Below are positions 1 to 64,000 of a stretch of DNA of 64,000 bases, piece by piece. The position numbers and the translations under genes are program-made. The stretch covers positions 1-64,000 of IMG/VR virus record IMGVR_UViG_3300024581_003792; one strand, given 5' to 3'. This DNA is from a virus. Positions within the stretch are counted from its first letter, which is position 1; each line of letters begins with the position of its first letter. The notes below the pieces were generated by a model, which worked only from the letters and a program-made list of their open reading frames with translations, was not told the DNA's origin and ran no database searches.

Positions 1-31
1 CACAATTACAAAAAGAAAATAGGGTACAAGC

Positions 32-265
32 ATGGACAAAGAAAAATCAAAAAGCAATCGTTCTTTATCATATATAAAAGGGGTTCATGGTTTAGACAAA
101 GAGGAGCAACGAGAGATAAAATTCAAAGAGAAATTTGGGAACATAAGAGAAGAAGAGATAAGGACTGAATGGGAAGCAATCAAATTCTTACAAGAAGAAT
201 TATTAATAGATGAACCCACTTTCGATCCTCCTAACTATAATGAAGGAATCGGAGATAATTTTTGA
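32..265 (+). CDS. hypothetical phage protein
   Basis: ORF; TAGGGT (20-25) lies 6 nt before the ATG, as in the other early leaderless genes. Confidence 0.6.
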   Translation: MDKEKSKSNRSLSYIKGVHGLDKEEQREIKFKEKFGNIREEEIRTEWEAIKFLQEELLIDEPTFDPPNYNEGIGDNF

Positions 266-294
266 TTGACACAACGAGAGAAACAATATAGGCT
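266..294 (+). promoter_or_regulatory. sigma70-type promoter, leaderless
   Basis: TTGACA-17-TAGGCT-6 nt-ATG(301). Confidence 0.7.
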
Positions 295-300
295 ACAAGC

Positions 301-474
301 ATGAATATAAATCACATATACGAAGACTCTGCCTTTGCAGATAAATTTTACTACGATACTTTTACAGGAACTTATTTCCTACATGACGAGGAATGGGAAG
401 AACCAATGGAATTTACTGAAGACGAATTAATTAACGAAGGAATTTATTTAAATGAATACTGCGAAAGAATATAA
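301..474 (+). CDS. small acidic hypothetical protein (57 aa, not in ORF track)
   Basis: Hand translation MNINHIYEDSAFADKFYY...YCERI; ATG at the predicted transcription start. Confidence 0.55.
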   Translation: MNINHIYEDSAFADKFYYDTFTGTYFLHDEEWEEPMEFTEDELINEGIYLNEYCERI

Positions 475-670
475 TGTAGAAATAGGCTTGACTCCAAGCG
501 ATATTCAAGCTATTCTTGATCGAGAAATGTCAACGCTTCACTTTTTACCAACTGATGATACTGATTACGAAGATAAGATTAGCGTTCATCTCAAGCTAAT
601 TGATGAAGATGCACCTTTATCAGAACAAATGAATTTAGTTGTTGACACATTGAGTAAAAAAGAGTTATAG
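452..670 (+). CDS. hypothetical protein
   Basis: ORF in a co-oriented early cluster. Confidence 0.55.
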   Translation: MNTAKEYNVEIGLTPSDIQAILDREMSTLHFLPTDDTDYEDKISVHLKLIDEDAPLSEQMNLVVDTLSKKEL

Positions 671-691
671 TATCGACATATTAATAACTAT

Positions 692-949
692 ATGTTTACA
701 AAACAGGAAAATATCGACATGGATTATATCACAGAGAAAATCAGTTTTAATGTCCCACAAAATGGTGGAGATCAATATCGTTTGTATGAGTGCGTAGATC
801 AAGTCGCAGATTTAATTGATATGTATTTCCATACCGCAATAGAAGACACAACCAACATTTACAATTTAATTGAAGAAGAAATTAAAGCAAGTAAACTTAG
901 AGAAGTAGAACACAATAGATTAGAAAATATTAATGGGGGTAGTAAATGA
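692..949 (+). CDS. hypothetical protein
   Basis: ORF downstream of TTGACA(642)...TATAGT(666). Confidence 0.6.
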   Translation: MFTKQENIDMDYITEKISFNVPQNGGDQYRLYECVDQVADLIDMYFHTAIEDTTNIYNLIEEEIKASKLREVEHNRLENINGGSK

Positions 950-1140
950 TCAAACAATTAGAAAATGCAAAAACTTTTAAAGAAATCTTTGCTCTTTATG
1001 TCCAAGAGCTAGAGAAAACAGGAGAAAAAGTAACTTACAATAAGTTTTTAATTAAAAATTCTCTTGACAATCTTGCCAACTTCTTAGATAATAGCCCACT
1101 TAGCGTATCAACATGGGGAAAATTAGATAGAGAACAATAA
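946..1140 (+). CDS. hypothetical protein
   Basis: ATGA overlap with the upstream stop. Confidence 0.55.
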   Translation: MIKQLENAKTFKEIFALYVQELEKTGEKVTYNKFLIKNSLDNLANFLDNSPLSVSTWGKLDREQ

Positions 1141-1142
1141 AC

Positions 1143-1286
1143 ATGAAAGAAGTAATAGAATTAATTGAACAAAAAATTTTAGAGATTAATAATTATCCAA
1201 TCACCACACAAGAAGCAGAGCAAACGCACATATTAGAGATAGGATGCTTGAATCAGTTACTTAGAGTAGCGAAAGAACTTTCTTGA
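1143..1286 (+). CDS. small hypothetical protein (47 aa)
   Basis: Hand translation MKEVIELIEQKILEINNY...; fills the gap between neighbours. Confidence 0.45.
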   Translation: MKEVIELIEQKILEINNYPITTQEAEQTHILEIGCLNQLLRVAKELS

Positions 1287-1294
1287 AAAAAGTG

Positions 1295-1322
1295 TTGACA
1301 TAATTCGATCCTCTGTCATAAT
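1295..1322 (+). promoter_or_regulatory. sigma70-type early promoter
   Basis: A-tract, TTGACA-16-CATAAT with TG extension; near-identical context to 1756-1783. Confidence 0.7.
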
Positions 1323-1357
1323 GAGAAAATATCTTATTAACCACACAAAAAGAAAAC

Positions 1358-1747
1358 ATGAAAGCCAAACAATATGTCAAGAAGATTCAAGAATACATCG
1401 CAAAAGAAGTTCCCGAATATGACTCGATGCCATTAGATGAAAAGAAAGAATGGCTACTATATAATCTTCATAAATGGGAGTGGGAATACGACCCCTCAAT
1501 CAGATTAGGTTCTTTTGAAAATGCTATGGATCATTGGGCTAAATCTATGAATCATTGGTTTGATTATAAAAGAACTTTTGATACTTACTTAGATTGGATC
1601 AATAACTTAACCTTTTTTATCATGAATGAATCTTGGTCTCGTGTAGAGAAAGAGTTTGAGCTTTATATTGATCATGTCACCAAGTACGAGACTAAAGAGC
1701 TAATGAAGAAAGATTCTGATTTCTCTGATCAAGATGGTATTTTTTAA
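1358..1747 (+). CDS. hypothetical protein (Trp-rich)
   Basis: 129-aa ORF behind a promoter. Confidence 0.65.
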   Translation: MKAKQYVKKIQEYIAKEVPEYDSMPLDEKKEWLLYNLHKWEWEYDPSIRLGSFENAMDHWAKSMNHWFDYKRTFDTYLDWINNLTFFIMNESWSRVEKEFELYIDHVTKYETKELMKKDSDFSDQDGIF

Positions 1748-1755
1748 AAAAAGTG

Positions 1756-1783
1756 TTGACATCACTTAAAACTCTGTCATAAT
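1756..1783 (+). promoter_or_regulatory. sigma70-type early promoter for rIIA
   Basis: AAAAAAGTG-TTGACA-16-CATAAT. Confidence 0.7.
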
Positions 1784-1819
1784 GGAATCATACTTTAAAT
1801 CACACAATCACATAAAACA

Positions 1820-4123
1820 ATGATCATCACACAAAACAAATCCAAAAAAGTAGTAAGTTCACACGATTTCGAGCAAGTCAATTGCACAATTGATGCCGAA
1901 GATATGCGCTATGTTGCTTCTCTTCTTCGTAACAACTATTCTAACACTCGTCTTGCAGTCGTTCGTGAGATTAGTGCTAATGCGCTCGATGCTAATGTTG
2001 AAGCAGGGGTAACTCGTCCAATCGAAATTAAGTTACCGACTAGCATGAATCCAACATTTGCAGTTCGTGACTTCGGGGGTGGACTTAGCCAAGAAGATGT
2101 TTTCGGTCTTTACTCTAAGTATGGTAAATCAACCAAGCGCACATCTAACAATTACATTGGCGCTTTCGGTATCGGTAAATTTGCGCCACTTTCTTATGGT
2201 GATAACTTTACTTGTGTTTCTTTTCATGGTGGAACAAAAACTTCTTATAATGTCTTTGTCGATGAAAATGACGATACCAAAATCACAAAGTTATTTGAAG
2301 AACCAAGCGATGAACCAACAGGTTTAAGCATCGAAGTCGCAGTATCCGAAGAAGATCGTAACGAATTTAGAAATGTTGCGCAAAAATTCTTTCGTTTCTT
2401 TTCTAACTCTGATATGCCAAAATTTATCGGAGTCGAAGAAGACTTTATACAAACTCCTAAAAAAGTTTTATCAAGTAAAACTGACGAATGGTTCTTTGCG
2501 GAAGACGAGAATCGTGGATATGGTTATCATTATTACTCTCATGTTATTATGGGTAGAGTTGCTTATCCAATTGACCACAACGCAATTAATGTAGATAATT
2601 TTATCTCATGCGAGCATTCTCGCAGAATAATTCAACAACTTTTACAACAAAGTAACTTTTATTTTCGTGTGCCTCTTGGTTCAGTAAGATTGCATCATAG
2701 TCGTGAGTCGCTAGAATACAACAAAGCAACTCAAAAAGAAATTTGTGCGATTCTCTACAAAGTTAGTCAAGACATTCAAACTATTGCAAAAGAAAAACTT
2801 GCCGATAGTGAAGACTTGTATGATGCAAAGAGAAATTATGCTCAAGTTATTAACGCTTTACCTTATCAAGTAAGAGGAGTATTTGAGAATAGCTTCGAGT
2901 GGAATGGTATCAAAATTACAGATTCTACATTTCAAAGAGATTATCAATTACAAGATGATCTAATTATTACTGATTACGAGAAAATTGAAGATAAAGATTC
3001 TCGCAATGGTTTCAAGGTAAAAGCCACTAAAACAAATCGCATTTATTGTCAAGACAATTATCTTGTAATGATTCAAGATATTGATTCTTCTCATGGCAAC
3101 AATCTTAGAGTTCGTACTTTGATGAATGATTTACCTGACCTCAAAGGTGTTTATGTTGTTCATGCAACATCCGAATGTGGTAAATCAGAAGTTTATGATA
3201 ATTGGCAATTCGATCTTGTTGACGCAAAACACAAGAGATATTCTTCTCAAGTAGAGAAGGAAAAAATCGTGCGCAATAAAGTTTCGGGTACAAGTCGTGC
3301 TTCTATTCCATTGTTCAAGATGAGAACTGACAAAGCAAGTTATGCTTATCGTAATGCAGATTATTGGCAAAATGTCAACGAACCAATCAATTCACTTGAG
3401 CTAGACGAAGTTGAAGGTTCTGTCAATGGTAAAATCATTTATGTTCCAATCAAGAACTATAAAGTTGATAGTGAATCTTATGATCTTGACAGAGTTTACA
3501 AAATCACTCAAGGTATTCGTAAAAATGCTGAAGATAATTCAGACGAAAAAAATCTTCAATTATTCGGTGTTCGTGCAAGTGATGTAAAGAAATTGGATAA
3601 AAGTACATGGGTATCATTCTTTGATTTTTATCTTGACTATTGCAAGAATATCATTCGCAATAACAAGAAGGAATGTCAATCAGCATACAAGGTAATTCAA
3701 TTCCAAAAATCTACTGATACTGACTTTGGTCATTATCGTTGGAGTTATGGTCAAGTGTTTACCAATGATACATTTGATGTTTCCATGTTTGATGATAACC
3801 ATTTATTTGCTCGTTGTGCAGAAAATTGGAATCTTCTCATGGAAGAGTCTACGAGTGATCGTAAATTCAGCGTTGCAATCAATGTAGTTAAATTAGGTGA
3901 TGAAGCATGGTTAGATGATGTATTGGATACAAAAGTTGATGCAGAATCAATCAAGGAAGACTTTAAATTGCTAGATAAAAAGTATCCTTTGCTTCAAGTT
4001 GTTACAAGTAGCGTTAACAATTGGATAAATCTAAAGCAGGATAACGATAAGAATGTGACCAACAAAACTATCTTAGAATATATTTCCTTGTGTGATATGA
4101 AAGGGGGAGAGGGGATTGTGTGA
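1820..4123 (+). CDS. rIIA: rIIA-like protein (N-terminal GHKL/HATPase domain)
   Basis: GHKL motifs VVREISANALDA, VRDFGGGLS, GAFGIGKFAP and SRESLEY; 767 aa; directly followed by an rIIB-like gene. Confidence 0.85.
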   Translation: MIITQNKSKKVVSSHDFEQVNCTIDAEDMRYVASLLRNNYSNTRLAVVREISANALDANVEAGVTRPIEIKLPTSMNPTFAVRDFGGGLSQEDVFGLYSKYGKSTKRTSNNYIGAFGIGKFAPLSYGDNFTCVSFHGGTKTSYNVFVDENDDTKITKLFEEPSDEPTGLSIEVAVSEEDRNEFRNVAQKFFRFFSNSDMPKFIGVEEDFIQTPKKVLSSKTDEWFFAEDENRGYGYHYYSHVIMGRVAYPIDHNAINVDNFISCEHSRRIIQQLLQQSNFYFRVPLGSVRLHHSRESLEYNKATQKEICAILYKVSQDIQTIAKEKLADSEDLYDAKRNYAQVINALPYQVRGVFENSFEWNGIKITDSTFQRDYQLQDDLIITDYEKIEDKDSRNGFKVKATKTNRIYCQDNYLVMIQDIDSSHGNNLRVRTLMNDLPDLKGVYVVHATSECGKSEVYDNWQFDLVDAKHKRYSSQVEKEKIVRNKVSGTSRASIPLFKMRTDKASYAYRNADYWQNVNEPINSLELDEVEGSVNGKIIYVPIKNYKVDSESYDLDRVYKITQGIRKNAEDNSDEKNLQLFGVRASDVKKLDKSTWVSFFDFYLDYCKNIIRNNKKECQSAYKVIQFQKSTDTDFGHYRWSYGQVFTNDTFDVSMFDDNHLFARCAENWNLLMEESTSDRKFSVAINVVKLGDEAWLDDVLDTKVDAESIKEDFKLLDKKYPLLQVVTSSVNNWINLKQDNDKNVTNKTILEYISLCDMKGGEGIV

Positions 4124-4156
4124 CCTCTCTCTCCCTAAACTTTTTAAAAAAAAATA

Positions 4157-4185
4157 TTGACAGAATGTAGAAAATAAATTATAGT
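4157..4185 (+). promoter_or_regulatory. sigma70-type promoter for rIIB
   Basis: TTGACA-17-TATAGT. Confidence 0.7.
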
Positions 4186-4218
4186 GAACATATTATTAAT
4201 TACGAAATAGAAAACAAA

Positions 4219-5190
4219 ATGAATCAAGTACCATATCAATTAACTGAAAATTCACTCACAATCTTTTGGGAAGGCAAGCCTTATACATTGCGTAAGGATC
4301 ATGTCAATTTCCAACTCGCTAAGAAAGCTATTCTTGATGCGAGATATGATGATCTAGGTGATTTGCTAGATATTACCAAGGCAATTGAGAACTTTGTCGA
4401 AGGTGACATTGAAGTCAAGGACGAAGTAGTTTACTACAAAGGTCATCGCTTGCATGGAGTTGTCGTTGACAAATTGCTCGAAATGCTTCGTGCAGGAATG
4501 AAGGATTCTGCTCCTCTCACCAACTTTATTACTCGCTTGCAAGCTAATCCTAGCGCAAACTCTGTTAACGAATTGTATTCTTTTATGAGTTACAAGTCTC
4601 TCGCCAATACTCCCGAAGGTAAAGTTTTGGGGTACAAAGGTGTACAATCCGATTATTGGAGTACAACAGGTAATGCAGATACAATTGTATTGCAGGGTAA
4701 AACCAATGAGCGTCATCAAATCCTTAATGAAGTCGGGGCAACCATCGAAGTTGCTCGCAGATGCGTAGATGACAACAAGGACAATCATTGTTCTTTCGGT
4801 CTTCATGTCGGCTCATTTGATTATGCCGATAGTTGGGCAGGAGAAAATGGTCGCTTGCTTTTAGTAGAGTTTGATCCTGCTGATGCAGTATCTGTACCAA
4901 CTGATTGCGACTTTCAAAAACTTAGGGTTTCCAAATACAAGGTGATCTCTGACATTAGTGACACTAGAAAAGAGCTAAATAAGCCTGTCTACGAAGCTAA
5001 TAAGCCTATCTATGGATCAAATGAAGATGAAGATTTCGTAGATGACGAGGATTACGATGAGGATTACGATGATGAAGAGAACGATTATGTAGATTTAGTT
5101 GACTCTCATTATGAAGCTAATCCAAAAGATTTATTGGCGCATGATGACGATGATGAGGATTACGATATGGATCAAACAGATAGAGACTAA
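4219..5190 (+). CDS. rIIB: rIIB-like protein with acidic C-terminal tail
   Basis: Motifs LQANPS...ELYSF, GYKGV, CSFGLHVG, PADAVSVPTD...KLRVSKYKV; adjacent to rIIA. Confidence 0.85.
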   Translation: MNQVPYQLTENSLTIFWEGKPYTLRKDHVNFQLAKKAILDARYDDLGDLLDITKAIENFVEGDIEVKDEVVYYKGHRLHGVVVDKLLEMLRAGMKDSAPLTNFITRLQANPSANSVNELYSFMSYKSLANTPEGKVLGYKGVQSDYWSTTGNADTIVLQGKTNERHQILNEVGATIEVARRCVDDNKDNHCSFGLHVGSFDYADSWAGENGRLLLVEFDPADAVSVPTDCDFQKLRVSKYKVISDISDTRKELNKPVYEANKPIYGSNEDEDFVDDEDYDEDYDDEENDYVDLVDSHYEANPKDLLAHDDDDEDYDMDQTDRD

Positions 5191-5423
5191 TGGAATACAA
5201 TATTGAAAAAAGAATTATTGATGTTGCCATTGAATTGAGAGATGCAAGCAATATTTCCGCTAAAAAGATTCAAGAGTTTCAAGAAAAAAATCCAAGTCAA
5301 GAAGAAATGGAATCAGAGATGCCCAAAATCTTAGAGTCCTCACAAGAGAAAGCATCTAAGTTATTCCAATTATTAGATGAATACGAATTCATGAATGGGG
5401 TTTCTAAAAAAATTAATGAATAG
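5190..5423 (+). CDS. hypothetical protein
   Basis: TAATG coupling with rIIB. Confidence 0.6.
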   Translation: MEYNIEKRIIDVAIELRDASNISAKKIQEFQEKNPSQEEMESEMPKILESSQEKASKLFQLLDEYEFMNGVSKKINE

Positions 5424-5616
5424 ACATCGGGTCAAAAAGTTTATGCGTGATCACATTGCTAGTATCAGAGCAATCACCCTAGAAGATTTAGAGAAAGAAT
5501 CGGGGCTAAATAATATTGATCATGAAGATAATAATATTGACGATGGATCATCTATAATATATAAAATTAAGACTAATAACGATAATAATAAAGATACTAA
5601 TAACAATAAACAATAA
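5416..5616 (+). CDS. hypothetical protein (Asn-rich tail)
   Basis: ORF overlapping the upstream stop; low complexity. Confidence 0.4.
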   Translation: MNRHRVKKFMRDHIASIRAITLEDLEKESGLNNIDHEDNNIDDGSSIIYKIKTNNDNNKDTNNNKQ

Positions 5617-6262
5617 TTAATTATAGTAAAATATTAGTTTTGTAAAAATATAATAAAATTTAAAGGTATTGTGGCGAGGTTATTTGTTTCCCTTGGTTAG
5701 TTTTCATCACCTGTTTCGTAATCACATAAAAGCGAAACATCTTTATAATTTCACACGCTCTCTCATATAATTCCGTTGATAATTCCATTAATCAACATTA
5801 CCATACATATACAGAGAGTAAATAAACCTTATAATAGACTAATATACAAAATTTAAGGGTAAATTATAAAATAATGATGAAAATGTGGTGTGGCGCACTT
5901 CTATCTTTAAAAAATCTTAAAATTTAATATAAAAACAACAATCAAGATGGCGAAATCAAACTTAATAATAAAAAATAAAAAAATATTAACTCAATTTTTA
6001 TCTAATTTAATATGTTATTTTAAAAAAATGCTAAAAAATAATAAACAAAACAAAGTTATAGCCCCAAAAAACAAGAGAAATAAATATGGTTTTCCTGAAT
6101 TATAGATTAATATTTTATTTTAATAAATTTTAAATACAATAGTTAATAATAAATTATAAAAAATTTTAAAAGTGGAAACAATAATATTAATAATAATTTT
6201 TGGAATGATATTAGTTTTTAAATAGCCCCCGACTTAATAATAAAAGATAATAAATTTTAAAT

Positions 6263-6604
6263 ATGCTTTATAATTATAAAATAAAAAAAGTTTTAAAAGT
6301 TTTGGATGGAGACACAATAGATGTGGAGATTGATCTTGGCTTTGATGTATATGTAAAGCGTAGAGTTAGGTTTTATGGTATCAATGCGCCCGAAACAAGG
6401 ACTCGTGACCTTGAGGAGAAGGCGAGGGGCAAAGCATCCAAGGCATTTCTGAGTGATTTGATCGCAAATAACAAAGAAGACATCCTGCTTCATAGTTTGG
6501 ACATCGGCAAATATGGAAGAGTAATAGGCGAAATATATATAGAAGGAAAGAATGTAAACAAGTTATTAGTATCAGAAGGATATGCTATCAGCGCCGAATA
6601 TTAA
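6263..6604 (+). CDS. thermonuclease (SNase-like) family nuclease
   Basis: VLDGDTI, RVRFYGINAPE, GKYGRVIG, VNKLLVSEGYA. Confidence 0.85.
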   Translation: MLYNYKIKKVLKVLDGDTIDVEIDLGFDVYVKRRVRFYGINAPETRTRDLEEKARGKASKAFLSDLIANNKEDILLHSLDIGKYGRVIGEIYIEGKNVNKLLVSEGYAISAEY

Positions 6605-6736
6605 TAATAAATTATAAAAAATAATAAACTCAATACTTAATAATAATTTAAAATATTTTTTAAAGTTTTGGTGCTATTTAATATATTCTAGTATTTTTTA
6701 ATTGCTTTTGGCGTAATATAGGTTATTGTAGTATGC

Positions 6737-6940
6737 ATGGACGAGAGCGTAAAATTCGTGGAGGAACACATCGAAGAGAGTTTCGGGGCAATAATGGAGG
6801 AGTTTTTGATTGAGAATCTTTATTGGATCGAGCAGGGCGACCATGCTAGGGCGGTAGCAGAAATGTATATGCTAGAGGATGGGGCGCATAATCGAAACCT
6901 TGTTTGTTTGTTTCCTCCGTTTTATCCGCTTGACAAATAA
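6737..6940 (+). CDS. hypothetical protein
   Basis: ORF only. Confidence 0.5.
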   Translation: MDESVKFVEEHIEESFGAIMEEFLIENLYWIEQGDHARAVAEMYMLEDGAHNRNLVCLFPPFYPLDK

Positions 6941-6964
6941 TAAACAATATATATATTAATTGAC

Positions 6965-7258
6965 ATGAGCCTATCAAAAGACATCAACGAAAGACTAGAC
7001 GAAATCTTAGCGATCCGCAAGGAACTCAAACGAATGGATACTGATTTATCAGAGGATCAAATGCTAGATACTATCCACGATAATAAACAAATAAATAAAC
7101 AACAAGCAATATCTATAGTAGAAGAAATGATAGATAGAGTTAAATTTGATTTAAATAAAATAACAAATAATGGTAAAAATGTAAAAGGTATATTTACAAA
7201 TAACTATTATGTTAATGATTTAATGCAGGATAAACAAATAATAAAAGAACTTGAATAG
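6965..7258 (+). CDS. hypothetical protein
   Basis: TTGACA at 6930, 35 nt before the ATG. Confidence 0.6.
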   Translation: MSLSKDINERLDEILAIRKELKRMDTDLSEDQMLDTIHDNKQINKQQAISIVEEMIDRVKFDLNKITNNGKNVKGIFTNNYYVNDLMQDKQIIKELE

Positions 7259-7292
7259 CCCCGAAGTATTAATAATAAATAATAATAAAATA

Positions 7293-7487
7293 TTAAAGCG
7301 GGGGCTTAGTATCTGATTTAATTTTGTTTAATAAATCTTTTCTTTCTTGACGACCCATACCCTTATAGATATGATTTGCTAATTCTTTAATACGAAATAA
7401 TCTCTTTTCTGGAGTACCATTAACGAAATAAAGAATCATAGAACCTAAAAGACTACGAACCAAATAATTAATAATTTTATCTCTCAT
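7293..7487 (-). CDS. hypothetical protein
   Basis: ORF preceded by GTGTA (complement 7497-7501) 9 nt upstream, as in late genes. Confidence 0.5.
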   Translation of the reverse strand: MRDKIINYLVRSLLGSMILYFVNGTPEKRLFRIKELANHIYKGMGRQERKDLLNKIKSDTKPPL

Positions 7488-7570
7488 ACTGAAATGTACA
7501 CTATGCCCCGAACTTTTAATATTAAATTATATTTTATTTTAAAGATTTGTGGTTTTTTATATTTTAGGGG

Positions 7571-7599
7571 TTGACAAAGTATATTTTATTGATTATAGT
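7571..7599 (+). promoter_or_regulatory. sigma70-type promoter
   Basis: TTGACA-17-TATAGT. Confidence 0.75.
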
Positions 7600-7636
7600 G
7601 GTCTTATCTTAATCACACAAACAGGAGGAAAAAATC

Positions 7637-7834
7637 ATGGCTAATATAGCAAAATGCGCAAGAGCAACAGAAGTAATGAACAAAGTAAAAGGGGGCAACC
7701 CTTTCGTTTTCAATTCTCGCTTTATCGGGTACAATGAGAAAGTCGAGGGCATTGTCGCACAACAACGAGAAGCGGATCGCAGGTTGAAGGAGATTCAAAC
7801 CCAACGCTTAATTCGTGCAAAGGGGGTAGCGTAA
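7637..7834 (+). CDS. hypothetical basic protein
   Basis: AGGAGG Shine-Dalgarno and upstream promoter. Confidence 0.7.
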   Translation: MANIAKCARATEVMNKVKGGNPFVFNSRFIGYNEKVEGIVAQQREADRRLKEIQTQRLIRAKGVA

Positions 7835-8088
7835 TGGATGCATCAATAAAACCAATTAATGATAAGGTTAGTATGTTTGCAACTGATGAAGAACTATATG
7901 AAAAATTAACTAAAGAAGAATTAATGTTAATTAAATTAGTTAAATTAGAAGAGTTTGCTGATGATTTATATCGTTCTACTCAGAGTAATTATCATGCAGA
8001 ATTATTTCCTGCTGATAAAAGTTGGTTTAAAATAAAAGAATTATTAAGAGAATGCAGAAAAATCAATAAAAGTAAAATTAATAGTTGA
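7834..8088 (+). CDS. hypothetical protein
   Basis: TAATG coupling. Confidence 0.55.
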   Translation: MDASIKPINDKVSMFATDEELYEKLTKEELMLIKLVKLEEFADDLYRSTQSNYHAELFPADKSWFKIKELLRECRKINKSKINS

Positions 8089-8113
8089 CAAATAACCAAA
8101 TATAGAGTAATAT
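8085..8113 (+). promoter_or_regulatory. sigma70-type promoter upstream of the candidate ncRNA
   Basis: TTGACA-17-TAATAT. Confidence 0.6.
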
Positions 8114-8182
8114 ACTATAAATAACAATTGAGAAACAAACTCAAGTAAATAAAATAATCGATCTTTTACATTTTAACACTTT

Positions 8183-8392
8183 GGATGCTCTCGACGGAGA
8201 CATCCTGTGGGTGACCGAATAAGCCTGTCGTGAGCGGGCTAAGGTATGCAAATCCCTGTGGTGGGGTTGGTAGAGTCCAATCGGATGAGCCAAATGACTA
8301 ATACCAAGTCTAGTTTGTAGTTGGAAGTAGGTACACCATTGAACTGATGTTCACGCCGAAAACATGAGGGTATACAGTAATCCCTCCCCACA
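8183..8392 (+). ncRNA. candidate structured non-coding RNA, family unassigned
   Basis: GC-rich island with no credible ORF between a promoter and a terminator; nested stems GGATG/CATCC, TGTGGG/CCCACA, AGCCTG/CGGGCT (GTGA tetraloop), TGGTG/CACCA, TTGGTA/TACCAA, TGAAC/GTTCA, GAGGG/CCCTC. Confidence 0.6.
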
Positions 8393-8419
8393 CTAATTTT
8401 CTCTCATCCCCCCTCCTTG

Positions 8420-8457
8420 AACCCCTTTCGTTTATGTCTTAGCGAAAGGGGTTTTTT
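8420..8457 (+). terminator. intrinsic terminator
   Basis: AACCCCTTTCG...CGAAAGGGGTT followed by a T-run. Confidence 0.8.
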
Positions 8458-8494
8458 GTTTGACAATCCACCCTAATCCTGGCATACTAAAATC

Positions 8495-8749
8495 ATGAAA
8501 ACATTAAAAGACATATTATCAAATTACGGATACATTAACTCAGCTCAACTCGCAGAGATCAACGAGCACTTTCCACACATGAGGGTAGTAATCAAATGGG
8601 GTGGATTACCTCGTGATCGCGTTCCTGTTCATCAAGCAGTAAAACTCATCAACCATATTGAATCAAAAAAAATCGACTACTGCAGAGAAGTATTCCTTAC
8701 GGGCAAAGACTGCGAAAACTTAAGAGTAGCCCTTCATATTGCCAATTAG
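8495..8749 (+). CDS. hypothetical protein
   Basis: TTGACA(8460)-17-CATACT-6-ATG. Confidence 0.7.
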   Translation: MKTLKDILSNYGYINSAQLAEINEHFPHMRVVIKWGGLPRDRVPVHQAVKLINHIESKKIDYCREVFLTGKDCENLRVALHIAN

Positions 8750-8766
8750 TACCGCCAAGTACTACA

Positions 8767-8797
8767 GCCTCGTCCTCAAGTGGGGGCGGGGCATTTT
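8767..8797 (+). terminator. intrinsic terminator
   Basis: GCCTCGTCCTC-AAGTG-GGGGCGGGGC then ATTTT. Confidence 0.6.
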
Positions 8798-8809
8798 ACT
8801 TCACAAATT

Positions 8810-8881
8810 ATGAATACAATTATGCTCATCAATCTATTACTCGTAGTAATCTTTGCAGTTATTCTTTGCGCGCGTTCCTGA
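8810..8881 (+). CDS. putative 23-aa membrane peptide
   Basis: MNTIMLINLLLVVIFAVILCARS. Confidence 0.3.
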   Translation: MNTIMLINLLLVVIFAVILCARS

Positions 8882-9031
8882 GGCGCCGTCTTTTCTCACG
8901 CACCCCAAATATACAACACCACTCCACAAATATACATAGGCTAAATATAATACTACTACATAATAAATAAATACTAAATAAATAATAAACACTAAAAAAT
9001 TATATAATTTAAAATTAAAAAACAAATTGTA

Positions 9032-9098
9032 TAAAGTGTTGATTATTAGTGGTTTATGGCGGCCTGGCCCGCATAAGTGCTTGTTAGTTAACTGTTTA
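9032..9098. repeat. 67-bp dyad-palindrome-dyad element, copy 1
   Basis: taaagtgttgattattagtggttta|tggcggcctggcccgca|taagtgcttgttagttaactgttta. Confidence 0.85.
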
Positions 9099-9128
9099 CA
9101 ACAAAGTGAAAGTTTATTCATTTTTTTC

Positions 9129-9157
9129 TTGTGCTTTTAGCGTTTATCTGACATATT
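9129..9157 (+). promoter_or_regulatory. element-linked leaderless promoter
   Basis: TTGTGC-17-CATATT-6-ATG. Confidence 0.6.
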
Positions 9158-9163
9158 GTTTGT

Positions 9164-9577
9164 ATGATCTTAAGAAACCAACACGACCCAAGATACACGA
9201 TTAAAAAGAATCGTCCCGTTTATGTTTACAAGAATCTGCACAAAGATTGTTGGAGCGTCAAGCAACATAACTTAGTTAAAGCTCACATCCCAAAAGATCA
9301 AGCTATTGGCTTATGGGATTGCTATTTTCATGTTGACATGAAAGGTAGAGAAAAAGTCCTTAAGGAAAAGCGTAAAAATGTTCATGCTTATGTCAAGGGC
9401 TACCTTCAAGATGCCGAAAATGTATCTCGCAACCCCGCAGTTATCACCAAAGAGGTCGAGGTAACATACAATCCTTACAAGTATGAAACTTTTGTTGACA
9501 AGAAGGATGAAAGTTTTGTATACTATGCAGACGAAGTATTATTAACACACAACAAAGTAACCGCTTATATATCATGA
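9164..9577 (+). CDS. conserved phage hypothetical protein
   Basis: VYKNLHKDCWSV, GREKVLKEKRKNVHAYVKG and VTYNPYK resemble a widespread phage family. Confidence 0.75.
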   Translation: MILRNQHDPRYTIKKNRPVYVYKNLHKDCWSVKQHNLVKAHIPKDQAIGLWDCYFHVDMKGREKVLKEKRKNVHAYVKGYLQDAENVSRNPAVITKEVEVTYNPYKYETFVDKKDESFVYYADEVLLTHNKVTAYIS

Positions 9578-9747
9578 AACAATTATTGATTAAAATTCCT
9601 GTATCGCAATCCATCCAAGAAGTTATGGATTACATTCAGTACAGCGAGATGGAGGGCGAAGTAGATCCGACAGATTCGTGGTACAGCACATACGAATTAT
9701 TAAAAGAATTACAACAAAAAGTATTAGATGAGGAGGATATGTTATGA
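9574..9747 (+). CDS. small hypothetical protein (57 aa)
   Basis: ATGA overlaps at both ends. Confidence 0.6.
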   Translation: MKQLLIKIPVSQSIQEVMDYIQYSEMEGEVDPTDSWYSTYELLKELQQKVLDEEDML

Positions 9748-9947
9748 AAGAAGAATTAAAAGGAATCAAACACGCTATCGACGGATTATCAGATGAAATG
9801 TTAGAGCATAGACGCTATGCAAACATGGACGACCTTGTCAAGGTAATGAAAAATATCAACGATAACCTTGTATCTATCAGCTTTGACCTAAAAGAATTAG
9901 TTGAAGCAAAAAAGTTTCAAAATGAGCTGACAACAGCACTTAGATAG
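9744..9947 (+). CDS. hypothetical protein
   Basis: GGAGG Shine-Dalgarno and ATGA overlap. Confidence 0.65.
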   Translation: MKEELKGIKHAIDGLSDEMLEHRRYANMDDLVKVMKNINDNLVSISFDLKELVEAKKFQNELTTALR

Positions 9948-9952
9948 TTATC

Positions 9953-10019
9953 TAAGTTATTGAATGTCAACGGCTTAGGCGAGCCAGGCTCGCGCAAGTC
10001 ATTGATACTTAAGGGTTTA
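9953..10019. repeat. 67-bp element, copy 2
   Basis: taagttattgaatgtcaacggctta|ggcgagccaggctcgcg|caagtcattgatacttaagggttta. Confidence 0.9.
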
Positions 10020-10050
10020 AAACAAAATGCGTTTATTTTTATTTTTTTTC

Positions 10051-10079
10051 TTGCGTTACTATTAGAATTCGTCTAGTGT
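10051..10079 (+). promoter_or_regulatory. element-linked leaderless promoter
   Basis: TTGCGT-17-TAGTGT-6-ATG. Confidence 0.6.
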
Positions 10080-10085
10080 GTTTAT

Positions 10086-10253
10086 ATGCAAGAAACAATA
10101 GATGTAACACCAAAATGGTCAGCAATCGTTCCTTTCATGATCGGAGTGCTGAAGAACCCAAAAGCAGATCCTGAATCTAGAAAGTTTGTTGAAGTAGAAC
10201 TTATGAGATTAGCAAAGATTGCAGACCAAGCAAAGGAAAGGGCAAAACAATGA
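10086..10253 (+). CDS. small hypothetical protein (55 aa)
   Basis: MQETIDVTPKWSAIVP...; leaderless start; ATGA overlap with the next gene. Confidence 0.65.
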   Translation: MQETIDVTPKWSAIVPFMIGVLKNPKADPESRKFVEVELMRLAKIADQAKERAKQ

Positions 10254-10474
10254 CATTATCAGAATCAATTATGGATATAGTAAGAGGCAACCTCGCATGG
10301 TCAGATCCCATGTCAACAGTTTGCCTCGATCAACATGAGCGTCACCCCGAAAAGTTTCCAAAGGGTAGCTCGTTTCAAACTGAAGATGAATCTTTAGCGG
10401 ATATCATTAGAGACTTGACAGTATTACAAGATGAGCGTAGAATAGAATCATCTTTTCAATCAGCACAACTATAA
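10250..10474 (+). CDS. hypothetical protein
   Basis: ORF in operon. Confidence 0.6.
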   Translation: MTLSESIMDIVRGNLAWSDPMSTVCLDQHERHPEKFPKGSSFQTEDESLADIIRDLTVLQDERRIESSFQSAQL

Positions 10475-10488
10475 CACAAGGAAAAATC

Positions 10489-10704
10489 ATGACAGCAGTA
10501 TTAGACACACCCGAACAAATCGAAATGTTTCGCTACAAAACTCTTCTCAGAGGTTTAAGGCTTGAGACGCAAGGACTACAAATGAGTCGAGGCAGATCTT
10601 GCTATTCTATCATCAAACAAGAGTTTGGTCTCAAAGGTAGCAAGCAAAAAGTTTTCGATCAATTTAAACTAATGTTAGAACAAGTAGACGAAAGGGCACT
10701 ATAA
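10489..10704 (+). CDS. hypothetical protein
   Basis: AAGGA Shine-Dalgarno. Confidence 0.7.
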   Translation: MTAVLDTPEQIEMFRYKTLLRGLRLETQGLQMSRGRSCYSIIKQEFGLKGSKQKVFDQFKLMLEQVDERAL

Positions 10705-10910
10705 TGACAAAAGCAGAAATTAAAAACAGAGTAGAAAGACAATGGGAAGGTAACATGAATATCTTTGAGATATATGATGAGCTTCGCGACAACCATACCG
10801 CTGAAGAACAAGAACAACTCTTGACTCATGCTTACAACTTTTTCTCTATTCAAGATGCAAAAAACTTCATAAAAGAGCTTGCGTATCATTTCAATATCCA
10901 TATAGTATAA
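10704..10910 (+). CDS. hypothetical protein
   Basis: TAATG coupling. Confidence 0.65.
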   Translation: MTKAEIKNRVERQWEGNMNIFEIYDELRDNHTAEEQEQLLTHAYNFFSIQDAKNFIKELAYHFNIHIV

Positions 10911-10913
10911 CAT

Positions 10914-11171
10914 ATGAACAACTACATAGAAGCAACCTGCATCGGCAGTCCACTAGGTTTACCTGAATACAACGAATCCACCGAACAATGGGAATTGTTC
11001 TTTGAAGAAAACCACGACGAGTGGAATCCATATTTTGAAAGAGATATTCTTTCTGTAAGTTTCGAGTCAGTTGAAGAAGTCACTGACGCTTACAATCACT
11101 ACAACCAAAATCCCGTAAAGGAGGACAAAGAAAATGAAGAAGTTACTGAGCAAGTTCTTGCGTTGGTTTAA
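10914..11171 (+). CDS. acidic hypothetical protein
   Basis: ORF, very D/E-rich. Confidence 0.65.
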   Translation: MNNYIEATCIGSPLGLPEYNESTEQWELFFEENHDEWNPYFERDILSVSFESVEEVTDAYNHYNQNPVKEDKENEEVTEQVLALV

Positions 11172-11367
11172 CCCTGTCTATCAAGTAGTCTATACGACTG
11201 CAGAAGGCAAAACACAAATGTATACTATATCCAAACCAAAACATAAAAACGAGTTTGGCAATAGCAAAGAAGGTTTGGCAGTTGCGGGCTTTAGAGCTCA
11301 TTGTTACAACCGAGGCGACATCCGTTCATTTCGCTACGATAGAATCACATCCTTAATCAAAATATAA
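11134..11367 (+). CDS. small WYL/Sm-like domain protein
   Basis: AAGGAGG Shine-Dalgarno; C-terminal AHCYNRGDIRSFRYDRI resembles the WYL R-x-F-R-x-D-R-I motif. Confidence 0.55.
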   Translation: MKKLLSKFLRWFNPVYQVVYTTAEGKTQMYTISKPKHKNEFGNSKEGLAVAGFRAHCYNRGDIRSFRYDRITSLIKI

Positions 11368-11380
11368 TCAAAATATAATC

Positions 11381-11530
11381 ATGGAATCATTAAAAGCAGC
11401 AATCAGAGAGTTGGGTTATCAATTAGCAGTTCGCGAGATATACGGCGAGAATACGCCGGAGTATTTCCAAAAGAAACGGTCTCACGAGAGGCTCCTCAAC
11501 AAATTGTATCGATTAGAAAAAAAAGTCTAG
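11381..11530 (+). CDS. small hypothetical protein (49 aa)
   Basis: MESLKAAIRELGYQLAV...; ends just before a terminator. Confidence 0.5.
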   Translation: MESLKAAIRELGYQLAVREIYGENTPEYFQKKRSHERLLNKLYRLEKKV

Positions 11531-11544
11531 TAAATACTTTGCCC

Positions 11545-11583
11545 GCCCCCTTCTCTGCTAACGCGGGGAGGGGGTTTTTTTTT
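11545..11583 (+). terminator. intrinsic terminator
   Basis: GCCCCCTTCTCTGC-TAAC-GCGGGGAGGGGGT plus T-run. Confidence 0.8.
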
Positions 11584-11599
11584 GCGCCAAGTTAATCCC

Positions 11600-11666
11600 T
11601 AAGTTACTGTTATTCAACGACTTATGCGGGCCAGGCCCGCGCAAAGCCCTGAGAGCCAACAACTTA
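11600..11666. repeat. 67-bp element, copy 3
   Basis: taagttactgttattcaacgactta|tgcgggccaggcccgcg|caaagccctgagagccaacaactta. Confidence 0.9.
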
Positions 11667-11695
11667 TGAAAAATGCATTTTTATTCATTTTTTTC

Positions 11696-11724
11696 TTGTG
11701 TTAATTAAAAAATTAGTTTAATGT
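11696..11724 (+). promoter_or_regulatory. element-linked leaderless promoter
   Basis: TTGTGT-17-TAATGT-6-ATG. Confidence 0.6.
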
Positions 11725-11730
11725 GTTTAT

Positions 11731-11862
11731 ATGACAGCGAGAGAGATTAAGATCAGAAAAACCATTCTTTTTACTAAGTCTCGCCCGCACAAAGTTAAGA
11801 CTAAAATTCTAGATCGAAAAAAGAAGCACAAATTAAAATTAAGTATTGACAACCAATCCTAA
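11731..11862 (+). CDS. small very basic protein (43 aa)
   Basis: MTAREIKIRKTILFTKSRPHKVKTKILDRKKKHKLKLSIDNQS; leaderless start. Confidence 0.55.
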   Translation: MTAREIKIRKTILFTKSRPHKVKTKILDRKKKHKLKLSIDNQS

Positions 11863-11881
11863 ATCTATATTATAAAAAACT

Positions 11882-12742
11882 ATGACAACTACTACAAACA
11901 ACAGAATTAACTCACCAAAAATTAACCTTAGCATCTGCGGAGGCGAGCATGATGTAACCACCTTGACCCATGTCAAGTCAGTTGCTACCCCTGATACTAC
12001 TTACAGGGAAAAACTTAGCAAAAAAGGTAATCGTATCGTTTCCCATCAACCCATCCCTCATGGCGACATGATTGACTTGTTTCGTCAAGAACTTAGTCGT
12101 CGTCAGTTTCATGTTCAAAATGAGTGCCATAATCTCGCCAAAGAAGGAGCTCGCTACTTTGGTTTGTTTCAAGTCACGCATGGCTTAAGGAAAGCTGAGA
12201 CTGAGCGAAGCACTATTATTGGATTACGCAACGCTCACGACAAAGCATTTTCCGCAGGTATTTGTGCAGGTGATGCCCCATTCGTTTGCGATAACCTTAT
12301 CTTTTCAAATGAGATTGTGGTTGGTCGCAAGCACACAGGCGAGCTTGATCATCTACTCAAGGAAATTAGTGGTAAGATTACCGAAGCTCTCGGCAAACTT
12401 TTCACCATGTGGAACACTCAAGACAATAGAGTTAACGCTTACAAAGAGAGGGAGATTACTAATGCTGAGGCTAATGACCTGATCATTAAAGCCTATCAAG
12501 CTAAAGCGATTAACTTGCAACGCATCCCCGATGTTCTCAACCAATGGGAATCTAGCGATCATCCTGACTTTTGGGATCGTAATGTTAATTCATTGTATAA
12601 CGCTTTCACCGAAGTTTACAAGGGCAACCTGTTCTTAAATTCTAGCCCTTCAACTTTGATGAATAGGTCTTATGGTCTTCATTCAGTGCTTGATCCTTTT
12701 GTAGGTATTAACAAGGAAGAGCCTGAAGTCATAGAGGTTTAA
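11882..12742 (+). CDS. DUF932-like phage/plasmid protein
   Basis: HQPIPH, IIGLRNAHDK, FVCDNLIF, SLYNAFTE; TTGACA at 11846. Confidence 0.7.
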   Translation: MTTTTNNRINSPKINLSICGGEHDVTTLTHVKSVATPDTTYREKLSKKGNRIVSHQPIPHGDMIDLFRQELSRRQFHVQNECHNLAKEGARYFGLFQVTHGLRKAETERSTIIGLRNAHDKAFSAGICAGDAPFVCDNLIFSNEIVVGRKHTGELDHLLKEISGKITEALGKLFTMWNTQDNRVNAYKEREITNAEANDLIIKAYQAKAINLQRIPDVLNQWESSDHPDFWDRNVNSLYNAFTEVYKGNLFLNSSPSTLMNRSYGLHSVLDPFVGINKEEPEVIEV

Positions 12743-12767
12743 GTTAATGTTGTTGTTGGTTAATGCT

Positions 12768-12794
12768 GCCCCCTCCTTCGGGAGGGGGTTTTTT
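12768..12794 (+). terminator. intrinsic terminator
   Basis: GCCCCCTCC-TTCG-GGAGGGGGT plus T-run. Confidence 0.9.
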
Positions 12795-12813
12795 ATTTTC
12801 TAATTTAAAAACG

Positions 12814-12880
12814 TAAGTCTTTGATATTCAACGACTTCTGCGGGCCAGGCTCGCGCAAACGCTTGATATTCAACGATTTA
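12814..12880. repeat. 67-bp element, copy 4
   Basis: taagtctttgatattcaacgacttc|tgcgggccaggctcgcg|caaacgcttgatattcaacgattta. Confidence 0.9.
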
Positions 12881-12908
12881 AAAAAGTTAAAAAAACTACA
12901 TTTTTTTC

Positions 12909-12937
12909 TTGTGTTGTCTAGTTGTTGGTGTTAGGGT
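12909..12937 (+). promoter_or_regulatory. element-linked leaderless promoter
   Basis: TTGTGT-17-TAGGGT-6-ATG. Confidence 0.6.
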
Positions 12938-12943
12938 ATACAT

Positions 12944-13135
12944 ATGAAACGAATAATTGAAACCTTAATGGAACGCGACGGGTTAACCCGTCAAGAGGCG
13001 GAAGATCAAGTTGTAGCATTTAACTCTGAAATGTGGACGGATGTTGGACAAGGCGGAAGTCTTTTTGAATGGGAGGATGCTTTCTCTAGTGAGTTTGGTT
13101 TAGAGCCTGACTTTTTCGAAGATTTAGTGCTTTAA
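12944..13135 (+). CDS. small acidic phage protein
   Basis: LMERDGLT...FGLEPDF; leaderless start. Confidence 0.7.
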   Translation: MKRIIETLMERDGLTRQEAEDQVVAFNSEMWTDVGQGGSLFEWEDAFSSEFGLEPDFFEDLVL

Positions 13136-13173
13136 AGCTTGTAATTTCACAAAAAATTGTTTAGTTTATTATC

Positions 13174-13902
13174 ATGATTAACTTACTATCCAACCCAAGC
13201 AAGATGCCTTGCTATTCATTCAACATTCCCGCTTTCAAGTATTGCCCTGCGGCTCAACTTATGGCAAAAATTAAAAGCAAAGCAAAAAAGTTTATTTGTG
13301 ATTCTTGCTACGCTTGCAAAGGTTTCTATATGTTCGCCAATGTCAAGGCAAGCTTACAAAAAAAAGCTGACCTTATCACTAAGTCTTTACATCGAGACAA
13401 TGGGCAAACTTTTATTGATGAGATGACCAAGCAAATTACGGCAAAGTATTTTGACAAGCAAGGTAACAAGAAAAAACTCAAGAAAACAAACACGAATCTT
13501 TTTCGCGTTCATGATTCAGGAGATCTTTTTTCTCCAAAGTATATTGAAGCGTGGATTAAGATTTGCGAAAATTTTCCTTCAATTCGCTTTTGGTTTCCAA
13601 CTCGTGAGTGGGCAAGAGATAGTCAATTGCCACATCTTCGCAAGCTTGCAAGTTTAAAGAATGTTTGCTTAAAGCCAAGTGCTTTATATGTAGACGAACC
13701 CGCTCCACAAATTGACGGATTAGATGCGGGAACTTCCGTCTATAGCTCAAAAGAGCAAGCCGAGCAAGATGGTCATTTTGTTTGCCCCGCAACTTATGTT
13801 AAGGGTGCAGACGGCAAGATTCTCGCAACTTGCCAAGCCCATAATTGCAACTTATGCTTTATCAAGGGATGCAAAAAAGGTATTGCATATTTAGCCCACT
13901 AA
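13174..13902 (+). CDS. Gp88-like phage protein (Cys-rich, radical-SAM-like)
   Basis: PSKMPCYSFNIPA, CDSCYACKG, FRVHDSGD, WFPTRE; promoter TTGTAA(13139)-17-TAGTTT-6-ATG. Confidence 0.7.
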   Translation: MINLLSNPSKMPCYSFNIPAFKYCPAAQLMAKIKSKAKKFICDSCYACKGFYMFANVKASLQKKADLITKSLHRDNGQTFIDEMTKQITAKYFDKQGNKKKLKKTNTNLFRVHDSGDLFSPKYIEAWIKICENFPSIRFWFPTREWARDSQLPHLRKLASLKNVCLKPSALYVDEPAPQIDGLDAGTSVYSSKEQAEQDGHFVCPATYVKGADGKILATCQAHNCNLCFIKGCKKGIAYLAH

Positions 13903-13916
13903 ACTATACTAAAAAC

Positions 13917-14087
13917 ATGGACTATTACGATTCAGCCGAAGACATCACCATTTCACAAGATCGTGCCTTGCAAGAATTAGCGAGGCACGGCATCACCTCA
14001 AACGAGGATATTGTGGAGTTTTTTAACGACATGGGACAAAAAGAAGATTATGACGCTCAGGCAGTGCTTATATGGTTAGGATACTAG
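13917..14087 (+). CDS. small hypothetical protein (56 aa)
   Basis: MDYYDSAEDITIS...WLGY; start reassigned from 13845 to avoid overlap. Confidence 0.6.
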   Translation: MDYYDSAEDITISQDRALQELARHGITSNEDIVEFFNDMGQKEDYDAQAVLIWLGY

Positions 14088-14089
14088 CC

Positions 14090-14156
14090 TAAGTAGCTGT
14101 AAGTCAACGACTTATGGCGGCCTGGCCCGCGCAACATGCTGATAAACAGCAACTTA
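14090..14156. repeat. 67-bp element, copy 5
   Basis: taagtagctgtaagtcaacgactta|tggcggcctggcccgcg|caacatgctgataaacagcaactta. Confidence 0.9.
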
Positions 14157-14185
14157 CAACAAAGCAAAAAAACTTATCTTTTTTC

Positions 14186-14214
14186 TTGTGTTATGCTAAG
14201 AAATTGCTTAGGGT
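14186..14214 (+). promoter_or_regulatory. element-linked leaderless promoter
   Basis: TTGTGT-17-TAGGGT-6-ATG. Confidence 0.6.
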
Positions 14215-14220
14215 GTTCTT

Positions 14221-14625
14221 ATGATTAACTACAACATACCAAACTCAATCTCACAATTCCAACCAAGACCTTCTTTAGGTAGCCTTATGCTAGACTTTGA
14301 CGATTTAGATTTTCAACCACATCGTGGTGCTGATGATGCAGTCCAAGCAAAACTTGACTTTGGCAACGGATTTTCTATTTCTGTTGTTGCAGGGAAAGAC
14401 GGCAGACGAGGATTATACGGCAGTGTGGAGGAAGATTTGTACGAAGTTGCAATCTTTGATAAAAACGGCATGATTCCTCTCGATTGTTCGGATGATGTTG
14501 TTGGTTGGCAATCTCCTGCTCAAGTATCTTACTTGATGGCAAAAGCTCAAGCTGAGGGAAGCATTTGGGTTGACGAGCTAAAAGCAGATAGAGAAGAATT
14601 TAGAAAAGATTTAGGGCTTGACTAA
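14221..14625 (+). CDS. conserved phage hypothetical protein
   Basis: FGNGFSISVV, LYEVAIF and DDVVGW motifs. Confidence 0.7.
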   Translation: MINYNIPNSISQFQPRPSLGSLMLDFDDLDFQPHRGADDAVQAKLDFGNGFSISVVAGKDGRRGLYGSVEEDLYEVAIFDKNGMIPLDCSDDVVGWQSPAQVSYLMAKAQAEGSIWVDELKADREEFRKDLGLD

Positions 14626-14652
14626 TTACAAGTACTGAACTACATTACAACT

Positions 14653-14925
14653 ATGACTAACTTAGAAGCAATCAAGAAAGCTCACTCAAAATCAAGAAAG
14701 AAACTTGCGTCCAAGAAAGAGGCTTGGTCGGCTATAAGACAAAACCAAAAAGTCGAGCGAAAAAACTCAATTATTGATTTAGTTAAATCGGGTATTGACA
14801 CTAGCGAGGCAATCGCTATAGTTGATGCAGAGATCAAGAAAGAAAAAGACGCATTCAATTGGGAGGCTCGTGCCTACATCGAACTAAAGAAAAAACAACT
14901 ACAACTTAAACTACAAGTACAATGA
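14653..14925 (+). CDS. basic hypothetical protein
   Basis: TTGACT(14618)-17-TACATT-6-ATG. Confidence 0.65.
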   Translation: MTNLEAIKKAHSKSRKKLASKKEAWSAIRQNQKVERKNSIIDLVKSGIDTSEAIAIVDAEIKKEKDAFNWEARAYIELKKKQLQLKLQVQ

Positions 14926-15185
14926 CAGAAGAACAAAGACTCGCAATTATCGCTAACGCACATCGTGAATCAAAAGGCTTGCCGACTAGCTCCGCAGTTA
15001 TGGAATTAGTTGGTGATTTGCAAGCCGAAGCATTCGTGGTAGAGAACGGACTCGCAGAGGTCGAAGAGGATGACATCGCAGACGAGGTTCAATTTCTTTA
15101 TTCGGATAAAGCCGAAGAGATTGATGAAGAAGATCAAGATATGGGAGTATCTGATGAGATGAAAGGAGTTTACAATGATAGTTGA
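14922..15185 (+). CDS. acidic hypothetical protein
   Basis: ATGA overlap. Confidence 0.6.
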   Translation: MTEEQRLAIIANAHRESKGLPTSSAVMELVGDLQAEAFVVENGLAEVEEDDIADEVQFLYSDKAEEIDEEDQDMGVSDEMKGVYNDS

Positions 15186-15243
15186 GTTCCTTATGTTTTC
15201 GCCTTGGCTTTTCGTATTTTATCTAATGTTTTGGGGGGTGTGA
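15175..15243 (+). CDS. putative 22-aa membrane peptide
   Basis: AAAGGAG Shine-Dalgarno; MIVEFLMFSPWLFVFYLMFWGV; fills the gap exactly. Confidence 0.45.
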   Translation: MIVEFLMFSPWLFVFYLMFWGV

Positions 15244-15244
15244 T

Positions 15245-15472
15245 ATGTCATCTTTTTTTATTGCTACAACGATAGGCGGGGGCAGTCAATTCGCTATGAT
15301 GGAAGTACCTGCCACAGAAAAACCGATGAAGGGCGAATACAAACTAAGTCCTGATTGCGTCAAGGTCAATCTAGATAGTGGGCGATTCAAGGATTGCTCG
15401 GATATGTCGAGCAACGCTTACGGCAGATTGTATGTACTCAAGGAAGACCTAGACCAACTCGAAAACTATTGA
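15245..15472 (+). CDS. hypothetical protein
   Basis: ORF in operon. Confidence 0.55.
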   Translation: MSSFFIATTIGGGSQFAMMEVPATEKPMKGEYKLSPDCVKVNLDSGRFKDCSDMSSNAYGRLYVLKEDLDQLENY

Positions 15473-15532
15473 CGATAAATACCAAATACTCAAATATTTA
15501 ACTTATTCTACTTTCTGAGCTAACAACCCGTC

Positions 15533-15599
15533 TAAGTTGCTGAATATCAACGACTTAGGCGGGCCTTGCCGCCGGAAGTGCCTGAATATCAGTGGTTTA
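15533..15599. repeat. 67-bp element, copy 6
   Basis: taagttgctgaatatcaacgactta|ggcgggccttgccgccg|gaagtgcctgaatatcagtggttta. Confidence 0.85.
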
Positions 15600-15630
15600 C
15601 AGCAAAAGCAAAAAAAAGATTAAAAAAAGC

Positions 15631-15659
15631 TTGTGTTTTATTTTAGATTGGGTTAGTTT
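15631..15659 (+). promoter_or_regulatory. element-linked leaderless promoter
   Basis: TTGTGT-17-TAGTTT-6-ATG. Confidence 0.6.
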
Positions 15660-15665
15660 ACTATT

Positions 15666-15854
15666 ATGGAAATGATAAAACAACTACTCAAAAGAATCGA
15701 CGAACTACAAGCTATTATTGACACAGAAACCCCTGACGCAGACGCAGGGTGCGATTGGTCAAAGTCGCTTGTTATTAACGCTGAAAGTGAAAAAGACGAC
15801 CTGCAAGACAGAATCGATGCTCTTGCTCTTTTTGTTTCAATTAACAATCTATAA
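15666..15854 (+). CDS. hypothetical protein
   Basis: Leaderless start. Confidence 0.6.
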   Translation: MEMIKQLLKRIDELQAIIDTETPDADAGCDWSKSLVINAESEKDDLQDRIDALALFVSINNL

Positions 15855-15868
15855 GAAAGGAAAAAATT

Positions 15869-16099
15869 ATGCCAGATACAACATACAACGGATGGAAGAA
15901 CTGGGCAACCTGGAATGTCGCCCTTTGGTTAGGGAACGATGAAAATCTTTACAGATTGTCCCGCAGATTTGTCAATTATAAAGATTTAGCTGAGCACTTA
16001 AGGCTTAGCTATGGGTTAACAGGTACGCCCGATGGGGCGAGATATGACGACTCAGAGCTGGACACTTACGCACTCGATGAGTGGCTTATGGATGAGTAA
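15869..16099 (+). CDS. conserved phage protein (YNGWxNxxTWxVxLW family)
   Basis: YNGWKNWATWNVALWLGNDE and TPDG; AAGGA Shine-Dalgarno. Confidence 0.75.
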   Translation: MPDTTYNGWKNWATWNVALWLGNDENLYRLSRRFVNYKDLAEHLRLSYGLTGTPDGARYDDSELDTYALDEWLMDE

Positions 16100-16104
16100 T
16101 TACC

Positions 16105-16171
16105 TAACCTGCTTAAATTCAACGACTTAGGCAGGCCAGGCCCGCGCAAACCCCTGATATTCAAGGGTTTA
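16105..16171. repeat. 67-bp element, copy 7 (between convergent genes)
   Basis: taacctgcttaaattcaacgactta|ggcaggccaggcccgcg|caaacccctgatattcaagggttta. Confidence 0.85.
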
Positions 16172-16179
16172 GGCGGCAC

Positions 16180-16488
16180 TTAAAAAACAAGAAGATCGGG
16201 CTTCGCTGTATTTGAAGCAAACCAATCGTATGAGTCAATTTCTTGACCATTTAGTACGGGCTCGAATTTATATTGATAAACTCCGGCATTGGCTATGCCG
16301 TTCACGCGTTCGCGTGTGGTGGGGGTATTCCATCCTGCAAGCGACCAACGGACAAGCCCATCAGGATCACGCTTAACAATTGCGTTCCCATGTAGCCAAA
16401 CGGTTTTGCCGTCTGTCCTAGTATTGCCGACTTTTAACGATTTGCCTTGCTCGAAAGCTTTTTTGATTTGTTGTGTGACTTTTCTCAT
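16180..16488 (-). CDS. conserved phage hypothetical protein
   Basis: LHGNAI...GWNTPTTRERVNG. Confidence 0.7.
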   Translation of the reverse strand: MRKVTQQIKKAFEQGKSLKVGNTRTDGKTVWLHGNAIVKRDPDGLVRWSLAGWNTPTTRERVNGIANAGVYQYKFEPVLNGQEIDSYDWFASNTAKPDLLVF

Positions 16489-16489
16489 A

Positions 16490-16546
16490 TTATTTTTTTA
16501 GAATTATTAAACCGAAAACCAAACAAAGGATAATTTCAAGCACCAT
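16490..16546 (-). CDS. putative 18-aa membrane peptide
   Basis: MVLEIILCLVFGLIILKK; bridges two neighbouring genes. Confidence 0.35.
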   Translation of the reverse strand: MVLEIILCLVFGLIILKK

Positions 16547-16709
16547 ATTGCTTGATGGGGGTTTGGTTGCCTTTGTTTTTTTCCATCGCTTGGATCTGTC
16601 TTGCAATTTTCATTGCTCGACCAATCGTTTTAGCGTTGTCAATTAGTTTACCCGACAAGTTGATGTTGAACCATTCGGTGAAGTTTGGATTGCGTTGTAT
16701 TGTTATCAT
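16536..16709 (-). CDS. small hypothetical protein (57 aa)
   Basis: MITIQRNPNFTEWFNINL...; minus-strand promoter TTGCAA(16744-16739)-17-TAGAGT-6-ATG. Confidence 0.6.
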   Translation of the reverse strand: MITIQRNPNFTEWFNINLSGKLIDNAKTIGRAMKIARQIQAMEKNKGNQTPIKQYGA

Positions 16710-16757
16710 AAAATTACTCTAAGAAATTTTTTGTTTTATTGCAAGAAAAAAAGAAAA

Positions 16758-16994
16758 TTATTTTTTAACTCTTTTAGCGTGAGCGATGTCTTGCCATGCT
16801 TTTTGGGCTTGCTGTACTGCATGAAGTGCATCCATCACAGCCATTCCTTCGGTAATGCCAAAGTTTGATTCTTTAGAATTTACCTTTTCCGCCAGGAAAC
16901 GAAGATCTCCTAATGCTTTAGATATACCTAAACCAAGATTTAATTCTCGATCTAATTGCTTTCTTACTTCTATTGCTATATTGTTATCTGTCAT
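16758..16994 (-). CDS. hypothetical protein
   Basis: Minus-strand promoter TTGCAA(17029-17024)-17-TAGGTT-6-ATG. Confidence 0.65.
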   Translation of the reverse strand: MTDNNIAIEVRKQLDRELNLGLGISKALGDLRFLAEKVNSKESNFGITEGMAVMDALHAVQQAQKAWQDIAHAKRVKK

Positions 16995-17306
16995 AAGTAC
17001 AACCTAACAAAGCTAAGAATTTATTGCAAGCTTTTATTGAAAAAAAATAACCCTTTTGGGGTGCCTACTTTTTTGAATTTTTACAAATCAATAGCTTTCG
17101 GAATAGGCGGGGGGGTGGTGCTTTTCATTCTCAATTTTAAAATATTACATTTTCAAATATTTGCTAATGTAAAAAAAATCGGCGGGTAAAAAATTGAAAA
17201 GGTATTTTATAAAAAAACAAAAAATAAACAATAAATGCGCAAAAAAACAAAATCTGATAAAAATGTATTTTAAAAAAGCAAAAAACCTGTGTAATATATA
17301 GAACAA

Positions 17307-18131
17307 ATGAAAGAACTTGATTTCAGTAAAGAGATTCGTGCACAATTACGTGAATTTGAAGGCACGGAAGAAGAAGTAACGCAAGAAGCTTGGGCAGCCG
17401 AAGAGAAGAAAGGCAAAAAGCTCAATAAACCATTTCGTACATCTGGTGGGCCAAAGAAGTTTTCGGTATACGTAAAGAACGAGAAGGGTAATGTAGTAAA
17501 AGTAAATTTTGGAGACCCGAACATGGAGATCAAGCGTGATGATCCTGCTCGTCGTAAAAGTTTTCGTGCGCGTCATGGATGCGACAACCCCGGACCTAAA
17601 ACAAAAGCAAAGTACTGGAGTTGCAAGATGTGGAGCAAGAAGAGCGTTACCAAGGTGACGAAGGGACATAGCCCCGATCTTTTAATTAAGGCAGAGGAAG
17701 AATTGGCCGCCGAACTCGACGAATCTGACGCAAAGCAAGGATTATGGGATAATATTCGTAAAAAGAAAGAGCGCGAAGGCAAAGATTATCGCCCCGCAAA
17801 ACCTGGCGACAAAGATCGTCCCAGCAAAGAAGCCTGGAAAAAGGCGCAAAAAAAGAAGTCAGACGCAGAAGACGACAAAAAAGCCAAGAAAGAAGATAAA
17901 CTAACCGAAAAACAAAAAAAGCTCCCTGATGCAATTAAAAAAACAATTTTAGAAAAAAAGAAAAAATCAGAAGCAGAATCAGAAAAAGACTTCAAGCCAC
18001 ATGATATGTATGATCCAGAAACAGGAAAAGCATATAAAGCAAAAAGCTATGAAGAACACATGAAGTATAAAAAAATGGGATATACTCATGAAAAACCATC
18101 CGAGTCGGGATACAAGAAGAAAAAGAAATAA
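17307..18131 (+). CDS. Lys-rich modular phage protein
   Basis: KLNKPFRT...VNFGDPNM...SFRARHGC...YWSCKMW module plus GLWDNIR and FKPHDMYDP modules; GTGTA at 17289. Confidence 0.75.
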   Translation: MKELDFSKEIRAQLREFEGTEEEVTQEAWAAEEKKGKKLNKPFRTSGGPKKFSVYVKNEKGNVVKVNFGDPNMEIKRDDPARRKSFRARHGCDNPGPKTKAKYWSCKMWSKKSVTKVTKGHSPDLLIKAEEELAAELDESDAKQGLWDNIRKKKEREGKDYRPAKPGDKDRPSKEAWKKAQKKKSDAEDDKKAKKEDKLTEKQKKLPDAIKKTILEKKKKSEAESEKDFKPHDMYDPETGKAYKAKSYEEHMKYKKMGYTHEKPSESGYKKKKK

Positions 18132-20347
18132 TGGACGACATAGGATATAGCGGCCCACTTTACAATAATAAGACTCATGCGATAAAAGTTCGCACGGGTG
18201 ATGATATTTTGAACGCCGCCAAAGATGCCGTGTGTGGAGAATTGATGGTGGCAAAAGGTGGCCAATTCCCTGGGTTATATATAGCGACAAAAACGAGTGG
18301 AGATGATGTAGAATTATGTAGGATATCTGAAATCACACCTGAAAATAAGTTGCCGATTACTAACACCTACAGTATAAAAACAGACGGAGTTGATGATCGT
18401 TTGAGCGCTAATACGGAAGCATTCAACACAGGAGACTTTACTATAAGTATGTGGGTAAAATTACCTACCATAAATCATAGATCAGACATGCTATTAGTAA
18501 ATCAAAGCACAAGAGATATTGTGATTAGGGTCAGAACTGATGGGTTTAGATTCTTTTTAGGAGGCACTACTTTAGCGTACGGCATTGGTGGAGCTACTCT
18601 GACAAACAAATGGTATCATCTAGTATGGTCTCATAGCGGCAACACGGCTACTCCATACATAGACGGTGTAGTAGCATCGCATGTTCCAGGGACCAACGCT
18701 ACCTTGAGTCTCAGTGGACTTCAAGATATTTTTATATCTGGTGCTTACGCTGGTGGATTTTATGATGAAGTTGCTTTATTTGATTCAGCACTGTCTTCGT
18801 CCGATGTTGCCTCGATTTACAACAGTGGTATTCCCGCAGATATCTCTAGCTTAAACCCTGTTAATTGGTGGCGTATGGGAGATAACGACGAAGGCACAGG
18901 TTCTACCATCACCGATCTTGGAAGCGGAGGTAATAATGCTACACTTATTAACGGTCCTACTTTTTCAACAGATGTGCCGTTTGTTAACACCTGCAGCGTA
19001 GACTTTGACGGTACTAATGATTATGTAGACACAGGAAATAAATTTGATTTTATGCAGCAGACTTTGAATTTTACTGTTTCTGCTTGGATAAAATTTCAAA
19101 ACTATACACTAGCTAGAAATCAATATATCTTGCATACAACGGATGGAGGAGGTCGAGTTGGTTTTATGCTTTGGTTCGACAATAGGAGTGGTCAAGATTA
19201 TCTAAGGTCACGTATAAATACTTCATCAAGTACAAGTGCTTATGCTCAAGATGTGAATGCTATTAGTGATAATAATTGGCATCATGTAGCAGTTACTTGT
19301 GCACAAGGAGGATCAATAAGATTGTATGTGGATGGTTCTCAATTAAATTCTTCTTCAGCACCTAGTACAACAACCGCCACCGCTATGCATAATCTTATTA
19401 TTGGCGGTGCGTTAGACACTTCTGGTCAAATCTTCCTTCCGTTTCAAGGTAATATAGATGAGGTAGGTATTTTTAATACGGAATTGAGTTCATCGGATAT
19501 AACTAGTATATACAACAGCGGATCACCTGACGATTTATCTTCTTTCAATCCCGTAGGATGGTGGCGTATGGGAGACAATGATAACGGTACAGGTACGACT
19601 ATTACCGATCAAGGAAGTGGTGGTAACGATGGAACACTTACTAATGGTCCTACTTTTTCAACTGACGTACCAAATTTTAACACTTACAGCCTAGAGTTTG
19701 ACGGTACTAATGATTATATGGAGATTGGGTCTTCCTCGTTGACCGACGGTCTTACAACATTGACAACAAGTCTTTGGTTTAATCTATCTGCAACTCAAAA
19801 TGCAAACTTTTTTGGCAATCGGATTAGTAATGGAGGTATTAATGGACAGATTTACGGTAATGATCTGTATTTTAGTATAAGTGGAGATGGTTCCTTACAA
19901 ATAGATGTAGGTACTACTGTAGCCACTAATACATGGCATCATTTAGCTTTTGTTTTTGACGGCTCTCAGTCTGCTAGTGCGGATAAAATCAAAGGGTACT
20001 TTAATGGTACTGCATTGACACAAGTTGCAAATACAATAACAGGGTCAAGCATTACTTCGACTACCGCAAACTTGCTCGTAGGGTCTGATACGCTTGTAAC
20101 AAATGCTCTTTTTAATGGATTGATTGATGAATTTGCATTAATTAATTCTGCATTATCTTCGTCAGATATTACCGACATATACAACTCAGGAGTACCTGCT
20201 GACCTAACTTCTTACTCGCCTATCGGATGGTGGAGAATGGGAGATAACGACGGAGGCACCGGAACTACTATAACAGACCAAGGAAGCGGTGGTAATAATG
20301 CAACTCTTGTAAACGGTCCAACTTTTTCAACTGAGACACCCTCTTAA
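18131..20347 (+). CDS. virion protein with 3 LamG/concanavalin-A-like domains
   Basis: Three repeats of FDGxxDY...W(Y/H)H...DEVxxF...WWRMGD. Confidence 0.85.
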   Translation: MDDIGYSGPLYNNKTHAIKVRTGDDILNAAKDAVCGELMVAKGGQFPGLYIATKTSGDDVELCRISEITPENKLPITNTYSIKTDGVDDRLSANTEAFNTGDFTISMWVKLPTINHRSDMLLVNQSTRDIVIRVRTDGFRFFLGGTTLAYGIGGATLTNKWYHLVWSHSGNTATPYIDGVVASHVPGTNATLSLSGLQDIFISGAYAGGFYDEVALFDSALSSSDVASIYNSGIPADISSLNPVNWWRMGDNDEGTGSTITDLGSGGNNATLINGPTFSTDVPFVNTCSVDFDGTNDYVDTGNKFDFMQQTLNFTVSAWIKFQNYTLARNQYILHTTDGGGRVGFMLWFDNRSGQDYLRSRINTSSSTSAYAQDVNAISDNNWHHVAVTCAQGGSIRLYVDGSQLNSSSAPSTTTATAMHNLIIGGALDTSGQIFLPFQGNIDEVGIFNTELSSSDITSIYNSGSPDDLSSFNPVGWWRMGDNDNGTGTTITDQGSGGNDGTLTNGPTFSTDVPNFNTYSLEFDGTNDYMEIGSSSLTDGLTTLTTSLWFNLSATQNANFFGNRISNGGINGQIYGNDLYFSISGDGSLQIDVGTTVATNTWHHLAFVFDGSQSASADKIKGYFNGTALTQVANTITGSSITSTTANLLVGSDTLVTNALFNGLIDEFALINSALSSSDITDIYNSGVPADLTSYSPIGWWRMGDNDGGTGTTITDQGSGGNNATLVNGPTFSTETPS

Positions 20348-20353
20348 AAAACT

Positions 20354-20602
20354 ATGAGCAGAAATTATGTAATCATCGACGCATCGGAAGTAAGTTCCGT
20401 TGATTTTGACCAAGTCCTAGAAACCTCGGCAGAAACTTTAAGATTTTCGGTTGATGGATCTAAGACCTTTGTAAAGTTCGAGGGATCGATCCCCGCATTC
20501 TTATCCGAAAAACCCAAGCATTCCCAAGCAGAGATTCTGGAAATTTTATCTGGACCTGAATGGTCGGACCCAACCTTCTCAAGCGACACTCCCTCAATAT
20601 AA
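20354..20602 (+). CDS. small partner protein of the LamG gene
   Basis: ETSAETLRFSVDGSKTFVKF...EILSGPEWS. Confidence 0.7.
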   Translation: MSRNYVIIDASEVSSVDFDQVLETSAETLRFSVDGSKTFVKFEGSIPAFLSEKPKHSQAEILEILSGPEWSDPTFSSDTPSI

Positions 20603-20605
20603 TAT

Positions 20606-21709
20606 GTGATGAGCTTAGATGACATAAATTACGAAGGCCAGCGGCTTGACGATAAAGAATTTAAAATAAAATTCAAAACTGGTGAAGATATTGATAATGC
20701 TAGAAATAATGCCATCGCTGGCGAAATGTTTATAGCCACTGGCAATAATGCAGGCTTGTACTTCGCGACACAAACAAGTGACAAAGGAAATGATTTTATA
20801 TATAAAGCGGGCGATTTGTCAGCAGAAAATAAAATTCGAGTCAAAACCCCGTTTATAACATACAAGATTACTAGTACTGGGGGCGATTTTACACTACGCT
20901 CTACTGGTACAGTTAATTATGATGTTGATTGGGGTGATGGGAGCAGCGAATCAAGCACTTCTAACGATCTTGCACACACATATGCGGCTGGTTCGTATAC
21001 AATTAAGATTACTAATCGTGGTCAAATTTATGCGCCTGATTTCGCTGATTCGGTCCAAAATATTATTCACACATCGGATTCACTTCAGATAACATCAGTA
21101 GAAATTGGTGATGGAGTAAACTTAGGTACTGCTCTCGGTAGTTCATGGCGAGGTGCTACTAATATGACTGACTTTACAGCTTTAGGTGCTACTTCCACGG
21201 TAACCAATTTTTATGAAACTTGGAGGCAAACAGGACTTACTAGTTTTCCTTTAATTGACACTTCCGCAGGTACTGAATTTAGCAGTGCTTGGATTTATTG
21301 CAGTGGAATCACTTCATTCCCGTTAATAGATACTTCTAACGGTAGTGCTTTTAATAGAGCTTGGCAAGCAACGGGTCTCACTAGTTTTCCTTCACTTGAT
21401 TTTTCTAACGCTACAACTTTTAACAATTCTTGGAGAGCTGCTTCGTCACTGTCTGATTTTCCGGCCAATATGTTTGATACAACAGGCACTTTAGTATCGA
21501 ATGCTTTTGAAGACGCTTGGAAATTTTGTGCTTTAACGGCTCAATCTATCGAAAATATTCTTGTCAGCTTAGATACAAATGGTGCTAGTAACATAACTCT
21601 AGGGATAAGCGATGGAACAAATGCCGCTTACTCAACTTGGTCAACCGCTGCTCAGACCGCACTATCTAATCTTCAAAATAAGGGGTGGACAGTCTCTTAT
21701 AACACTTAA
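20606..21709 (+). CDS. virion protein with PKD-like domain and BspA/DUF285-like repeats
   Basis: VDWGDG...HTY; repeated LTSFPLIDTSxGxxFxxAW. Confidence 0.75.
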   Translation: MMSLDDINYEGQRLDDKEFKIKFKTGEDIDNARNNAIAGEMFIATGNNAGLYFATQTSDKGNDFIYKAGDLSAENKIRVKTPFITYKITSTGGDFTLRSTGTVNYDVDWGDGSSESSTSNDLAHTYAAGSYTIKITNRGQIYAPDFADSVQNIIHTSDSLQITSVEIGDGVNLGTALGSSWRGATNMTDFTALGATSTVTNFYETWRQTGLTSFPLIDTSAGTEFSSAWIYCSGITSFPLIDTSNGSAFNRAWQATGLTSFPSLDFSNATTFNNSWRAASSLSDFPANMFDTTGTLVSNAFEDAWKFCALTAQSIENILVSLDTNGASNITLGISDGTNAAYSTWSTAAQTALSNLQNKGWTVSYNT

Positions 21710-21714
21710 TAAAT

Positions 21715-21894
21715 ATGAGTAATGACGATAATAAAACTTGGTATGTTTGTCACGGTGATGATGCTGTTCATTTTGTTGAAATAGCAGAAGGATCATCAGT
21801 AATTAGCGGACAACCAAACATTGAGAAATTTATTAACGAAGAAGAAGCGAAAGCCCGCGCAATCGAATTAGGTTATGTTTTTGAGCAGGAGTAA
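21715..21894 (+). CDS. small partner protein (59 aa)
   Basis: Hand translation MSNDDNKTWYVCHGDDAVHF... Confidence 0.6.
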   Translation: MSNDDNKTWYVCHGDDAVHFVEIAEGSSVISGQPNIEKFINEEEAKARAIELGYVFEQE

Positions 21895-21906
21895 CTATAA
21901 TACATC

Positions 21907-23493
21907 ATGAACCAAAACGATTTAAATTACAGCGGTCAATATCTTGACGATAAATATTTTAAAATAAAAATTGCTACGGGCGGAGATATTTATAAAGCTG
22001 CAGAAAGTGCTGTGGCTGGCGAAATGTTCTTAGTGACGGGCAATCAGCCTGCATTATACGCGGCAAAATCTACCTCTACTTTTTCTGACGGCATAGCAGA
22101 TTATGATATTTATAAAGTAAAAGATTTAAATGATACTGTAAAAATTAAAAATGCCGGTTTAATGAATTTGCCTGGTACTACAAATGCTTCAAATAGATAT
22201 AGTTTGAGCTTTGATGGTGGGGTTGACAATTATTTAGACATATCAAATGCATCTTATTTATTAAATGGAGCTTCTACATTTTCTATCTCTTTATGGTATA
22301 AAAGTCGTGGAGGTGATGGTGCACTTATAGGAGGAGGAACACTCGGTCCCAGTGATGCTTTTTTTATTCGCCGAATCTCCGATACTCAACTTTCTTTTCA
22401 GATTCAGCCTAGCTATTTTTTAGCAAATGTAAGTAATCCAGATAATCAATGGCACCATCTTGTAGCAACAAGTACAGGAGACATGGAAAGTATTTACCTA
22501 AATGGAGATCTGATAGCATCGGCAGATTTACAGGCCATGTCCTCAACTGTTGCAAATAATTTATCAATTGGAAATGCAGGTTATGGGCCTTCTTACCCCT
22601 TTGATGGTTTGATTGACGAAGTAGCTATCTTTCGTTCTGCCTTGTCTGCATCTGATATAACCGCCATATATAATAATGGAGTGCCTGCTGACCTTGCTTC
22701 TTATTCGCCTGCTGGCTGGTGGCGAATGGGAGATACTGAAGGCGGCACAGGTTCTACCATCACCGACCTTGGAAGCGGCGGAAACGACGGAACGATCAAC
22801 GGAGGAACTTTTTCAACAGATATTCCTGAAATCAAAAAGAGCAGCGTCTACAGCCTAGAATTTAATGGAGTAGATGATAGTGTTAGTACAGGATTAAGTT
22901 TTGCCGGAAAATCTGCACTAACCGTCTCTGCATGGGTAAATATGTCAACAATTCAAGATTCTGGATTTGTTCAGCAATATGCTGGGACTGGAACCAACCG
23001 AACATTTCGATTGATTCATTCCCACGGGCAATTTTGGTTTCAATGCTACACAGTAGATGGCATAACAGAAGCTGAAATTGACTCTAGCTCTGTTGCACCA
23101 GGAGAATGGTTTCATATCATAGGAACCTTTGATGGAACTACAGCTAAAATTTATTTAAATAATGTAGCTGGAACTGATGGAACAACTCTAACAAGTACAA
23201 CATTGCAAACTTCTTCCACAAACGTAGAGATAGGAGGATCGTCAGGGCTAGCCATGTTCACCGATGGACTTATTGATGAGGTAGCAATTTGGGACACTGA
23301 TCAATCTGCAAATATAGCAGAAATCTATAACAACGGTATTCCCGCAAACCTTGATTCATTAGCTCCTCTTGGCTGGTGGCGTATGGGTGATGACGACTCT
23401 GGAAATGGTACTACGATCACAGACCAAGGAAGCGGCGCCAACGATGCAACGATTGTTGGAAATGCTACATATTCCGCTCAAACCCCTGAATAA
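21907..23493 (+). CDS. virion protein with 2 LamG domains
   Basis: Two FxG...W(H/F)H...IDEVAI...WWRMGD repeats. Confidence 0.85.
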   Translation: MNQNDLNYSGQYLDDKYFKIKIATGGDIYKAAESAVAGEMFLVTGNQPALYAAKSTSTFSDGIADYDIYKVKDLNDTVKIKNAGLMNLPGTTNASNRYSLSFDGGVDNYLDISNASYLLNGASTFSISLWYKSRGGDGALIGGGTLGPSDAFFIRRISDTQLSFQIQPSYFLANVSNPDNQWHHLVATSTGDMESIYLNGDLIASADLQAMSSTVANNLSIGNAGYGPSYPFDGLIDEVAIFRSALSASDITAIYNNGVPADLASYSPAGWWRMGDTEGGTGSTITDLGSGGNDGTINGGTFSTDIPEIKKSSVYSLEFNGVDDSVSTGLSFAGKSALTVSAWVNMSTIQDSGFVQQYAGTGTNRTFRLIHSHGQFWFQCYTVDGITEAEIDSSSVAPGEWFHIIGTFDGTTAKIYLNNVAGTDGTTLTSTTLQTSSTNVEIGGSSGLAMFTDGLIDEVAIWDTDQSANIAEIYNNGIPANLDSLAPLGWWRMGDDDSGNGTTITDQGSGANDATIVGNATYSAQTPE

Positions 23494-23505
23494 AATAAAT
23501 TAATT

Positions 23506-24474
23506 ATGAGACTAGAACCACAAACTAATGTCCCACTTAATAATACCGATGGGTATGCTTATTCTTTCTGGTTTTATGATGATAATACCACAAGCTCCGC
23601 TACCCATTCTACTGGCGTTTGGCTTGAGGGTCAAACTAGCGGTGCTATAGCTGGAGTTACGTTTTCACCTCAACAAAAACGTATATTTCTTCGAAGTCAT
23701 GGGCTCCTAGAATGGTACGATCCAAATGTTCTGGCCCCTAACGGTGTAAGCGTTTATGTTTTTTATGAATATAAAAAATTGTATAATTTTACATTTTTAA
23801 AAAGAAGTGCTATTGACAGTGAATTTTGGGTTAATGGAAAATTAGCTGGTTACAATAGAAATGGTGGCTGGAACTATCCAGGTTCTTCTTTTAATTGGAT
23901 CATCGATCCACTTAATGGCTCTGCGCCAAATATATATTATGGCGACTTAGCTTATTGGGACGAAAACGTTAGCGATATAGCAGAACAAATATATAACGGC
24001 GGAGTTTTAAGCAACTGGATGAACTTATCAAAAAAGCCAAAACATTATTGGCGTCTAGGGAAATCTTCTGGATCAAAAATTTATGACATAGGAACAGATG
24101 GCACCAATCATCTTGAGGTTGGTTTACCTCAAACTTATCTTTATGTCCTTGCTTCAGTAACTGGTACAAATGATGGGTATAGGTTTGGTACTGGACTTCG
24201 GGCTAATGAAACAGATCCTAGGTTAAATGCAAAAATTGGTGATTCTATAACTTTTCGAAACGATATTGGAGGGCATCCTTTAGCAATTAAAGATTCCAAT
24301 GATCGTATAGTTGCCGAAGAAGATTCAGTAACCAAGAAAACCAGATGGGTGCCAACTAGTCCAGGAATCTACAGATATTACTGCACGACTCACCCTGACA
24401 CAATGGGAGCTGACATAGTAGTATGCGATACAAAGTTTGCTCACAACAATATAATCACTGCTATTCAAGAATAA
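23506..24474 (+). CDS. LamG-like protein with C-terminal cupredoxin-like domain
   Basis: HYWRLG; GGHPL...YRYYCTTHPDTMG. Confidence 0.65.
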   Translation: MRLEPQTNVPLNNTDGYAYSFWFYDDNTTSSATHSTGVWLEGQTSGAIAGVTFSPQQKRIFLRSHGLLEWYDPNVLAPNGVSVYVFYEYKKLYNFTFLKRSAIDSEFWVNGKLAGYNRNGGWNYPGSSFNWIIDPLNGSAPNIYYGDLAYWDENVSDIAEQIYNGGVLSNWMNLSKKPKHYWRLGKSSGSKIYDIGTDGTNHLEVGLPQTYLYVLASVTGTNDGYRFGTGLRANETDPRLNAKIGDSITFRNDIGGHPLAIKDSNDRIVAEEDSVTKKTRWVPTSPGIYRYYCTTHPDTMGADIVVCDTKFAHNNIITAIQE

Positions 24475-24476
24475 TC

Positions 24477-24492
24477 TGGCATAGTTTTTGCA
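24477..24492 (+). promoter_or_regulatory. sigma54-type -24/-12 promoter candidate
   Basis: TGGCATAGTTTTTGCA matches TGGCACG-N4-TTGCW with exact GG/GC spacing. Confidence 0.55.
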
Positions 24493-24569
24493 AAATATAT
24501 ATTGGAAGTACTCATAGTGAGGCTTCTTGAGTGCCAAACGGGCTCATTAACAATATAAAAAGTAAAATT

Positions 24570-25034
24570 ATGACACAATTATTAAACGGAAAAGCGGTAC
24601 CTGCTAGCAGGAATGATTTCTTAACGCCATTCGACTCTCTTTTTGATGAGATGATCGGAAAAGCCTTCCCCTCTTTTGAGCAAGAGTTTGGGGTAAACTT
24701 TTTTGGAAGTAATAGCTATCCAAAAGTAGATGTAATTGATGCACCCGATGCTATCGAATTTGAGGCTGAAATTCCTGGGTTATCAAAAGACGAAGTTTCA
24801 GTGGAAGTGGAAAAAGGGGTCTTATCGATTTCGGGCCAAAAACGCCAACAAGATGGCAGCGAACAAAAAAACTATATTCGCAAGGAACTTAAGCGCTCAT
24901 CTTTTAAACGAAGCTTTCAACTTTCTGACTCATTTAATCACGATAAAATACAGGCTAAATTCGAAAATGGATTATTGCTAATATCTGTGCCGAAGAAAAA
25001 ACCAGAAAAGTCTAAGAAAATAAAAATACTTTAA
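24570..25034 (+). CDS. hsp20: small heat shock protein (Hsp20/alpha-crystallin)
   Basis: YPKVDV, AEIPGLSK, SFKRSFQL, AKFENGLLLISVPK; ATG 24570 preferred over GTG 24531. Confidence 0.92.
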   Translation: MTQLLNGKAVPASRNDFLTPFDSLFDEMIGKAFPSFEQEFGVNFFGSNSYPKVDVIDAPDAIEFEAEIPGLSKDEVSVEVEKGVLSISGQKRQQDGSEQKNYIRKELKRSSFKRSFQLSDSFNHDKIQAKFENGLLLISVPKKKPEKSKKIKIL

Positions 25035-25041
25035 TTCTGGT

Positions 25042-25065
25042 AAGCCCTCTTCGGAGGGCTTTTTT
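25042..25065 (+). terminator. intrinsic terminator
   Basis: AAGCCCTC-TTCG-GAGGGCTT plus T-run. Confidence 0.9.
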
Positions 25066-25101
25066 ATTGAAAATGATCTAAAAATCCATAATATATTTAT
25101 T

Positions 25102-26889
25102 ATGGCCGAAGAACAAAAAAATATAAAAACAATCAGAGAGTTAGATGGATTCACAGAAGTCAATCCAGTTGCAACAGGGGATAATTTGATTGTCTCAACA
25201 ACTGAAGGTGTGCCCGCAACCAAAAAAGCCTCAATTAAAGAAGTTGTAGATATTTACTTAAACAGTAGTGATGCATTTACTTCTGATAACCCAATGGTTA
25301 CGGAAGATCATTTATTTATATCAACGAATGAAGATACTCCTTCTACCAAAAAGGCTTCGATTAAAGAAGTTGTAGATCTTTATCTTTCGAGTAGTGCAAG
25401 TGAATCTGAAGGCTTGCCCGACACAGTTACCGATCAAGACGGAAACGAAGTACCTAATCCTCTCAAAGGAGCAACAACAGTCACCGAGATGGTGGATACT
25501 GATGGTGATGGCGAGCCAGACACCGCAATCGAGGTAGTAAACACTCCAATAACTTCAAAAAATGTAGATACTCTGGTTGATCCAGGAAGCGGTCTTGAGG
25601 TAAAAACAGTTTGTCAGAATGAAACTTTTGACGTTGTTGACTGTAGTGATCCTTCGGTAAAATACAAGACCAAAAAGCTGGCCTTGGCTACAACCTCGGA
25701 ATCAAAAACAGTCAACATCAAGGTCAATAATACCGGAGAAGAGTATAGAAGCGGAATACCGTTAAATAACAATACAGTTAGTGTTAAATTCAAAAGATTG
25801 AGAGATGCGTTCTCATATATCCGAAATGATATTGGCGCGCTAGATACAATCGTTAATATAGATATTGAAAATGATCTAGACGAAGGAAATATAAATCATA
25901 CAAATGCGACATATTTTTCCGACCCAAACGCAGAGATTAATAAATGCTATATTTATATTAGGGGAAATATTAGTGACAAATACAGCAATGGCGAGCAGCC
26001 TCCAAAAATAAAACTTAAAACTGTTAATAATCCGTCTACGGGTAATGCATATATACCAATGTGGTTTAATGCAATCAATATAAATTTTTCATTTATTCAT
26101 TTTATTTTTGACTTGGATGATAACAGGGCAATTCATGCAGGGTTTCGTAGTCACAAATTGTGCACTCTTAATTTAGTTGGATGTAAATTTAGCGTAAGAG
26201 GAAGTTGTCATAAATTATTTGATGCTAGTCGAGGAGGAGTTATTGAAATAAACAATATATCAGACACTGATCTTGATCCATTAAACAAAGGATTTTGGGC
26301 ACCAGCTTTTGAAATTGATCTTGGCCCAAGAGCAGCTGCAGCAACTGGAGGTGATGGAGTGATTGGAGATAATTTTTACTGCGATTATTTTTTTGGAGCA
26401 GATACTGGGGCAGTATTTCGATTCCCAGAATATGGACCGCACATTCCTTGGGATGGTGACCCTAATACAACATTTCACAGTAGAATTCATTTTGCATCAA
26501 ATCGATTAGACTGCAATAGCTTTTTTTCGCTTGAAGCGAATTGCGTAGTTGATGTAATCGCATTATTTACTATGTCTACAGGTCTTTCTTTTAGTGCCAC
26601 AAATGTTCCGTATTTCCTACGAGCGGGTGCATTTAATTCAATTACCTTAAGAGATGGTACTCATATAAAAGGAACCATAAGCAACGGTTGGGCTGAAGTT
26701 GCTAATTCATTTCCAGGCAACGAGTTGGCTAATCCTACGAATCAACTTGGCGGAACATCCACTGCTGGACAAGATTATATCATGATAAACAATCTCTCCC
26801 CAGATAATGCTTTGTTAACTACTTATAAAGGAGAAACGAACGGCAATCTTACAAACTACTGGGATAATGTTAATTGGTCCACTATTTAA
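25102..26889 (+). CDS. putative tail fibre/spike protein
   Basis: IREL...TKKASIKEVV N-terminal module (partly duplicated), DTDGDGEPD, beta-rich C-terminus. Confidence 0.6.
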   Translation: MAEEQKNIKTIRELDGFTEVNPVATGDNLIVSTTEGVPATKKASIKEVVDIYLNSSDAFTSDNPMVTEDHLFISTNEDTPSTKKASIKEVVDLYLSSSASESEGLPDTVTDQDGNEVPNPLKGATTVTEMVDTDGDGEPDTAIEVVNTPITSKNVDTLVDPGSGLEVKTVCQNETFDVVDCSDPSVKYKTKKLALATTSESKTVNIKVNNTGEEYRSGIPLNNNTVSVKFKRLRDAFSYIRNDIGALDTIVNIDIENDLDEGNINHTNATYFSDPNAEINKCYIYIRGNISDKYSNGEQPPKIKLKTVNNPSTGNAYIPMWFNAININFSFIHFIFDLDDNRAIHAGFRSHKLCTLNLVGCKFSVRGSCHKLFDASRGGVIEINNISDTDLDPLNKGFWAPAFEIDLGPRAAAATGGDGVIGDNFYCDYFFGADTGAVFRFPEYGPHIPWDGDPNTTFHSRIHFASNRLDCNSFFSLEANCVVDVIALFTMSTGLSFSATNVPYFLRAGAFNSITLRDGTHIKGTISNGWAEVANSFPGNELANPTNQLGGTSTAGQDYIMINNLSPDNALLTTYKGETNGNLTNYWDNVNWSTI

Positions 26890-26915
26890 AGTGTACTTAC
26901 ATGTAGAAAAAATAA

Positions 26916-27977
26916 ATGGACGAAGAACAAGAAAATGTAAAAAAGATTAGAGAGCTTGATAGTTTTGAAACTAGTCAGCCACTAGCCACAGGCGATTATT
27001 TAATAGTAGCCACAAATGAGGGAATACCCGCTACAAAAAAATCTACAATCAAAGAGGTTGTTGACGTCTACAACATTGCAATGGCTGAGGATGACGAAGA
27101 AGATCAGGTTGATGACCCGAATAGCCCCGGAGAAAAAATTAAAGATCCTGAAAAAGAACCTGGACTCGAAAAAGACAAAGATGGAGACGGCGAGCCCGAC
27201 GAAAAAATCATAACCACGCCAGTTAATGCAGGAAATTTAAATACTATTATTCAAGAAGGCGGCGGTTTAAAAGTTGTAACTGAATGTCGCAAAAAAGAAG
27301 ATAATTCAATCGTTGACTGCAGTAGTGCTGACGCTTATTATCGCTATGGAAAACTGGCTTTAGATTTAGGTGAAACTGAAGGTGTTTATGGTTACGATAT
27401 GGAATTTCATTACGGCTTTCCTAAGAAAAGATATTTCTTTTCATTTGGATTACTGCAAAAAATCGAATATGGAGTAGGCAAAGTCTTGGAATATTTCGCA
27501 CCTCCGGAATCTGGATGGTTTAGTCTTCTTGATAATAATACTCAGCCAGATATGGCAGAATTGACTCTAAATCTTTCTGGAGTAGTTGATAATTTCGGAG
27601 AAGTCGATGGTATGTGGGGTTATATTTTAGAACATCAAGTATGGACCTTTCTTAATGCAAGACCATCAATAATGAATGATTTTACAGAATATTTTTACTT
27701 CTGGAATGAAAAACTAGGATGGTACAGTTTTATGATCGCGACCTACCCTTTTGTTTATCTATCTCAAGGGGTAGTTATAAGTAGCTCCGAACAAGTATCT
27801 GCAAGTTGGGGCTACATACATGAAAATAAAATTTATCTTTATGAAAATCAAAAATGGTACAAAATCAGCGATTTGTCGCCTGTTGATAGTAGCGGGCAAC
27901 CTACCCCTCCAACCGATCTGCCTGACACAGGTGATACAGTTTTCCTACCCCCCGCCGAAGAGGTACCTGACCGATAA
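26916..27977 (+). CDS. paralog of the preceding gene with a Trp/Tyr-rich C-terminal domain
   Basis: N-terminal ~150 aa aligns by eye with 25102; GTGTA at 26891. Confidence 0.65.
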   Translation: MDEEQENVKKIRELDSFETSQPLATGDYLIVATNEGIPATKKSTIKEVVDVYNIAMAEDDEEDQVDDPNSPGEKIKDPEKEPGLEKDKDGDGEPDEKIITTPVNAGNLNTIIQEGGGLKVVTECRKKEDNSIVDCSSADAYYRYGKLALDLGETEGVYGYDMEFHYGFPKKRYFFSFGLLQKIEYGVGKVLEYFAPPESGWFSLLDNNTQPDMAELTLNLSGVVDNFGEVDGMWGYILEHQVWTFLNARPSIMNDFTEYFYFWNEKLGWYSFMIATYPFVYLSQGVVISSSEQVSASWGYIHENKIYLYENQKWYKISDLSPVDSSGQPTPPTDLPDTGDTVFLPPAEEVPDR

Positions 27978-27983
27978 TTAAAT

Positions 27984-28142
27984 ATGAGACACACTCCAGA
28001 ACAATTAAAATCAATAGCACAAGAAGTAAAAAAAAGCCTTGATCAAGTAAGGCAAAAATTTCTGAAAGAGCACGGGGTAGAAGATAAAAAAGAAAAATCT
28101 AGCGAATCTTCTCAGCAAAAGAAAAATCCTAAGAAGCCTTAA
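27984..28142 (+). CDS. small basic protein (52 aa)
   Basis: Hand translation MRHTPEQLKSIAQEV... Confidence 0.45.
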   Translation: MRHTPEQLKSIAQEVKKSLDQVRQKFLKEHGVEDKKEKSSESSQQKKNPKKP

Positions 28143-28160
28143 ATTAGTGTACTCACATAT

Positions 28161-28400
28161 GTGAGAAAAAGTGACATAGAGAAGATAAAAAACAATGCCC
28201 CTGAACTTCCTTACAACACTTGTCCATACATTGATTTTGTACAAGAAATCTTAAAAGAAGCTATTGATCAGACTGATTCTGTACTAGTAGAAAAAAAACT
28301 AGAGTTAGCTGATTCTATTTTAGAATATGTGCGCGAATCTAATGATTCTTTGCGTCAAAGCTCAATGTATTGGTATCAAAAATTTAATTCAAAGAAATAA
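28161..28400 (+). CDS. hypothetical protein
   Basis: GTGTA at 28147; TCPYID...LEYVRESNDSLR. Confidence 0.6.
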   Translation: MRKSDIEKIKNNAPELPYNTCPYIDFVQEILKEAIDQTDSVLVEKKLELADSILEYVRESNDSLRQSSMYWYQKFNSKK

Positions 28401-28428
28401 ATATTTGAAGTGATACTTACTATCAGAA

Positions 28429-29154
28429 CTAAAGCCAATATCCGTCAAAACTTAAGCTGTTTATTACGTAGTTATTTTCATCGAATGCATTTTGAGCAAG
28501 GGTCAAAAATACATAATTTGGAGACATTACCCACGTAGGGGATTCTCCTGCTGGCATTGTAAAATCCATTTTTATGATACCGTCAGTTACTATGCGGTAA
28601 TTTTTATTAACAAGTGTGGGGTGTCTTTCGACAACAAATACACCATCCACAAGACCATTATCTCCTGAATCAAAATAAGAATCTCCACTAGTACTAACCA
28701 GTCTTCCTTCGCTTATGTTTGCCCTAAATTGCCAATACCTAGCCTCATCAGGAACACCTGTAACAACAAAGTCTGTGGTCGGAAAACTGCTTGTGCTTCC
28801 TAAACTGCTGTCAAAATTAGTCCTAGTTCCAGTTGTACCATCAGTTTTATTTGGATAAGATGCGCCACTTGTAACATAAACATGGTAACCCCTTAAAGAG
28901 CCGGCTGACATTGAAAGTTGTGAATCTTGAAGCGTTTTATTTACTGAAACAAAAGTTGTTGGTAAACCTGAAGCAACTCCTCCGCCGCTTGCTCCACTAC
29001 CTGATCCACCACCGCTACTTGCTAGTGTACTCCCTGTTACATATTTAGTATCATATCCATTGCTGCCGTTTGGAACTGATACTATAAATTTTGCATCAGC
29101 CAACTCTGCAGCTGAAACTTGACCTGTTATTTGTGATATTTTTTTTGTTGCCAT
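28429..29154 (-). CDS. putative virion fibre-associated protein
   Basis: N-terminal KKISQI, Gly/Ser linker. Confidence 0.6.
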   Translation of the reverse strand: MATKKISQITGQVSAAELADAKFIVSVPNGSNGYDTKYVTGSTLASSGGGSGSGASGGGVASGLPTTFVSVNKTLQDSQLSMSAGSLRGYHVYVTSGASYPNKTDGTTGTRTNFDSSLGSTSSFPTTDFVVTGVPDEARYWQFRANISEGRLVSTSGDSYFDSGDNGLVDGVFVVERHPTLVNKNYRIVTDGIIKMDFTMPAGESPTWVMSPNYVFLTLAQNAFDENNYVINSLSFDGYWL

Positions 29155-29172
29155 GATTTTAATAAGTTAAAG

Positions 29173-30378
29173 TTATTCAATAATTACATATTCGTCTGTT
29201 TCGGTTCTTACCCATTCAGTCACCACTTGAGATTCGGTAATTAAACCCGTACCATCTAGTTCGTAATGACCCTCAATTTCTATATCACGATCAGGCATTA
29301 TAAATTGATTGCCAGTAATTATTATACTTGATATCCATTGTTTGAATACAAAACCTGTTTTAGGCTTAGGGTCCAGAATTACTTGCTGCCCCACTAAATA
29401 AGATCCTGAGCCTGTGGGTTCCCCATGATTATCTTTTGCGGTGACAGTAACAGTGTATTCTATCGCATCATATATTGCGGTTACTGTTACATCACTGGCA
29501 GGCATTGTAAATTTATTATTTGATATACTGATATTTGATGGGTTGATTTCCCAGCGTAAAAAGCCATACCCTGTATCAGGATTGGGGGAAAGACTAACGA
29601 TCTCGTCTATTGTATATGTTCCTGAACCAGAAGGCGATCCATTTGCACCGGTAACCGTTACTGTATATTGTATTGCGCCATAATTAGCCCTAAGAAGAAC
29701 ATCTTCGTTTGGCATACGAAAAGAGTTTCTTAGGATTGAAACGTTATTTGATAAAATCGTCCAACTCCTGAAGTTATACCCTGCATCAGGTTGTGCTGAT
29801 ATATTGACGATAGAGCCTTCTTTGTATGCGCCTGCACCAATCCCTGTTCCATGCTCGCTAATTATTTCAACTACGTTTGTTAATTTAGGAAAAAAGCCAA
29901 GGAGCCTAACTTTGAGCAATCCTTTCGGGGCTATAATTTCTATTTTTCCTTCGTTATCGGTTGGGCATATTATGACGCCTCCATTTTCTGACTCATCAAC
30001 ATATGTGTTTCCAATTCCGCCAATTATATTATTGTTTAAAGTTCTATTAATTTTGTAATTTTCATCGCCCGCAGGTCTTGCGATAATTACATCATCTATG
30101 CTACTTGTATACTTAGCCGAAATACTTAATACGACCAAGGCTTTTTTGGAGTTTATGAACTGACTTAAATCTAAAAGTCTAAAGGGATAAGTAGCGTTAA
30201 CATCTATGTCAGCGCCCGATAATTCGAAATACTCGCTTGAGGGGAAAAAACCACCAATAATATCTTTATTTGATACAATTTCATAAAAATTAGAATCGCC
30301 TATTTTTTTGAAAGTTTTGAAATCAATTTCAAATTCACCCTTTCCAGTATGATCAGAAAGAGCCATATCATTCTTCAA
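29173..30378 (-). CDS. protein with 3 InlB B-repeat-like (Flg_new-type) domains
   Basis: Three GxGxY...P..G(Y/F)xFxxW...FxMPxxDVxxxAxY-like repeats; true start may be MALSD. Confidence 0.7.
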   Translation of the reverse strand: MKNDMALSDHTGKGEFEIDFKTFKKIGDSNFYEIVSNKDIIGGFFPSSEYFELSGADIDVNATYPFRLLDLSQFINSKKALVVLSISAKYTSSIDDVIIARPAGDENYKINRTLNNNIIGGIGNTYVDESENGGVIICPTDNEGKIEIIAPKGLLKVRLLGFFPKLTNVVEIISEHGTGIGAGAYKEGSIVNISAQPDAGYNFRSWTILSNNVSILRNSFRMPNEDVLLRANYGAIQYTVTVTGANGSPSGSGTYTIDEIVSLSPNPDTGYGFLRWEINPSNISISNNKFTMPASDVTVTAIYDAIEYTVTVTAKDNHGEPTGSGSYLVGQQVILDPKPKTGFVFKQWISSIIITGNQFIMPDRDIEIEGHYELDGTGLITESQVVTEWVRTETDEYVIIE

Positions 30379-30865
30379 TCATGGGGATGTAACCGATCAT
30401 TGATAGATCAACACCTATAGTTGGTATCAGTAGCTCAATCGCCCCATCTTTATTCGTTGACGAACATAAGGTTCCGCCAGCCCCATTATTAGAGATATAT
30501 ATAGTCGATGCACCTCCAACCAATTCTTCTCCTGATGATTTTCGAGTCGTTCGGGGCGAAGGTTCCTCTAAGCCAAATGGTCTTGCAGATATCGCGTAGA
30601 CTCCCGAAAAATTTTCATTCAAAGTTACTGTAAATAAAACAAACGCCTCTCTTTTCCCCACCACAGGAGAAAGATCTATTTTTTTAAATAAGGTTTGAGC
30701 TTCAGTGTTTAGGGCGCTAAAAGTTTGAGAGGAAGGAACGAAGCCAGCAGCTTTATCAACTACAATTTTCTTATAAATAGGTGACTCCTCTACATTATCT
30801 TGAGTTGCAAACATTTTGCCATTCAATTCGAAAGATTGTTTGCCTTTGTACTCGGAAAGAGACAT
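30368..30865 (-). CDS. paralog of the N-terminal domain of 29173-30378
   Basis: MSLSEYKGK vs MALSDHTGK; DLS...ARP.G...T...G.IE shared. Confidence 0.65.
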   Translation of the reverse strand: MSLSEYKGKQSFELNGKMFATQDNVEESPIYKKIVVDKAAGFVPSSQTFSALNTEAQTLFKKIDLSPVVGKREAFVLFTVTLNENFSGVYAISARPFGLEEPSPRTTRKSSGEELVGGASTIYISNNGAGGTLCSSTNKDGAIELLIPTIGVDLSMIGYIPMIEE

Positions 30866-30866
30866 T

Positions 30867-32108
30867 TTATGTACCTACTTGTATCCAGCCATTCAAGGCT
30901 TCTGTATAAATGTATAAATTAGCTGTGTTTTCATCAAACCAAAATTCTCCGTTTTTAGGATTTTCAGGTTTAGTGGTTCCGATATTTGATCTAGCGTAAT
31001 CCCTTAAAAGTGTTGGGTCAATGGCAAAGCTTTTATCGTATGTTCCGTTATTATCCTCATCTCTAGAGATTATCATTAAATCTGTGGGATCAAAACTGGT
31101 GATCTTATCAAGCTCGCTAATTTTTATGCCGCCCGTTTGGCTGGCGGATGTATCCGTGTTGGTATCCGTGTTGGTATCCGTGTTGGTATCTGGGTTTGAA
31201 GTCGATGTGTATTCAAAATCATCTGTTTCTATTGTCCAATTATGATCTGTCAATTTATGGCCATGCAGGCTGCCATCTCTTGTTCCGATTGGTAAGCCAG
31301 TGATTTTTCTTGTATCAAGATTTATCATTGGAGCAGTATAAGCTTCGACAGATCTTTCGGCATCCGACCTGTAAAAATAACTAGATGAGCCACTTTCCCT
31401 TTCTGAATAAACTGAATTTATAGGTGCAGAGATAACATAAGGCCAGCCTATCATGGCGGCAAGATTAATTTCGCCAGAAAGTTCATCGATTGGAAATATT
31501 CCGACATCAGAATAAAGGGCCTGCACTTGTTTTGTGTCTAAAAAATCATATGTGCTTGAATATGCTACCTTGGAAAATTTAACATACTTACCCCAATATA
31601 TATCTACACAATATGAACTAACTCCACCATCATTGAATCGTCTATCATACTCAGTTCCAGGGTACTCAGAAGGAAAAACTAATCCATCACCTGTGTAAAT
31701 CGTTTTCCATACGGAAAAACCAATTATTGAATAGGTAAATCGAGTATGTTTTACATTTGAACCTCCTGCGTTTAAATATTTGAAGATTTCTGAAATATTT
31801 GCTTCCGATACGCCGTTAAATACAATAGATTCTCCAGTTATAGCATTAGTGTCTGTTCTTTCTCTGGTGCCGGCTGCATCAAATGATCCAGGATATATAT
31901 CATAAATTTTTCCATTAACTCCATCTCCTTTTATTATCTCACCAAAAGCTGTAAACGAATTCCCAACTCCATTATTCCTGTCATCTTGAACGATCCTGTG
32001 CTGAGCTAAAACTTGATTTATGTTATCTTCCGTTGCAAACCCGTTGAAATCCAAGTTCCCTATGTTATCTGCGTTTTGAGCTTGAGCTGTTATCAAGGTT
32101 TTAGCCAT
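30867..32108 (-). CDS. putative virion fibre protein
   Basis: KISELD module; C-terminal PENPKNGEFWFDENTANLYIY...W motif typical of fibre proteins. Confidence 0.65.
   Translation of the reverse strand: MAKTLITAQAQNADNIGNLDFNGFATEDNINQVLAQHRIVQDDRNNGVGNSFTAFGEIIKGDGVNGKIYDIYPGSFDAAGTRERTDTNAITGESIVFNGVSEANISEIFKYLNAGGSNVKHTRFTYSIIGFSVWKTIYTGDGLVFPSEYPGTEYDRRFNDGGVSSYCVDIYWGKYVKFSKVAYSSTYDFLDTKQVQALYSDVGIFPIDELSGEINLAAMIGWPYVISAPINSVYSERESGSSSYFYRSDAERSVEAYTAPMINLDTRKITGLPIGTRDGSLHGHKLTDHNWTIETDDFEYTSTSNPDTNTDTNTDTNTDTSASQTGGIKISELDKITSFDPTDLMIISRDEDNNGTYDKSFAIDPTLLRDYARSNIGTTKPENPKNGEFWFDENTANLYIYTEALNGWIQVGT
31150..31190. repeat. 12-bp tandem repeat (x3.4) encoding a DTNT linker
   Basis: (GTATCCGTGTTG)3 GTATC. 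Confidence 0.9.
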
Positions 32109-32296
32109 TACTTCTTACCCCTTAACTCTTTTTTTAATTGCTTGTATACGACTTCAATGTCGCCCTTCTTTAATAAGTCAGAAGGTGCTTCATTACCCAA
32201 GGCTTCATTCGGCGTCTTAAGCCATTGCGTGGCGCTATAAAAAGGCATTTTATTTGCCAAAAGATTTAAAACGTCGTATTTTGATAAATTTCCCAT
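32108..32296 (-). CDS. MbcA/ParS/Xre antitoxin C-terminal domain-like protein
   Basis: ATQWLKTPNEALGNEAPSDLLKKGDIEVV fits the WLxxPxxxLxxxxPxDLL signature. Confidence 0.65.
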   Translation of the reverse strand: MGNLSKYDVLNLLANKMPFYSATQWLKTPNEALGNEAPSDLLKKGDIEVVYKQLKKELRGKK

Positions 32297-32358
32297 ATAA
32301 TATATATATTACACCAAAGTTTGTGTATTTATATTTATATATTAATCCTAAATAAATT

Positions 32359-33084
32359 ATGGGAAGAAAAAAAATTAATGCTGATACAGTAGAAGAGATT
32401 GTTAAAAATACCTTCAAGTCAAAAATCACGGTAAAAGGAAAAAAATTAAGCGACAAACAGCAAGCCTTTCATAAAATAGCGATGGACGAAGAAACCAAAA
32501 TAATCTTCGTTTCGGGACCAGCAGGATCAACCAAAACATATATGGCTGTATTCTCTGCACTTCGTCATCTTCAGAAAAATGAAGATCTCGATTTACTTTA
32601 TGTAAGAACGGCAATTGAAAGCGCAGACAAAGGCCTTGGAGCTCTTCCAGGCACACTAGAAGAAAAGTTTAATCCTTACATGGCTCCACTCGAAGATAAG
32701 CTTGACGAGATGCTCCCAAAGACAACGCCAATCAAAGATGATTTAGTTAAATCTGGTCGAGTGCAAGCAATGCCCATAAACTTTCTTCGAGGAGCAAGCT
32801 GGATAAACAAAATTGTTGTTGCAGATGAATCGCAAAACTTTACCTTCAAAGAACTGGTTACATTAATCACCCGTATCGGTGACGGCACAAAACTATTTAT
32901 CTGCGGTGATATTATGCAAAGCGATATCAATGGAAAAAGCGGTTTCAAAGATATGATAAATTTATTTAGAGATGAAGAAAGTGCTGAAAAAGGAATACAT
33001 TGCTTTAGATTTAATGAGCATGATATTTTCAGAAGTGAAATTTTAAAATATATTGTTAAAAAATTAAAAACACCAAAATCATAG
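32359..33084 (+). CDS. phoH: PhoH-like protein
   Basis: GPAGSTKT (variant P-loop), LGALPG, FLRGASW, DESQN, TRIG, GDIMQSD. Confidence 0.93.
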   Translation: MGRKKINADTVEEIVKNTFKSKITVKGKKLSDKQQAFHKIAMDEETKIIFVSGPAGSTKTYMAVFSALRHLQKNEDLDLLYVRTAIESADKGLGALPGTLEEKFNPYMAPLEDKLDEMLPKTTPIKDDLVKSGRVQAMPINFLRGASWINKIVVADESQNFTFKELVTLITRIGDGTKLFICGDIMQSDINGKSGFKDMINLFRDEESAEKGIHCFRFNEHDIFRSEILKYIVKKLKTPKS

Positions 33085-33097
33085 TGTATTCATATTT

Positions 33098-33715
33098 ATG
33101 GATGGATTGTATCTTATAATATCTGCATTAATTGGCGCTGCTGCCACGATTGCTAGTGTTTTAATATCAAGAAAGAATAAAGCGACTAGAGATCCAATAT
33201 TAAACGAAACGCAGAACAACGAGAACATCTATGCTGCGCTTCAATTTCTTATGGAAGAAATGTGTGCAGATAGAGCTTACATTCTACAATTTCATAATGG
33301 AGGTTATTATATTTCAGGTCGAAGTCAGCAAAAGTTTAGCTGCACTCATGAAATTACTCAGCCCGGAATAAGTCGTGAATGCTTGGATTCGCAGAATCAT
33401 ATTGTATCTAATTTCCACACTTACATCAACGAATTAACAAAAGATCAAAAATTTGCGTACACAGATTGCTCAAAAGTTCCTGATCATGTATTCTCTTCGA
33501 TGATGGAAAACAAAGGAGTAAAAAGTATTTACAATGTTCCAATCATGACGCTAAACCATCGGGTCATCGGAATACTTGGGGTTGACTACGTTAGAGACAG
33601 GGCCTCCAATAATTGTATAGGTTTTTGCCCAGAAGAAAGAAAAAATGAATTTGGCAAAAAAACACAAGAGTTCATGAAGCGTCAAGCCAGAGTAATAGCT
33701 GGTTACTTAATATAA
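33098..33715 (+). CDS. N-terminal TM plus GAF-like domain protein (possible T4 gpT-type holin)
   Basis: Hydrophobic residues 4-23; ADRAYILQFHNGG...GVKSIYNVPI...IGILGVDY. Confidence 0.6.
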   Translation: MDGLYLIISALIGAAATIASVLISRKNKATRDPILNETQNNENIYAALQFLMEEMCADRAYILQFHNGGYYISGRSQQKFSCTHEITQPGISRECLDSQNHIVSNFHTYINELTKDQKFAYTDCSKVPDHVFSSMMENKGVKSIYNVPIMTLNHRVIGILGVDYVRDRASNNCIGFCPEERKNEFGKKTQEFMKRQARVIAGYLI

Positions 33716-33718
33716 ATA

Positions 33719-33747
33719 TTGATTTTTAACTGTTTGCTTATTACTAT
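33719..33747 (+). promoter_or_regulatory. sigma70-type promoter for the Zn-ribbon/sigma operon
   Basis: TTGATT-17-TACTAT. Confidence 0.45.
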
Positions 33748-33758
33748 AGGTAATAATT

Positions 33759-34121
33759 ATGCAAACTATATTTTGTACAGAATGCGGAAGTAAAGTGGTT
33801 TATTCTGGAGCCAAGCCAAAATTTTGCTCTTCTTGTGGTCATCCAATCGGGGGATCTGGTAAAAGTCAAGAGCAAGCTCAGAACGTGCAAGCAAAAATGC
33901 CAAGCATACGCGAGCAAGTTCAGGCCAAGAAAAACCTTCAGGAAGTTAAAGACGATGAGACAGATATTGATTATGTGCCGAATATCTCTTCATTTGATTA
34001 CGAAATCAATAGCGCAGGAAATCCAGTTTTTAAATTTGAAGATCTAATTAATGTCTCCGAGGAAGAAAAAACAGCCAAACCAAGAAGAGTCCAAAGCAAG
34101 CCTCGAAAAAAGTCAAAGTAA
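33759..34121 (+). CDS. zinc-ribbon protein
   Basis: FCTECG...FCSSCG. Confidence 0.75.
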   Translation: MQTIFCTECGSKVVYSGAKPKFCSSCGHPIGGSGKSQEQAQNVQAKMPSIREQVQAKKNLQEVKDDETDIDYVPNISSFDYEINSAGNPVFKFEDLINVSEEEKTAKPRRVQSKPRKKSK

Positions 34122-34833
34122 AGAAGGATACGTTTACAGCGATTTTTCAGACGCTATTGACCAAGAGCTTGGCAAAAGAAGAAAAAACTGGTTTCTTACT
34201 TCTGTCGCATGGGTGGATTTTGATGATGTGTGTCAAATTATAAGGGCGCATATATACAAAAAATGGGACCAGTGGGATCAAAGCCGCCCGATTAAGCCAT
34301 GGCTTAATAAGATTATAGCAAATCAAATGAAGAATATCTTGCGTAATCATTATAGTAATTATGCGCGGCCTTGCCTAAACTGTCCGTTTAATTCGGACTC
34401 AGAATATCATTTGTGTAGTTTTACAGAATCTGGCGAGCAAGACAAAACTTGCCCTCTTTACGCTAAGTGGGAAAAATCTAAGAAATATGCATATAACGTT
34501 AAGATTACATTATCTCTAGACAGCCACATTCATGAGATTGATGGCGGCTCAGAAGGTTTTCTTGGTTTAGACATACAAGTTGCTTCAGAAAAATTAATAA
34601 GAGAATTAAAGAAACAATTGAATGACCGACAATTTATGGCTTTTGATTTATTATTTATACAGAATTTAACTGACGAAGAGGTAGCAACAAAAATGGGATT
34701 CAAAAGTACAGAGGTTGGCAGAAAAGCAGGATACAAGCAAATAAAGAACTTAAAAAAGACTTTAAAAGAAAAAGCTGTTAAAATATTAAAAAACAAAGGA
34801 ATTGCATTTTTAGGTGACGATGAAACTAAGTGA
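34051..34833 (+). CDS. phage-encoded sigma70/ECF-like sigma factor
   Basis: Region-2-like DDVCQ...W...WLNKIIANQMKNILR; region-4-like LNDRQ...LTDEEVATKMG; Cys-rich insert CLNCP...C...C. Confidence 0.7.
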   Translation: MSPRKKKQPNQEESKASLEKSQSKEGYVYSDFSDAIDQELGKRRKNWFLTSVAWVDFDDVCQIIRAHIYKKWDQWDQSRPIKPWLNKIIANQMKNILRNHYSNYARPCLNCPFNSDSEYHLCSFTESGEQDKTCPLYAKWEKSKKYAYNVKITLSLDSHIHEIDGGSEGFLGLDIQVASEKLIRELKKQLNDRQFMAFDLLFIQNLTDEEVATKMGFKSTEVGRKAGYKQIKNLKKTLKEKAVKILKNKGIAFLGDDETK

Positions 34834-35869
34834 AGAACAAAAACAATTTATTAGAGATAATTTTAAATCTAATCCTAATTTACTTGACTTAACAAGGCAA
34901 GTTTTTGAAGATCCAACTATAGACGGAAGAAGCAAAGAGGGTAGGGCTGTAAGAGAATTTCTGGCAGAAGAGCAATTAGAATACAAAACAACTAAAAGAG
35001 ATAAAGTTCCAGATATACAATTAACTGACGAGCAAATCGACTTCATAAAGGCTCAGGCCCAAAATAATTTAAGCGCTTATCAAATTGCAGAGATATTATT
35101 CCCTGATGTTAATGTCAAGCGTTTTTGCAAAGAACATATGACAATAGTTGAATTTCTGCGTGAATATGAGCCTGCATATGTCCACGAAACAGAAACGGCG
35201 TTAAATAAAACATATAATCCGCCAAAAATCTTTAGCACGGCGCTCAAGAAAATAAATACTTTCATAATTAAAGATATGCAGGAGGATAAATTATCTCATG
35301 ATGAGATAAGCTGCGTAGAATCTCTGATGCGTAGTTTATCGGCCCCTAGGTTTATTCAAGTCATCAGCAACTACAACAGCATGAAAGACAGAGAATTGTT
35401 TGAGGCAGAATTTGTAAGAGCTACATGGGACAAGCCAGATTTAACAAGTGATGAAATAAACTTATATATCAATGTGTGTGTTGATTATATTAATTTAAAG
35501 AACATATCTTCACATATAGAAAAACTTAATACAATGTTTAATGAAGTAGAAGATCAACAAGATATGACAGTTCGTTTAGCAGAAGTATTAAAGTCTAAAA
35601 CTGATGAATATGATAAGTGTGAAAAAAGAATGGAGTCATTAATTAAAAAATTAAATGGTGATAGAGCAGAAAGATTAAAAAATAAAAGACAGGATAATGC
35701 AACCATTATATCACTCGTAAAGAACTTTCAAGCCGAGTCAGAACGTCGAAGAATGATAGAATTAGCAGAGATGCAAAAAAAATTAGTTGAAGATGAGGTA
35801 ACTCGCCTTGATAATATGGAAAGCTGGAAAGCCAGAATATTAGGAATATCAAAACACGACTCAGTATGA
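34814..35869 (+). CDS. hypothetical protein (HTH-like and coiled coil)
   Basis: 351-aa ORF in the packaging operon. Confidence 0.7.
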   Translation: MTMKLSEEQKQFIRDNFKSNPNLLDLTRQVFEDPTIDGRSKEGRAVREFLAEEQLEYKTTKRDKVPDIQLTDEQIDFIKAQAQNNLSAYQIAEILFPDVNVKRFCKEHMTIVEFLREYEPAYVHETETALNKTYNPPKIFSTALKKINTFIIKDMQEDKLSHDEISCVESLMRSLSAPRFIQVISNYNSMKDRELFEAEFVRATWDKPDLTSDEINLYINVCVDYINLKNISSHIEKLNTMFNEVEDQQDMTVRLAEVLKSKTDEYDKCEKRMESLIKKLNGDRAERLKNKRQDNATIISLVKNFQAESERRRMIELAEMQKKLVEDEVTRLDNMESWKARILGISKHDSV

Positions 35870-36120
35870 AAAAAATTGAATTATTAGTAGGAGATTATGA
35901 ATACTCTCAAATAGAGGAAATATTTGAGAACGAAAAAGATTTCAAGCCGGTTAATGAAAAAGACCAAGTTATAATAAAAGCCTTAAAAGAAATCATTAAT
36001 AAAAAAAACTTAAAAGAAGAAAATGTTGGGGGCAAAGAGACTACCTCGACAACAGTTAAAAAAATCAAGGAACCAGAAAATAAGTCACTTGACGAAGGAA
36101 AGGTAGAATTTAAAGTATGA
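35866..36120 (+). CDS. hypothetical protein
   Basis: ATGA overlaps. Confidence 0.6.
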   Translation: MKKIELLVGDYEYSQIEEIFENEKDFKPVNEKDQVIIKALKEIINKKNLKEENVGGKETTSTTVKKIKEPENKSLDEGKVEFKV

Positions 36121-36374
36121 AAATTATCAGCGAAGAAGATAAAAATAAGATCATTGAAGGTGTCGCAACGGCTACTCTCAATTCTTTCAATATTAACGGG
36201 CTTGTCCAAGCCGCCAAGTTTTACTCTATTCATCTTGCTAACGAGCAATACTCGAATATGAAAGAAGACGAGAGATTAAAAATTCTTGACGAAATCAAAA
36301 AGGCCGAAGAAGCTGCTAAGCAGCCAGAGAAAACTGAGGAAACAGAAGAGCAAGAAGCTGTCGCTACCTCATAG
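36117..36374 (+). CDS. hypothetical protein
   Basis: ATGA overlap. Confidence 0.6.
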   Translation: MKIISEEDKNKIIEGVATATLNSFNINGLVQAAKFYSIHLANEQYSNMKEDERLKILDEIKKAEEAAKQPEKTEETEEQEAVATS

Positions 36375-36421
36375 TAACCTTTTATTTTATTGGGTTGCTA
36401 ATTTATTTATTTTGCTTTAGT

Positions 36422-37528
36422 ATGCCCGAAGAATGCAAGATATGCCACAAGTCTTATAAAAATAAGCGTGGCCTCCATCTTCATGTATCTAGAATGCATG
36501 ATCTTTCTGTGCCTGAGTATTACGTGCAAGTATACCAGCGTAAAGATAAATATACAGGCGAACTATTAGAGTTCAAAGATACGGTGGATTATTTTGCTCG
36601 AGATTTCTCTAGCTTAGAAAACTTTATTGCTTGGTCAGAAAACGCTCCTGAAGATAAAGTAAGGGAGACTATGCTAAATCAATTAAAAGCACGTATAGAG
36701 GGCAAGAAGCTACCCTATGCGCCCTCTCACCTAGAGTTGACCCTAAATAAGTTACCATCAATTGACTTGTTTAAGAGATTTTTTGGTTCTTACTCAAAAG
36801 CTTGCAGTGAAATTAACATAGAGCCTTTGTACGACAAAGCCATACCCTCTGGTTTTTTTAAACGTGAAAAAGAGCTAGATGATGTAAAGATCTTAATAGA
36901 TACAAGAGAGAGGAAACCTTTATCATTCAATAAATCAGCTAGTTTAAAATTAGATTTTGGAGATTATGCTGTTGGCTCGCCTCATTACAACTATACTTAC
37001 GTTGATCGCAAAGATGAAGGTGATTTCCGTAGCACTATGACCACTGGTTTTGATCGCTTTGTGCGAGAGCTCAAACGAGCCGAGGAGTTTGATGCTTTTC
37101 TTTTTATCGTAGTCGAGGGTTCAATAGAATCAATTATAAAAAATAATATAGTAAATCCAACTCAAAGTAATTTGCCTTTTATTTGGCATAATATGCGGCA
37201 ATTATCTCATGATTTTCCGCGCCGCTGTCAATTTATTTTTACTGGGCAAAATGGTAAAAAATTATTTAATCAATTAGATTATGAATTTTATTCTAATTAC
37301 AGTCTTCTTCACTCGAAGGCTGCGCAGCTGAAAGCTGAAGGCCAGAGAGATAAAGCAGAAAAAATTAATAAAAAATTATGGTTTATTAAAAAAGATGTTT
37401 TCAAACCAGCTTACGAGTCTTACGTGAGTCAAGCGAGAAAAGTATCAGAAAGATTAATACCTAAACTTTTAGTTCACGGCAAAAAATTATGGAGAACCGA
37501 CTTGCAGTACTTTTTAGATAAGCGATGA
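36422..37528 (+). CDS. C2H2 zinc finger plus ERCC4-like nuclease protein
   Basis: CKICHK...HLHVSRMH; IDTRE...GDY...VDRKDEGDF. Confidence 0.65.
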   Translation: MPEECKICHKSYKNKRGLHLHVSRMHDLSVPEYYVQVYQRKDKYTGELLEFKDTVDYFARDFSSLENFIAWSENAPEDKVRETMLNQLKARIEGKKLPYAPSHLELTLNKLPSIDLFKRFFGSYSKACSEINIEPLYDKAIPSGFFKREKELDDVKILIDTRERKPLSFNKSASLKLDFGDYAVGSPHYNYTYVDRKDEGDFRSTMTTGFDRFVRELKRAEEFDAFLFIVVEGSIESIIKNNIVNPTQSNLPFIWHNMRQLSHDFPRRCQFIFTGQNGKKLFNQLDYEFYSNYSLLHSKAAQLKAEGQRDKAEKINKKLWFIKKDVFKPAYESYVSQARKVSERLIPKLLVHGKKLWRTDLQYFLDKR

Positions 37529-39399
37529 CCTGGGAAGAAGGAAAGTTTTGTATCAGAAGTAATGGGCCAGACATTAATAAAGAATTAATGCAGGTCAAAG
37601 GGCATCTTGACGAGCAAGATGCCAAGTATCACCTTCATAACTTTTTAAGAGAAAACATAACATTTACAACGAATCTAATTGCGGGCGTAGACTTATTCCC
37701 TTTTCAGCATCTGGCAATTAAATCGATGCTAGAAACAGATTACTTTTTAGGTATCTGGAGTCGGGGTATGTCTAAATCATTTAGTACGGCTATATACGCC
37801 TTCCTTGATGCCATATTTAACCAAGGTGTCCAGATTGGTATTTTGGCGGCTACATTCCGTCAATCTAAAATGATATTTGAAAAAATCGAGGATATAGCTA
37901 ATAAGCCAGAAGCGCAGTTTCTGGCTCAATGTATCACAAAAAAATCAAAGAAGAACGACCAATGGACACTAGAAATTGGAGAATCTAAAATTATTGCTTT
38001 ACCATTAGGTGATGGATCTAAGTTACGTGGTTTTAGGTTTCATAGAATTATTATTGATGAGTTTTTGCTGATGCCTGAGCATGTGTACAATGAGGTTATA
38101 TTGCCGTTCTTGAGTGTTGTTCAAAATCCTACAGAAAGAGAAAAAGTCAGGAAACTAGAAGATCAGCTAATAGCTCAAGGAAAAATGAAGGAAGAAGATA
38201 GGCACCAATGGCCAAACAATAAATTAATTGCTCTTTCTTCTGCTAGTTATAAGTTTGAATATCTCTACAAGGTTTATGAAACTTTTGAAGATTTAATTCT
38301 AAATGGTGTTCCGGACGCAAAAAAAGATACATCAAAAAGAGTAATAATGCACTTTAGCTACGATGTTGCACCGCAAGCTCTGTACGATCAAAATTTGATA
38401 AATCAATCAAAGCAAACAATGAGTCAGTCTCAGTTTGATAGAGAGTTTAATGCTATATTTACTGACGACAGTAGTGGTTACTTTAAAACCTCAACCATGG
38501 CTTCATGTACAATCCCTGATGGGGATTCCCCTCATTTGGAAATCGCCGGCGAAAAAGATTCGAAATATTTACTTGCTTTTGATCCGAGTTGGGCTGAATC
38601 AGAAAGTTCAGATGATTTTGCCATACAATTATTTAAATTAAATGATAATACACAAACTGGTACATTAATTCATAGTTATGCCGTACCTGGTTTAAAGATG
38701 CAAGATCATATTAATTATTTTCACTACTTGTTAACTCATTTTAATATCGTTGCTGTGATTGGTGACTACGGTGGAGGTGTGCAATTTATGCAGGCGGCAA
38801 ACGCCAGCGAGCAATTTAATAAAAGCAATATTAACCTACAGGAGATAGTTGCCGACTTTGATAACCTAGAAAATTATCAAGATGGACTACTGGATGCAAA
38901 AAATCAATATAACTTAAAAGAAAAAAGGATATGCTTCCTGAGAAAACCAACCTCCGACTGGATAAGGCGCGCAAACGAGCTGCTTCAAGCAAATCTAGAT
39001 CATAAAAAAATATGGTTTGGATGCAGGCCATTAGATGAAAATTACCACAAAGAAATTAAGAAATCAGTGCCTGTAGATGAGCTTACATTTATGCCGAATC
39101 AAAAAGAAGTGCTAAAGAACGCTGGCAGCGGAAAGATTATTGATTTTCTTGATCACCAGTACGATATGGTAAATTATACTAAAAACCAGTGTGCACTGAT
39201 ACAAGTTTCCTCTTCACCTCAAGGCTCTCAAACATTTGGTCTGCCAAACAATTTAAAAAGACAGAGTGGGCCAAGTAAAACCAGAAAAGACTCTTACTCT
39301 GCCCTAGTGCTTGGCAATTGGATGATTAAGACTTATTATGACTTTATGAATGTAAAGAATGAGCCAATGGACACCACTTTTGTCCCTATAATGATATAA
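37525..39399 (+). CDS. terL: terminase large subunit
   Basis: LFPFQ, SRGMSKS (Walker A), LRGFRFHRIIIDE (Walker B), AFDPS and RKDSYSAL nuclease motifs. Confidence 0.88.
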   Translation: MTWEEGKFCIRSNGPDINKELMQVKGHLDEQDAKYHLHNFLRENITFTTNLIAGVDLFPFQHLAIKSMLETDYFLGIWSRGMSKSFSTAIYAFLDAIFNQGVQIGILAATFRQSKMIFEKIEDIANKPEAQFLAQCITKKSKKNDQWTLEIGESKIIALPLGDGSKLRGFRFHRIIIDEFLLMPEHVYNEVILPFLSVVQNPTEREKVRKLEDQLIAQGKMKEEDRHQWPNNKLIALSSASYKFEYLYKVYETFEDLILNGVPDAKKDTSKRVIMHFSYDVAPQALYDQNLINQSKQTMSQSQFDREFNAIFTDDSSGYFKTSTMASCTIPDGDSPHLEIAGEKDSKYLLAFDPSWAESESSDDFAIQLFKLNDNTQTGTLIHSYAVPGLKMQDHINYFHYLLTHFNIVAVIGDYGGGVQFMQAANASEQFNKSNINLQEIVADFDNLENYQDGLLDAKNQYNLKEKRICFLRKPTSDWIRRANELLQANLDHKKIWFGCRPLDENYHKEIKKSVPVDELTFMPNQKEVLKNAGSGKIIDFLDHQYDMVNYTKNQCALIQVSSSPQGSQTFGLPNNLKRQSGPSKTRKDSYSALVLGNWMIKTYYDFMNVKNEPMDTTFVPIMI

Positions 39400-39462
39400 A
39401 TCACAAAGTTAACTTTTAACTTTTAAAGTAGACTTTCAATTTCTTTGGTGTACTATAAATGT

Positions 39463-41487
39463 ATGCCTAGAAAATATACTAAAAAATCAGATTATTGGTC
39501 AAAGTTTAATACGTCTCATGGTTCATTAGAAGGAGAATCCATCCAAAAAAACATCGAAGATATTAAGCCTGCAAGCGCTGGTGATGCGTATTATACGGAA
39601 GCATCATACCAAAGAAATGTCAACCAAATTCAATCTGGAGAAAGTACGAGGGGAAGAAGAAACTTTACAGCTACAAACAAAAAGCCATCCAAGTATAAAA
39701 ACATACACGAATGCCCCCTTTCATATAGTAACGAAAAAAACTATATCAGCCCAAGGTCCTCTATCCTGCTTTGTCAAAAAGCTTACGCGAATATACCAAT
39801 CTTTAGAAATGCTATTGATGTAATGTCTGAGTTCTCTAATTCCGATATATATCTAGAAGGTGGCTCGGAAAAATCAAAAGCGTTTATAGAAAAATGGATG
39901 GAGAAAATAGAGATCTGGAAGCTCAAAGACCAGTATTTTAGAGAGTACTACCGTTCAGGTAATGTTTTTATGTATAAAGTAGACGCTAAGTTTACCGCAG
40001 AAGATTTATTGAAACTTAATAAAGTTTATGCTGCAGAAAATAAAATTTTACCTAATAGAAAAATACCTATAAAATATATATTCCTTAATCCTTATGATTT
40101 TGTAGCAGATAGAGTGTTATCTTTTAATGTACAAGATGGTGTTTATAAAAAAATACTAAGTGAATATGATATTCAAAGACTTCGTCACCCTCAAACGGAG
40201 TACGATAAGGAAGTATTTAATAATTTACCCCAAGACGCAAAAGACGGCATAAACAAAAAGTCTTTCAATCAAGAAGGTGTGCTTGTTAGTCTAGATCCCA
40301 AGAAGTTGCTCTTTTCTTTTTATAAGAAGCAGGATTATGAGCCATTCGCTACACCTTTTGGTTTTCCAGTTCTTGATGACATCAACTGGAAAATGGAGCT
40401 CAAAAAGGTAGATCAAGCTATAACAAGAACTATTGAAAACGTAATCTTATTGGTTACGATGGGCAACACTCCCGATAAAGGGGGAGTAAACCCAAACAAT
40501 CTAAAAGCTATGCAGGATTTGTTTCAAAATGAAAGCATAGGTCGGGCGCTAATAGCTGACTATACAACAAAAGCAGAATTTGTAATACCTGATCTTAATA
40601 AAGTATTAGGGCCTGTGAAATATGAAGTTGTGAATGAGGATATTAAAGAAGGGCTTCAAAACATTATCGTTGGTAAAGAAAATTACTCTAGCACACAAGT
40701 TAAAGCTCAAATTTTTCTAGAAAGATTGAAAGAAGCTAGAAATTCTTTTCTTAATGATGTGCTTCAGCCCCAAATTAAAGAGGTCTGCAAATCGATGGGT
40801 CTTAAAAACTTTCCTCAGGCTAAATTTGTAGAAATAGATATAAAAGACGAAGTGCAAATGCATAGAGTAACATCAAGACTTATAGAGATGGGTATTATTA
40901 CGCCAGAACAAGGCATGACAGCTCTCAAGCAAGGAGTTTATCCTAATCCTAAAGATTTATCACCAGCTCAAAGTAAATTTGTGTCAGAAAGAGAAAAAGG
41001 ATACTATACCCCATTGAGTGTATCCCAGCCAATACTATCAGAAGAAGAACAAGAGATGCAAAAGAACGCTTTAACCCAGCCAACCCCCACACCCAAGGTT
41101 GTTAACGATACAGGCAGACCAGCAGGCACTAAAACTAAAACAAACAATCTTATTGCCTCAGAAGATACTCATAGCAGGGCTGATATTCAATCTGTGATAT
41201 ATGCGGTTGAGGATTTAAATAAATTCATGGAGACCGAGCTAAAAAAGACATACAATAAAAAAAGATTATCGAAACAACAAAAAGAAATGCTAGCGAACTT
41301 ATCGGAAAGTATAGTTATGTCAAAAGACATGAATGAATGGGAGTCCTCCGCGTCTTCTTGCATAAAAGACTTTAATAATATAGAAAAATTAGACGTTAAG
41401 TCTGAGATATTAGATTTATGCGAGCAACACAGTATAGTATCATATCCTGCTGCTATTTTATATCATAGTAAAAAATCAAAAAAATAA
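39463..41487 (+). CDS. portal protein
   Basis: Between terL and the protease; size; IFRNAIDVMSEF and YYRSGNVF; start reassigned to the ATG after GTGTA. Confidence 0.75.
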   Translation: MPRKYTKKSDYWSKFNTSHGSLEGESIQKNIEDIKPASAGDAYYTEASYQRNVNQIQSGESTRGRRNFTATNKKPSKYKNIHECPLSYSNEKNYISPRSSILLCQKAYANIPIFRNAIDVMSEFSNSDIYLEGGSEKSKAFIEKWMEKIEIWKLKDQYFREYYRSGNVFMYKVDAKFTAEDLLKLNKVYAAENKILPNRKIPIKYIFLNPYDFVADRVLSFNVQDGVYKKILSEYDIQRLRHPQTEYDKEVFNNLPQDAKDGINKKSFNQEGVLVSLDPKKLLFSFYKKQDYEPFATPFGFPVLDDINWKMELKKVDQAITRTIENVILLVTMGNTPDKGGVNPNNLKAMQDLFQNESIGRALIADYTTKAEFVIPDLNKVLGPVKYEVVNEDIKEGLQNIIVGKENYSSTQVKAQIFLERLKEARNSFLNDVLQPQIKEVCKSMGLKNFPQAKFVEIDIKDEVQMHRVTSRLIEMGIITPEQGMTALKQGVYPNPKDLSPAQSKFVSEREKGYYTPLSVSQPILSEEEQEMQKNALTQPTPTPKVVNDTGRPAGTKTKTNNLIASEDTHSRADIQSVIYAVEDLNKFMETELKKTYNKKRLSKQQKEMLANLSESIVMSKDMNEWESSASSCIKDFNNIEKLDVKSEILDLCEQHSIVSYPAAILYHSKKSKK

Positions 41488-41519
41488 ATAATTATTAATT
41501 TTGGTGTAATACCATTGTT

Positions 41520-43106
41520 ATGAGTTTGCCTTTTAAATATACTAGTACTTTTTATCAAAATATATCCTTATCGAATACCAAGGAAGAAGAGCATATAAGC
41601 TCTGCCTCGCTTGAATCGCTGAAGCAAATTGCTCCAGAAGGTATAGATTTCGAAAAGAATATTGACTTAGTGGGAATAGCTTTCAACGCTGCAGTAGCTA
41701 ACCGATTCAATAAAAACGGAGACGGAATCGATAGCGCAACCGCCGTTGCAATCAAGGACTATTTTATACATAAACCAACCAACATAGAACACCAAAAACA
41801 AAAAATTGTAGGTCATGTTGTTGGCGCTTCATTATCTTCCTTTGAGGATAGTTCGATTATTACGCCTGAAGAGGCTATCGCTAGTGACGGCCCTTTTAAT
41901 ATAGCCTTATCGGCAGTAGTATATAAAACAGTTAATCCTGATTTTGCTGAGTTGGTGGAGAAATCTACCGATGAAGCTAGTGAGTTTTATCAGACCGTAT
42001 CCGCAAGTTGGGAAATTGGATTCAATGATTATAGTATTGTGGTTGGCAGCAAAGATCTTCACAAAGGAAGACTGATTCCAGAATCCGAAAAAGAAGAGTA
42101 TGCGCAATTCTTAAAGGCTTACGGAGGAAACGGAAGAACAGATAATGGAGAAGAAGTTTACAGATTGATCATGGGTGACATTTATCCGGTAGGTATTGGA
42201 TTTACAGCAAATCCTGCCGCCGAAGTAAAAGGTGTTGTCTTGTTCGATAAAAAACCTGATTACAAGGCCGAAGAAAATGACTCAAACAATAAAGCTTTTG
42301 ATCGATTAAAAATAAAAAATAATATTTTAAAAGAAAAAAGTTCCCATTTACCTGAAGGCGATGTAATTTTTAACAAGAGTAAAAAATCTAATAATATTAT
42401 GGAAAAAGAAATTCTACAACAAGTAACCGAGACTCTTGAGGCTCAAGCTTCATCTAAGAAGCTTTCCGAAGAGGCTATCGCTAATATCACAAAGGTTTTT
42501 CATGACGCTATTATTCAAAAAAATGATCAATGGCAAACAGATAAAGAAAATCTTTTAAAAGAAAAAGAAGAGCTGCAAAAGGCTGCAGAAGCATCTTCTC
42601 AAGAACTTGAATCACTCAAAAAAGAGCTGGCTTCAGTTAACGAAGAAATTTCCAGTTTAAAAACTGAAGTTTCCGCTCGTGAAGAAGCTGAACGCTTTAA
42701 TGAAAGAATGAGTGAACTTGACGACACTTTCGAACTAGAAGACGAAGATCGCGTAGTACTAGCTTCCGAACTTAAAAATCTTTCTACTTCAGAAGAAGCT
42801 TACGCTGAATACAAAGAAAAACTAAATATTGTATGGAAGCATAAGACAAAAGCCTTCAAGGAAGAACAAGAAAAAATTCTCAAAGATAGAATCGAAGAAG
42901 AAGTTCAAAAAAGACTCTCTAGCTTAGCAAGCAATTCAGAAGCATCCGAAGTATCATCCGAAGAAGCTGAAGAAGTCATTGAAAATGCTCAAGCAGAAGA
43001 GGAAGTTGTTGCAAACAACAATGCTGAATCAATCGAAGAAGAAATCTCACTGAGAGATAAATTTAAACAAGCTTTCTCAAGAGATAGCGTAGAAATCAAA
43101 TACTAA
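41520..43106 (+). CDS. prohead protease-scaffold fusion
   Basis: NKNGD, NIEH...IVGH, SASWE and GFTANPA protease motifs; acidic coiled-coil C-terminal half. Confidence 0.75.
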   Translation: MSLPFKYTSTFYQNISLSNTKEEEHISSASLESLKQIAPEGIDFEKNIDLVGIAFNAAVANRFNKNGDGIDSATAVAIKDYFIHKPTNIEHQKQKIVGHVVGASLSSFEDSSIITPEEAIASDGPFNIALSAVVYKTVNPDFAELVEKSTDEASEFYQTVSASWEIGFNDYSIVVGSKDLHKGRLIPESEKEEYAQFLKAYGGNGRTDNGEEVYRLIMGDIYPVGIGFTANPAAEVKGVVLFDKKPDYKAEENDSNNKAFDRLKIKNNILKEKSSHLPEGDVIFNKSKKSNNIMEKEILQQVTETLEAQASSKKLSEEAIANITKVFHDAIIQKNDQWQTDKENLLKEKEELQKAAEASSQELESLKKELASVNEEISSLKTEVSAREEAERFNERMSELDDTFELEDEDRVVLASELKNLSTSEEAYAEYKEKLNIVWKHKTKAFKEEQEKILKDRIEEEVQKRLSSLASNSEASEVSSEEAEEVIENAQAEEEVVANNNAESIEEEISLRDKFKQAFSRDSVEIKY

Positions 43107-43120
43107 TAGAGGAAAAAAAA

Positions 43121-43816
43121 ATGGCTAATAGACTACTACCATTCAGACAATATAACGAACACTTCGTGGTAAACTTGTTCGCTCTTAAAACATCAGAGCT
43201 GGACTTAACTGACCCTACGGAAAATACTCACGCTAAATCAGGCAAGCATGACGCCGGTGTGCTAGTAAAACCAACCGCTGCGATCCTTGATCTTGGTGCG
43301 GGTTATAGTGGATCTGGTGCTACTGCAGGCGAAGGTGATTCTGATCTTAACACATACATGGGTTCAACTGATTATCCTCATGTTGGTCGCAATGTTAATC
43401 CCGAAGCTTTTGGAAAATTTGAAGTTGCCGGAGCAACCGACGATATACTTGGTGTTACCTTGAATCAAACACTTGCATGGGATGAAAACGGTGAAAAAAT
43501 GCTTTACTATCGCCAAAAAGCCCTTGAACATCAAGGTGTTCTTCCCGGTGAAGTTGTGCCTATTTTAACTAAAGGAATTATCACTGTTGCTAAAACCGGA
43601 ATTACTGGAACGGCTCCTACTATTGGTGCGCCAGTTTATGCTGCTGCCAATGGTAAATTCACCAAGGATGCAGCGGGCGGCGCATCTACAAAAGTAGGTC
43701 TTTGTATTGGTAGAGGAGACCGCGACGGTGTTTATGATGCAAAACAAAAAGACTATTTTGCAGGAGATGGCACCAGCGGAGCCGGTAACTACTATATCAT
43801 CAAGATTGACCTTTAA
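43121..43816 (+). CDS. capsid decoration/cement protein
   Basis: Gly/Ala-rich ORF between scaffold and major capsid; GAGG Shine-Dalgarno. Confidence 0.6.
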   Translation: MANRLLPFRQYNEHFVVNLFALKTSELDLTDPTENTHAKSGKHDAGVLVKPTAAILDLGAGYSGSGATAGEGDSDLNTYMGSTDYPHVGRNVNPEAFGKFEVAGATDDILGVTLNQTLAWDENGEKMLYYRQKALEHQGVLPGEVVPILTKGIITVAKTGITGTAPTIGAPVYAAANGKFTKDAAGGASTKVGLCIGRGDRDGVYDAKQKDYFAGDGTSGAGNYYIIKIDL

Positions 43817-43840
43817 TTTTAAACAGAGGACTAAAATACA

Positions 43841-44920
43841 ATGAATATAACATTAAAAAGAACAGACGAGCAAGTAGAACTTGTAAAAGCTATGGCCTCT
43901 CGCAACAGAGATGTTGCTTACGAAGCTCAGCAAGCCTTGGCCGAATTCATCGGACCTGTATTAGCTGAAGTAGTAAATCAAGCACCCACTCTTAGTAACC
44001 TTTTCACAACGTTTCAGTTTAACGAAATGGATAGCCCAAGCATCCCTTTGGATCTTTACTATGATGTAACTGCTCCAGATTATGTAAAGGTTTACAGCAC
44101 AACCGTACCTGGTGGTCTTCCCACCAATACGGTAACGCCAACCGTTTCCGAGATGAAATTCAACACTTATCGTCTTGATAGTGCTGTTGATTTCGACAAG
44201 CGTTATGCTGCCAAATCTCGCATGGACGTTATTGGAAAAACTTTTACTCGCGTTGCCCAAGAAATCTTGCTTCGCCAAGAAGAAACTTCTGCTAATTTGA
44301 TTCTTGGATCACTGGCTGATGCAGAAACTAACGGACAAGGTCATACAATTTCTGCAACTGGTTCATCGCTTATTCTTGATGATTTCAACAAGCTTTTGAC
44401 TCTTGCAAAGAGAATCAACACTGCATGGACAGGTTCTGCTCCAGAAGGTGGACGCATCAAAGGAATTACTGATCTTATCATGTCTCCTGAAATGGTTCAA
44501 GGTTTGCGTAGCATGGCTTATAACCCAATCAACACAAAAGGTACTAAAAACGATATTCCTGCCACAGATGAAATGCGTAATGCTATCTACAACAACGGCG
44601 GAATTCCTGAGTTCTACGGAATCTCTATCATGGAAATCAATGAGCTTGGAAAAGTTGGTAGCGAAAAGCAAAAATTCGTTAACACATGGAATGCTCTTAG
44701 CAGCAACAGCGACGATGACTTGGTTATCGGTCTTGACCGTAGTCGAGAATCATTATTCCGTGCTGTTGCTCTTGATGCTGAAACCGGTTCTGAAATGAAC
44801 CTTCAAGCAGATGATCAATACAGTGTACGCCAGCAAAAAATTGGCTACTATGGATCAATGGAAGAAGGGCGCATGGTTCTTGATAACCGTGTATTAACCG
44901 GAATTAGAGTTTCGATCTAA
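43841..44920 (+). CDS. major capsid protein
   Basis: Position, size, GAGG Shine-Dalgarno, followed by a terminator. Confidence 0.75.
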   Translation: MNITLKRTDEQVELVKAMASRNRDVAYEAQQALAEFIGPVLAEVVNQAPTLSNLFTTFQFNEMDSPSIPLDLYYDVTAPDYVKVYSTTVPGGLPTNTVTPTVSEMKFNTYRLDSAVDFDKRYAAKSRMDVIGKTFTRVAQEILLRQEETSANLILGSLADAETNGQGHTISATGSSLILDDFNKLLTLAKRINTAWTGSAPEGGRIKGITDLIMSPEMVQGLRSMAYNPINTKGTKNDIPATDEMRNAIYNNGGIPEFYGISIMEINELGKVGSEKQKFVNTWNALSSNSDDDLVIGLDRSRESLFRAVALDAETGSEMNLQADDQYSVRQQKIGYYGSMEEGRMVLDNRVLTGIRVSI

Positions 44921-44944
44921 TACGGGTGCCTTACAGATCATTTC

Positions 44945-44974
44945 AAAAAATCCACCCGTAGCGGTGGATTTTTT
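44945..44974 (+). terminator. intrinsic (bidirectional) terminator
   Basis: AAAAAATCCACC-CGTAGC-GGTGGATTTTTT. Confidence 0.85.
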
Positions 44975-45026
44975 GTTTGTAGGTATTATTATAATTTAGT
45001 TAACATATAAGGTAAAAGGAAAAGTT

Positions 45027-45401
45027 ATGGCTAGAAAAAGAAAAGCACAAAAACAAGCTAAAAAAGAAATCAAAGAATTTAGCGACGGAAAAGATCATTT
45101 AGCTGAAGAAGCTGCAGAAGCTAGAAGTCTGGAGGAAATTATTGGGCGACCAGCAAAAAGCCCATTCAAGTCTTCTAGTTTAGCTGAATTTGAATCAAGC
45201 TTAAATCAAATGCAGTTGACTCAGATGCAAGAAATAGCGGTTAACGCGGGAGTATTTCCCTCAGGAACTAAAATGACGCTCAAGAACAAGCTTATTAAAG
45301 CTTTTAAGCAGCAGGCGCAGGGGGCAGGAAGGGTTGTGCAAGTAACTCGCCACCTCGTTGATCCTGGCTCGGATTTAGAAAAAAAGATTTTAGGTCGCTA
45401 A
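45027..45401 (+). CDS. hypothetical protein
   Basis: AAGGA Shine-Dalgarno. Confidence 0.7.
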   Translation: MARKRKAQKQAKKEIKEFSDGKDHLAEEAAEARSLEEIIGRPAKSPFKSSSLAEFESSLNQMQLTQMQEIAVNAGVFPSGTKMTLKNKLIKAFKQQAQGAGRVVQVTRHLVDPGSDLEKKILGR

Positions 45402-45938
45402 ATGAATCAAATTGGAGATCTAGCTAGTGGGCTGCTCGAATATGAGTTTGATTATATCACCGGTATTTCTGAAAAATCTGCAGAATTAACAACTATTTCG
45501 GGTGGACTAAGTGGCCGACTAGGCGAACTTAATGTATTGCTAAACCAGAGGTTTTGTTTTACTGGCTCTGATGGTGAACCTTATCCTAGGTTAGGTTTAG
45601 AAGAAGGCGATATCTTGCAACAGCTTTATCTCAGGGATTATAACACTAAGCAGGCGCAAAGATTATTAAGAAATGTTTATGATAGCACCACCAGCGGATC
45701 TGTTGCGACAAACGCTGCAGAATGGATCGAATTGAGAGAAGGCGATACAGTAATTAAGAGAAGTCCTGGAAGTGTTGCAAACTCCGCGTCAAATAGAATA
45801 ACGATGAGTAAGGATTTTAAATCATTAGCTGAGGCAGCAAAGCAAAGAGTAGAAGAGCTTGTTTATGCGTATAATATGTACGGAGCTCAGCCTCGACAAA
45901 TCGCAGGTGAAGATGCTCCTTTGAGTGGATCCTATTGA
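45402..45938 (+). CDS. putative head-tail adaptor
   Basis: Position after the capsid genes; size. Confidence 0.5.
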   Translation: MNQIGDLASGLLEYEFDYITGISEKSAELTTISGGLSGRLGELNVLLNQRFCFTGSDGEPYPRLGLEEGDILQQLYLRDYNTKQAQRLLRNVYDSTTSGSVATNAAEWIELREGDTVIKRSPGSVANSASNRITMSKDFKSLAEAAKQRVEELVYAYNMYGAQPRQIAGEDAPLSGSY

Positions 45939-45943
45939 TTCTT

Positions 45944-48900
45944 CTAGTCAATCTCTATAACGTCATCATCCAAATTATCTAGCATAGAGATATCTTTTTC
46001 TGGATCTAAATCATTGAAGTCGGCATTAAAAGCAGAAACATCTGCATTATAGTGTGATAATTTTTTAATCTCAGCAATTAATCTACCGTTTTCATCAGTG
46101 CATTTTGATTCCATCATAAATTTATCTTTTCTTTCTCCAACAACCATCCAGGAAACAGTCGTAGGGCTATTTGATTCATTCTCAAGTTCAATGTACAGAA
46201 TATTACCAACAACCTTGCTTTTAACATTATTAAATGATGATTCATTAGAGGAAAAAGTTTGTATATTAGTACATAATGCTTCAAAAGTTCCACTTGTCAT
46301 TAAGAAATAATCATCTAGATTGACTTGATGGGTTTGTCCACTGAAAGAAACAGATCCTCGGTATATTAAATCAGCCTGTGGAGACTCGATGGAAGCATGC
46401 CTTAAATAATAATTTTTCGACAACTCAGCCAATGGATGGTCAATTTTAAACTGCTTATCTTGAGCGCTTAATGTGTCGTTTATATAAACACCATCATCCG
46501 AAACAGATAGTATCTTTTTTCCAAAACGGACTAAATGAAGGGCTGCGTCACTATCTTTATATAAACCTGTATTCCTGTCAGAAGCAAAACTGTATTGAGG
46601 TTCAATCTTTACTTCCCAGCTATCAATTCCATTTAAACTTGTAGAAATTAAACCCGATTCACCAAATACCATGTACTTTTCAGTATCTTTATGGTATGTA
46701 ACATCAGATTGAAGTATTAAGCCTGTAGTAGCTCCATCTAATTGAACAAAATCGTCTTTCTTTAAATTTCTATTAGATATAATCTGCTGTAAATCAGCAA
46801 AAGTTATGACAAAAATTTTCTTTTTTGCCCTGTCTATTGCATATACGTTTTCATTGAGACGCTTAAAAGAAAAATAAGCGAAGTACCAGGTGTCATCAAC
46901 TACATCTTCAAGAGGCTCAATATATCTAACATTTTTAAATCCAGAAACTTTTTGCGAATCTATAGTGTGTTCGCAGGATTCGATTATATAGTATCTAGTG
47001 GCATCTAGATATTGATATATTCGCTGCTGGTTGACTGTTAATTTCCTCTTTCCTATAGCGAAAAAACCATCTCCCAGTAAAAAACATGCCTGCGATTGCT
47101 GCAACATTCCTTGATATTCCGTAGTGTTTTCTTTAGTATTATCTGTAAAACAAGCGGTTGGCATAGCGTCGCCATTTATATCCTTTGGTCCATTACTATC
47201 CCAAGTTCCACCGACTCTTTCTATGGCGGTTTTTAAGTTTAAATATGAACCTCCAAATCCATAATCATTTCTATAGCATTTATTTAAGACATCTTCATCA
47301 TCATAAAGATCGTCAGGTATAAGATCTATATGAGTTAACCTGAAATCACCTATAGTTGGACGCAAATACTGACAAGGAGACAAAACAGGGTAACCTGGAC
47401 CATCTATTTGAAATATACCATGCCTTCTGTTTATATATGTAGTGAAAGTAGCGGCATCGTGGTCTTCTAATCTTAAGCCGCCATTCAGGAAAAAATGCAT
47501 ATCCTTAGTATTCCCTCTGGGCCAGTTAGTTAATTGATATCCTAACACACGACTAGTTGTCCAGTCTGAGTATCCGTGATTTCTTGCAAATAATCTCTTA
47601 AATAGATAATCTTGAGAAGAAGAATCTCTTGCTACTAAAATTAAGTGATAGCAATTCATTGTTTTTCCGTTTAGTTCTTCAGTATTGTATGGATCAATGC
47701 TCAAGTCTTGCATCATAGTATCGATATCATTACCGAACATATCTGGAGATATCCTAATTCTTACTCCTGTAGCATTAGCTTCAGTAGAAAAACCTGAAAG
47801 ATTTTGAATGTATGAAGCATCTAATGTAAGAATTTTTGTCATATCACTTAATTGTCCTGGGTATCCTTGTCCTCCTTGCGCACCATACCCACCAGTCACT
47901 CCATTTAAATTTAATGCATAAATTTCGAAAGTTGCATTTTGAAAATTTAAAAATGATCCTTCATCAAAAGCAGTAAAATAAATTGTATGTGTATTTGCAT
48001 AAAAAGTTCCGACTGGCATAATATATCCAGGGGTTTTGTATTCATCATAAAATCTAGCCAGATATTCCATAGAATCAATTAAGGTATATGATATTTCGTC
48101 ATTTGTACCTACATATCTCGTGCTAGAATCATTGTTGTAAGCACTACCCACTCCAGAATAATTTAAAGCAGTTTTAGATGCATCTGAAAAAGCGTCTTGA
48201 TAAAATCGAACTGTATTCATTTGAAGGCTGTCAGCTTCTATAGAATCTGTAGATATAGTAGAGTTATCAGAGCTAATATAGACTTCACATGCATGTCTTC
48301 GTTGGCCTGGGGCGCCTGGATAGTTCCGTCCTATTGCAGAGACTAATTGTTTTACTGAAAGAGTATTGCCGCTTGACTGTGAAATAATATCTTCACCTTT
48401 TTCAAACGATTGTATACAAAAAAACGGGTAATGATAGTCAGATCGTTTTCGGTCATTAAGATATCTATATCGATCATTGTTCACATCTCTAGTATAAGGA
48501 ACGTAACTTGCTAACCACCTAGATTCACCTGATGAATTTTTAGCCTGTACTACAGCCAGACCTCCCGAAGAGTGAGGATAGGTTCTGAAATTATGAAAAT
48601 AGGAGTTGTCATAAACTGGTTCAAATATACTTAATGAGAAATCTCCAACATTTTCACCTGCATTGTTGGTTCTTTTTATTGAACTACTGGAAACTTTCGC
48701 ATTGTTTGCAGGTCCACCATTTAATTTACTCGTAGCAATGTCAAACAATATATCCCTTGTCCGGTATCTGTTAAGAGTCTTTCCGTCAGTGTTTTCTACA
48801 TGAAGATAACTATTTCCATGAGTTGAACTGTACCAATTATATAGTTCAATAACCTTGCGTTCATTATTATGCGAGAAAGGATGAGAAAAAGAACCCTTAT

Positions 48901-51900
48901 GGGAATAAGATCCAGTTATATGATTTACATGCATGTGAGGGGTTCTGTATCTCACAGATGTATTAGAATCAGTTAAGCTACCGATACCTGACACTGCAGT
49001 ATATTCACCAGACGAATTAATTAGTATACTAGAACTAGACCATTGACGGCTACCTAAATCGCTAACAAATCTAGCAATTACGTTATTGTTTACTTGGAAT
49101 TCATATAAGTCAACGAATGCTGAAACAGCTAAACCGTTAGCTATGGTTGTAGACCAAATTTTAGATGCTGATTCGTATTCTGTTACGGCTAAATTTTTAG
49201 CAGTCGCTTTGCCTTGAGGCATAACATTAATATGGTAACCGTTTGAGCCTGTAACAAAACTTAAAGTTCTTGCACGATAATCTTCTTGGGGGTGTTGACT
49301 TAATGATGCATCTACTTCTGTTGAGTTCACTATTACTTTATTTCTGTATTCAGTTGTAGTATCTGCAATCATATCTCTTTTCATATCTTGAGCTTCTTTG
49401 ACAGTAATGATCGTAGAAAGATAATCTGTATTTTTATGATCATTATATAACTCAAGTATTTTATCTCCGTAACTTTCTACGTTAAACAAGTAGTGGTAAC
49501 CTTTACTGTCTGTCAGTAGAGCTTGAGAATCGCTATATTTAGTTGCATGGGTGAGGGTGTTAGCGGATCTCCCACTAACAAAATCAAAAGGATTGCTTGC
49601 AAATTCATCAGAGACACCAGAATATCGCCTTTTGCTTGATGTCCATCTCACCCAAGGAAACAAGAGTGTATACCAGATGCTCGCATAATATTCATCACCT
49701 GCAAAATCACCAAGTAAGAATTTAGGCCCTTTAAAATGATTAAAATCAGGATAACTTCCATCAGGCAAAAACATCTCTACAGGACAAGTAAAACCTGATC
49801 TCATTATATACTTATTATTTGAAAATAAGTCACTAGTGCTATAAATATATTCATCAGGGTGCCTACTCAATGTATTTGCAATTCTGTAAACTATAGATTC
49901 GCTATATCCATTTGGAATTTTTCCTTCTGCATAATCAGCTGTGGGATAATAATCATAATGCAAGCTTTTCCACTGTGTGTCATTGGCCAATTGGTAAGTA
50001 CTGGGCCCATAAAAAGTTCCCACCAATGAAAACTGAATGTTATTGTCTTCAATGAATTGAGCTGTGATTGATTGGCCAGAGTTCAAACGATTATCTAACG
50101 CCCTGTAGCCTCTCATAATTAAAGAGCCTCTGAATCCCAACCAAGGACTTACTGGGCCATACCTGTGATCATAGTGGGCAACCCTCGGGGTCATGGATAT
50201 AGCCATGAAGTCTAAATCATAATTATAGTAGGTGCTCATATCATATGAGTGGGCATAACTCCCAGTTGGTTTAGAAATATACATTAACTCTGCACCTTCT
50301 TCTGTTGCCCAATTGGGAAGATGAAAAGGAATCATATCTAATTCCTCTCCTGTAATATTTGCTGCATTAGCTCCACCAAATGTATGAAAATTAATGAATG
50401 CATCATTGCCTTCTACATCTGTAGATGTTATGTCTCCTTGACCCAAAATTATCGCCTTAAAGCGTCTGGAAGCTTCTTTATCAGTAGTACCGTTTTCAGA
50501 ATCAGCTAAAGCTTTTATCGTTATTCTCATATTGCTCCAGCTACTACTAGTTATACCTCCGATGTGACTAACATTACGAAAAGGATTACCGGTATTAGAA
50601 CTAGTATAATTCGTATACTTGTTGCCAGTATCACTTATAGCTAAACCACCCAACCCTGTCGAGGATGAACTAGTGTTAAAGCCGGCATAGGGATCCCCGC
50701 CAAGATAACTCCAACTTGGTATAAAATTACTTTTCACCCAAGTGTCCCCATTATCATCAGAATACATTCCTGGACCAGTACCCTCTGGATGCAACAACAC
50801 CGAAGAGCTAAATTCTATAGTTCCTGGTATAGCAGCAGCATCCATTTTGGCAAAAAGCCTTTTTCTACTATTTGGTAATTTAAAAATACCAAGAGCTACA
50901 ATCTTGGAATTAATTCCTGAGGTTTTTTTTCTAGTAAATGAAAAACCATCAAGCGTAGTGCTTATTGATCCAGCATTATCTATAATATAAATTTCATCAT
51001 CATTTATAAACTTGTAAACACCAAATGGCCTGCCTTGGTCTGCTGGTGTTAATTGAGATTCTCCTAGGTATGATATTGCTCCAGCTGAATACTCAACTTT
51101 TTGAGTAACAATCATGTTAGAGGCCTCTACTGCCTCTATTTTTGCAGTTGATTGTACTTCTAAATTATGAAAATTTCCATTAGCCCAGGCATTTGTAGAT
51201 GTGCCCACATTTCCAGTATTATCCTCTTCAGGAGAAAATCCGTTTGTCATATCAACAGCCGGAGCAATTTGCCATCCTTCCCACCATAAATTACCACCTT
51301 TATTGTATAATTTATTTGCTAGGGATGAGGGTGCGTCTGTTTGAACAGCTAGAGTGATGTAAGGATCAAAAGATGCTCCTGCTTTGAAATTAGATACATT
51401 ATTAAAAGAAATAGTTCCATCTGATTCTAATTTTATTCTGGTTTCTCCGTTTTGAGTAAATGCTACGGGATCATCGTCACCAGTACCACCGCCAAAACCA
51501 ATACCTCCACCCGGAGCAGGAGTTGAAACTAAAACTTTCTGGTTGTTTACAAAAACATCATCAGTAAATCTGCCAATTTTGGCTCTAATTTCTCCATCGT
51601 CACTTATTAGATTTTTTTCAATTTTTACATCATTATTTGAATCAATTATGATTGCATCTTCTGACTCTCTCTGTATATGAACTTCTCTTGTGTCATCTAC
51701 CTCTACTGCGCCAAGATAAACAATGTCATTATCGCCGGATGCTACTAATCCTCCGTCTGGAGTAGGACTTCTGAACCCCGTAATCACAGGATTTCCGCTG
51801 ACTTGTAATCCTTCGCTAAAATCAGCAAATACTGCTCCTCCTGAAACAACTTGCTCGTAGGTTACTTTGCGAGTAACCCTATCGTGTCCTTCTCCTGTAT

Positions 51901-51982
51901 TTAAAGCGCTAGGAAGAAAATTACCGCTTGAGATGTCTCCGCCAGTTGCGGGAATAAGGTTTCGAATCTTGATGTTAGGCAT
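45944..51982 (-). CDS. giant tail fibre/receptor-binding protein (2012 aa)
   Basis: N-terminal KIRNL module, Asp-box YSDDNGDTW, C-terminal KQFKIDHP...LRHASIESP...YRG domain typical of fibre ends. Confidence 0.75.
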   Translation of the reverse strand: MPNIKIRNLIPATGGDISSGNFLPSALNTGEGHDRVTRKVTYEQVVSGGAVFADFSEGLQVSGNPVITGFRSPTPDGGLVASGDNDIVYLGAVEVDDTREVHIQRESEDAIIIDSNNDVKIEKNLISDDGEIRAKIGRFTDDVFVNNQKVLVSTPAPGGGIGFGGGTGDDDPVAFTQNGETRIKLESDGTISFNNVSNFKAGASFDPYITLAVQTDAPSSLANKLYNKGGNLWWEGWQIAPAVDMTNGFSPEEDNTGNVGTSTNAWANGNFHNLEVQSTAKIEAVEASNMIVTQKVEYSAGAISYLGESQLTPADQGRPFGVYKFINDDEIYIIDNAGSISTTLDGFSFTRKKTSGINSKIVALGIFKLPNSRKRLFAKMDAAAIPGTIEFSSSVLLHPEGTGPGMYSDDNGDTWVKSNFIPSWSYLGGDPYAGFNTSSSSTGLGGLAISDTGNKYTNYTSSNTGNPFRNVSHIGGITSSSWSNMRITIKALADSENGTTDKEASRRFKAIILGQGDITSTDVEGNDAFINFHTFGGANAANITGEELDMIPFHLPNWATEEGAELMYISKPTGSYAHSYDMSTYYNYDLDFMAISMTPRVAHYDHRYGPVSPWLGFRGSLIMRGYRALDNRLNSGQSITAQFIEDNNIQFSLVGTFYGPSTYQLANDTQWKSLHYDYYPTADYAEGKIPNGYSESIVYRIANTLSRHPDEYIYSTSDLFSNNKYIMRSGFTCPVEMFLPDGSYPDFNHFKGPKFLLGDFAGDEYYASIWYTLLFPWVRWTSSKRRYSGVSDEFASNPFDFVSGRSANTLTHATKYSDSQALLTDSKGYHYLFNVESYGDKILELYNDHKNTDYLSTIITVKEAQDMKRDMIADTTTEYRNKVIVNSTEVDASLSQHPQEDYRARTLSFVTGSNGYHINVMPQGKATAKNLAVTEYESASKIWSTTIANGLAVSAFVDLYEFQVNNNVIARFVSDLGSRQWSSSSILINSSGEYTAVSGIGSLTDSNTSVRYRTPHMHVNHITGSYSHKGSFSHPFSHNNERKVIELYNWYSSTHGNSYLHVENTDGKTLNRYRTRDILFDIATSKLNGGPANNAKVSSSSIKRTNNAGENVGDFSLSIFEPVYDNSYFHNFRTYPHSSGGLAVVQAKNSSGESRWLASYVPYTRDVNNDRYRYLNDRKRSDYHYPFFCIQSFEKGEDIISQSSGNTLSVKQLVSAIGRNYPGAPGQRRHACEVYISSDNSTISTDSIEADSLQMNTVRFYQDAFSDASKTALNYSGVGSAYNNDSSTRYVGTNDEISYTLIDSMEYLARFYDEYKTPGYIMPVGTFYANTHTIYFTAFDEGSFLNFQNATFEIYALNLNGVTGGYGAQGGQGYPGQLSDMTKILTLDASYIQNLSGFSTEANATGVRIRISPDMFGNDIDTMMQDLSIDPYNTEELNGKTMNCYHLILVARDSSSQDYLFKRLFARNHGYSDWTTSRVLGYQLTNWPRGNTKDMHFFLNGGLRLEDHDAATFTTYINRRHGIFQIDGPGYPVLSPCQYLRPTIGDFRLTHIDLIPDDLYDDEDVLNKCYRNDYGFGGSYLNLKTAIERVGGTWDSNGPKDINGDAMPTACFTDNTKENTTEYQGMLQQSQACFLLGDGFFAIGKRKLTVNQQRIYQYLDATRYYIIESCEHTIDSQKVSGFKNVRYIEPLEDVVDDTWYFAYFSFKRLNENVYAIDRAKKKIFVITFADLQQIISNRNLKKDDFVQLDGATTGLILQSDVTYHKDTEKYMVFGESGLISTSLNGIDSWEVKIEPQYSFASDRNTGLYKDSDAALHLVRFGKKILSVSDDGVYINDTLSAQDKQFKIDHPLAELSKNYYLRHASIESPQADLIYRGSVSFSGQTHQVNLDDYFLMTSGTFEALCTNIQTFSSNESSFNNVKSKVVGNILYIELENESNSPTTVSWMVVGERKDKFMMESKCTDENGRLIAEIKKLSHYNADVSAFNADFNDLDPEKDISMLDNLDDDVIEID

Positions 51983-52002
51983 ATCATATTATACACAAAA
52001 AA

Positions 52003-52980
52003 TCATTGTCCGCTCATATCCATCAAGTCTTTCATTGATAAAGTTCCCTTTTTCTTGGCAATGTCTGTCAAACTTTGACCTACAGGCTCCATTCCTAGTT
52101 CTGATAAATCTTCTTTTGTTGCGCCGACCACGGTTGATCCTGCGGAATTTTTATTCTCAAACTGTTTTTTCATTTTTTCACGGGATTCTGAAGAATTTGC
52201 AAAATCCAACAAGGCAGATGGATCTTTTTTTATTCTATCTGGAATGTTTTCATTTGTTTCAAAAATATTTTTAAAAATCCTAGTATACAATATTAAGTTT
52301 AATTGAAAGTTTGTTAGTTCGAGTATCGGTTTCCCGAAAAAGTCTATCGAGTTTTCGGAAAAGTGGTAGTAGACTTTGTAGAAATCTTGGATGGCTAGAT
52401 GCTGGATATTCTCTTCCCCAAAATTAGCATGAAACTTATTGTAAATAGAAACTAAATCAGAAACTTCTTTTGTGCTGGCGTACTCAAATTCTTCTTGAGT
52501 ATATAACCTGGTCTTTAGGTCTTCATCTTGATAAAAACTGTTGAATATATAAAAATCATTTGCTCGGTTTAAAGCATAACGATCCGCACTATTCTGTATT
52601 AAGCTTTGCTTCTTTGTTTTTAATTCTTCAAGATTTTTCTTTGCTTCTTCTATTTGTTTATTGATTTGATCCATTGCACTTTTAAGCACAATGTTCTTTT
52701 TGTTTTTTATTAAATTTTCAACGTAAAAAGATTGAGACTCTATTTCGGATTCGTCTTTATCTGACCATTCGCCTTCTTCTTTTAAGTTTTCAAATATTTC
52801 TTCTTCAGTGGGTAAGCCTTTAGATATGGCCCGATTTAAATACATTTCGTAAACATCATCAAAATCAACCAAATCGTCGGTTGATTGATGCTTAATGAAA
52901 CGTTTTTTTTCTCCTATATAAAAACCTGAGTATCCGTCAGATATTTCTTTGAGTAGTTTTCTGTATTTTTTTGAATCCAC
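52003..52980 (-). CDS. putative tail assembly chaperone-like protein
   Basis: GTG start, in frame with the upstream gene; coiled coil. Confidence 0.55.
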   Translation of the reverse strand: MDSKKYRKLLKEISDGYSGFYIGEKKRFIKHQSTDDLVDFDDVYEMYLNRAISKGLPTEEEIFENLKEEGEWSDKDESEIESQSFYVENLIKNKKNIVLKSAMDQINKQIEEAKKNLEELKTKKQSLIQNSADRYALNRANDFYIFNSFYQDEDLKTRLYTQEEFEYASTKEVSDLVSIYNKFHANFGEENIQHLAIQDFYKVYYHFSENSIDFFGKPILELTNFQLNLILYTRIFKNIFETNENIPDRIKKDPSALLDFANSSESREKMKKQFENKNSAGSTVVGATKEDLSELGMEPVGQSLTDIAKKKGTLSMKDLMDMSGQ

Positions 52981-52983
52981 CCA

Positions 52984-53748
52984 TTATAAATTCCCTTCTT
53001 CGAGATCTTTTTCTAGATTCTCAAAATCTTCTTGGGATGGGTTTTGGCTGAAATACCAAAAACTGACAAATGTCATGAGTTTTTCTTTTGCTAAATCAAA
53101 AACAGGATCACCTTTCTCATCCATGATATAATAAGAATCTTGCTTTTGTTCGTCGTTTTCTCCTTCAAACAGCGGAACAATAGATCCTTCGCCAGATTTA
53201 ACGTAACATAAATTAAGCATATACCAAAGGATCGTTTTATTCTGAGCTTTTGTATCAGCTGTATGATTAAAAACATTTTGATATGCTGTCTCAAGGTCAA
53301 CTATCGATCTTCTAAGTTCAGCAAAATTCTCAGTAAGATCTGCTTGTTTTTTGACGTCTTCGTCTGACTTATTTTTCCTGTTATTGAGTCTAGTTAGAGA
53401 CTCTTGCGTCTCGGAAAGTTCTCTGTATAATCTCATTAAAGAATTAGAGTCCTCTTCTGTTAATAATCCTCCACTATCGCTGTATTTTTTTGCCATCATC
53501 GCTTTAGTTAGGATGCCGCGCTTGATGCATTTGCTCATTTCGACACTAAACTCCATGTCTGCATCTTCTATTTGTCTTCTTGATGGTTCGTAGATGATGA
53601 CTTCGTGAGGAATTTCTTCTGATACTGTTTCAACTTTTTCGACCTTTTTAGTCTCTCCGGACTCTGGGTCTTTTTCTTCAACAGTAGATTTTTTCTCTAC
53701 TTCGCTTTTAGTTGTAACTGTAAACTTGTAAATAATTTTTTTGTTCAT
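52984..53748 (-). CDS. putative tail assembly chaperone-like protein
   Basis: Acidic, helical; in the tail module. Confidence 0.55.
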   Translation of the reverse strand: MNKKIIYKFTVTTKSEVEKKSTVEEKDPESGETKKVEKVETVSEEIPHEVIIYEPSRRQIEDADMEFSVEMSKCIKRGILTKAMMAKKYSDSGGLLTEEDSNSLMRLYRELSETQESLTRLNNRKNKSDEDVKKQADLTENFAELRRSIVDLETAYQNVFNHTADTKAQNKTILWYMLNLCYVKSGEGSIVPLFEGENDEQKQDSYYIMDEKGDPVFDLAKEKLMTFVSFWYFSQNPSQEDFENLEKDLEEGNL

Positions 53749-53781
53749 GTAATATACCTTATACCTTTTTTTATTATAAAC

Positions 53782-54078
53782 TTAAAATTTAAAACTTATA
53801 GTAAAATTTTCAAAACTACTTTCTGCGTCTCTTATGCTGTCATTACCCATGTCTAGTATTTTCTTTCTGAGGTACTGTAGTTTATATTGATCGAAATAGT
53901 CAGCCTGATTAATGAGGCTTTGATATTCTTTAGGTAGAGCATCGCTCAACTTTTTAAAATTAATGACATGATCCCTATGAAGATCTTCAATCAAAATCAA
54001 AAAAGATTTAAATAAAACCTTTGTGTTTCTTTTATATACATCACTTACAATATCTTCAGGATCAATCATTTTTAGCAT
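53782..54078 (-). CDS. hypothetical protein
   Basis: ORF. Confidence 0.6.
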   Translation of the reverse strand: MLKMIDPEDIVSDVYKRNTKVLFKSFLILIEDLHRDHVINFKKLSDALPKEYQSLINQADYFDQYKLQYLRKKILDMGNDSIRDAESSFENFTISFKF

Positions 54079-54143
54079 TTAATATATATTATTAGCGGTT
54101 AGTATTTTTTCAATATATTCCTTGGTCGGTGTACTCATATAGT

Positions 54144-54593
54144 ATGACTTCTTATTTAAATAATACCGAGAAAATGGCATTAGAGTCCGTCATGGATAAC
54201 ATGCATGAGACTTTTGCGAGGACAATTTTTGCCTATAAGGATAGTAAAAAAATAATCGTAAGCACAGATCCGAATTTCAACTTTCTGTATAACAATGTGA
54301 GAGGTGTTAAAAAAATAATAAATAAAACCCAGTTTAAGTCATTACAAGCAAGAGTCTTATATATGGACAAGCAAAACGAGGTTACTTTTGATTCTCAAGT
54401 CGATAGTCAGATTAAAGTAAGCCACGATATCGGAGAGGTTAGAATTAAACTCGACGCAGAAGGTTATAGTTATTTCAAAGACGCAAAAAGAGTAGAAATA
54501 GATGGACGCTTAATGTTTAAGGTTACTGATGTTAAAAAACATGGATTATTCAGGCCGCGATTCTTTACGTATTATCTGCGCCCAACAGACTAA
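54144..54593 (+). CDS. putative head closure/neck protein
   Basis: Start reassigned to the ATG after GTGTA(54129); position. Confidence 0.55.
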   Translation: MTSYLNNTEKMALESVMDNMHETFARTIFAYKDSKKIIVSTDPNFNFLYNNVRGVKKIINKTQFKSLQARVLYMDKQNEVTFDSQVDSQIKVSHDIGEVRIKLDAEGYSYFKDAKRVEIDGRLMFKVTDVKKHGLFRPRFFTYYLRPTD

Positions 54594-55228
54594 TGAGTAT
54601 CATATATACCATTAATGGGAAAAAGCTTCACCAGGAAATCATCACGAGTTTAGCGCAAAAAAACAATCCCACCCAAATTAAAAATAGCTTAAGGCTCGAT
54701 AATGGCGAATTGCTTGTTAGGAAATTTGAATCAATGAAGCGGAGTATGATCAGGGAGTTTCTGAACTTGCCAGTAACTAAGGAAATACTTGCGGGACCAG
54801 GCGCATCAAACACTAGTGGTACTCTTGGGGGTTACGGTAATTTGTTTTCGTTCATAGGTTTTAGCGAGCAGGATCAACCGATTGATCCAATCATTCAACT
54901 ACTAAATCAAACATCCATACAAGTATCCAAGGTTAGTAGGTTAGGCTCTATAAACGTAAGAATAACGATGCCTAGTAAAGATGATATTTTCGCGGTGACA
55001 CCACTGCCTTGGGCGACTGGAATTAGTTGGGCGCAAAGAATAGAGCTTGGTTTGTCTGGATTGGGTGTATATTTTAATAAAGAATCCGTTTCAAGTAGAT
55101 CATCCATGGGCTTACAAATCAAGAATAAAATCAGGCAGGGTGCATTCACGAATGTACCATATATATCTAGGTTTATAAAAAGATGGCAAAATCTATTCAT
55201 AAAAATAGAAAAAAAAATTACCATATAA
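54593..55228 (+). CDS. putative neck/tail completion protein
   Basis: TAATG coupling; position. Confidence 0.55.
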   Translation: MSIIYTINGKKLHQEIITSLAQKNNPTQIKNSLRLDNGELLVRKFESMKRSMIREFLNLPVTKEILAGPGASNTSGTLGGYGNLFSFIGFSEQDQPIDPIIQLLNQTSIQVSKVSRLGSINVRITMPSKDDIFAVTPLPWATGISWAQRIELGLSGLGVYFNKESVSSRSSMGLQIKNKIRQGAFTNVPYISRFIKRWQNLFIKIEKKITI

Positions 55229-56137
55229 ATGAAGCCTCAATTTCAACATGAAGCTAATACTAGTTTTGCATTATGGCTAGATCATTATCTGTTGGTTAGG
55301 GGTGAAGCATTCTCAAATAGACAAGGAGATCTTTATTATACTCCAGACGAGAGGTTGCCCGTTTACCCCGAAGACCCGGAAGGATTTGTTTCTTATAACA
55401 GTGAGTACAAGCAGTGGGTTTATGATAGTGATGTAAAAGATGCAGAAATACCGAGCGGGGTATATATAGACACCGGAGATGGAATTTATAATTTTTGTGA
55501 ACGAGGTCAAAGTGGATTGATAATCGATTTTGATAACGGAAGAGTATTATTAAGCGGGCAATATTTTCCTGAGAACTACAACACACTACAGATCAACGCA
55601 GACTTTGCAGTAAAAGATGTAAATATATATCTTGCTGATGACACTGAAGAGAATCTAGTTTTAGAAAATAAATATAATGTAAATAGTAGGAGCACCCCGA
55701 ACTATGGAGAGGGAATTGGTTTGCCTGCATACGAACAAGTCGCTCCCGCAGCATTTGTATCCATGGAAAGATCTGTAAATACTCCTTTTGCTTTTGGTGG
55801 AGAAGATCTTACCCATTTATACTATAGGGTAGTATTTTTCGCTCAAGACCTTTATCAATTAGACGGAGTAATGTCCTTGTGTACTGATGCGTACAATGTG
55901 GGGATTAAAAATTTAGGATATGACCAACATCCATTCAATGAATATGGAGACTTAAAAACCGGTTATTACAATTATAGGGAAGCTGTTCAAAATTGCGATC
56001 ATCCTGGAGCAATTATGTTTATAGATGACGCAAAAGCTTCAAAAATCAGTGACAAATTAACAAGAACAACTAATCCAGATTTATATTTAGGATTTGTAGA
56101 CTTTGAAGTTAATCAAGCAAGATACCCAAGATTATAA
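55229..56137 (+). CDS. putative tail terminator protein
   Basis: Directly upstream of the tail tube gene. Confidence 0.5.
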   Translation: MKPQFQHEANTSFALWLDHYLLVRGEAFSNRQGDLYYTPDERLPVYPEDPEGFVSYNSEYKQWVYDSDVKDAEIPSGVYIDTGDGIYNFCERGQSGLIIDFDNGRVLLSGQYFPENYNTLQINADFAVKDVNIYLADDTEENLVLENKYNVNSRSTPNYGEGIGLPAYEQVAPAAFVSMERSVNTPFAFGGEDLTHLYYRVVFFAQDLYQLDGVMSLCTDAYNVGIKNLGYDQHPFNEYGDLKTGYYNYREAVQNCDHPGAIMFIDDAKASKISDKLTRTTNPDLYLGFVDFEVNQARYPRL

Positions 56138-56214
56138 AAAAAATATTTCCCAATAAAAAAAACATAATGTAATTTTATACAAACAATTATTTTCACAAAT
56201 AGGAGACTTAAAAA

Positions 56215-58524
56215 ATGGCTGTACATAGAAATCGAGTAATTTATCAATCAGAAGCATTATTCATTAGCCCCGACGCTACTGGATATCACTTTACCGGAGC
56301 TTCCGGAATCGAGACAATCGCAAATGTCGGAGATGGGCCATTTGGTCTTATGACTCCTCCTCTTAGTGGTCGCCAAACCATTGGAGGCTCAGTTACATCT
56401 CCAGCAAAAAATAACGCAGGTCAAGCAGTTGGATGGCAAGAAGGAGATGCTTGGCCAGTATGGAATCCTGGTAATGCTGCGGGAGCAAAAGCTCAATTCG
56501 ATGGAAAAGTAGTTAAGAGCGATGCACAAGAAAATATTAGCATAACATCTATACGTGCGGGATCCGCTGGTGATGCGACTACTGCAGCAGCAAACGGAAC
56601 CACTGATACAATTAGATCGGTTTTGAATGATATAGGTGAAAACGGCCCATTGACAGCTGGAGATGAAACACTAATCCTAGATGCTGGTCAGACTATAACT
56701 TTAGGTGGTGGTGTAAATGAAGCACAATCTACTGTAGTTCAAGCAGGTATCACTTATACGGCAGTAACTGCAGGTGCAGCGGGTGATGCTATAACAATCA
56801 CACATACTGATGCTGGCGCTGGCAATCCAATTGCTATCACCGTTGCTGGTAATGATATTGCTGTATCCGCTGATGTTGCAGGTCCTACTACTAATCTAGA
56901 TGTTGTAGCCGCAATCACTGCTGATGTCGATGCTAGTGCATTAGTTACTGCAGCCCAAGCCGGAGGTAATTTTGCTGCAGCTGCACAGGCTAATTTAGCT
57001 GGTGGTGTAGATGAAGTAAAGGCGTCTTTCAACGGAAATTTAGAGGTTGCAAATAAAACAGTTGATGTTAAAATTGTTTCCAACGGATTTGGTGCCGCTG
57101 GTAACTTCACTATTGCGAGCGCAAGTTTCGATGGTGTTACCAATTTAACTAATTTGGTAGGAGCACAAGGAACTGTAACTGCTGGAGGAAGCACTGTTTT
57201 TCCTATTGGTACTCCTGATATTATTGTTGGCGGTGGCGATGCATACGAAGCCGTTGCTCATGGTACAATCATCAAGCAACTCAAAAGAGTTCAATCTGCT
57301 AATTACGGATTTACTATCAATCGTCAAGACGTAAATCAATTTGGTCATGCCTCAAGATTAGATGCGGTCATTATCGAATCTCCCACCGTTAATCTTGACT
57401 TTTCTTATTATCTATTAGACGGATATAACGAAAGAATGCTCGAGTTTGTAACTGACGGTCAGACTAACACGCTTAGTGGATCATTAACCCCTGAGCTTTA
57501 TCAGGCTGGTAACAACTTCTTTATTCTCACTACTCCAGAATCTAGGGATGCTGTAGCTGGTGATGTATCTTTGAATAGCGAAGTTGATCATATGGGTAAC
57601 TCCAAAGAAGAAACAAAAAGTGTTATCTCCTTGGGTAATGGTTACGTAACTGACTACAGTGTTGACATTGCAGTAGGAGCTATTCCAACCGTTAATGTAA
57701 CTGTTGAAGGAATGAACATCCGGGCCGATCATGGAACAACCGGTAATGATCTTCCAGCAATGGACATGAAGGATGGATCAAAAATTAGTTCCGCATGGCA
57801 AACTGCTGCCGACGGTTCGATTCAAAAAGGAGTAGGGCGTGGAGCCGACGGATGTACTGGGTTATATTCGTTACCACCTGCCGATAAATTCTTTACTGGA
57901 TGCGGTGATGTTGCGGCACTTCGCCCTGGAGATGTTGTTGTTGATTTAGCTAACAAGAGCTTGCTTTCTCAATCGGTAAGCGGTAACTCTCAGCGTCCGA
58001 TTGTTGGTAGTGCTCATGTTCAATCTGTCAATATCAGCCTTCCTCTCTCGAGGACTCCATTGCAAAGACTTGGATCAACTTTTGGCTTCTCAAAGGCAAT
58101 CGATTTACCTCTTACCGCTACATTTAGTGTAAGCGCCCTGCTTTCAGATCTGAAAGAAGGTAATATGGTTGATTTATTATGTGACTGCGAAGAGTTTGAT
58201 GTAGGAGTAACTATTTATGACTCAGAGTGTAACGACTGTAAGGTCAAAGAAGATCCTAATAATGTCGCCATGCGATATACCCTAAAGGGAGCAAGACTTG
58301 AGTCCGAGAATTTCTCAAGCTCTATTGGTGACAATAAAACTGTAGACCTGGTGTTCTCTACTCAAGTAGGAAGTTCCGATGATCAGCTCAATGGTTTATA
58401 CATATCAGGAAAAGAAGCGAGAATGGGATCTCACCAAGGAAAAGGGCTTCCTCCAGCCTGGACCGGAATTGGCGGCCAAACCTTAGATGCAGCATCCGGA
58501 TTTCTATTTGGTTACAGACCATAA
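56215..58524 (+). CDS. major tail (tube) protein with a large Ala/Gly/Thr-rich insertion
   Basis: AGGAG Shine-Dalgarno; RNRVIYQSEALF, RVQSANYGFTINRQDVNQFG, SSSIGDNKTVDL. Confidence 0.65.
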   Translation: MAVHRNRVIYQSEALFISPDATGYHFTGASGIETIANVGDGPFGLMTPPLSGRQTIGGSVTSPAKNNAGQAVGWQEGDAWPVWNPGNAAGAKAQFDGKVVKSDAQENISITSIRAGSAGDATTAAANGTTDTIRSVLNDIGENGPLTAGDETLILDAGQTITLGGGVNEAQSTVVQAGITYTAVTAGAAGDAITITHTDAGAGNPIAITVAGNDIAVSADVAGPTTNLDVVAAITADVDASALVTAAQAGGNFAAAAQANLAGGVDEVKASFNGNLEVANKTVDVKIVSNGFGAAGNFTIASASFDGVTNLTNLVGAQGTVTAGGSTVFPIGTPDIIVGGGDAYEAVAHGTIIKQLKRVQSANYGFTINRQDVNQFGHASRLDAVIIESPTVNLDFSYYLLDGYNERMLEFVTDGQTNTLSGSLTPELYQAGNNFFILTTPESRDAVAGDVSLNSEVDHMGNSKEETKSVISLGNGYVTDYSVDIAVGAIPTVNVTVEGMNIRADHGTTGNDLPAMDMKDGSKISSAWQTAADGSIQKGVGRGADGCTGLYSLPPADKFFTGCGDVAALRPGDVVVDLANKSLLSQSVSGNSQRPIVGSAHVQSVNISLPLSRTPLQRLGSTFGFSKAIDLPLTATFSVSALLSDLKEGNMVDLLCDCEEFDVGVTIYDSECNDCKVKEDPNNVAMRYTLKGARLESENFSSSIGDNKTVDLVFSTQVGSSDDQLNGLYISGKEARMGSHQGKGLPPAWTGIGGQTLDAASGFLFGYRP

Positions 58525-58550
58525 TCTTAAGTAAAAAAACTTATTTAAAA

Positions 58551-58584
58551 AAATACACCGCAGTCGAATGGCTGCGGTGTATTT
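58551..58584 (+). terminator. hairpin after the tail tube gene, overlapping a GTGTA motif
   Basis: AAATACACCGCAGTC-GAAT-GGCTGCGGTGTATTT. Confidence 0.7.
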
Positions 58585-58590
58585 ATATAT

Positions 58591-59949
58591 ATGGCTTTTA
58601 GAGATAGAACTGCAATGCGTTATAATTCTGTCGGTCTTTTCTTGACCGACTCTCCGGCGCATAAACCTAAAAGTAAAGATACTAAGTTTTTTAATAGAAT
58701 CCAATCTGCCGGATTCTCCATAGATGTTCAGAGGCAAAACGTTCAACAAATAGGTTCCGAAGATTTTGTAGACAGAAAAATAGTTTCAAACGCCACGATC
58801 AACGTAGATATAGAATATCTATTAACAGATGGATACGAAGAGAAAATATTAGGATTAAATATCGCACCACCTTCAGTTATTTACGATAAGAATCAAGACG
58901 AAATACCTGTAGATTTCACGACTAGTGGGACGATATATAATGATCTACAGGAAGATAAGTCAATGTTTTTTATGATAGGAGAAGAACAGTTTGACTTAAC
59001 TGGATACGGAAAAAAAGAGGGTGGATTTTCAGGCTTAGATGTTATTTCGGTGGGTAATTGTTTTGTAACAAATTATTCAATATCTGCAAGTGTTGGAGAT
59101 TTTGCCAAATCATCAGTTTCGTTAACTGCATCAGATATATCTTATGGATGCGTAGGATCAGGTAAGGGAGGCTTTGTTTGGAAACAAATATCTGATACTT
59201 TGGGGGCCTTGCTGTTACAAATAGATGATAGTGATGACGACTTTGTTTTATTTCAGGACGAAGGTAAGATATTATTCGAAGAAAACTTACAAACAGAAGA
59301 ATTAGGAGGAGCAAAAAATCCATCTATGGATTTAAGCAAAGGAGGGGTTGAATCCACGTCTGGATTTGTGTTTAATCCTTATTTATATCATGCGCCTGTA
59401 AGTGCCATCAGGCCTGGCGGAATCTTTGTAAGAATTAAAAACATAGATGTAGGAGGTCCAGTACTCTCTATTGACGGAGGAGGTATATGTATGGAGGGAG
59501 AGGCTAATATACAATCTTTTGATATTTCTGTACCATTTGAAAGAGAAAATTTGGGCGGATTTTCATCAATGCATGTATTTGGAAGAAAAATGAAGTACCC
59601 GCAAATCGGAACAATATCCCTTTCTTTGCTTGCAAGCGCATTTACAGAGGGTAATTTTCAAGATATTTTTTGTGATGATGGTGAATACGAAATTGAAATC
59701 GAAATGACAAATACATGCAAAGCGAGCTGTCTAAAAAGGCAACCTGTAGAAAAACATATGCACTATAGTATTAATAATGCAAAACTAGATGGTTATACTA
59801 CTAATTTTTCTGTAGGAGGAGTTGCTACGGTTGATTGTAGTTTTTCTTTTGGCATGAGCAGGAATAACGGATTATTTATAAGCGGCACTCATGAGAACTA
59901 TAAATTAGGTTATTGTGATACTTTTAGATTAAGGCCTGAGTTGGTTTAA
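58591..59949 (+). CDS. second tail-tube-like protein (paralog)
   Basis: RIQSAGFSIDVQRQNVQQIG, YLLTDGYEE and GNCFVTNYSI align by eye with 56215. Confidence 0.65.
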   Translation: MAFRDRTAMRYNSVGLFLTDSPAHKPKSKDTKFFNRIQSAGFSIDVQRQNVQQIGSEDFVDRKIVSNATINVDIEYLLTDGYEEKILGLNIAPPSVIYDKNQDEIPVDFTTSGTIYNDLQEDKSMFFMIGEEQFDLTGYGKKEGGFSGLDVISVGNCFVTNYSISASVGDFAKSSVSLTASDISYGCVGSGKGGFVWKQISDTLGALLLQIDDSDDDFVLFQDEGKILFEENLQTEELGGAKNPSMDLSKGGVESTSGFVFNPYLYHAPVSAIRPGGIFVRIKNIDVGGPVLSIDGGGICMEGEANIQSFDISVPFERENLGGFSSMHVFGRKMKYPQIGTISLSLLASAFTEGNFQDIFCDDGEYEIEIEMTNTCKASCLKRQPVEKHMHYSINNAKLDGYTTNFSVGGVATVDCSFSFGMSRNNGLFISGTHENYKLGYCDTFRLRPELV

Positions 59950-59986
59950 ATTTTTTACGTGTAATATATCATAGGTATAAGGAATT

Positions 59987-62900
59987 ATGGCAGGTATTAG
60001 GGCAGACGTAAATTTAAGCGTTAACACGTCAAATGTTAAACGTAGCCTTGATCGTGCAACAAACGAAATCAATAAAGTTGTTAACGGAATTAGCGGTAAG
60101 CAGGTTTCTTTTAATGTAAATCAGAAAAGCTTTACGCAACCTCTTGGTAGGATTACTCAATCTGCTAATGAGTTCACTAAATCACTTGAGGCTTCAAATG
60201 CTCGGGTTATTGCCTTTGGACTATCTGTATCCATAATCAATGGCATTAGTGATGCCTTTAGGAGTTTAGTAGTAGAGGCAGTCAGGTTTGAAAAAACAAT
60301 GGCCGACATTAATGCTGTCATGGGTATGTCAAACGAAGGTTTAGCTGAATTTGGTGAAGGTCTTTTTGATGTAGCGCAAGCAACTGCTCAATCTTTTAAT
60401 GTTGCTGCCGAAGCAGCTTTGGAATTTTCAAGACAAGGCCTTGAAACTGAAGAAGTTTTGAGAAGAACTAATGACGCCTTAATACTAACAAGATTAACCA
60501 GCTTAGATGCCGCTGATGCGGTATCTGGATTAACTGCAGCAGTAAATGCATTTGGTAAAGCAGGATTGACTACCACTGATATTATTGATAAACTTGCTGC
60601 CGTAGATGTTGCCTTTGCTGTCAGCTCTGAAGACTTAATTAATGCCCTGCAAAGATCTGGCGCTGTAGCTATAGACGCTGGGGTTGAGCTTGACAGTTTG
60701 ATTGGTATAGTAGCCGCCCTACAGCAAACTACAGCCAGAGGTGGGGCTGTAATTGGTAATAGTTTAAAAACTATCTTCACAAGAATTCAGAGGCCGGAAT
60801 CTATCAGGCAAATAGAAGATCTTGGTATAGTTGTTAGAGATTTAAGTGGCGCAATTCTTCCCGCCGATAAAATCTTATTAAATATGGCCAAAAGCTTTGA
60901 TGGTCTGACGCAAGCTCAACAATCAAATGTGGTTCAGTTTTCCGCAGGTATATTTCAGGCAAACGTTTTTCGTGCTGCTTTGGCAGATTTAGCTAAAGAT
61001 CAAAGCCTGCAAGCGAAAGCTACCGAAATTTCATCAAAAGCCTCTGGAGAGGCCGCCAAAAAAAATGAACTTTTAAATAAAACCATCTCGGCTCTTGCTT
61101 CTCAAACTGGCACTAAAATTCAAGAATTGGCTGCGGTGCTTGGAGAAATGTCTCTTGGCCCAGGAATCGGAAGCGCATTAGAGTTTTTGAGCGAACGATT
61201 AGATGAAATAAGAGGTATCCTTGGCGGAGGAGAAGAGGAAGGTAGTACTTTTGCCAAAGGATTAGTTCGTGGAATAGGAAATATAATTACAGGTCCAGGC
61301 GCCATAGCATTTGGAGCAATTTTTATAAAAATGTTTATGAACATTGCCAAGTTTGCTCAAACATCAATGAAGGATGTTCTTGGTGTGGTGAGCCAAAAAG
61401 ACAAAATAAGAAACATGGAAGAGGCAATTCTTCAAGCTTTATCCAAAAACGTACATATTCAGCAATCCTTGAACAACCTAGAGGGTGATCGACTGGCTCA
61501 GGAAAAATTTATGCTTGGAATAATAGAGGCTCAAACCCAGGCGATGAAAGAGCAGCAAATGCTTGCGAGAAGTTTAGCTGGACCACTTGTTCAGAAAGGT
61601 GTCAGCCCTACTATGATAGGAGCATCATCGGGCGTTGTACCAGAAGCAGCCAAAAAGCAGGAAAGACGTGGAGCGATACAAGGAGGATATTCTCCCGGAG
61701 CCATCGATTCAATGCAGGTTGCCGGGCTTGGTAAGGTTATATACAATAAAGCCGAAACTGTAAAGCAGTTTCCAGGTATGAAGCAGCCAGCAATCATGCC
61801 GCCAGAAAGAAGTAAGGCGGGTACTGTATATCAAAAATCTTTCAAAGAAAGGCATGGCTTTGATCCCTATGCTAGCCACGGCTTTGTGCCCAACTTTGCT
61901 ATGAAAAGAGGGGCTACCCTGGTGATGGATAAAGCTAAATTAAAAATATTTGGCACCGATGTTGACATAGGAAAAGCAGTTAATAAAAAATACCAAGAAA
62001 TTCAAGATCATTTTCAAACAAAGACGCCAATTAATATAGAAGCTGGACTAAACCAAATCATTACTTCTTCCAGTAAGCAGAAGAAAGAAAGTACGGGCAA
62101 AGAATCTTTGTTTGAAAGTTTCGAGGGTTTATCTGAGGCGGGTATACGATCCATCGAGAGGCCTTTTGATGTAAGAAATATTGGCGCCGCTAAATCAAGA
62201 AGTAAAAAACCTAAAAAAATAACAAACGCAGAGTTTGCAGAAAAAAAGGTTATGGGTCTTCTTAATAGGGAGCAAAGCGTTGACAAGGTGGACAAAAAAG
62301 AAAGTTACCGACTTACTCATGATCCTGAAACAAACAGGGGCACCCCCGATTACCCTGTAGACATTATCTCATATGGTCAAAATTATCCAACTTATGAAGT
62401 TAAGAGCGGCAGCTTTGATCCAGCAAATCTTATATCTAAAAGTCTTCGTATGGCTTCTGATCGAGAGTTGCCAAACTGGATGCAACAAAATAAAATAAGC
62501 GGCGGCAAAAAACTACAAGAAAGAAAACTTAAAAAAGCCGAAACCTTGTCAAAGAAATTAGATTTATATGACCCCAAGCAAAAGAAAAGCGCCAAAGAAG
62601 AGGGGTTTGAATTTAGTCAAGATTTTGCTGACGAATGGGGATTAAGTCAAGGGTTTATTCCTAACTTTGTGGCAAAACATCACATTGATCAAGGTTTTGT
62701 AGAAAAATATACAAGCGTAAGAAATAATTTAGGCGAAAGGTTCAAAGATAAGCAAGAATTCTTAGAATACTTTAAAACACAAGCAAAAAACGTAGTACAA
62801 AAACTAAAGAATAACCTAGAGTTAAGCTCTGACCCAAATAAGAAAGAAAAGCAAAAAATCGCAGGTATCAATGAGGAAGACTTCGAGAAAGCGACTTCAT

Positions 62901-64000
62901 TTTACAATACACTTCCTCTAGCTAAGACAAGAAAAAGTATAGATAAACTACTTGCTAATAAAGACTTATTTGTTAATATAAACAAGGCTCAAGCAAAAGA
63001 AGATGTTAATCAACTAGGGATACGATCTGTTGGTGATTTTTATCGAAAAACAGACTTCGGCCAGCAGGCGACTTTTGATAAGACTTTAACTACAATAAAA
63101 AATATTGGTTATCAACAGGAGGTTGATTTAGCAAAAGATGCCCTAGACAAAGTAAGAAGTTTAACTGAATCTAAAAAAGCAGCCGTTTCAAAAACAAGAT
63201 TAAAGGGAGACTTATTCGAAAAAGCCATTTCTATACTAGCAGGTCAACCTTTTAAAAAGGGTAAAGATGCGTTAGATTTCTCAAGGGCACAAGATAGACC
63301 TGTATTGATGGATCCTGAGATTCGAGAGCAGATCGATTTAGGTGAAGACGTCATATATGGTGATGCAGAATCAGGAAGTGGGCACAAACTACATTTAATG
63401 AGAGATAAGGTTATTCGTGAGCTGGAAGAAGGAGGGGAATTATATAGTCTAATTCAAGGAGAAGGCGACATTAATTTACCGGGAGAAACTTTTACAGATA
63501 TTGTTGCCAACGGATCCGACGCCAAGCCAAAAGACTCATCTAGTATAAAATTAGATGATTTATTAACAAGTAGTCGGACGTCAAGCGGCACAAAAAAAGC
63601 GATAGAAAAATCTTTAACAAAAAAATACGAAGGCAAAATAACTCCTGCGCAAAGAAAAAAAGAATACCAAAGAAATGTCAAATTTGATTATTACGTTGAC
63701 GATGTTAACCTAGAGAATCTAAAAGTAGACAGAAGAACTAGATTAGGCAAAGAACTAGGTAATATAGATCGGCAGTTTTTAGCAGTAACATCTCAAACCA
63801 ACAGCGACGGCCTTGTTCCTAATTTTGCATCTTTCATGTCTCCTCTTAGATTTGATATAGGCGACGAAAAAAGTAACGGTAAATCTTATGTAGCAAGAAC
63901 AGCTAAATCAGGAAAATTGTTCCTGCTAGATAGGGGTTTAAATCCATTCAGAGAATATATGGAAAGTCAGGGCAAGCCAACCCCTGTTATGAGTCAAGGA
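59987..64000 (+). CDS. tail tape measure protein (partial, runs off window; absent from ORF track)
   Basis: AAGGA Shine-Dalgarno; MAGIRADVNL...FEKTMADINAV...EFSRQG...TARGGAVIGNSLKTIFTRI (TP901-type core); frame spot-checked at 61.9, 62.3, 62.7, 63.2 and 63.8 kb. Confidence 0.88.
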   Translation, partial: MAGIRADVNLSVNTSNVKRSLDRATNEINKVVNGISGKQVSFNVNQKSFTQPLGRITQSANEFTKSLEASNARVIAFGLSVSIINGISDAFRSLVVEAVRFEKTMADINAVMGMSNEGLAEFGEGLFDVAQATAQSFNVAAEAALEFSRQGLETEEVLRRTNDALILTRLTSLDAADAVSGLTAAVNAFGKAGLTTTDIIDKLAAVDVAFAVSSEDLINALQRSGAVAIDAGVELDSLIGIVAALQQTTARGGAVIGNSLKTIFTRIQRPESIRQIEDLGIVVRDLSGAILPADKILLNMAKSFDGLTQAQQSNVVQFSAGIFQANVFRAALADLAKDQSLQAKATEISSKASGEAAKKNELLNKTISALASQTGTKIQELAAVLGEMSLGPGIGSALEFLSERLDEIRGILGGGEEEGSTFAKGLVRGIGNIITGPGAIAFGAIFIKMFMNIAKFAQTSMKDVLGVVSQKDKIRNMEEAILQALSKNVHIQQSLNNLEGDRLAQEKFMLGIIEAQTQAMKEQQMLARSLAGPLVQKGVSPTMIGASSGVVPEAAKKQERRGAIQGGYSPGAIDSMQVAGLGKVIYNKAETVKQFPGMKQPAIMPPERSKAGTVYQKSFKERHGFDPYASHGFVPNFAMKRGATLVMDKAKLKIFGTDVDIGKAVNKKYQEIQDHFQTKTPINIEAGLNQIITSSSKQKKESTGKESLFESFEGLSEAGIRSIERPFDVRNIGAAKSRSKKPKKITNAEFAEKKVMGLLNREQSVDKVDKKESYRLTHDPETNRGTPDYPVDIISYGQNYPTYEVKSGSFDPANLISKSLRMASDRELPNWMQQNKISGGKKLQERKLKKAETLSKKLDLYDPKQKKSAKEEGFEFSQDFADEWGLSQGFIPNFVAKHHIDQGFVEKYTSVRNNLGERFKDKQEFLEYFKTQAKNVVQKLKNNLELSSDPNKKEKQKIAGINEEDFEKATSFYNTLPLAKTRKSIDKLLANKDLFVNINKAQAKEDVNQLGIRSVGDFYRKTDFGQQATFDKTLTTIKNIGYQQEVDLAKDALDKVRSLTESKKAAVSKTRLKGDLFEKAISILAGQPFKKGKDALDFSRAQDRPVLMDPEIREQIDLGEDVIYGDAESGSGHKLHLMRDKVIRELEEGGELYSLIQGEGDINLPGETFTDIVANGSDAKPKDSSSIKLDDLLTSSRTSSGTKKAIEKSLTKKYEGKITPAQRKKEYQRNVKFDYYVDDVNLENLKVDRRTRLGKELGNIDRQFLAVTSQTNSDGLVPNFASFMSPLRFDIGDEKSNGKSYVARTAKSGKLFLLDRGLNPFREYMESQGKPTPVMSQG

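Follow-up and report, generated by a model that had tools for sequence, protein, structure and literature searches.

The manA RNA (Rfam RF01745) was put forward as a riboswitch candidate on the basis of its conserved junction nucleotides and its positions in 5′ untranslated regions (UTRs) (Weinberg et al. 2010, Genome Biol 11:R31, PMC2864571), with carriers at that time comprising marine metagenomes, T4-like cyanophages, and two gamma-proteobacteria (PMC2864571). The phage S-CREM1 carries a 215-nt manA (100.6 bits) near wcaG and other cyanophage cis-regulatory motifs (PMC9964418). In July 2026, cryo-EM of five manA RNAs revealed pentamer-based decamers, an octamer, and a 60-subunit icosahedral-like cage, joined through L5–L7′ and L8–L9′ kissing loops and an L1–L1′ contact, with peripheral helices such as P6 deciding the quaternary contacts (bioRxiv 10.64898/2026.07.01.735769). 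These oligomers, formed by RNAs of the main-group (see below) and Photobacterium types, were seen in vitro at mg/mL RNA and 10 mM Mg (bioRxiv 10.64898/2026.07.01.735769), and a four-way junction of helices P4-P5-P6-P7 was described for most members of the family (supplement of the same preprint).

The stretch of DNA analysed here (the window) is 64,000 nt long and corresponds to positions 1 to 64,000 of the IMG/VR virus record IMGVR_UViG_3300024581_003792. Positions 8183–8396 on the + strand score 88.1 bits with the manA RNA model (RF01745; gathering score 55.2, E 3.8e-21), a full-length match covering model positions 1–192 of 192 and lying 33 bits over the cut-off. No other Rfam family exceeded its threshold when the 64-kb window was scanned, and a search of the whole 213,830-base genome returned the same match as the single manA copy of the virus record. 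The Rfam cut-off was likewise passed by 18 of 18 related loci of the same type (termed window-type throughout), with 71–93 bits. The RNA had originally been predicted to be of no recognisable class, which is wrong, and its novelty is removed by the very check named beforehand as able to do so, a strong match in an Rfam covariance-model search. We therefore regard the RNA at 8183–8396 as almost certainly a true member of the manA family, and more specifically as a sub-variant of this known orphan family in which P6 is long and P8 has been remodelled. The features of the locus are as follows.

8085–8113, + strand: predicted host-type sigma-70 promoter (–35 TTGACA at 8085–8090, 17-nt spacer, –10 TAATAT at 8108–8113)
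8120–8182, + strand: predicted 5′ leader of ~63 nt, counted from the predicted start, with a hairpin TTGAG 8128–8132 / CTCAA 8140–8144
Directly before P1, + strand: conserved box, GATCTTTTACATTTTAACACTTT
8183–8205, + strand: P1, the 5′ hairpin (GGAUG/CAUCC and UCUC/GAGA; bulged C8188; loop L1 GACG at 8193–8196)
8207–8391, + strand: P2, the closing stem (GUGGG 8207–8211 / CCCAC 8387–8391), enclosing the conserved core
8212–8247, + strand: P3 domain (P3a AC/GU at 8214–8215/8244–8245; P3b GCCUGU/GCGGGC at 8223–8228/8234–8239, loop CGUGA)
Within 8212–8247, + strand: conserved junction strands of P3, GACCGAAUAA and UAAGGU
8248–8318, + strand: four-way junction P4-P5-P6-P7
8248–8253/8313–8318, + strand: P4 (GCAAAU/GUUUGU)
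8255–8257/8264–8266, + strand: P5 (CCU/GGG; loop L5 GUGGUG at 8258–8263)
8267–8271/8289–8293, + strand: P6, long (UUGGU/GCCAA; inner UCC/GGA at 8276–8278/8283–8285)
8295–8298/8308–8312, + strand: P7 (U,GAC/GUC,A, with GAC/GUC at 8296–8298/8308–8310; loop L7 holds ACCA at 8303–8306)
8319–8365, + strand: P8 domain, remodelled, its outer stem cut to UG/CA at 8322–8323/8363–8364
8324–8339, + strand: subgroup-specific conserved insert of P8, GAAGUAGGUACACCAU, containing AAGUAGG
8340–8343/8350–8353, + strand: inner hairpin of P8 (UGAA/UUCA; loop L8 CUGAUG; CGCC and GAAAA after)
8366–8386, + strand: P9 hairpin (GAGGG/CCCUC; 11-nt loop L9, UAUACAGUAAU)
8393–8418, + strand: pyrimidine-rich linker from core to terminator, including CCUCCUU
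8419–8460, + strand: intrinsic terminator (14-pair stem at 8419–8454 followed by a T-run; core fold about –17 kcal/mol)
8460–8749, + strand: next transcription unit, outside the RNA (promoter TTGACA 8460–8465, 17 nt, CATACT 8483–8488; then 6 nt and ATG 8495)

The RNA occupies a G+C island (0.47 at 8200–8399, compared to 0.22–0.24 in the flanking spacers) and, as the original prediction held, no credible ORF is found there; + strand ORFs of at least 30 a.a. are absent from 8089–8494, with only two spurious ones on the – strand. Its unpaired core nucleotides GUGAC.GAAUAA and UAAGGU, the loops GUGGUG and ACCA, and the loop UAyACAGnAAU are all present in the window, where the four-way junction of the family is also found (8248–8318), and the same nucleotides form invariant or near-invariant columns among 106 aligned sequences. 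With the family it thus has in common helices P1–P9, the four-way junction, a marine phage setting, and the motifs GUGAC.GAAUAA, UAAGGU, GUGGUG, ACCA, and GGUAUACAGUAAUCC. By its layout it does not lie in a 5′ UTR, the placement on which the “Cis-reg” label is based, given that here, as in most window-type loci, the next ORF is set apart from the RNA by a terminator and then another promoter, and opens with an ATG in leaderless position; however, this placement is context and lies outside the model, and its absence is therefore no bar to membership. Neither a tRNA nor a tmRNA was found in the window using ARAGORN, as had been anticipated, and wcaG, glnA, and abiF RNAs gave no match in an Rfam scan of the window or of 18 related loci. 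Two sub-threshold matches from a relaxed Rfam scan of positions 5000–12000, RybB on the terminator hairpin (32.6 bits, cut-off 40) and an L10 leader (E 0.92), were taken as chance.

Homologs were gathered from IMG/VR by four motif scans, and 106 of them were aligned. They divide into a large main group, which matches the manA copies of isolate T4-like cyanophages including P-SSM2, P-SSM4, P-HM1/2, and MED4-213 (37 records), and the window-type subgroup of 29 distinct sequences. A covariance model was built from the latter, and 36 hits were re-aligned to the model. On these 36 homologs, the Rfam-derived structure had 94.5% of cells paired and compensatory changes in 38 of 50 pairs, with none of 500 shuffles equalling the real alignment and slid controls reaching only 40–57% paired. 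This covariation among homologs from viral metagenomes supports the earlier view of a structured phage non-coding RNA. The single-sequence fold was only mildly better than chance (z = –1.81, with 9 of 200 shuffles folding equally well), so the case for the structure is made by the comparison of homologs and not by fold energy.

Helix by helix, compensatory changes were noted at all 9 pairs of P1, while P2 and P9 each had 100% of cells paired with 3 of 5 pairs compensatory, and P3a and P3b were 100% paired. The junction helices P4–P7 were 84–100% paired, with compensatory changes in 15 of 17 pairs, and the inner P6 pair C8277/G8284 becomes U/A in relatives. Seven of the nine stems originally drawn for this RNA are family stems, and several of them, namely the 5′ hairpin at 8183–8205, the closing stem at 8206–8211/8387–8392, the hairpin at 8222–8240, TGAAC/GTTCA at 8340–8353, and GAGGG/CCCTC at 8366–8386, correspond to manA consensus helices backed by covariation. 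The two central stems found no such support, as TGGTG (8259–8263)/CACCA (8334–8338) was paired in 58% and TTGGTA (8267–8272)/TACCAA (8302–8307) in 65% of homolog cells, in both cases no better than in shuffles; the pairings that covariation favours in their place are those of P4, P5, P6, and P7. The hairpin at 8222–8240, drawn as GNRA-capped, carries the pentaloop CGUGA rather than a tetraloop of strict GNRA type.

Covariation backs the retained consensus helices throughout, except for the outer stem of P8, of which two pairs are left, one of them covarying strongly. Compared to the RF01745 model, five consensus pairs of P8 are deleted and a 13-nt insert is present; the outer stem is replaced by the conserved AAGUAGG-containing insert, unlike in the family consensus. 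The remaining pair 8323/8363 occurs as CG in 20, GC in 11, UA in 4, and AU in 1 sequence, and both AAGUAGG and CUGAUG are invariant in the 29 window-type sequences. P6 in the window is 27 nt with an inner stem, whereas in the cyanophage main group it is a short tetraloop hairpin.

This departure of P8 from consensus, along with the absence of the subgroup from isolate phage genomes, could be taken to mean that the RNA belongs to a new class (a ribozyme, a decoy, or other) and that the Rfam match is misleading. We consider this highly improbable, given the full-length RF01745 match at 33 bits over the cut-off and the fact that the other helices and the junction motifs are all common to manA and covary. 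A relaxed scan of 7 kb also brought no ribozyme family to an E-value of 1. As far as the sequence and structure evidence reaches, the new-class reading is refuted. What is of interest here is the orphan status of the family together with the new structural data, rather than novelty of class; the manA class was already known, and the specific RNA is a new member of it, from a sub-variant marked by remodelled peripheral helices, the layout of a stand-alone gene, and a carrier other than the T4-like cyanophages.

The promoter predicted for this RNA, TTGACA-17-TAATAT at 8085–8113, is present and agrees with the consensus at 10 of 12 positions, with a predicted start near 8120. In the single sequence, promoter-like matches number 10 compared to 6.1 ± 2.5 in shuffles, which is not significant in such AT-rich DNA, and the case for the promoter therefore rests on its conservation across loci. 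Among the 26 window-type loci whose flank was long enough, every one has a TTGAC[AT]-17-TAnnnT motif upstream of P1, at a distance of 36–223 nt, which narrows to 66–73 nt in the compact loci (the window included). Longer distances are due to extra unclassified hairpin modules between the leader and P1, and these modules had no Rfam family match in a scan of 18 related loci. The sequence UUUGGA at the start of P1 is invariant, and UUUGG recurs upstream at the extra modules of two relatives (L003 and L246). The leader hairpin is kept in 22 of 26 relatives, with two (L003 and L239) showing the compensatory pair TTAAG/CTTAA. A late-type TATAAATA box at 8116–8123 and a second promoter-like site at 8128–8155 (TTGAGA-16-TAAAAT) were not adopted, each being only partly conserved across relatives.

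Downstream, the strong terminator that had been proposed is present, as a 14-pair stem at 8419–8454 followed by a T-run. A hairpin and T-run follow the RNA in 23 of 25 distinct window-type loci (–10 to –29 kcal/mol) with stem sequences that are unrelated, the hairpin starting 14–112 nt (median ~25) past the closing stem and in no case overlapping P2. Within ~30 nt past the terminator, a promoter-like site occurs in 20 of 25 relatives (7–12 nt in most), and in 18 of 27 the –35 box starts exactly 35 nt ahead of the next ATG, which lacks a ribosome-binding site. In the window itself, ATG 8495 has no Shine–Dalgarno sequence, a leaderless layout, and opens an 84-a.a. ORF (8495–8749). Given a promoter to itself and a start that is leaderless, this ORF should not need read-through. 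It is the commonest downstream neighbour in relatives, although several of these have a different gene behind the same terminator–promoter layout. The 84-a.a. product had no Pfam or PHROG match, and almost all of the 103 homologs found for it are either unnamed or “hypothetical”, the two functional names among them looking like mis-annotations.

Taken together, the comparative evidence for a promoter and terminator of its own across related loci agrees with the original proposal of independent transcription, and suggests that the window RNA is quite probably a stand-alone transcription unit. The early host-type promoter at 8085–8113 would then drive a ~340-nt non-coding transcript, composed of the ~63-nt leader and the manA core and predicted to end at the intrinsic terminator at 8419–8460.

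A structured RNA with a terminator behind it, both oriented like the gene that follows, also resembles a transcription-terminating riboswitch, and a cis-acting riboswitch or attenuator must be weighed, in which the core would bind a metabolite or factor and thereby set the balance between a stop at 8419–8460 and read-through into 8495–8749. Rfam labels manA as cis-regulatory and Weinberg et al. (2010, PMC2864571) rated it a candidate; moreover, the 84-a.a. ORF recurs as the commonest neighbour, and read-through could still add to downstream expression. The details of the window-type loci argue otherwise. The terminator stands clear of the closing stem across a linker that varies in both length (14–112 nt) and sequence, a conserved alternative pairing was not found, and most loci have a terminator of –17 to –29 kcal/mol with 6–8 U, which is very strong. 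The usual marks of an expression platform are thus missing, there being neither an overlap with P2 nor a Shine–Dalgarno sequence at the next ORF. A conserved promoter lies between terminator and ORF, and given the leaderless offset of the ATG and the lack of a Shine–Dalgarno sequence, a read-through copy should be poorly translated. The downstream gene varies in several relatives while the terminator–promoter layout stays constant and, 16 years after the description of the family, no report of a ligand was found in the literature. We consider a riboswitch at this locus unlikely.

An argument for cis-regulation also comes from the main group, where 41 of 86 loci run straight into an ORF (within 60 nt and with no terminator); a terminator-like hairpin comes first in 25, a tRNA gene is next in 6, and an ORF lies further off in 14. 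The main-group copies mostly run into a gene, whereas behind the window-type RNA come a terminator and another promoter. The two groups differ at the 5′ side as well. A –10 box lies 24–32 nt before GUGAC in 75 of 86 main-group loci (a –10-like box 18–38 nt before in 83 of 86), and this fixed distance directly before P1 means that the main-group transcript should begin at P1, compared to the leader of ~63 nt that precedes P1 in the window. For many of the copies in cyanophages, a cis-regulatory reading is still reasonable; the window type is a poor fit for it.

Some of the RNA may also arise from upstream. The bridging of positions 8042–8211, across the putative promoter, by a contig from a metatranscriptome library (X15) and the lack of a terminator after the ORF at 7834–8088 leave room for upstream read-through. 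In its strong form, this would make the RNA the 3′-terminal element of an upstream operon (promoter 7571–7599, ORFs 7637–7834 and 7834–8088), produced mostly by read-through and serving as a stabilising 3′ structure or an excised piece, with the 8085 promoter minor or non-functional. A convincing terminator is absent from 7704–8419, and UUUGGA, invariant where P1 begins, may be the mark of a processing site. The promoter is nonetheless kept in 26 of 26 loci and the leader hairpin in 22 of 26, and we regard this alternative as very unlikely in its strong form; it is also compatible with a stand-alone unit, as both routes can feed the same RNA. Two further metatranscriptome-library contigs cover 8153–8359 with 1 mismatch (X17) and the manA of a relative at 8203–8410 (X18). 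As assembled contigs with possible DNA carry-over, uninformative on starts, ends, and levels, these give a weak hint that the window RNA is expressed. For the RNA runs X15–X20, gaps in the cover of the window, flat depths, and small shares of its words are likewise uninformative on transcript ends, levels, and habitat.

The closed homo-oligomers seen by cryo-EM offer a form in which the window RNA may act in trans. Large structured non-coding RNAs of phages and bacteria that multimerise include ROOL, GOLLD, and OLE. These are likewise free-standing, highly structured homo-oligomers, but manA is far shorter (~200 nt) and unrelated in sequence, and the likeness is one of analogy only. Among the earlier guesses at function, “scaffold” fits the closed manA homo-oligomers of the 2026 preprint, whereas nothing was found that points to a ribozyme or decoy.

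The helix names of the preprint were mapped onto sequence through figure labels and construct sequences rather than coordinates, and with this indirect assignment all of the contact loops are present in the window, namely L5 GUGGUG, L7 ACCA, L8 CUG, L9 CAG, and L1 GACG. Two of the cryo-EM constructs, manA_A0F1 and manA_67AA, are main-group sequences; they have the same family, core fold, and assigned contact loops as the window RNA, but differ from it in P6 and P8, and their assemblies were observed in vitro. As peripheral helices of this kind decide the quaternary contacts in the preprint, the window RNA may assemble with another stoichiometry, or not at all. In the main group, L8 and L9 covary without exception (CUG/CAG in 79, AUG/CAU in 10, mixed in 0), a change that may represent a single evolutionary event. 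L5 and L7, with loops read by motif, are nearly invariant, with one compensatory lineage (L244, UGGC/GCCA). On the model-fitted alignment, where the loop columns are insertions and out of register, L5–L7 pairing was no better than in shuffles.

A palindromic kissing loop is the self-pairing device of the HIV-1 dimerisation site. L1 loops other than GACG are nearly always palindromic (UGAUCA, GAUC, UUGCAA, UAAUUA, AGCU, UUAUAA, and AUAU), with a palindrome of at least 4 nt in 12 of 14 distinct loops, compared to a shuffle mean of 5.3 (P = 2e-4), and a palindrome of at least 6 nt in 8 of 14 (1.1 expected). Over all P1 loops, with the dominant GACG tetraloops counted, the palindromes are not significant. 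Such palindromes are what a self-pairing loop should look like and, along with the loop–loop covariation, suggest that the contacts are under selection, with covariation fitting an intramolecular pseudoknot as well as an intermolecular contact.

The mechanism that we propose is that the core folds as P1–P9 around the P4-P5-P6-P7 four-way junction and that the RNA may then act as a many-copy particle, joined through L5 GUGGUG with L7 ACCA, L8 CUG with L9 CAG, and L1 with L1, which, early in infection, would retain or organise a component of the host or of the phage. A trans-acting, self-assembling early RNA particle is the working form that we adopt tentatively, rating its chances as slightly below even. 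As an overall account of the locus, a manA member, encoded by a free-standing gene and assembling into a particle, is probably the best explanation. The most far-reaching version, in which window-type manA is a free-standing early RNA gene of a non-T4-like, possibly non-cyanobacterial phage and forms a closed ring or cage in the cell that sequesters or organises a component, is possible but rather doubtful. Were it true, the label “riboswitch candidate”, in use for 16 years, would be mistaken in the case of the window-type branch, and a natural compartment made of RNA alone would for the first time have a biological role. The stand-alone branch makes the choice between trans-acting assembly and cis regulator directly testable on the 214-nt or 340-nt RNA.

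Large contigs of uncultured marine phages carry the window-type sub-variant, whereas isolate T4-like cyanophages do not. The RNA with its flanks, and likewise the related locus L010, had no blastn match in isolate phages (50,697 genomes, with very near records possibly left out), and the 84-a.a. ORF and a 452-a.a. structural ORF had no tblastn match in isolate phage genomes. The source phage, an uncultured marine phage with a genome of 213,830 bases (record rated complete), encodes both rIIA and rIIB, and a first reading as a T4-like cyanophage on this basis was dropped on the PHROG, terminase, and psbA/psbD/hli evidence. No PHROG match was obtained for nine large ORFs (six from the structural region), the identity of the large terminase to that of any isolate phage does not exceed 28%, and psbA/psbD and hli are absent from the complete-rated record. 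A Pfam search for Gp23 gave no match, and neither did its control. As judged from the PHROG, terminase, and psbA/psbD/hli results, the carrier lies outside the T4-like cyanophages, and it belongs to neither kind of known carrier (T4-like cyanophages and marine gamma-proteobacteria). Like wcaG RNA (RF01761) and others, the window RNA is a structured RNA in the early or accessory region of a marine phage but, unlike in the S-CREM1 setting, wcaG, glnA, and abiF gave no match in the window or the 18 relatives. The DNA sequencing runs that contain at least half of the sampled words of this sequence are seawater or marine metagenomes from seven studies, and two of these runs, both from one study, give no organism.

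In a number of relatives, the gap between the conserved leader (a predicted stretch of ~63 nt lying between the 8085 promoter and P1) and the manA RNA is occupied by extra hairpin-forming modules of 60–150 nt, as seen in the metagenomic loci L003, L246, L241, L186, L252, L235, L010, L251, L250, and L257. No Rfam family matched these inserted upstream modules, and L003 and L246 carry an additional copy of the CACUUUUGG motif upstream of theirs. The leader–manA locus thus resembles a site into which small structured RNAs are inserted as cassettes.

The sequence on the other side of manA was compared in main-group loci, whose copies are like those in T4-like cyanophages. Just 3′ of manA, an irregular hairpin (AGACCUAAGAUGCAAC...GGGCAGAUGGUCU) with a T-run behind it is conserved in 19 of these loci (e.g., L130, L171, L223, and L215), where it separates manA from genes such as a transaldolase-like ORF (N-terminus MKIFLDTADT). 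A tRNA gene is found immediately 3′ of manA in six other loci.

Across the manA family, the apical loop (L1) of the 5′ hairpin P1 is GACG, as in the window, or else a palindrome, of which several kinds occur (UGAUCA, GAUC, UUGCAA, UAAUUA, AGCU, UUAUAA, and AUAU). This pattern is as would be expected for a loop that pairs with itself.

Further features of the window are listed below.

Additional features of the window
6263–6604: 113-aa ORF with a staphylococcal-nuclease-like domain (PF00565; PHROG 452 endonuclease)
8116–8123: TATAAATA box, immediately 3′ of the −10 element in the promoter at 8085
8393–8418: pyrimidine-rich linker from the RNA core to the terminator, containing CCUCCUU

A YATAAAT box resembling TATAAATA occupies the same position in ~6 of 26 relatives, and could represent either a second promoter type or a chance occurrence given the AT-rich DNA. 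The CCUCCUU of the linker is identical in its letters to the anti-Shine-Dalgarno sequence at the 3′ end of 16S rRNA. In several relatives the linker likewise carries C-rich, CCCUCC-type tracts.

The 214-kb phage genome containing the window (G000) encodes both rIIA and rIIB, and lacks psbA and hli. Its large terminase gave a distant match only, and nine large ORFs, six of them in the structural region, had no PHROG matches; the phage is a member of an uncultured lineage.

A relaxed Rfam scan of window positions 5000–12,000 returned a sub-threshold match (29 bits vs. a cut-off of 39, E = 0.013) at 11,528–11,582 to NsiR1, a cyanobacterial nitrogen-stress sRNA, directly preceding one of the 67-bp repeat elements. 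The G+C island at 6300–6500 is accounted for by the staphylococcal-nuclease-like ORF.

Follow-up and report, generated by a model that had tools for sequence, protein, structure and literature searches.

The closest described relatives of the locus analysed here are the promoter-early stem-loop (PeSL) cassettes of T4-like phages, in which a palindrome is followed by an A/T tract, a sigma70-like early promoter and a start codon, amid the small ORFs of hyperplastic regions (Arbiol et al., 2010, PMC2839356; Comeau et al., 2014, PMC4122927). Termination by the PeSL stem-loops has been measured (PMC2839356), and excised PeSL mini-circles are detectable by inverse PCR (PMC2839356, PMC4122927). In enterobacteria, the RIB/RIP (BIME-1) elements are made of an IHF site with REP palindromes on its flanks and lie where transcription units end, on the 3' side (Boccard and Prentki, 1993, as cited in PMC3333891); they have been proposed to act as architectural elements or topological insulators.

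Here we describe a repeated 67-bp element of an uncultured marine phage with a CheckV-complete genome of 213,830 bp (~214 kb); the window comprises 64,000 nucleotides, positions 1 to 64,000 of IMG/VR record IMGVR_UViG_3300024581_003792. The element is an elaborate variant of the T4-like PeSL cassettes, of a protein-site type, and probably serves two purposes, that of a boundary and that of a hotspot for recombination.

Seven element copies in one array

An earlier note, made from the letters of the window, had listed seven copies of 25+17+25 bp, and a repeat finder combined with ungapped alignment recovered all of them at the same positions, free of indels and with 24 invariant columns (Table 1). 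The genome-wide profile scan that the note had proposed returned the same seven matches and no others in the 213,830 bp (E-values of 1e-13 to 5e-19). All seven copies match best on the + strand, the weaker self-matches on the - strand being due to the quasi-palindromic character of the element. Identity among copies within one genome is 58-79%, with a median exact run of ~10 nt.

Table 1. Elements, promoter-like modules, terminators and flanking genes in the window.
Feature	Position	Strand	Remarks
Conserved 84-aa gene	8495..8749	+	directly left of the first element in all relatives with the left flank recovered
Element copy 1	9032..9098	+	most degenerate; profile 48.8 bits; polarity ambiguous (35 bits on one strand, 33 on the other)
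A/T tract and promoter-like module	9099..9163	+	65 nt, then leaderless ATG at 9164
Element copy 2	9953..10019	+	starts 5 nt past the stop codon of ORF 9744-9947
A/T tract and promoter-like module	10020..10085	+	ATG at 10086
Canonical intrinsic terminator (hairpin and T-run)	11547..11584	+	upstream of copy 3
Element copy 3	11600..11666	+	terminator just upstream
A/T tract and promoter-like module	11667..11730	+	ATG at 11731
Canonical intrinsic terminator (hairpin and T-run)	12768..12799	+	upstream of copy 4
Element copy 4	12814..12880	+	terminator just upstream
A/T tract and promoter-like module	12881..12943	+	ATG at 12944
Element copy 5	14090..14156	+	starts 2 nt past a stop codon
A/T tract and promoter-like module	14157..14220	+	ATG at 14221
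Element copy 6	15533..15599	+	followed by a type B promoter-like module
A-rich tract and promoter-like module (type B)	15600..15665	+	ATG at 15666
Element copy 7	16105..16171	+	promoterless, convergent; starts 5 nt past a stop codon
Conserved 102-aa gene, Pfam Kyano_Gp96	16180..16488	-	directly right of the last element

The surroundings of the copies agree with those that had been noted. The distances of copies 2, 5 and 7 from the preceding stop codons, given before as 2-5 bp, measure 5, 2 and 5 nt, the terminators before copies 3 and 4, whose hairpins and T-runs were also placed at 11547-11574 and 12768-12789, are indeed canonical, and copy 7 stands without a promoter between the + gene 15869-16099 and the convergent - gene. 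Copies 1-6 are followed, as the note had it, by an A/T tract, a promoter and a leaderless gene; the end of the element and the ATG are 64-67 nt apart, and the promoter, predicted from sequence, is of a TTGYGN-N17-TAnnnT-like type. More generally, the putative sigma70-like promoter reads TTGYGN or TTGAC, N17, TAnnnT, 6-7 nt and ATG, both in the six units of the window and in most relatives. A strict sigma70 scan misses the element-linked promoters because their -35 is TTGYGN, and a search for the class elsewhere found only one weak - strand copy (16760-16707), which has no element.

The gene encoding the Kyano_Gp96 protein adjoins the last element in 12 of the 13 relatives with the right flank recovered, the exception being G003. 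The proteins of the cassettes themselves match only families of unknown function, which gives no backing to the earlier description of the cargo as host-takeover and anti-defence genes.

Distribution of the element and the boundaries it marks

A search with the 20 invariant bases of the element retrieved at least 120 marine contigs, and altogether 577 copies were found in 143 marine viral or metagenomic loci. The proposed length invariance holds within an array, yet it is not absolute: 92% of the copies are exactly 67 bp long and one lineage uses a 66-bp element. Overlapping three-box elements also occur and keep the 42-bp period of the boxes. Each of five long relatives has a single array, whereas a control pattern gave 0 matches; the element is thus a trait of the whole clade. 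Among 185,579 species-representative bacterial genomes, it was not found except in mis-binned phage contigs. The MAG labels of these contigs, Cellvibrionales and Enterobacterales, are unreliable as host evidence.

This distribution renders it scarcely credible that the element is a selfish MITE- or REP-like miniature inverted repeat that spread within the region. A short quasi-palindromic intergenic repeat would fit such an origin, as would the few identical copies with identical flanks in one relative (L092), but there is one array per genome and no copy in the other ~200 kb, the copies are only 58-79% identical, the flanks show no sign of a target-site duplication, no Y1 or IS110-type transposase is encoded, and the bacterial genomes surveyed lack the element.

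The element marks each transcription-unit boundary, the junctions that carry it being tandem on the + strand (37), tandem on the - strand (37), convergent (23) and divergent (8). Upstream stop codons frequently lie at -11 or +5 relative to the element or, where the TAA of the element itself serves as the stop, at -3. Where a sigma70-like promoter adjoins, the leaderless ATG lies 65 nt from the edge of the element or one helical turn further: 46 of 93 distances are between 62 and 68 nt, and a second mode falls at 74-78 nt. Promoter activation cannot be the sole or essential role, because 23 convergent elements are promoterless and the promoter at 16760-16707 is element-less. The boxes hold one polarity relative to the genome backbone, regardless of the direction of transcription and unchanged where the transcribed strand flips, and 94% of the copies in an array are directly oriented.

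Location at the 3' ends of units, convergent ones included, would suit an element that acts in RNA in the manner of a PeSL stem-loop, terminating or attenuating the upstream transcript or stabilising its 3' end, and the palindromic consensus can indeed fold (-16 to -25 kcal/mol, z-scores down to -3.6). We nevertheless consider such a role very unlikely. Covariation lends no support to a hairpin of either RNA or DNA, paired cells amounting to 76.6% vs 76.4% in shuffles (193/500); a long-hairpin model scores below the shuffles, and the centre alone and the boxes alone are both non-significant. No U-tract follows the element, the canonical terminators before copies 3 and 4 make it redundant there, and at the 8 divergent junctions there is nothing to terminate. 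The polarity tied to the backbone rather than to the transcribed strand also argues against RNA, and conservation is at the level of sequence, not of structure, across genomes with genes 65-80% identical. This pattern fits protein-binding DNA better than folded RNA, in line with the nucleoprotein-organising alternative that the earlier note had offered.

Resemblance of the boxes to IHF sites

The IHF consensus is WATCAANNNNTTR, with the core TCAANNNNTTR (PMC5224486). Each 25-bp box amounts to two back-to-back sites of this core, the two boxes being 42 bp apart, and the skeleton of the box in 462 distinct copies reads Y1 A2 A3 N4 T8 T9 G10 A11 ... T15 C16 A17 A18 N4 T23 T24 R25. The invariant columns fall on positions of the IHF consensus, including the R and Y at the ends, the outermost box positions being 97-100% Y or R. 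On the polar strand, the exact core is present in 78% of first and 63% of second boxes (38-41% on the other strand), and 316 of the 462 copies have it in both; the full 13-mer, WATCAANNNNTTR, is matched in just 19-32% of boxes. Strong IHF sites carry an A/T-rich element 5' of the core; it is absent from the boxes, where the 5' part is the mirrored core, of mixed composition. The element thus looks like a double IHF site, to be bound, presumably, by the IHF of its host; the phage genome has no gene for a protein of the HU/IHF family.

On this basis, we propose that the element may be a double-stranded-DNA protein-binding module placed at each transcription-unit boundary of the early region, with its two boxes set four helical turns (42 bp) apart around a rigid GC-rich spacer. 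Its likeliest occupant would be host IHF, a DNA-bending protein on hand at the moment of injection. The folded nucleoprotein could isolate neighbouring units and present the A/T tract to RNA polymerase, with the promoter in helical register on either side.

Two features of conservation go beyond the IHF consensus. The 'NNNN' of the polar strand is conserved as CGAC (positions 19-22) in 83-91%; IHF offers no explanation for this, and a different or a further protein is suggested. The centre carries a conserved GCC-N-GGC. Both would suit boxes bound not by host IHF but by a sequence-specific protein that the phage encodes and whose family is unrecognised, be it a repressor for early-gene shut-off, a roadblock or an activator. 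The boxes would then be comparable to operators or 'stoperators', and recombination would be a by-product. The centre sequence, which is lineage-specific and common to the copies of one array, would then reflect co-evolution of the sites with their cognate protein, and the strict length (67 bp, or 66 bp in one lineage), the 42-bp period and the three-box elements would point to a defined oligomer. Two small conserved genes of unknown function, moreover, border the array in almost every relative for which the flank in question was recovered. However, the fold of the 84-aa flanking protein, although confidently predicted, matches no DNA-binding fold, the other gene encodes Kyano_Gp96, of unknown function, and candidate regulator genes in the rest of the genome have no isolated box nearby. 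Elements placed before presumed early promoters would also have to act prior to expression of the protein, unless it is a repressor or is injected. On balance, we regard a phage-encoded occupant as rather unlikely, if still worth considering.

Rearrangements at the elements

Comparison of relatives bears out the cassette shuffling that had been suspected, in that whole cassettes have been gained, lost, swapped, reordered and inverted with breakpoints at the elements. When breakpoints were taken as internal HSP ends between contigs with at least 95% identity, 43 of 82 (52%) fell in an element or up to 10 bp from it, against 9.2% by chance, and 43 of the 47 HSP ends within 70 bp of an element lay no more than 10 bp away, these counts being non-independent, since the same event is counted from both partners and near-duplicate contigs are included. 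Gene adjacency is retained across an element in 23% of cases vs 44% inside cassettes. For instance, copy 2 has no counterpart in G002, G005, L085 and G003, where its flanking genes form one cassette; G001 has an extra cassette and an extra element at the position of copy 4; and in G002 the cassette headed by copy 6 (15666-16099) is inverted. Many rearrangements also occur inside cassettes, so that the elements are preferred rather than exclusive breakpoints.

Precise cassettes, with gene ends at -11, -3 or +5 and a fixed promoter offset, found in either orientation between elements of constant polarity, would be expected of an integron-like system in which a recombinase not yet recognised acts on the boxes, excising and inserting promoter-bearing cassettes as circles. 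The direct orientation of 94% of copies, the clustering of breakpoints in the element rather than in the adjoining promoter, and the low identity among copies, as in attC, fit it too. It is, however, improbable: the absence of a recombinase from the window, noted before, extends to the complete genome, which encodes no tyrosine recombinase (no Phage_integrase match), no serine recombinase and no Y1 (no Y1_Tnp) or IS110-type DEDD transposase. Breaks are scattered over the full element instead of at a single crossover point, many rearrangements lie inside cassettes, and the phasing of promoters suggests a role in expression.

Comparison shows the element to be the preferred crossover point, at which cassettes have been inserted or deleted, replaced by others, reordered and inverted, because it is the sole sequence common to otherwise unrelated cassettes. 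Our preferred reading is that exchange would probably proceed by general homologous recombination, a RecA/UvsX-like gene being present in the phage, rather than through a dedicated site-specific recombinase; within one genome, however, the identity of 58-79% and the short exact runs make the elements poor substrates for ordinary homologous recombination. To the model as a whole, an IHF-type boundary module on double-stranded DNA that doubles as a crossover point and resembles PeSL in function, we give an even chance.

There is also a slim chance that the array is a dedicated platform for cassette exchange, in which an unrecognised protein, encoded or injected by the phage and possibly aided by host IHF, acts on the directly oriented boxes. 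Such a protein would catalyse or strongly stimulate the excision, insertion and flipping of cassettes between co-infecting genomes, and the array would be the functional counterpart of an integron that uses none of the recombinase and transposase families searched for. The backbone-fixed polarity, for which the IHF model does not account, may hint at some process that runs along the genome in one direction.

Comparison with known systems

The element provides an easily searched sequence handle that flags a fast-turnover accessory region and delimits single cassettes in uncultured ocean phages of 200 kb, which form an abundant clade.

Like the attC sites of integrons, the elements are imperfect palindromes that directly follow gene ends and delimit cassettes, with low identity among copies and uniform orientation in the array. 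Unlike in integrons, there is no IntI-type tyrosine recombinase, the sequence is conserved, whereas attC has a conserved fold and a variable sequence, and the cassettes bring promoters of their own and are found in either orientation. In REP/BIME systems with RAYT, a Y1 (HUH) transposase goes with REP hairpins that reach high copy numbers chromosome-wide, whereas this element is confined to one array and Y1_Tnp is missing. With RIB/RIP, the element shares a mosaic structure, in which GC-rich palindrome is combined with IHF consensus, and an extragenic place at the ends of transcription units, but the order is reversed, with IHF-like boxes flanking the palindrome; here, the element is also phage-borne, limited to a single array and promoter-registered, and has no RAYT/Y1 transposase. 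IHF activates phage early promoters from upstream at lambda pL and Mu Pe. There, an A/T-rich UP-like tract likewise separates a sigma70 promoter from an IHF site ~80 bp upstream, the present locus differing in its two phased sites with a GC spacer, in its 7-16 units and in its promoterless copies.

The earlier view that the architecture matches neither integron attC arrays nor the cassettes of T4-type phages was overstated, as the PeSL layout is matched (PMC2839356, PMC4122927). Both have a palindrome, an A/T-rich tract, a sigma70-like promoter and a start codon, densely placed between small ORFs of a hyperplastic region; in both, the module is where breakpoints lie when close relatives differ by indels, replacements or displacements; and for neither is a dedicated recombinase known, while the phages have recombination genes of their own. 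The differences are that PeSL has a simple terminator hairpin of a G-run and a C-run, whereas the present element is tripartite, of fixed 67-bp length and sequence-conserved, also stands alone at convergent junctions and has a polarity tied to the genome backbone; that breakpoints fall in the element and not, as in PeSL, in the A/T tract; and that a Shine-Dalgarno part is missing here, the genes being leaderless. Modular shuffling of the PeSL type thus extends beyond T4-like phages, with an exchange point that resembles a defined site for an architectural protein, and the old question of whether PeSL exchange involves a DNA-binding helper or general recombination only becomes directly testable.

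The element array and its surroundings

The seven 67-bp elements (two 25-bp boxes around a 17-bp centre) starting at 9032, 9953, 11600, 12814, 14090, 15533 and 16105 form one repeat family, which the repeat finder recovered as the 75-nt family D1, beginning 8 nt upstream of each element. As the earlier note had read from the sequence, there are no indels among them: the alignment is gap-free, with 24 invariant columns. When the whole 213,830-bp genome, whose bases 1–64,000 make up the window, was searched with the seven-copy profile, only these seven were retrieved (E 1e-13 to 5e-19), and weaker opposite-strand matches at the same seven places are due to the quasi-palindromic character of the element. 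The surroundings were also correctly described, with stop codons ending 5, 2 and 5 nt ahead of copies 2, 5 and 7, respectively, canonical terminators preceding copies 3 and 4, copy 7 lying between convergent genes, and an A/T tract, a predicted promoter and an ATG following copies 1–6 at an element-to-ATG spacing of 64–67 nt. The promoter-like sequence at copies 1–6 (TTGYGN-N17-TAnnnT-like) belongs to a class that is confined to the array, apart from one weak minus-strand instance (see table). The sole RNA family matched in Rfam was manA RNA, outside the array, which is kept in the related locus L085; a tRNA search found none.

Coordinates of features in and around the element array
Feature	Position	Strand	Remarks
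manA RNA, full-length	8183-8396	+	RF01745, 88 bits; just upstream of the array
Terminator downstream of manA RNA	8419-8454		
Left bracket gene, 84 aa	8495-8749	+	Flanks the array in nearly all relatives with that flank recovered
Terminator preceding copy 3	11547-11574		
Terminator preceding copy 4	12768-12789		
Right bracket gene, Kyano_Gp96	16180-16488	-	Flanks the array in nearly all relatives with that flank recovered
Element-less promoter of the array class	16760-16707	-	Leaderless ATG of ORF 16536-16709 (-)
RecA/UvsX-like gene	G000:C1:132299-132910		Outside the window; Pfam RecA, E 1e-11, 377-aa frame

Distribution among relatives

No near or protein-level relative of the phage was found in the phage GenBank collection beyond ~25% identity to terminases; for the terminase itself, 270 relatives occur in IMG/VR. 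A pattern built from the invariant positions revealed element arrays in 12, then 23 viral loci. Five long relatives contain one cluster per record (10, 15, 7, 2 and 9 copies), with zero matches to the reversed control pattern, and the four records fetched with a complete array carry 7 to 15 copies. A marine metagenome scan yielded at least 120 contigs with the element. Taken together, the viral and metagenomic loci listed number 143 and contain 577 copies, of which 531 are 67 bp, 35 are 66 bp, seven are 68 bp and four have other lengths. The 66-bp copies come mostly from one lineage with a 16-bp centre, represented by locus L094 (IMGVR_UViG_3300030419_006812), where nearly all copies are of this kind, and two such copies occur in the relative G005; a given array thus keeps to one element length, but that length is not universal.

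Among 185,579 species-representative bacterial genomes, the only true matches were phage contigs binned into MAGs. Array contigs were present in MAGs labelled Cellvibrionales and Enterobacterales (L114, JAYQMT010000004.1, 210,818 bp; L112/L113, CAZSAT010000176.1); these are probably mis-binned phage contigs; alternatively, the labels may give a weak hint at the host. Matches in a SAR116 single-cell genome and in Acidobacteria were discarded as host clues, being chance pattern matches to which the profile gives nothing. The present genome (G000) and G005, independent assemblies of ~200 kb, have their breaks no more than ~1.5 kb from a common genomic position, which lies 9–11 kb from the array, and the two ends of G005 overlap (end loci L108–L110); together, these observations may indicate defined physical ends or a repeat at this position.

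Cassette turnover and breakpoints at elements

The shuffling of cassettes that had been proposed from the single sequence is borne out by gene-family maps of the relatives. Cassette order differs, with a fam24-fam13 cassette ahead of the fam23...fam12 cassette in G003; one cassette is inverted (>32 >2 in the window versus <2 <u <32 in G002, arrows denoting strand); and G001 has gained a <38 cassette, together with an extra element, between the counterparts of cassettes 3 and 4 of the window. Gene adjacency inside arrays is kept in 41/182 comparisons across an element and 112/252 within cassettes, these comparisons not being independent.

The breakpoints themselves concentrate at the elements, as the earlier note had anticipated. 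In contigs at least 95% identical, drawn from the 143 loci listed, 43 of the 82 internal homology ends inside arrays fall in an element or no more than 10 bp away, versus 9.2% of random positions, and when only the 47 ends up to 70 bp from an element are considered, 43 are no more than 10 bp away, versus 42% expected (p < 1e-6 even with the counts halved, given that one event can be viewed from both sides). Break positions are scattered over the entire element; in one 99.5%-identical pair, a 516-bp indel ends 4 nt before an element. This analysis replaced a test of HSPs with at least 88% identity in the first 19 loci, which gave a weak signal (24/48 within 100 bp versus a 39% null) because divergence blurs HSP ends. 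Locus L092:1-3300 contains five near-identical repeats of element, GC hairpin and promoter flank, including two copies of one small gene family, which look like a recent tandem cassette duplication.

Position and polarity of the element

In the 19 loci with gene maps, elements occupy tandem + + (37), tandem - - (37), convergent (23) and divergent (8) junctions and thus mark every transcription-unit boundary, not promoters alone. The element is in register with the adjoining promoters: measured from its edge, the ATG lies 62–68 nt away in 46/93 cases, a second mode falls at 74–78 nt, one helical turn more, and in a third class a GC hairpin separates element and promoter. Stop codons at the 3' side are found at -11 (a TGA at element positions 9–11), at +5, or at -3, where the TAA is supplied by the element itself. 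The boxes are polar, their 3' half being conserved and their 5' half variable, and this polarity is uniform in 48/64 loci, 313 of 334 copies agreeing with their locus majority. Since its sign is the same in + + and - - contexts and, wherever the conserved flanking genes are visible, agrees with them, the polarity follows the genome backbone rather than transcription.

Sequence-level conservation and the match to IHF sites

Statistics over 462 distinct copies define nearly invariant or invariant box positions (Y1 A2 A3, T9 G10, C16 A17 A18, T23 T24 R25), looser ones (T8, A11, T15), variable positions 4–7 and a mostly CGAC stretch at 19–22. The centre retains GCC-N-GGC, with lineage-specific flanks; the idea that it flips with cassette orientation was dropped, as the haplotypes CG/GC, GC/CG and CG/CG show no clean correspondence with context. 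The boxes, 42 bp apart, are arranged as direct repeats. In a few cases, two elements overlap in a shared box (box-centre-box-centre-box), as in the 109-bp double elements L082:4827-4935 and L113:2679-2787, which shows that a box and a spacer together make up the repeating unit, with a period of 42 bp.

None of the hairpin models tested accounts for this conservation. Against column shuffles, three local hairpins pair 76.6% of cells versus 76.4 ± 0.4% with 3' partners shuffled (193/500), a single long hairpin does worse than the shuffled columns, and neither the centre alone (370/500) nor the boxes alone (74/500) are significant. RNA folding z-scores are modest (-0.8 to -3.6), and mutual information reflects mainly neighbour couplings, the single palindrome-symmetric pair being 30:38. 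Conservation is therefore at the level of sequence, such as would be expected of a protein site on duplex DNA. An RNA-level role of the element is improbable given the lack of covariation, and the backbone-bound polarity is a second argument against it.

The skeleton of the box resembles the IHF consensus WATCAANNNNTTR (PMC5224486). An exact TCAANNNNTTR core is present on the polar strand in 78% of first and 63% of second boxes (38%–41% on the opposite strand), and both boxes contain a core in 316/462 copies; box ends are 97%–100% R (Y on the mirrored side) in the 462 copies, and variable positions 4–7 coincide exactly with the NNNN of a mirrored IHF site. The full 13-mer consensus is matched in only 19%–32% of boxes, and it gives no reason for the conserved CGAC. 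We infer that the binder is either IHF or another protein, at roughly equal probability. The CheckV-complete genome has no HU/IHF-family gene. A specific binder encoded by the phage, in place of IHF, is a less likely alternative; outside the array, the genome contains no isolated boxes by which a regulator gene could be recognised. The 84-aa left bracket protein was considered as a putative binder and set aside, its predicted model being confident (pLDDT 90) yet resembling no known fold (no PDB structure matched at E ≤ 0.001, no Atlas lead).

Recombination genes and a possible mechanism

The earlier note saw no recombinase in the window, and the same holds for Phage_integrase, Resolvase, Y1_Tnp and IS110 DEDD across the CheckV-complete genome, which also lacks the annealing families RecT and ERF; it does, however, encode a RecA/UvsX-like protein, the only recombination protein found among the families searched. 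A dedicated recombination system acting at the elements, to which the clustering of breakpoints could be ascribed, appears unlikely in view of the absence of these recombinase and transposase families. Copies within one genome are 58%–79% identical, with exact runs of ~10 nt (median), so that ordinary homologous recombination between them should be inefficient; such low identity would fit selection against self-deletion. Our composite reading, held with moderate confidence, is that IHF or another protein binds the element in a bent complex, that this complex would isolate the units and help the flanking promoters, and that recombination at the elements would proceed via general, RecA-type pathways.

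All families matched by the cassette genes (L5 gp82-like, DUF932, GP88, DUF7249 and Kyano_Gp96) are of unknown function, and the suggested role of these genes in host takeover or anti-defence is plausible given the early hyperplastic region. The right bracket gene is at least 80% identical clade-wide, far above the conservation of its neighbours.

Comparison with known systems

Integrons, REP/RAYT systems and MITEs can each be ruled out as the class to which the element belongs, defining features of each having been tested and found absent; that it is a selfish repeat is very improbable. The statement in the earlier note that the architecture matches neither known analogy was too strong, since the promoter-early stem-loop cassettes (PeSLs) of T4-like phages share both layout and evolutionary effect with the array. 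In a PeSL, a stem-loop is combined with an A/T-rich tract, a sigma70-like early promoter and the start codon; such modules crowd hyperplastic regions and are sites of indels and replacements, and a DNA-binding helper has been speculated upon by their authors (PMC2839356, PMC4122927). By contrast, the upstream part of the present module, the element, is fixed in length and resembles a protein site, the element also stands alone at convergent junctions, its polarity is fixed to the backbone, and the genes of the array are predicted to be leaderless. In the RIB/RIP (BIME-1) elements of enterobacteria (PMC3333891), which lie at the 3' ends of units, GC palindromes occur together with an IHF site, and a role as architectural elements or topological insulators has been suggested for them; the phage element recalls this mixture with its GC palindrome and IHF-like boxes, but with the order of the parts reversed.
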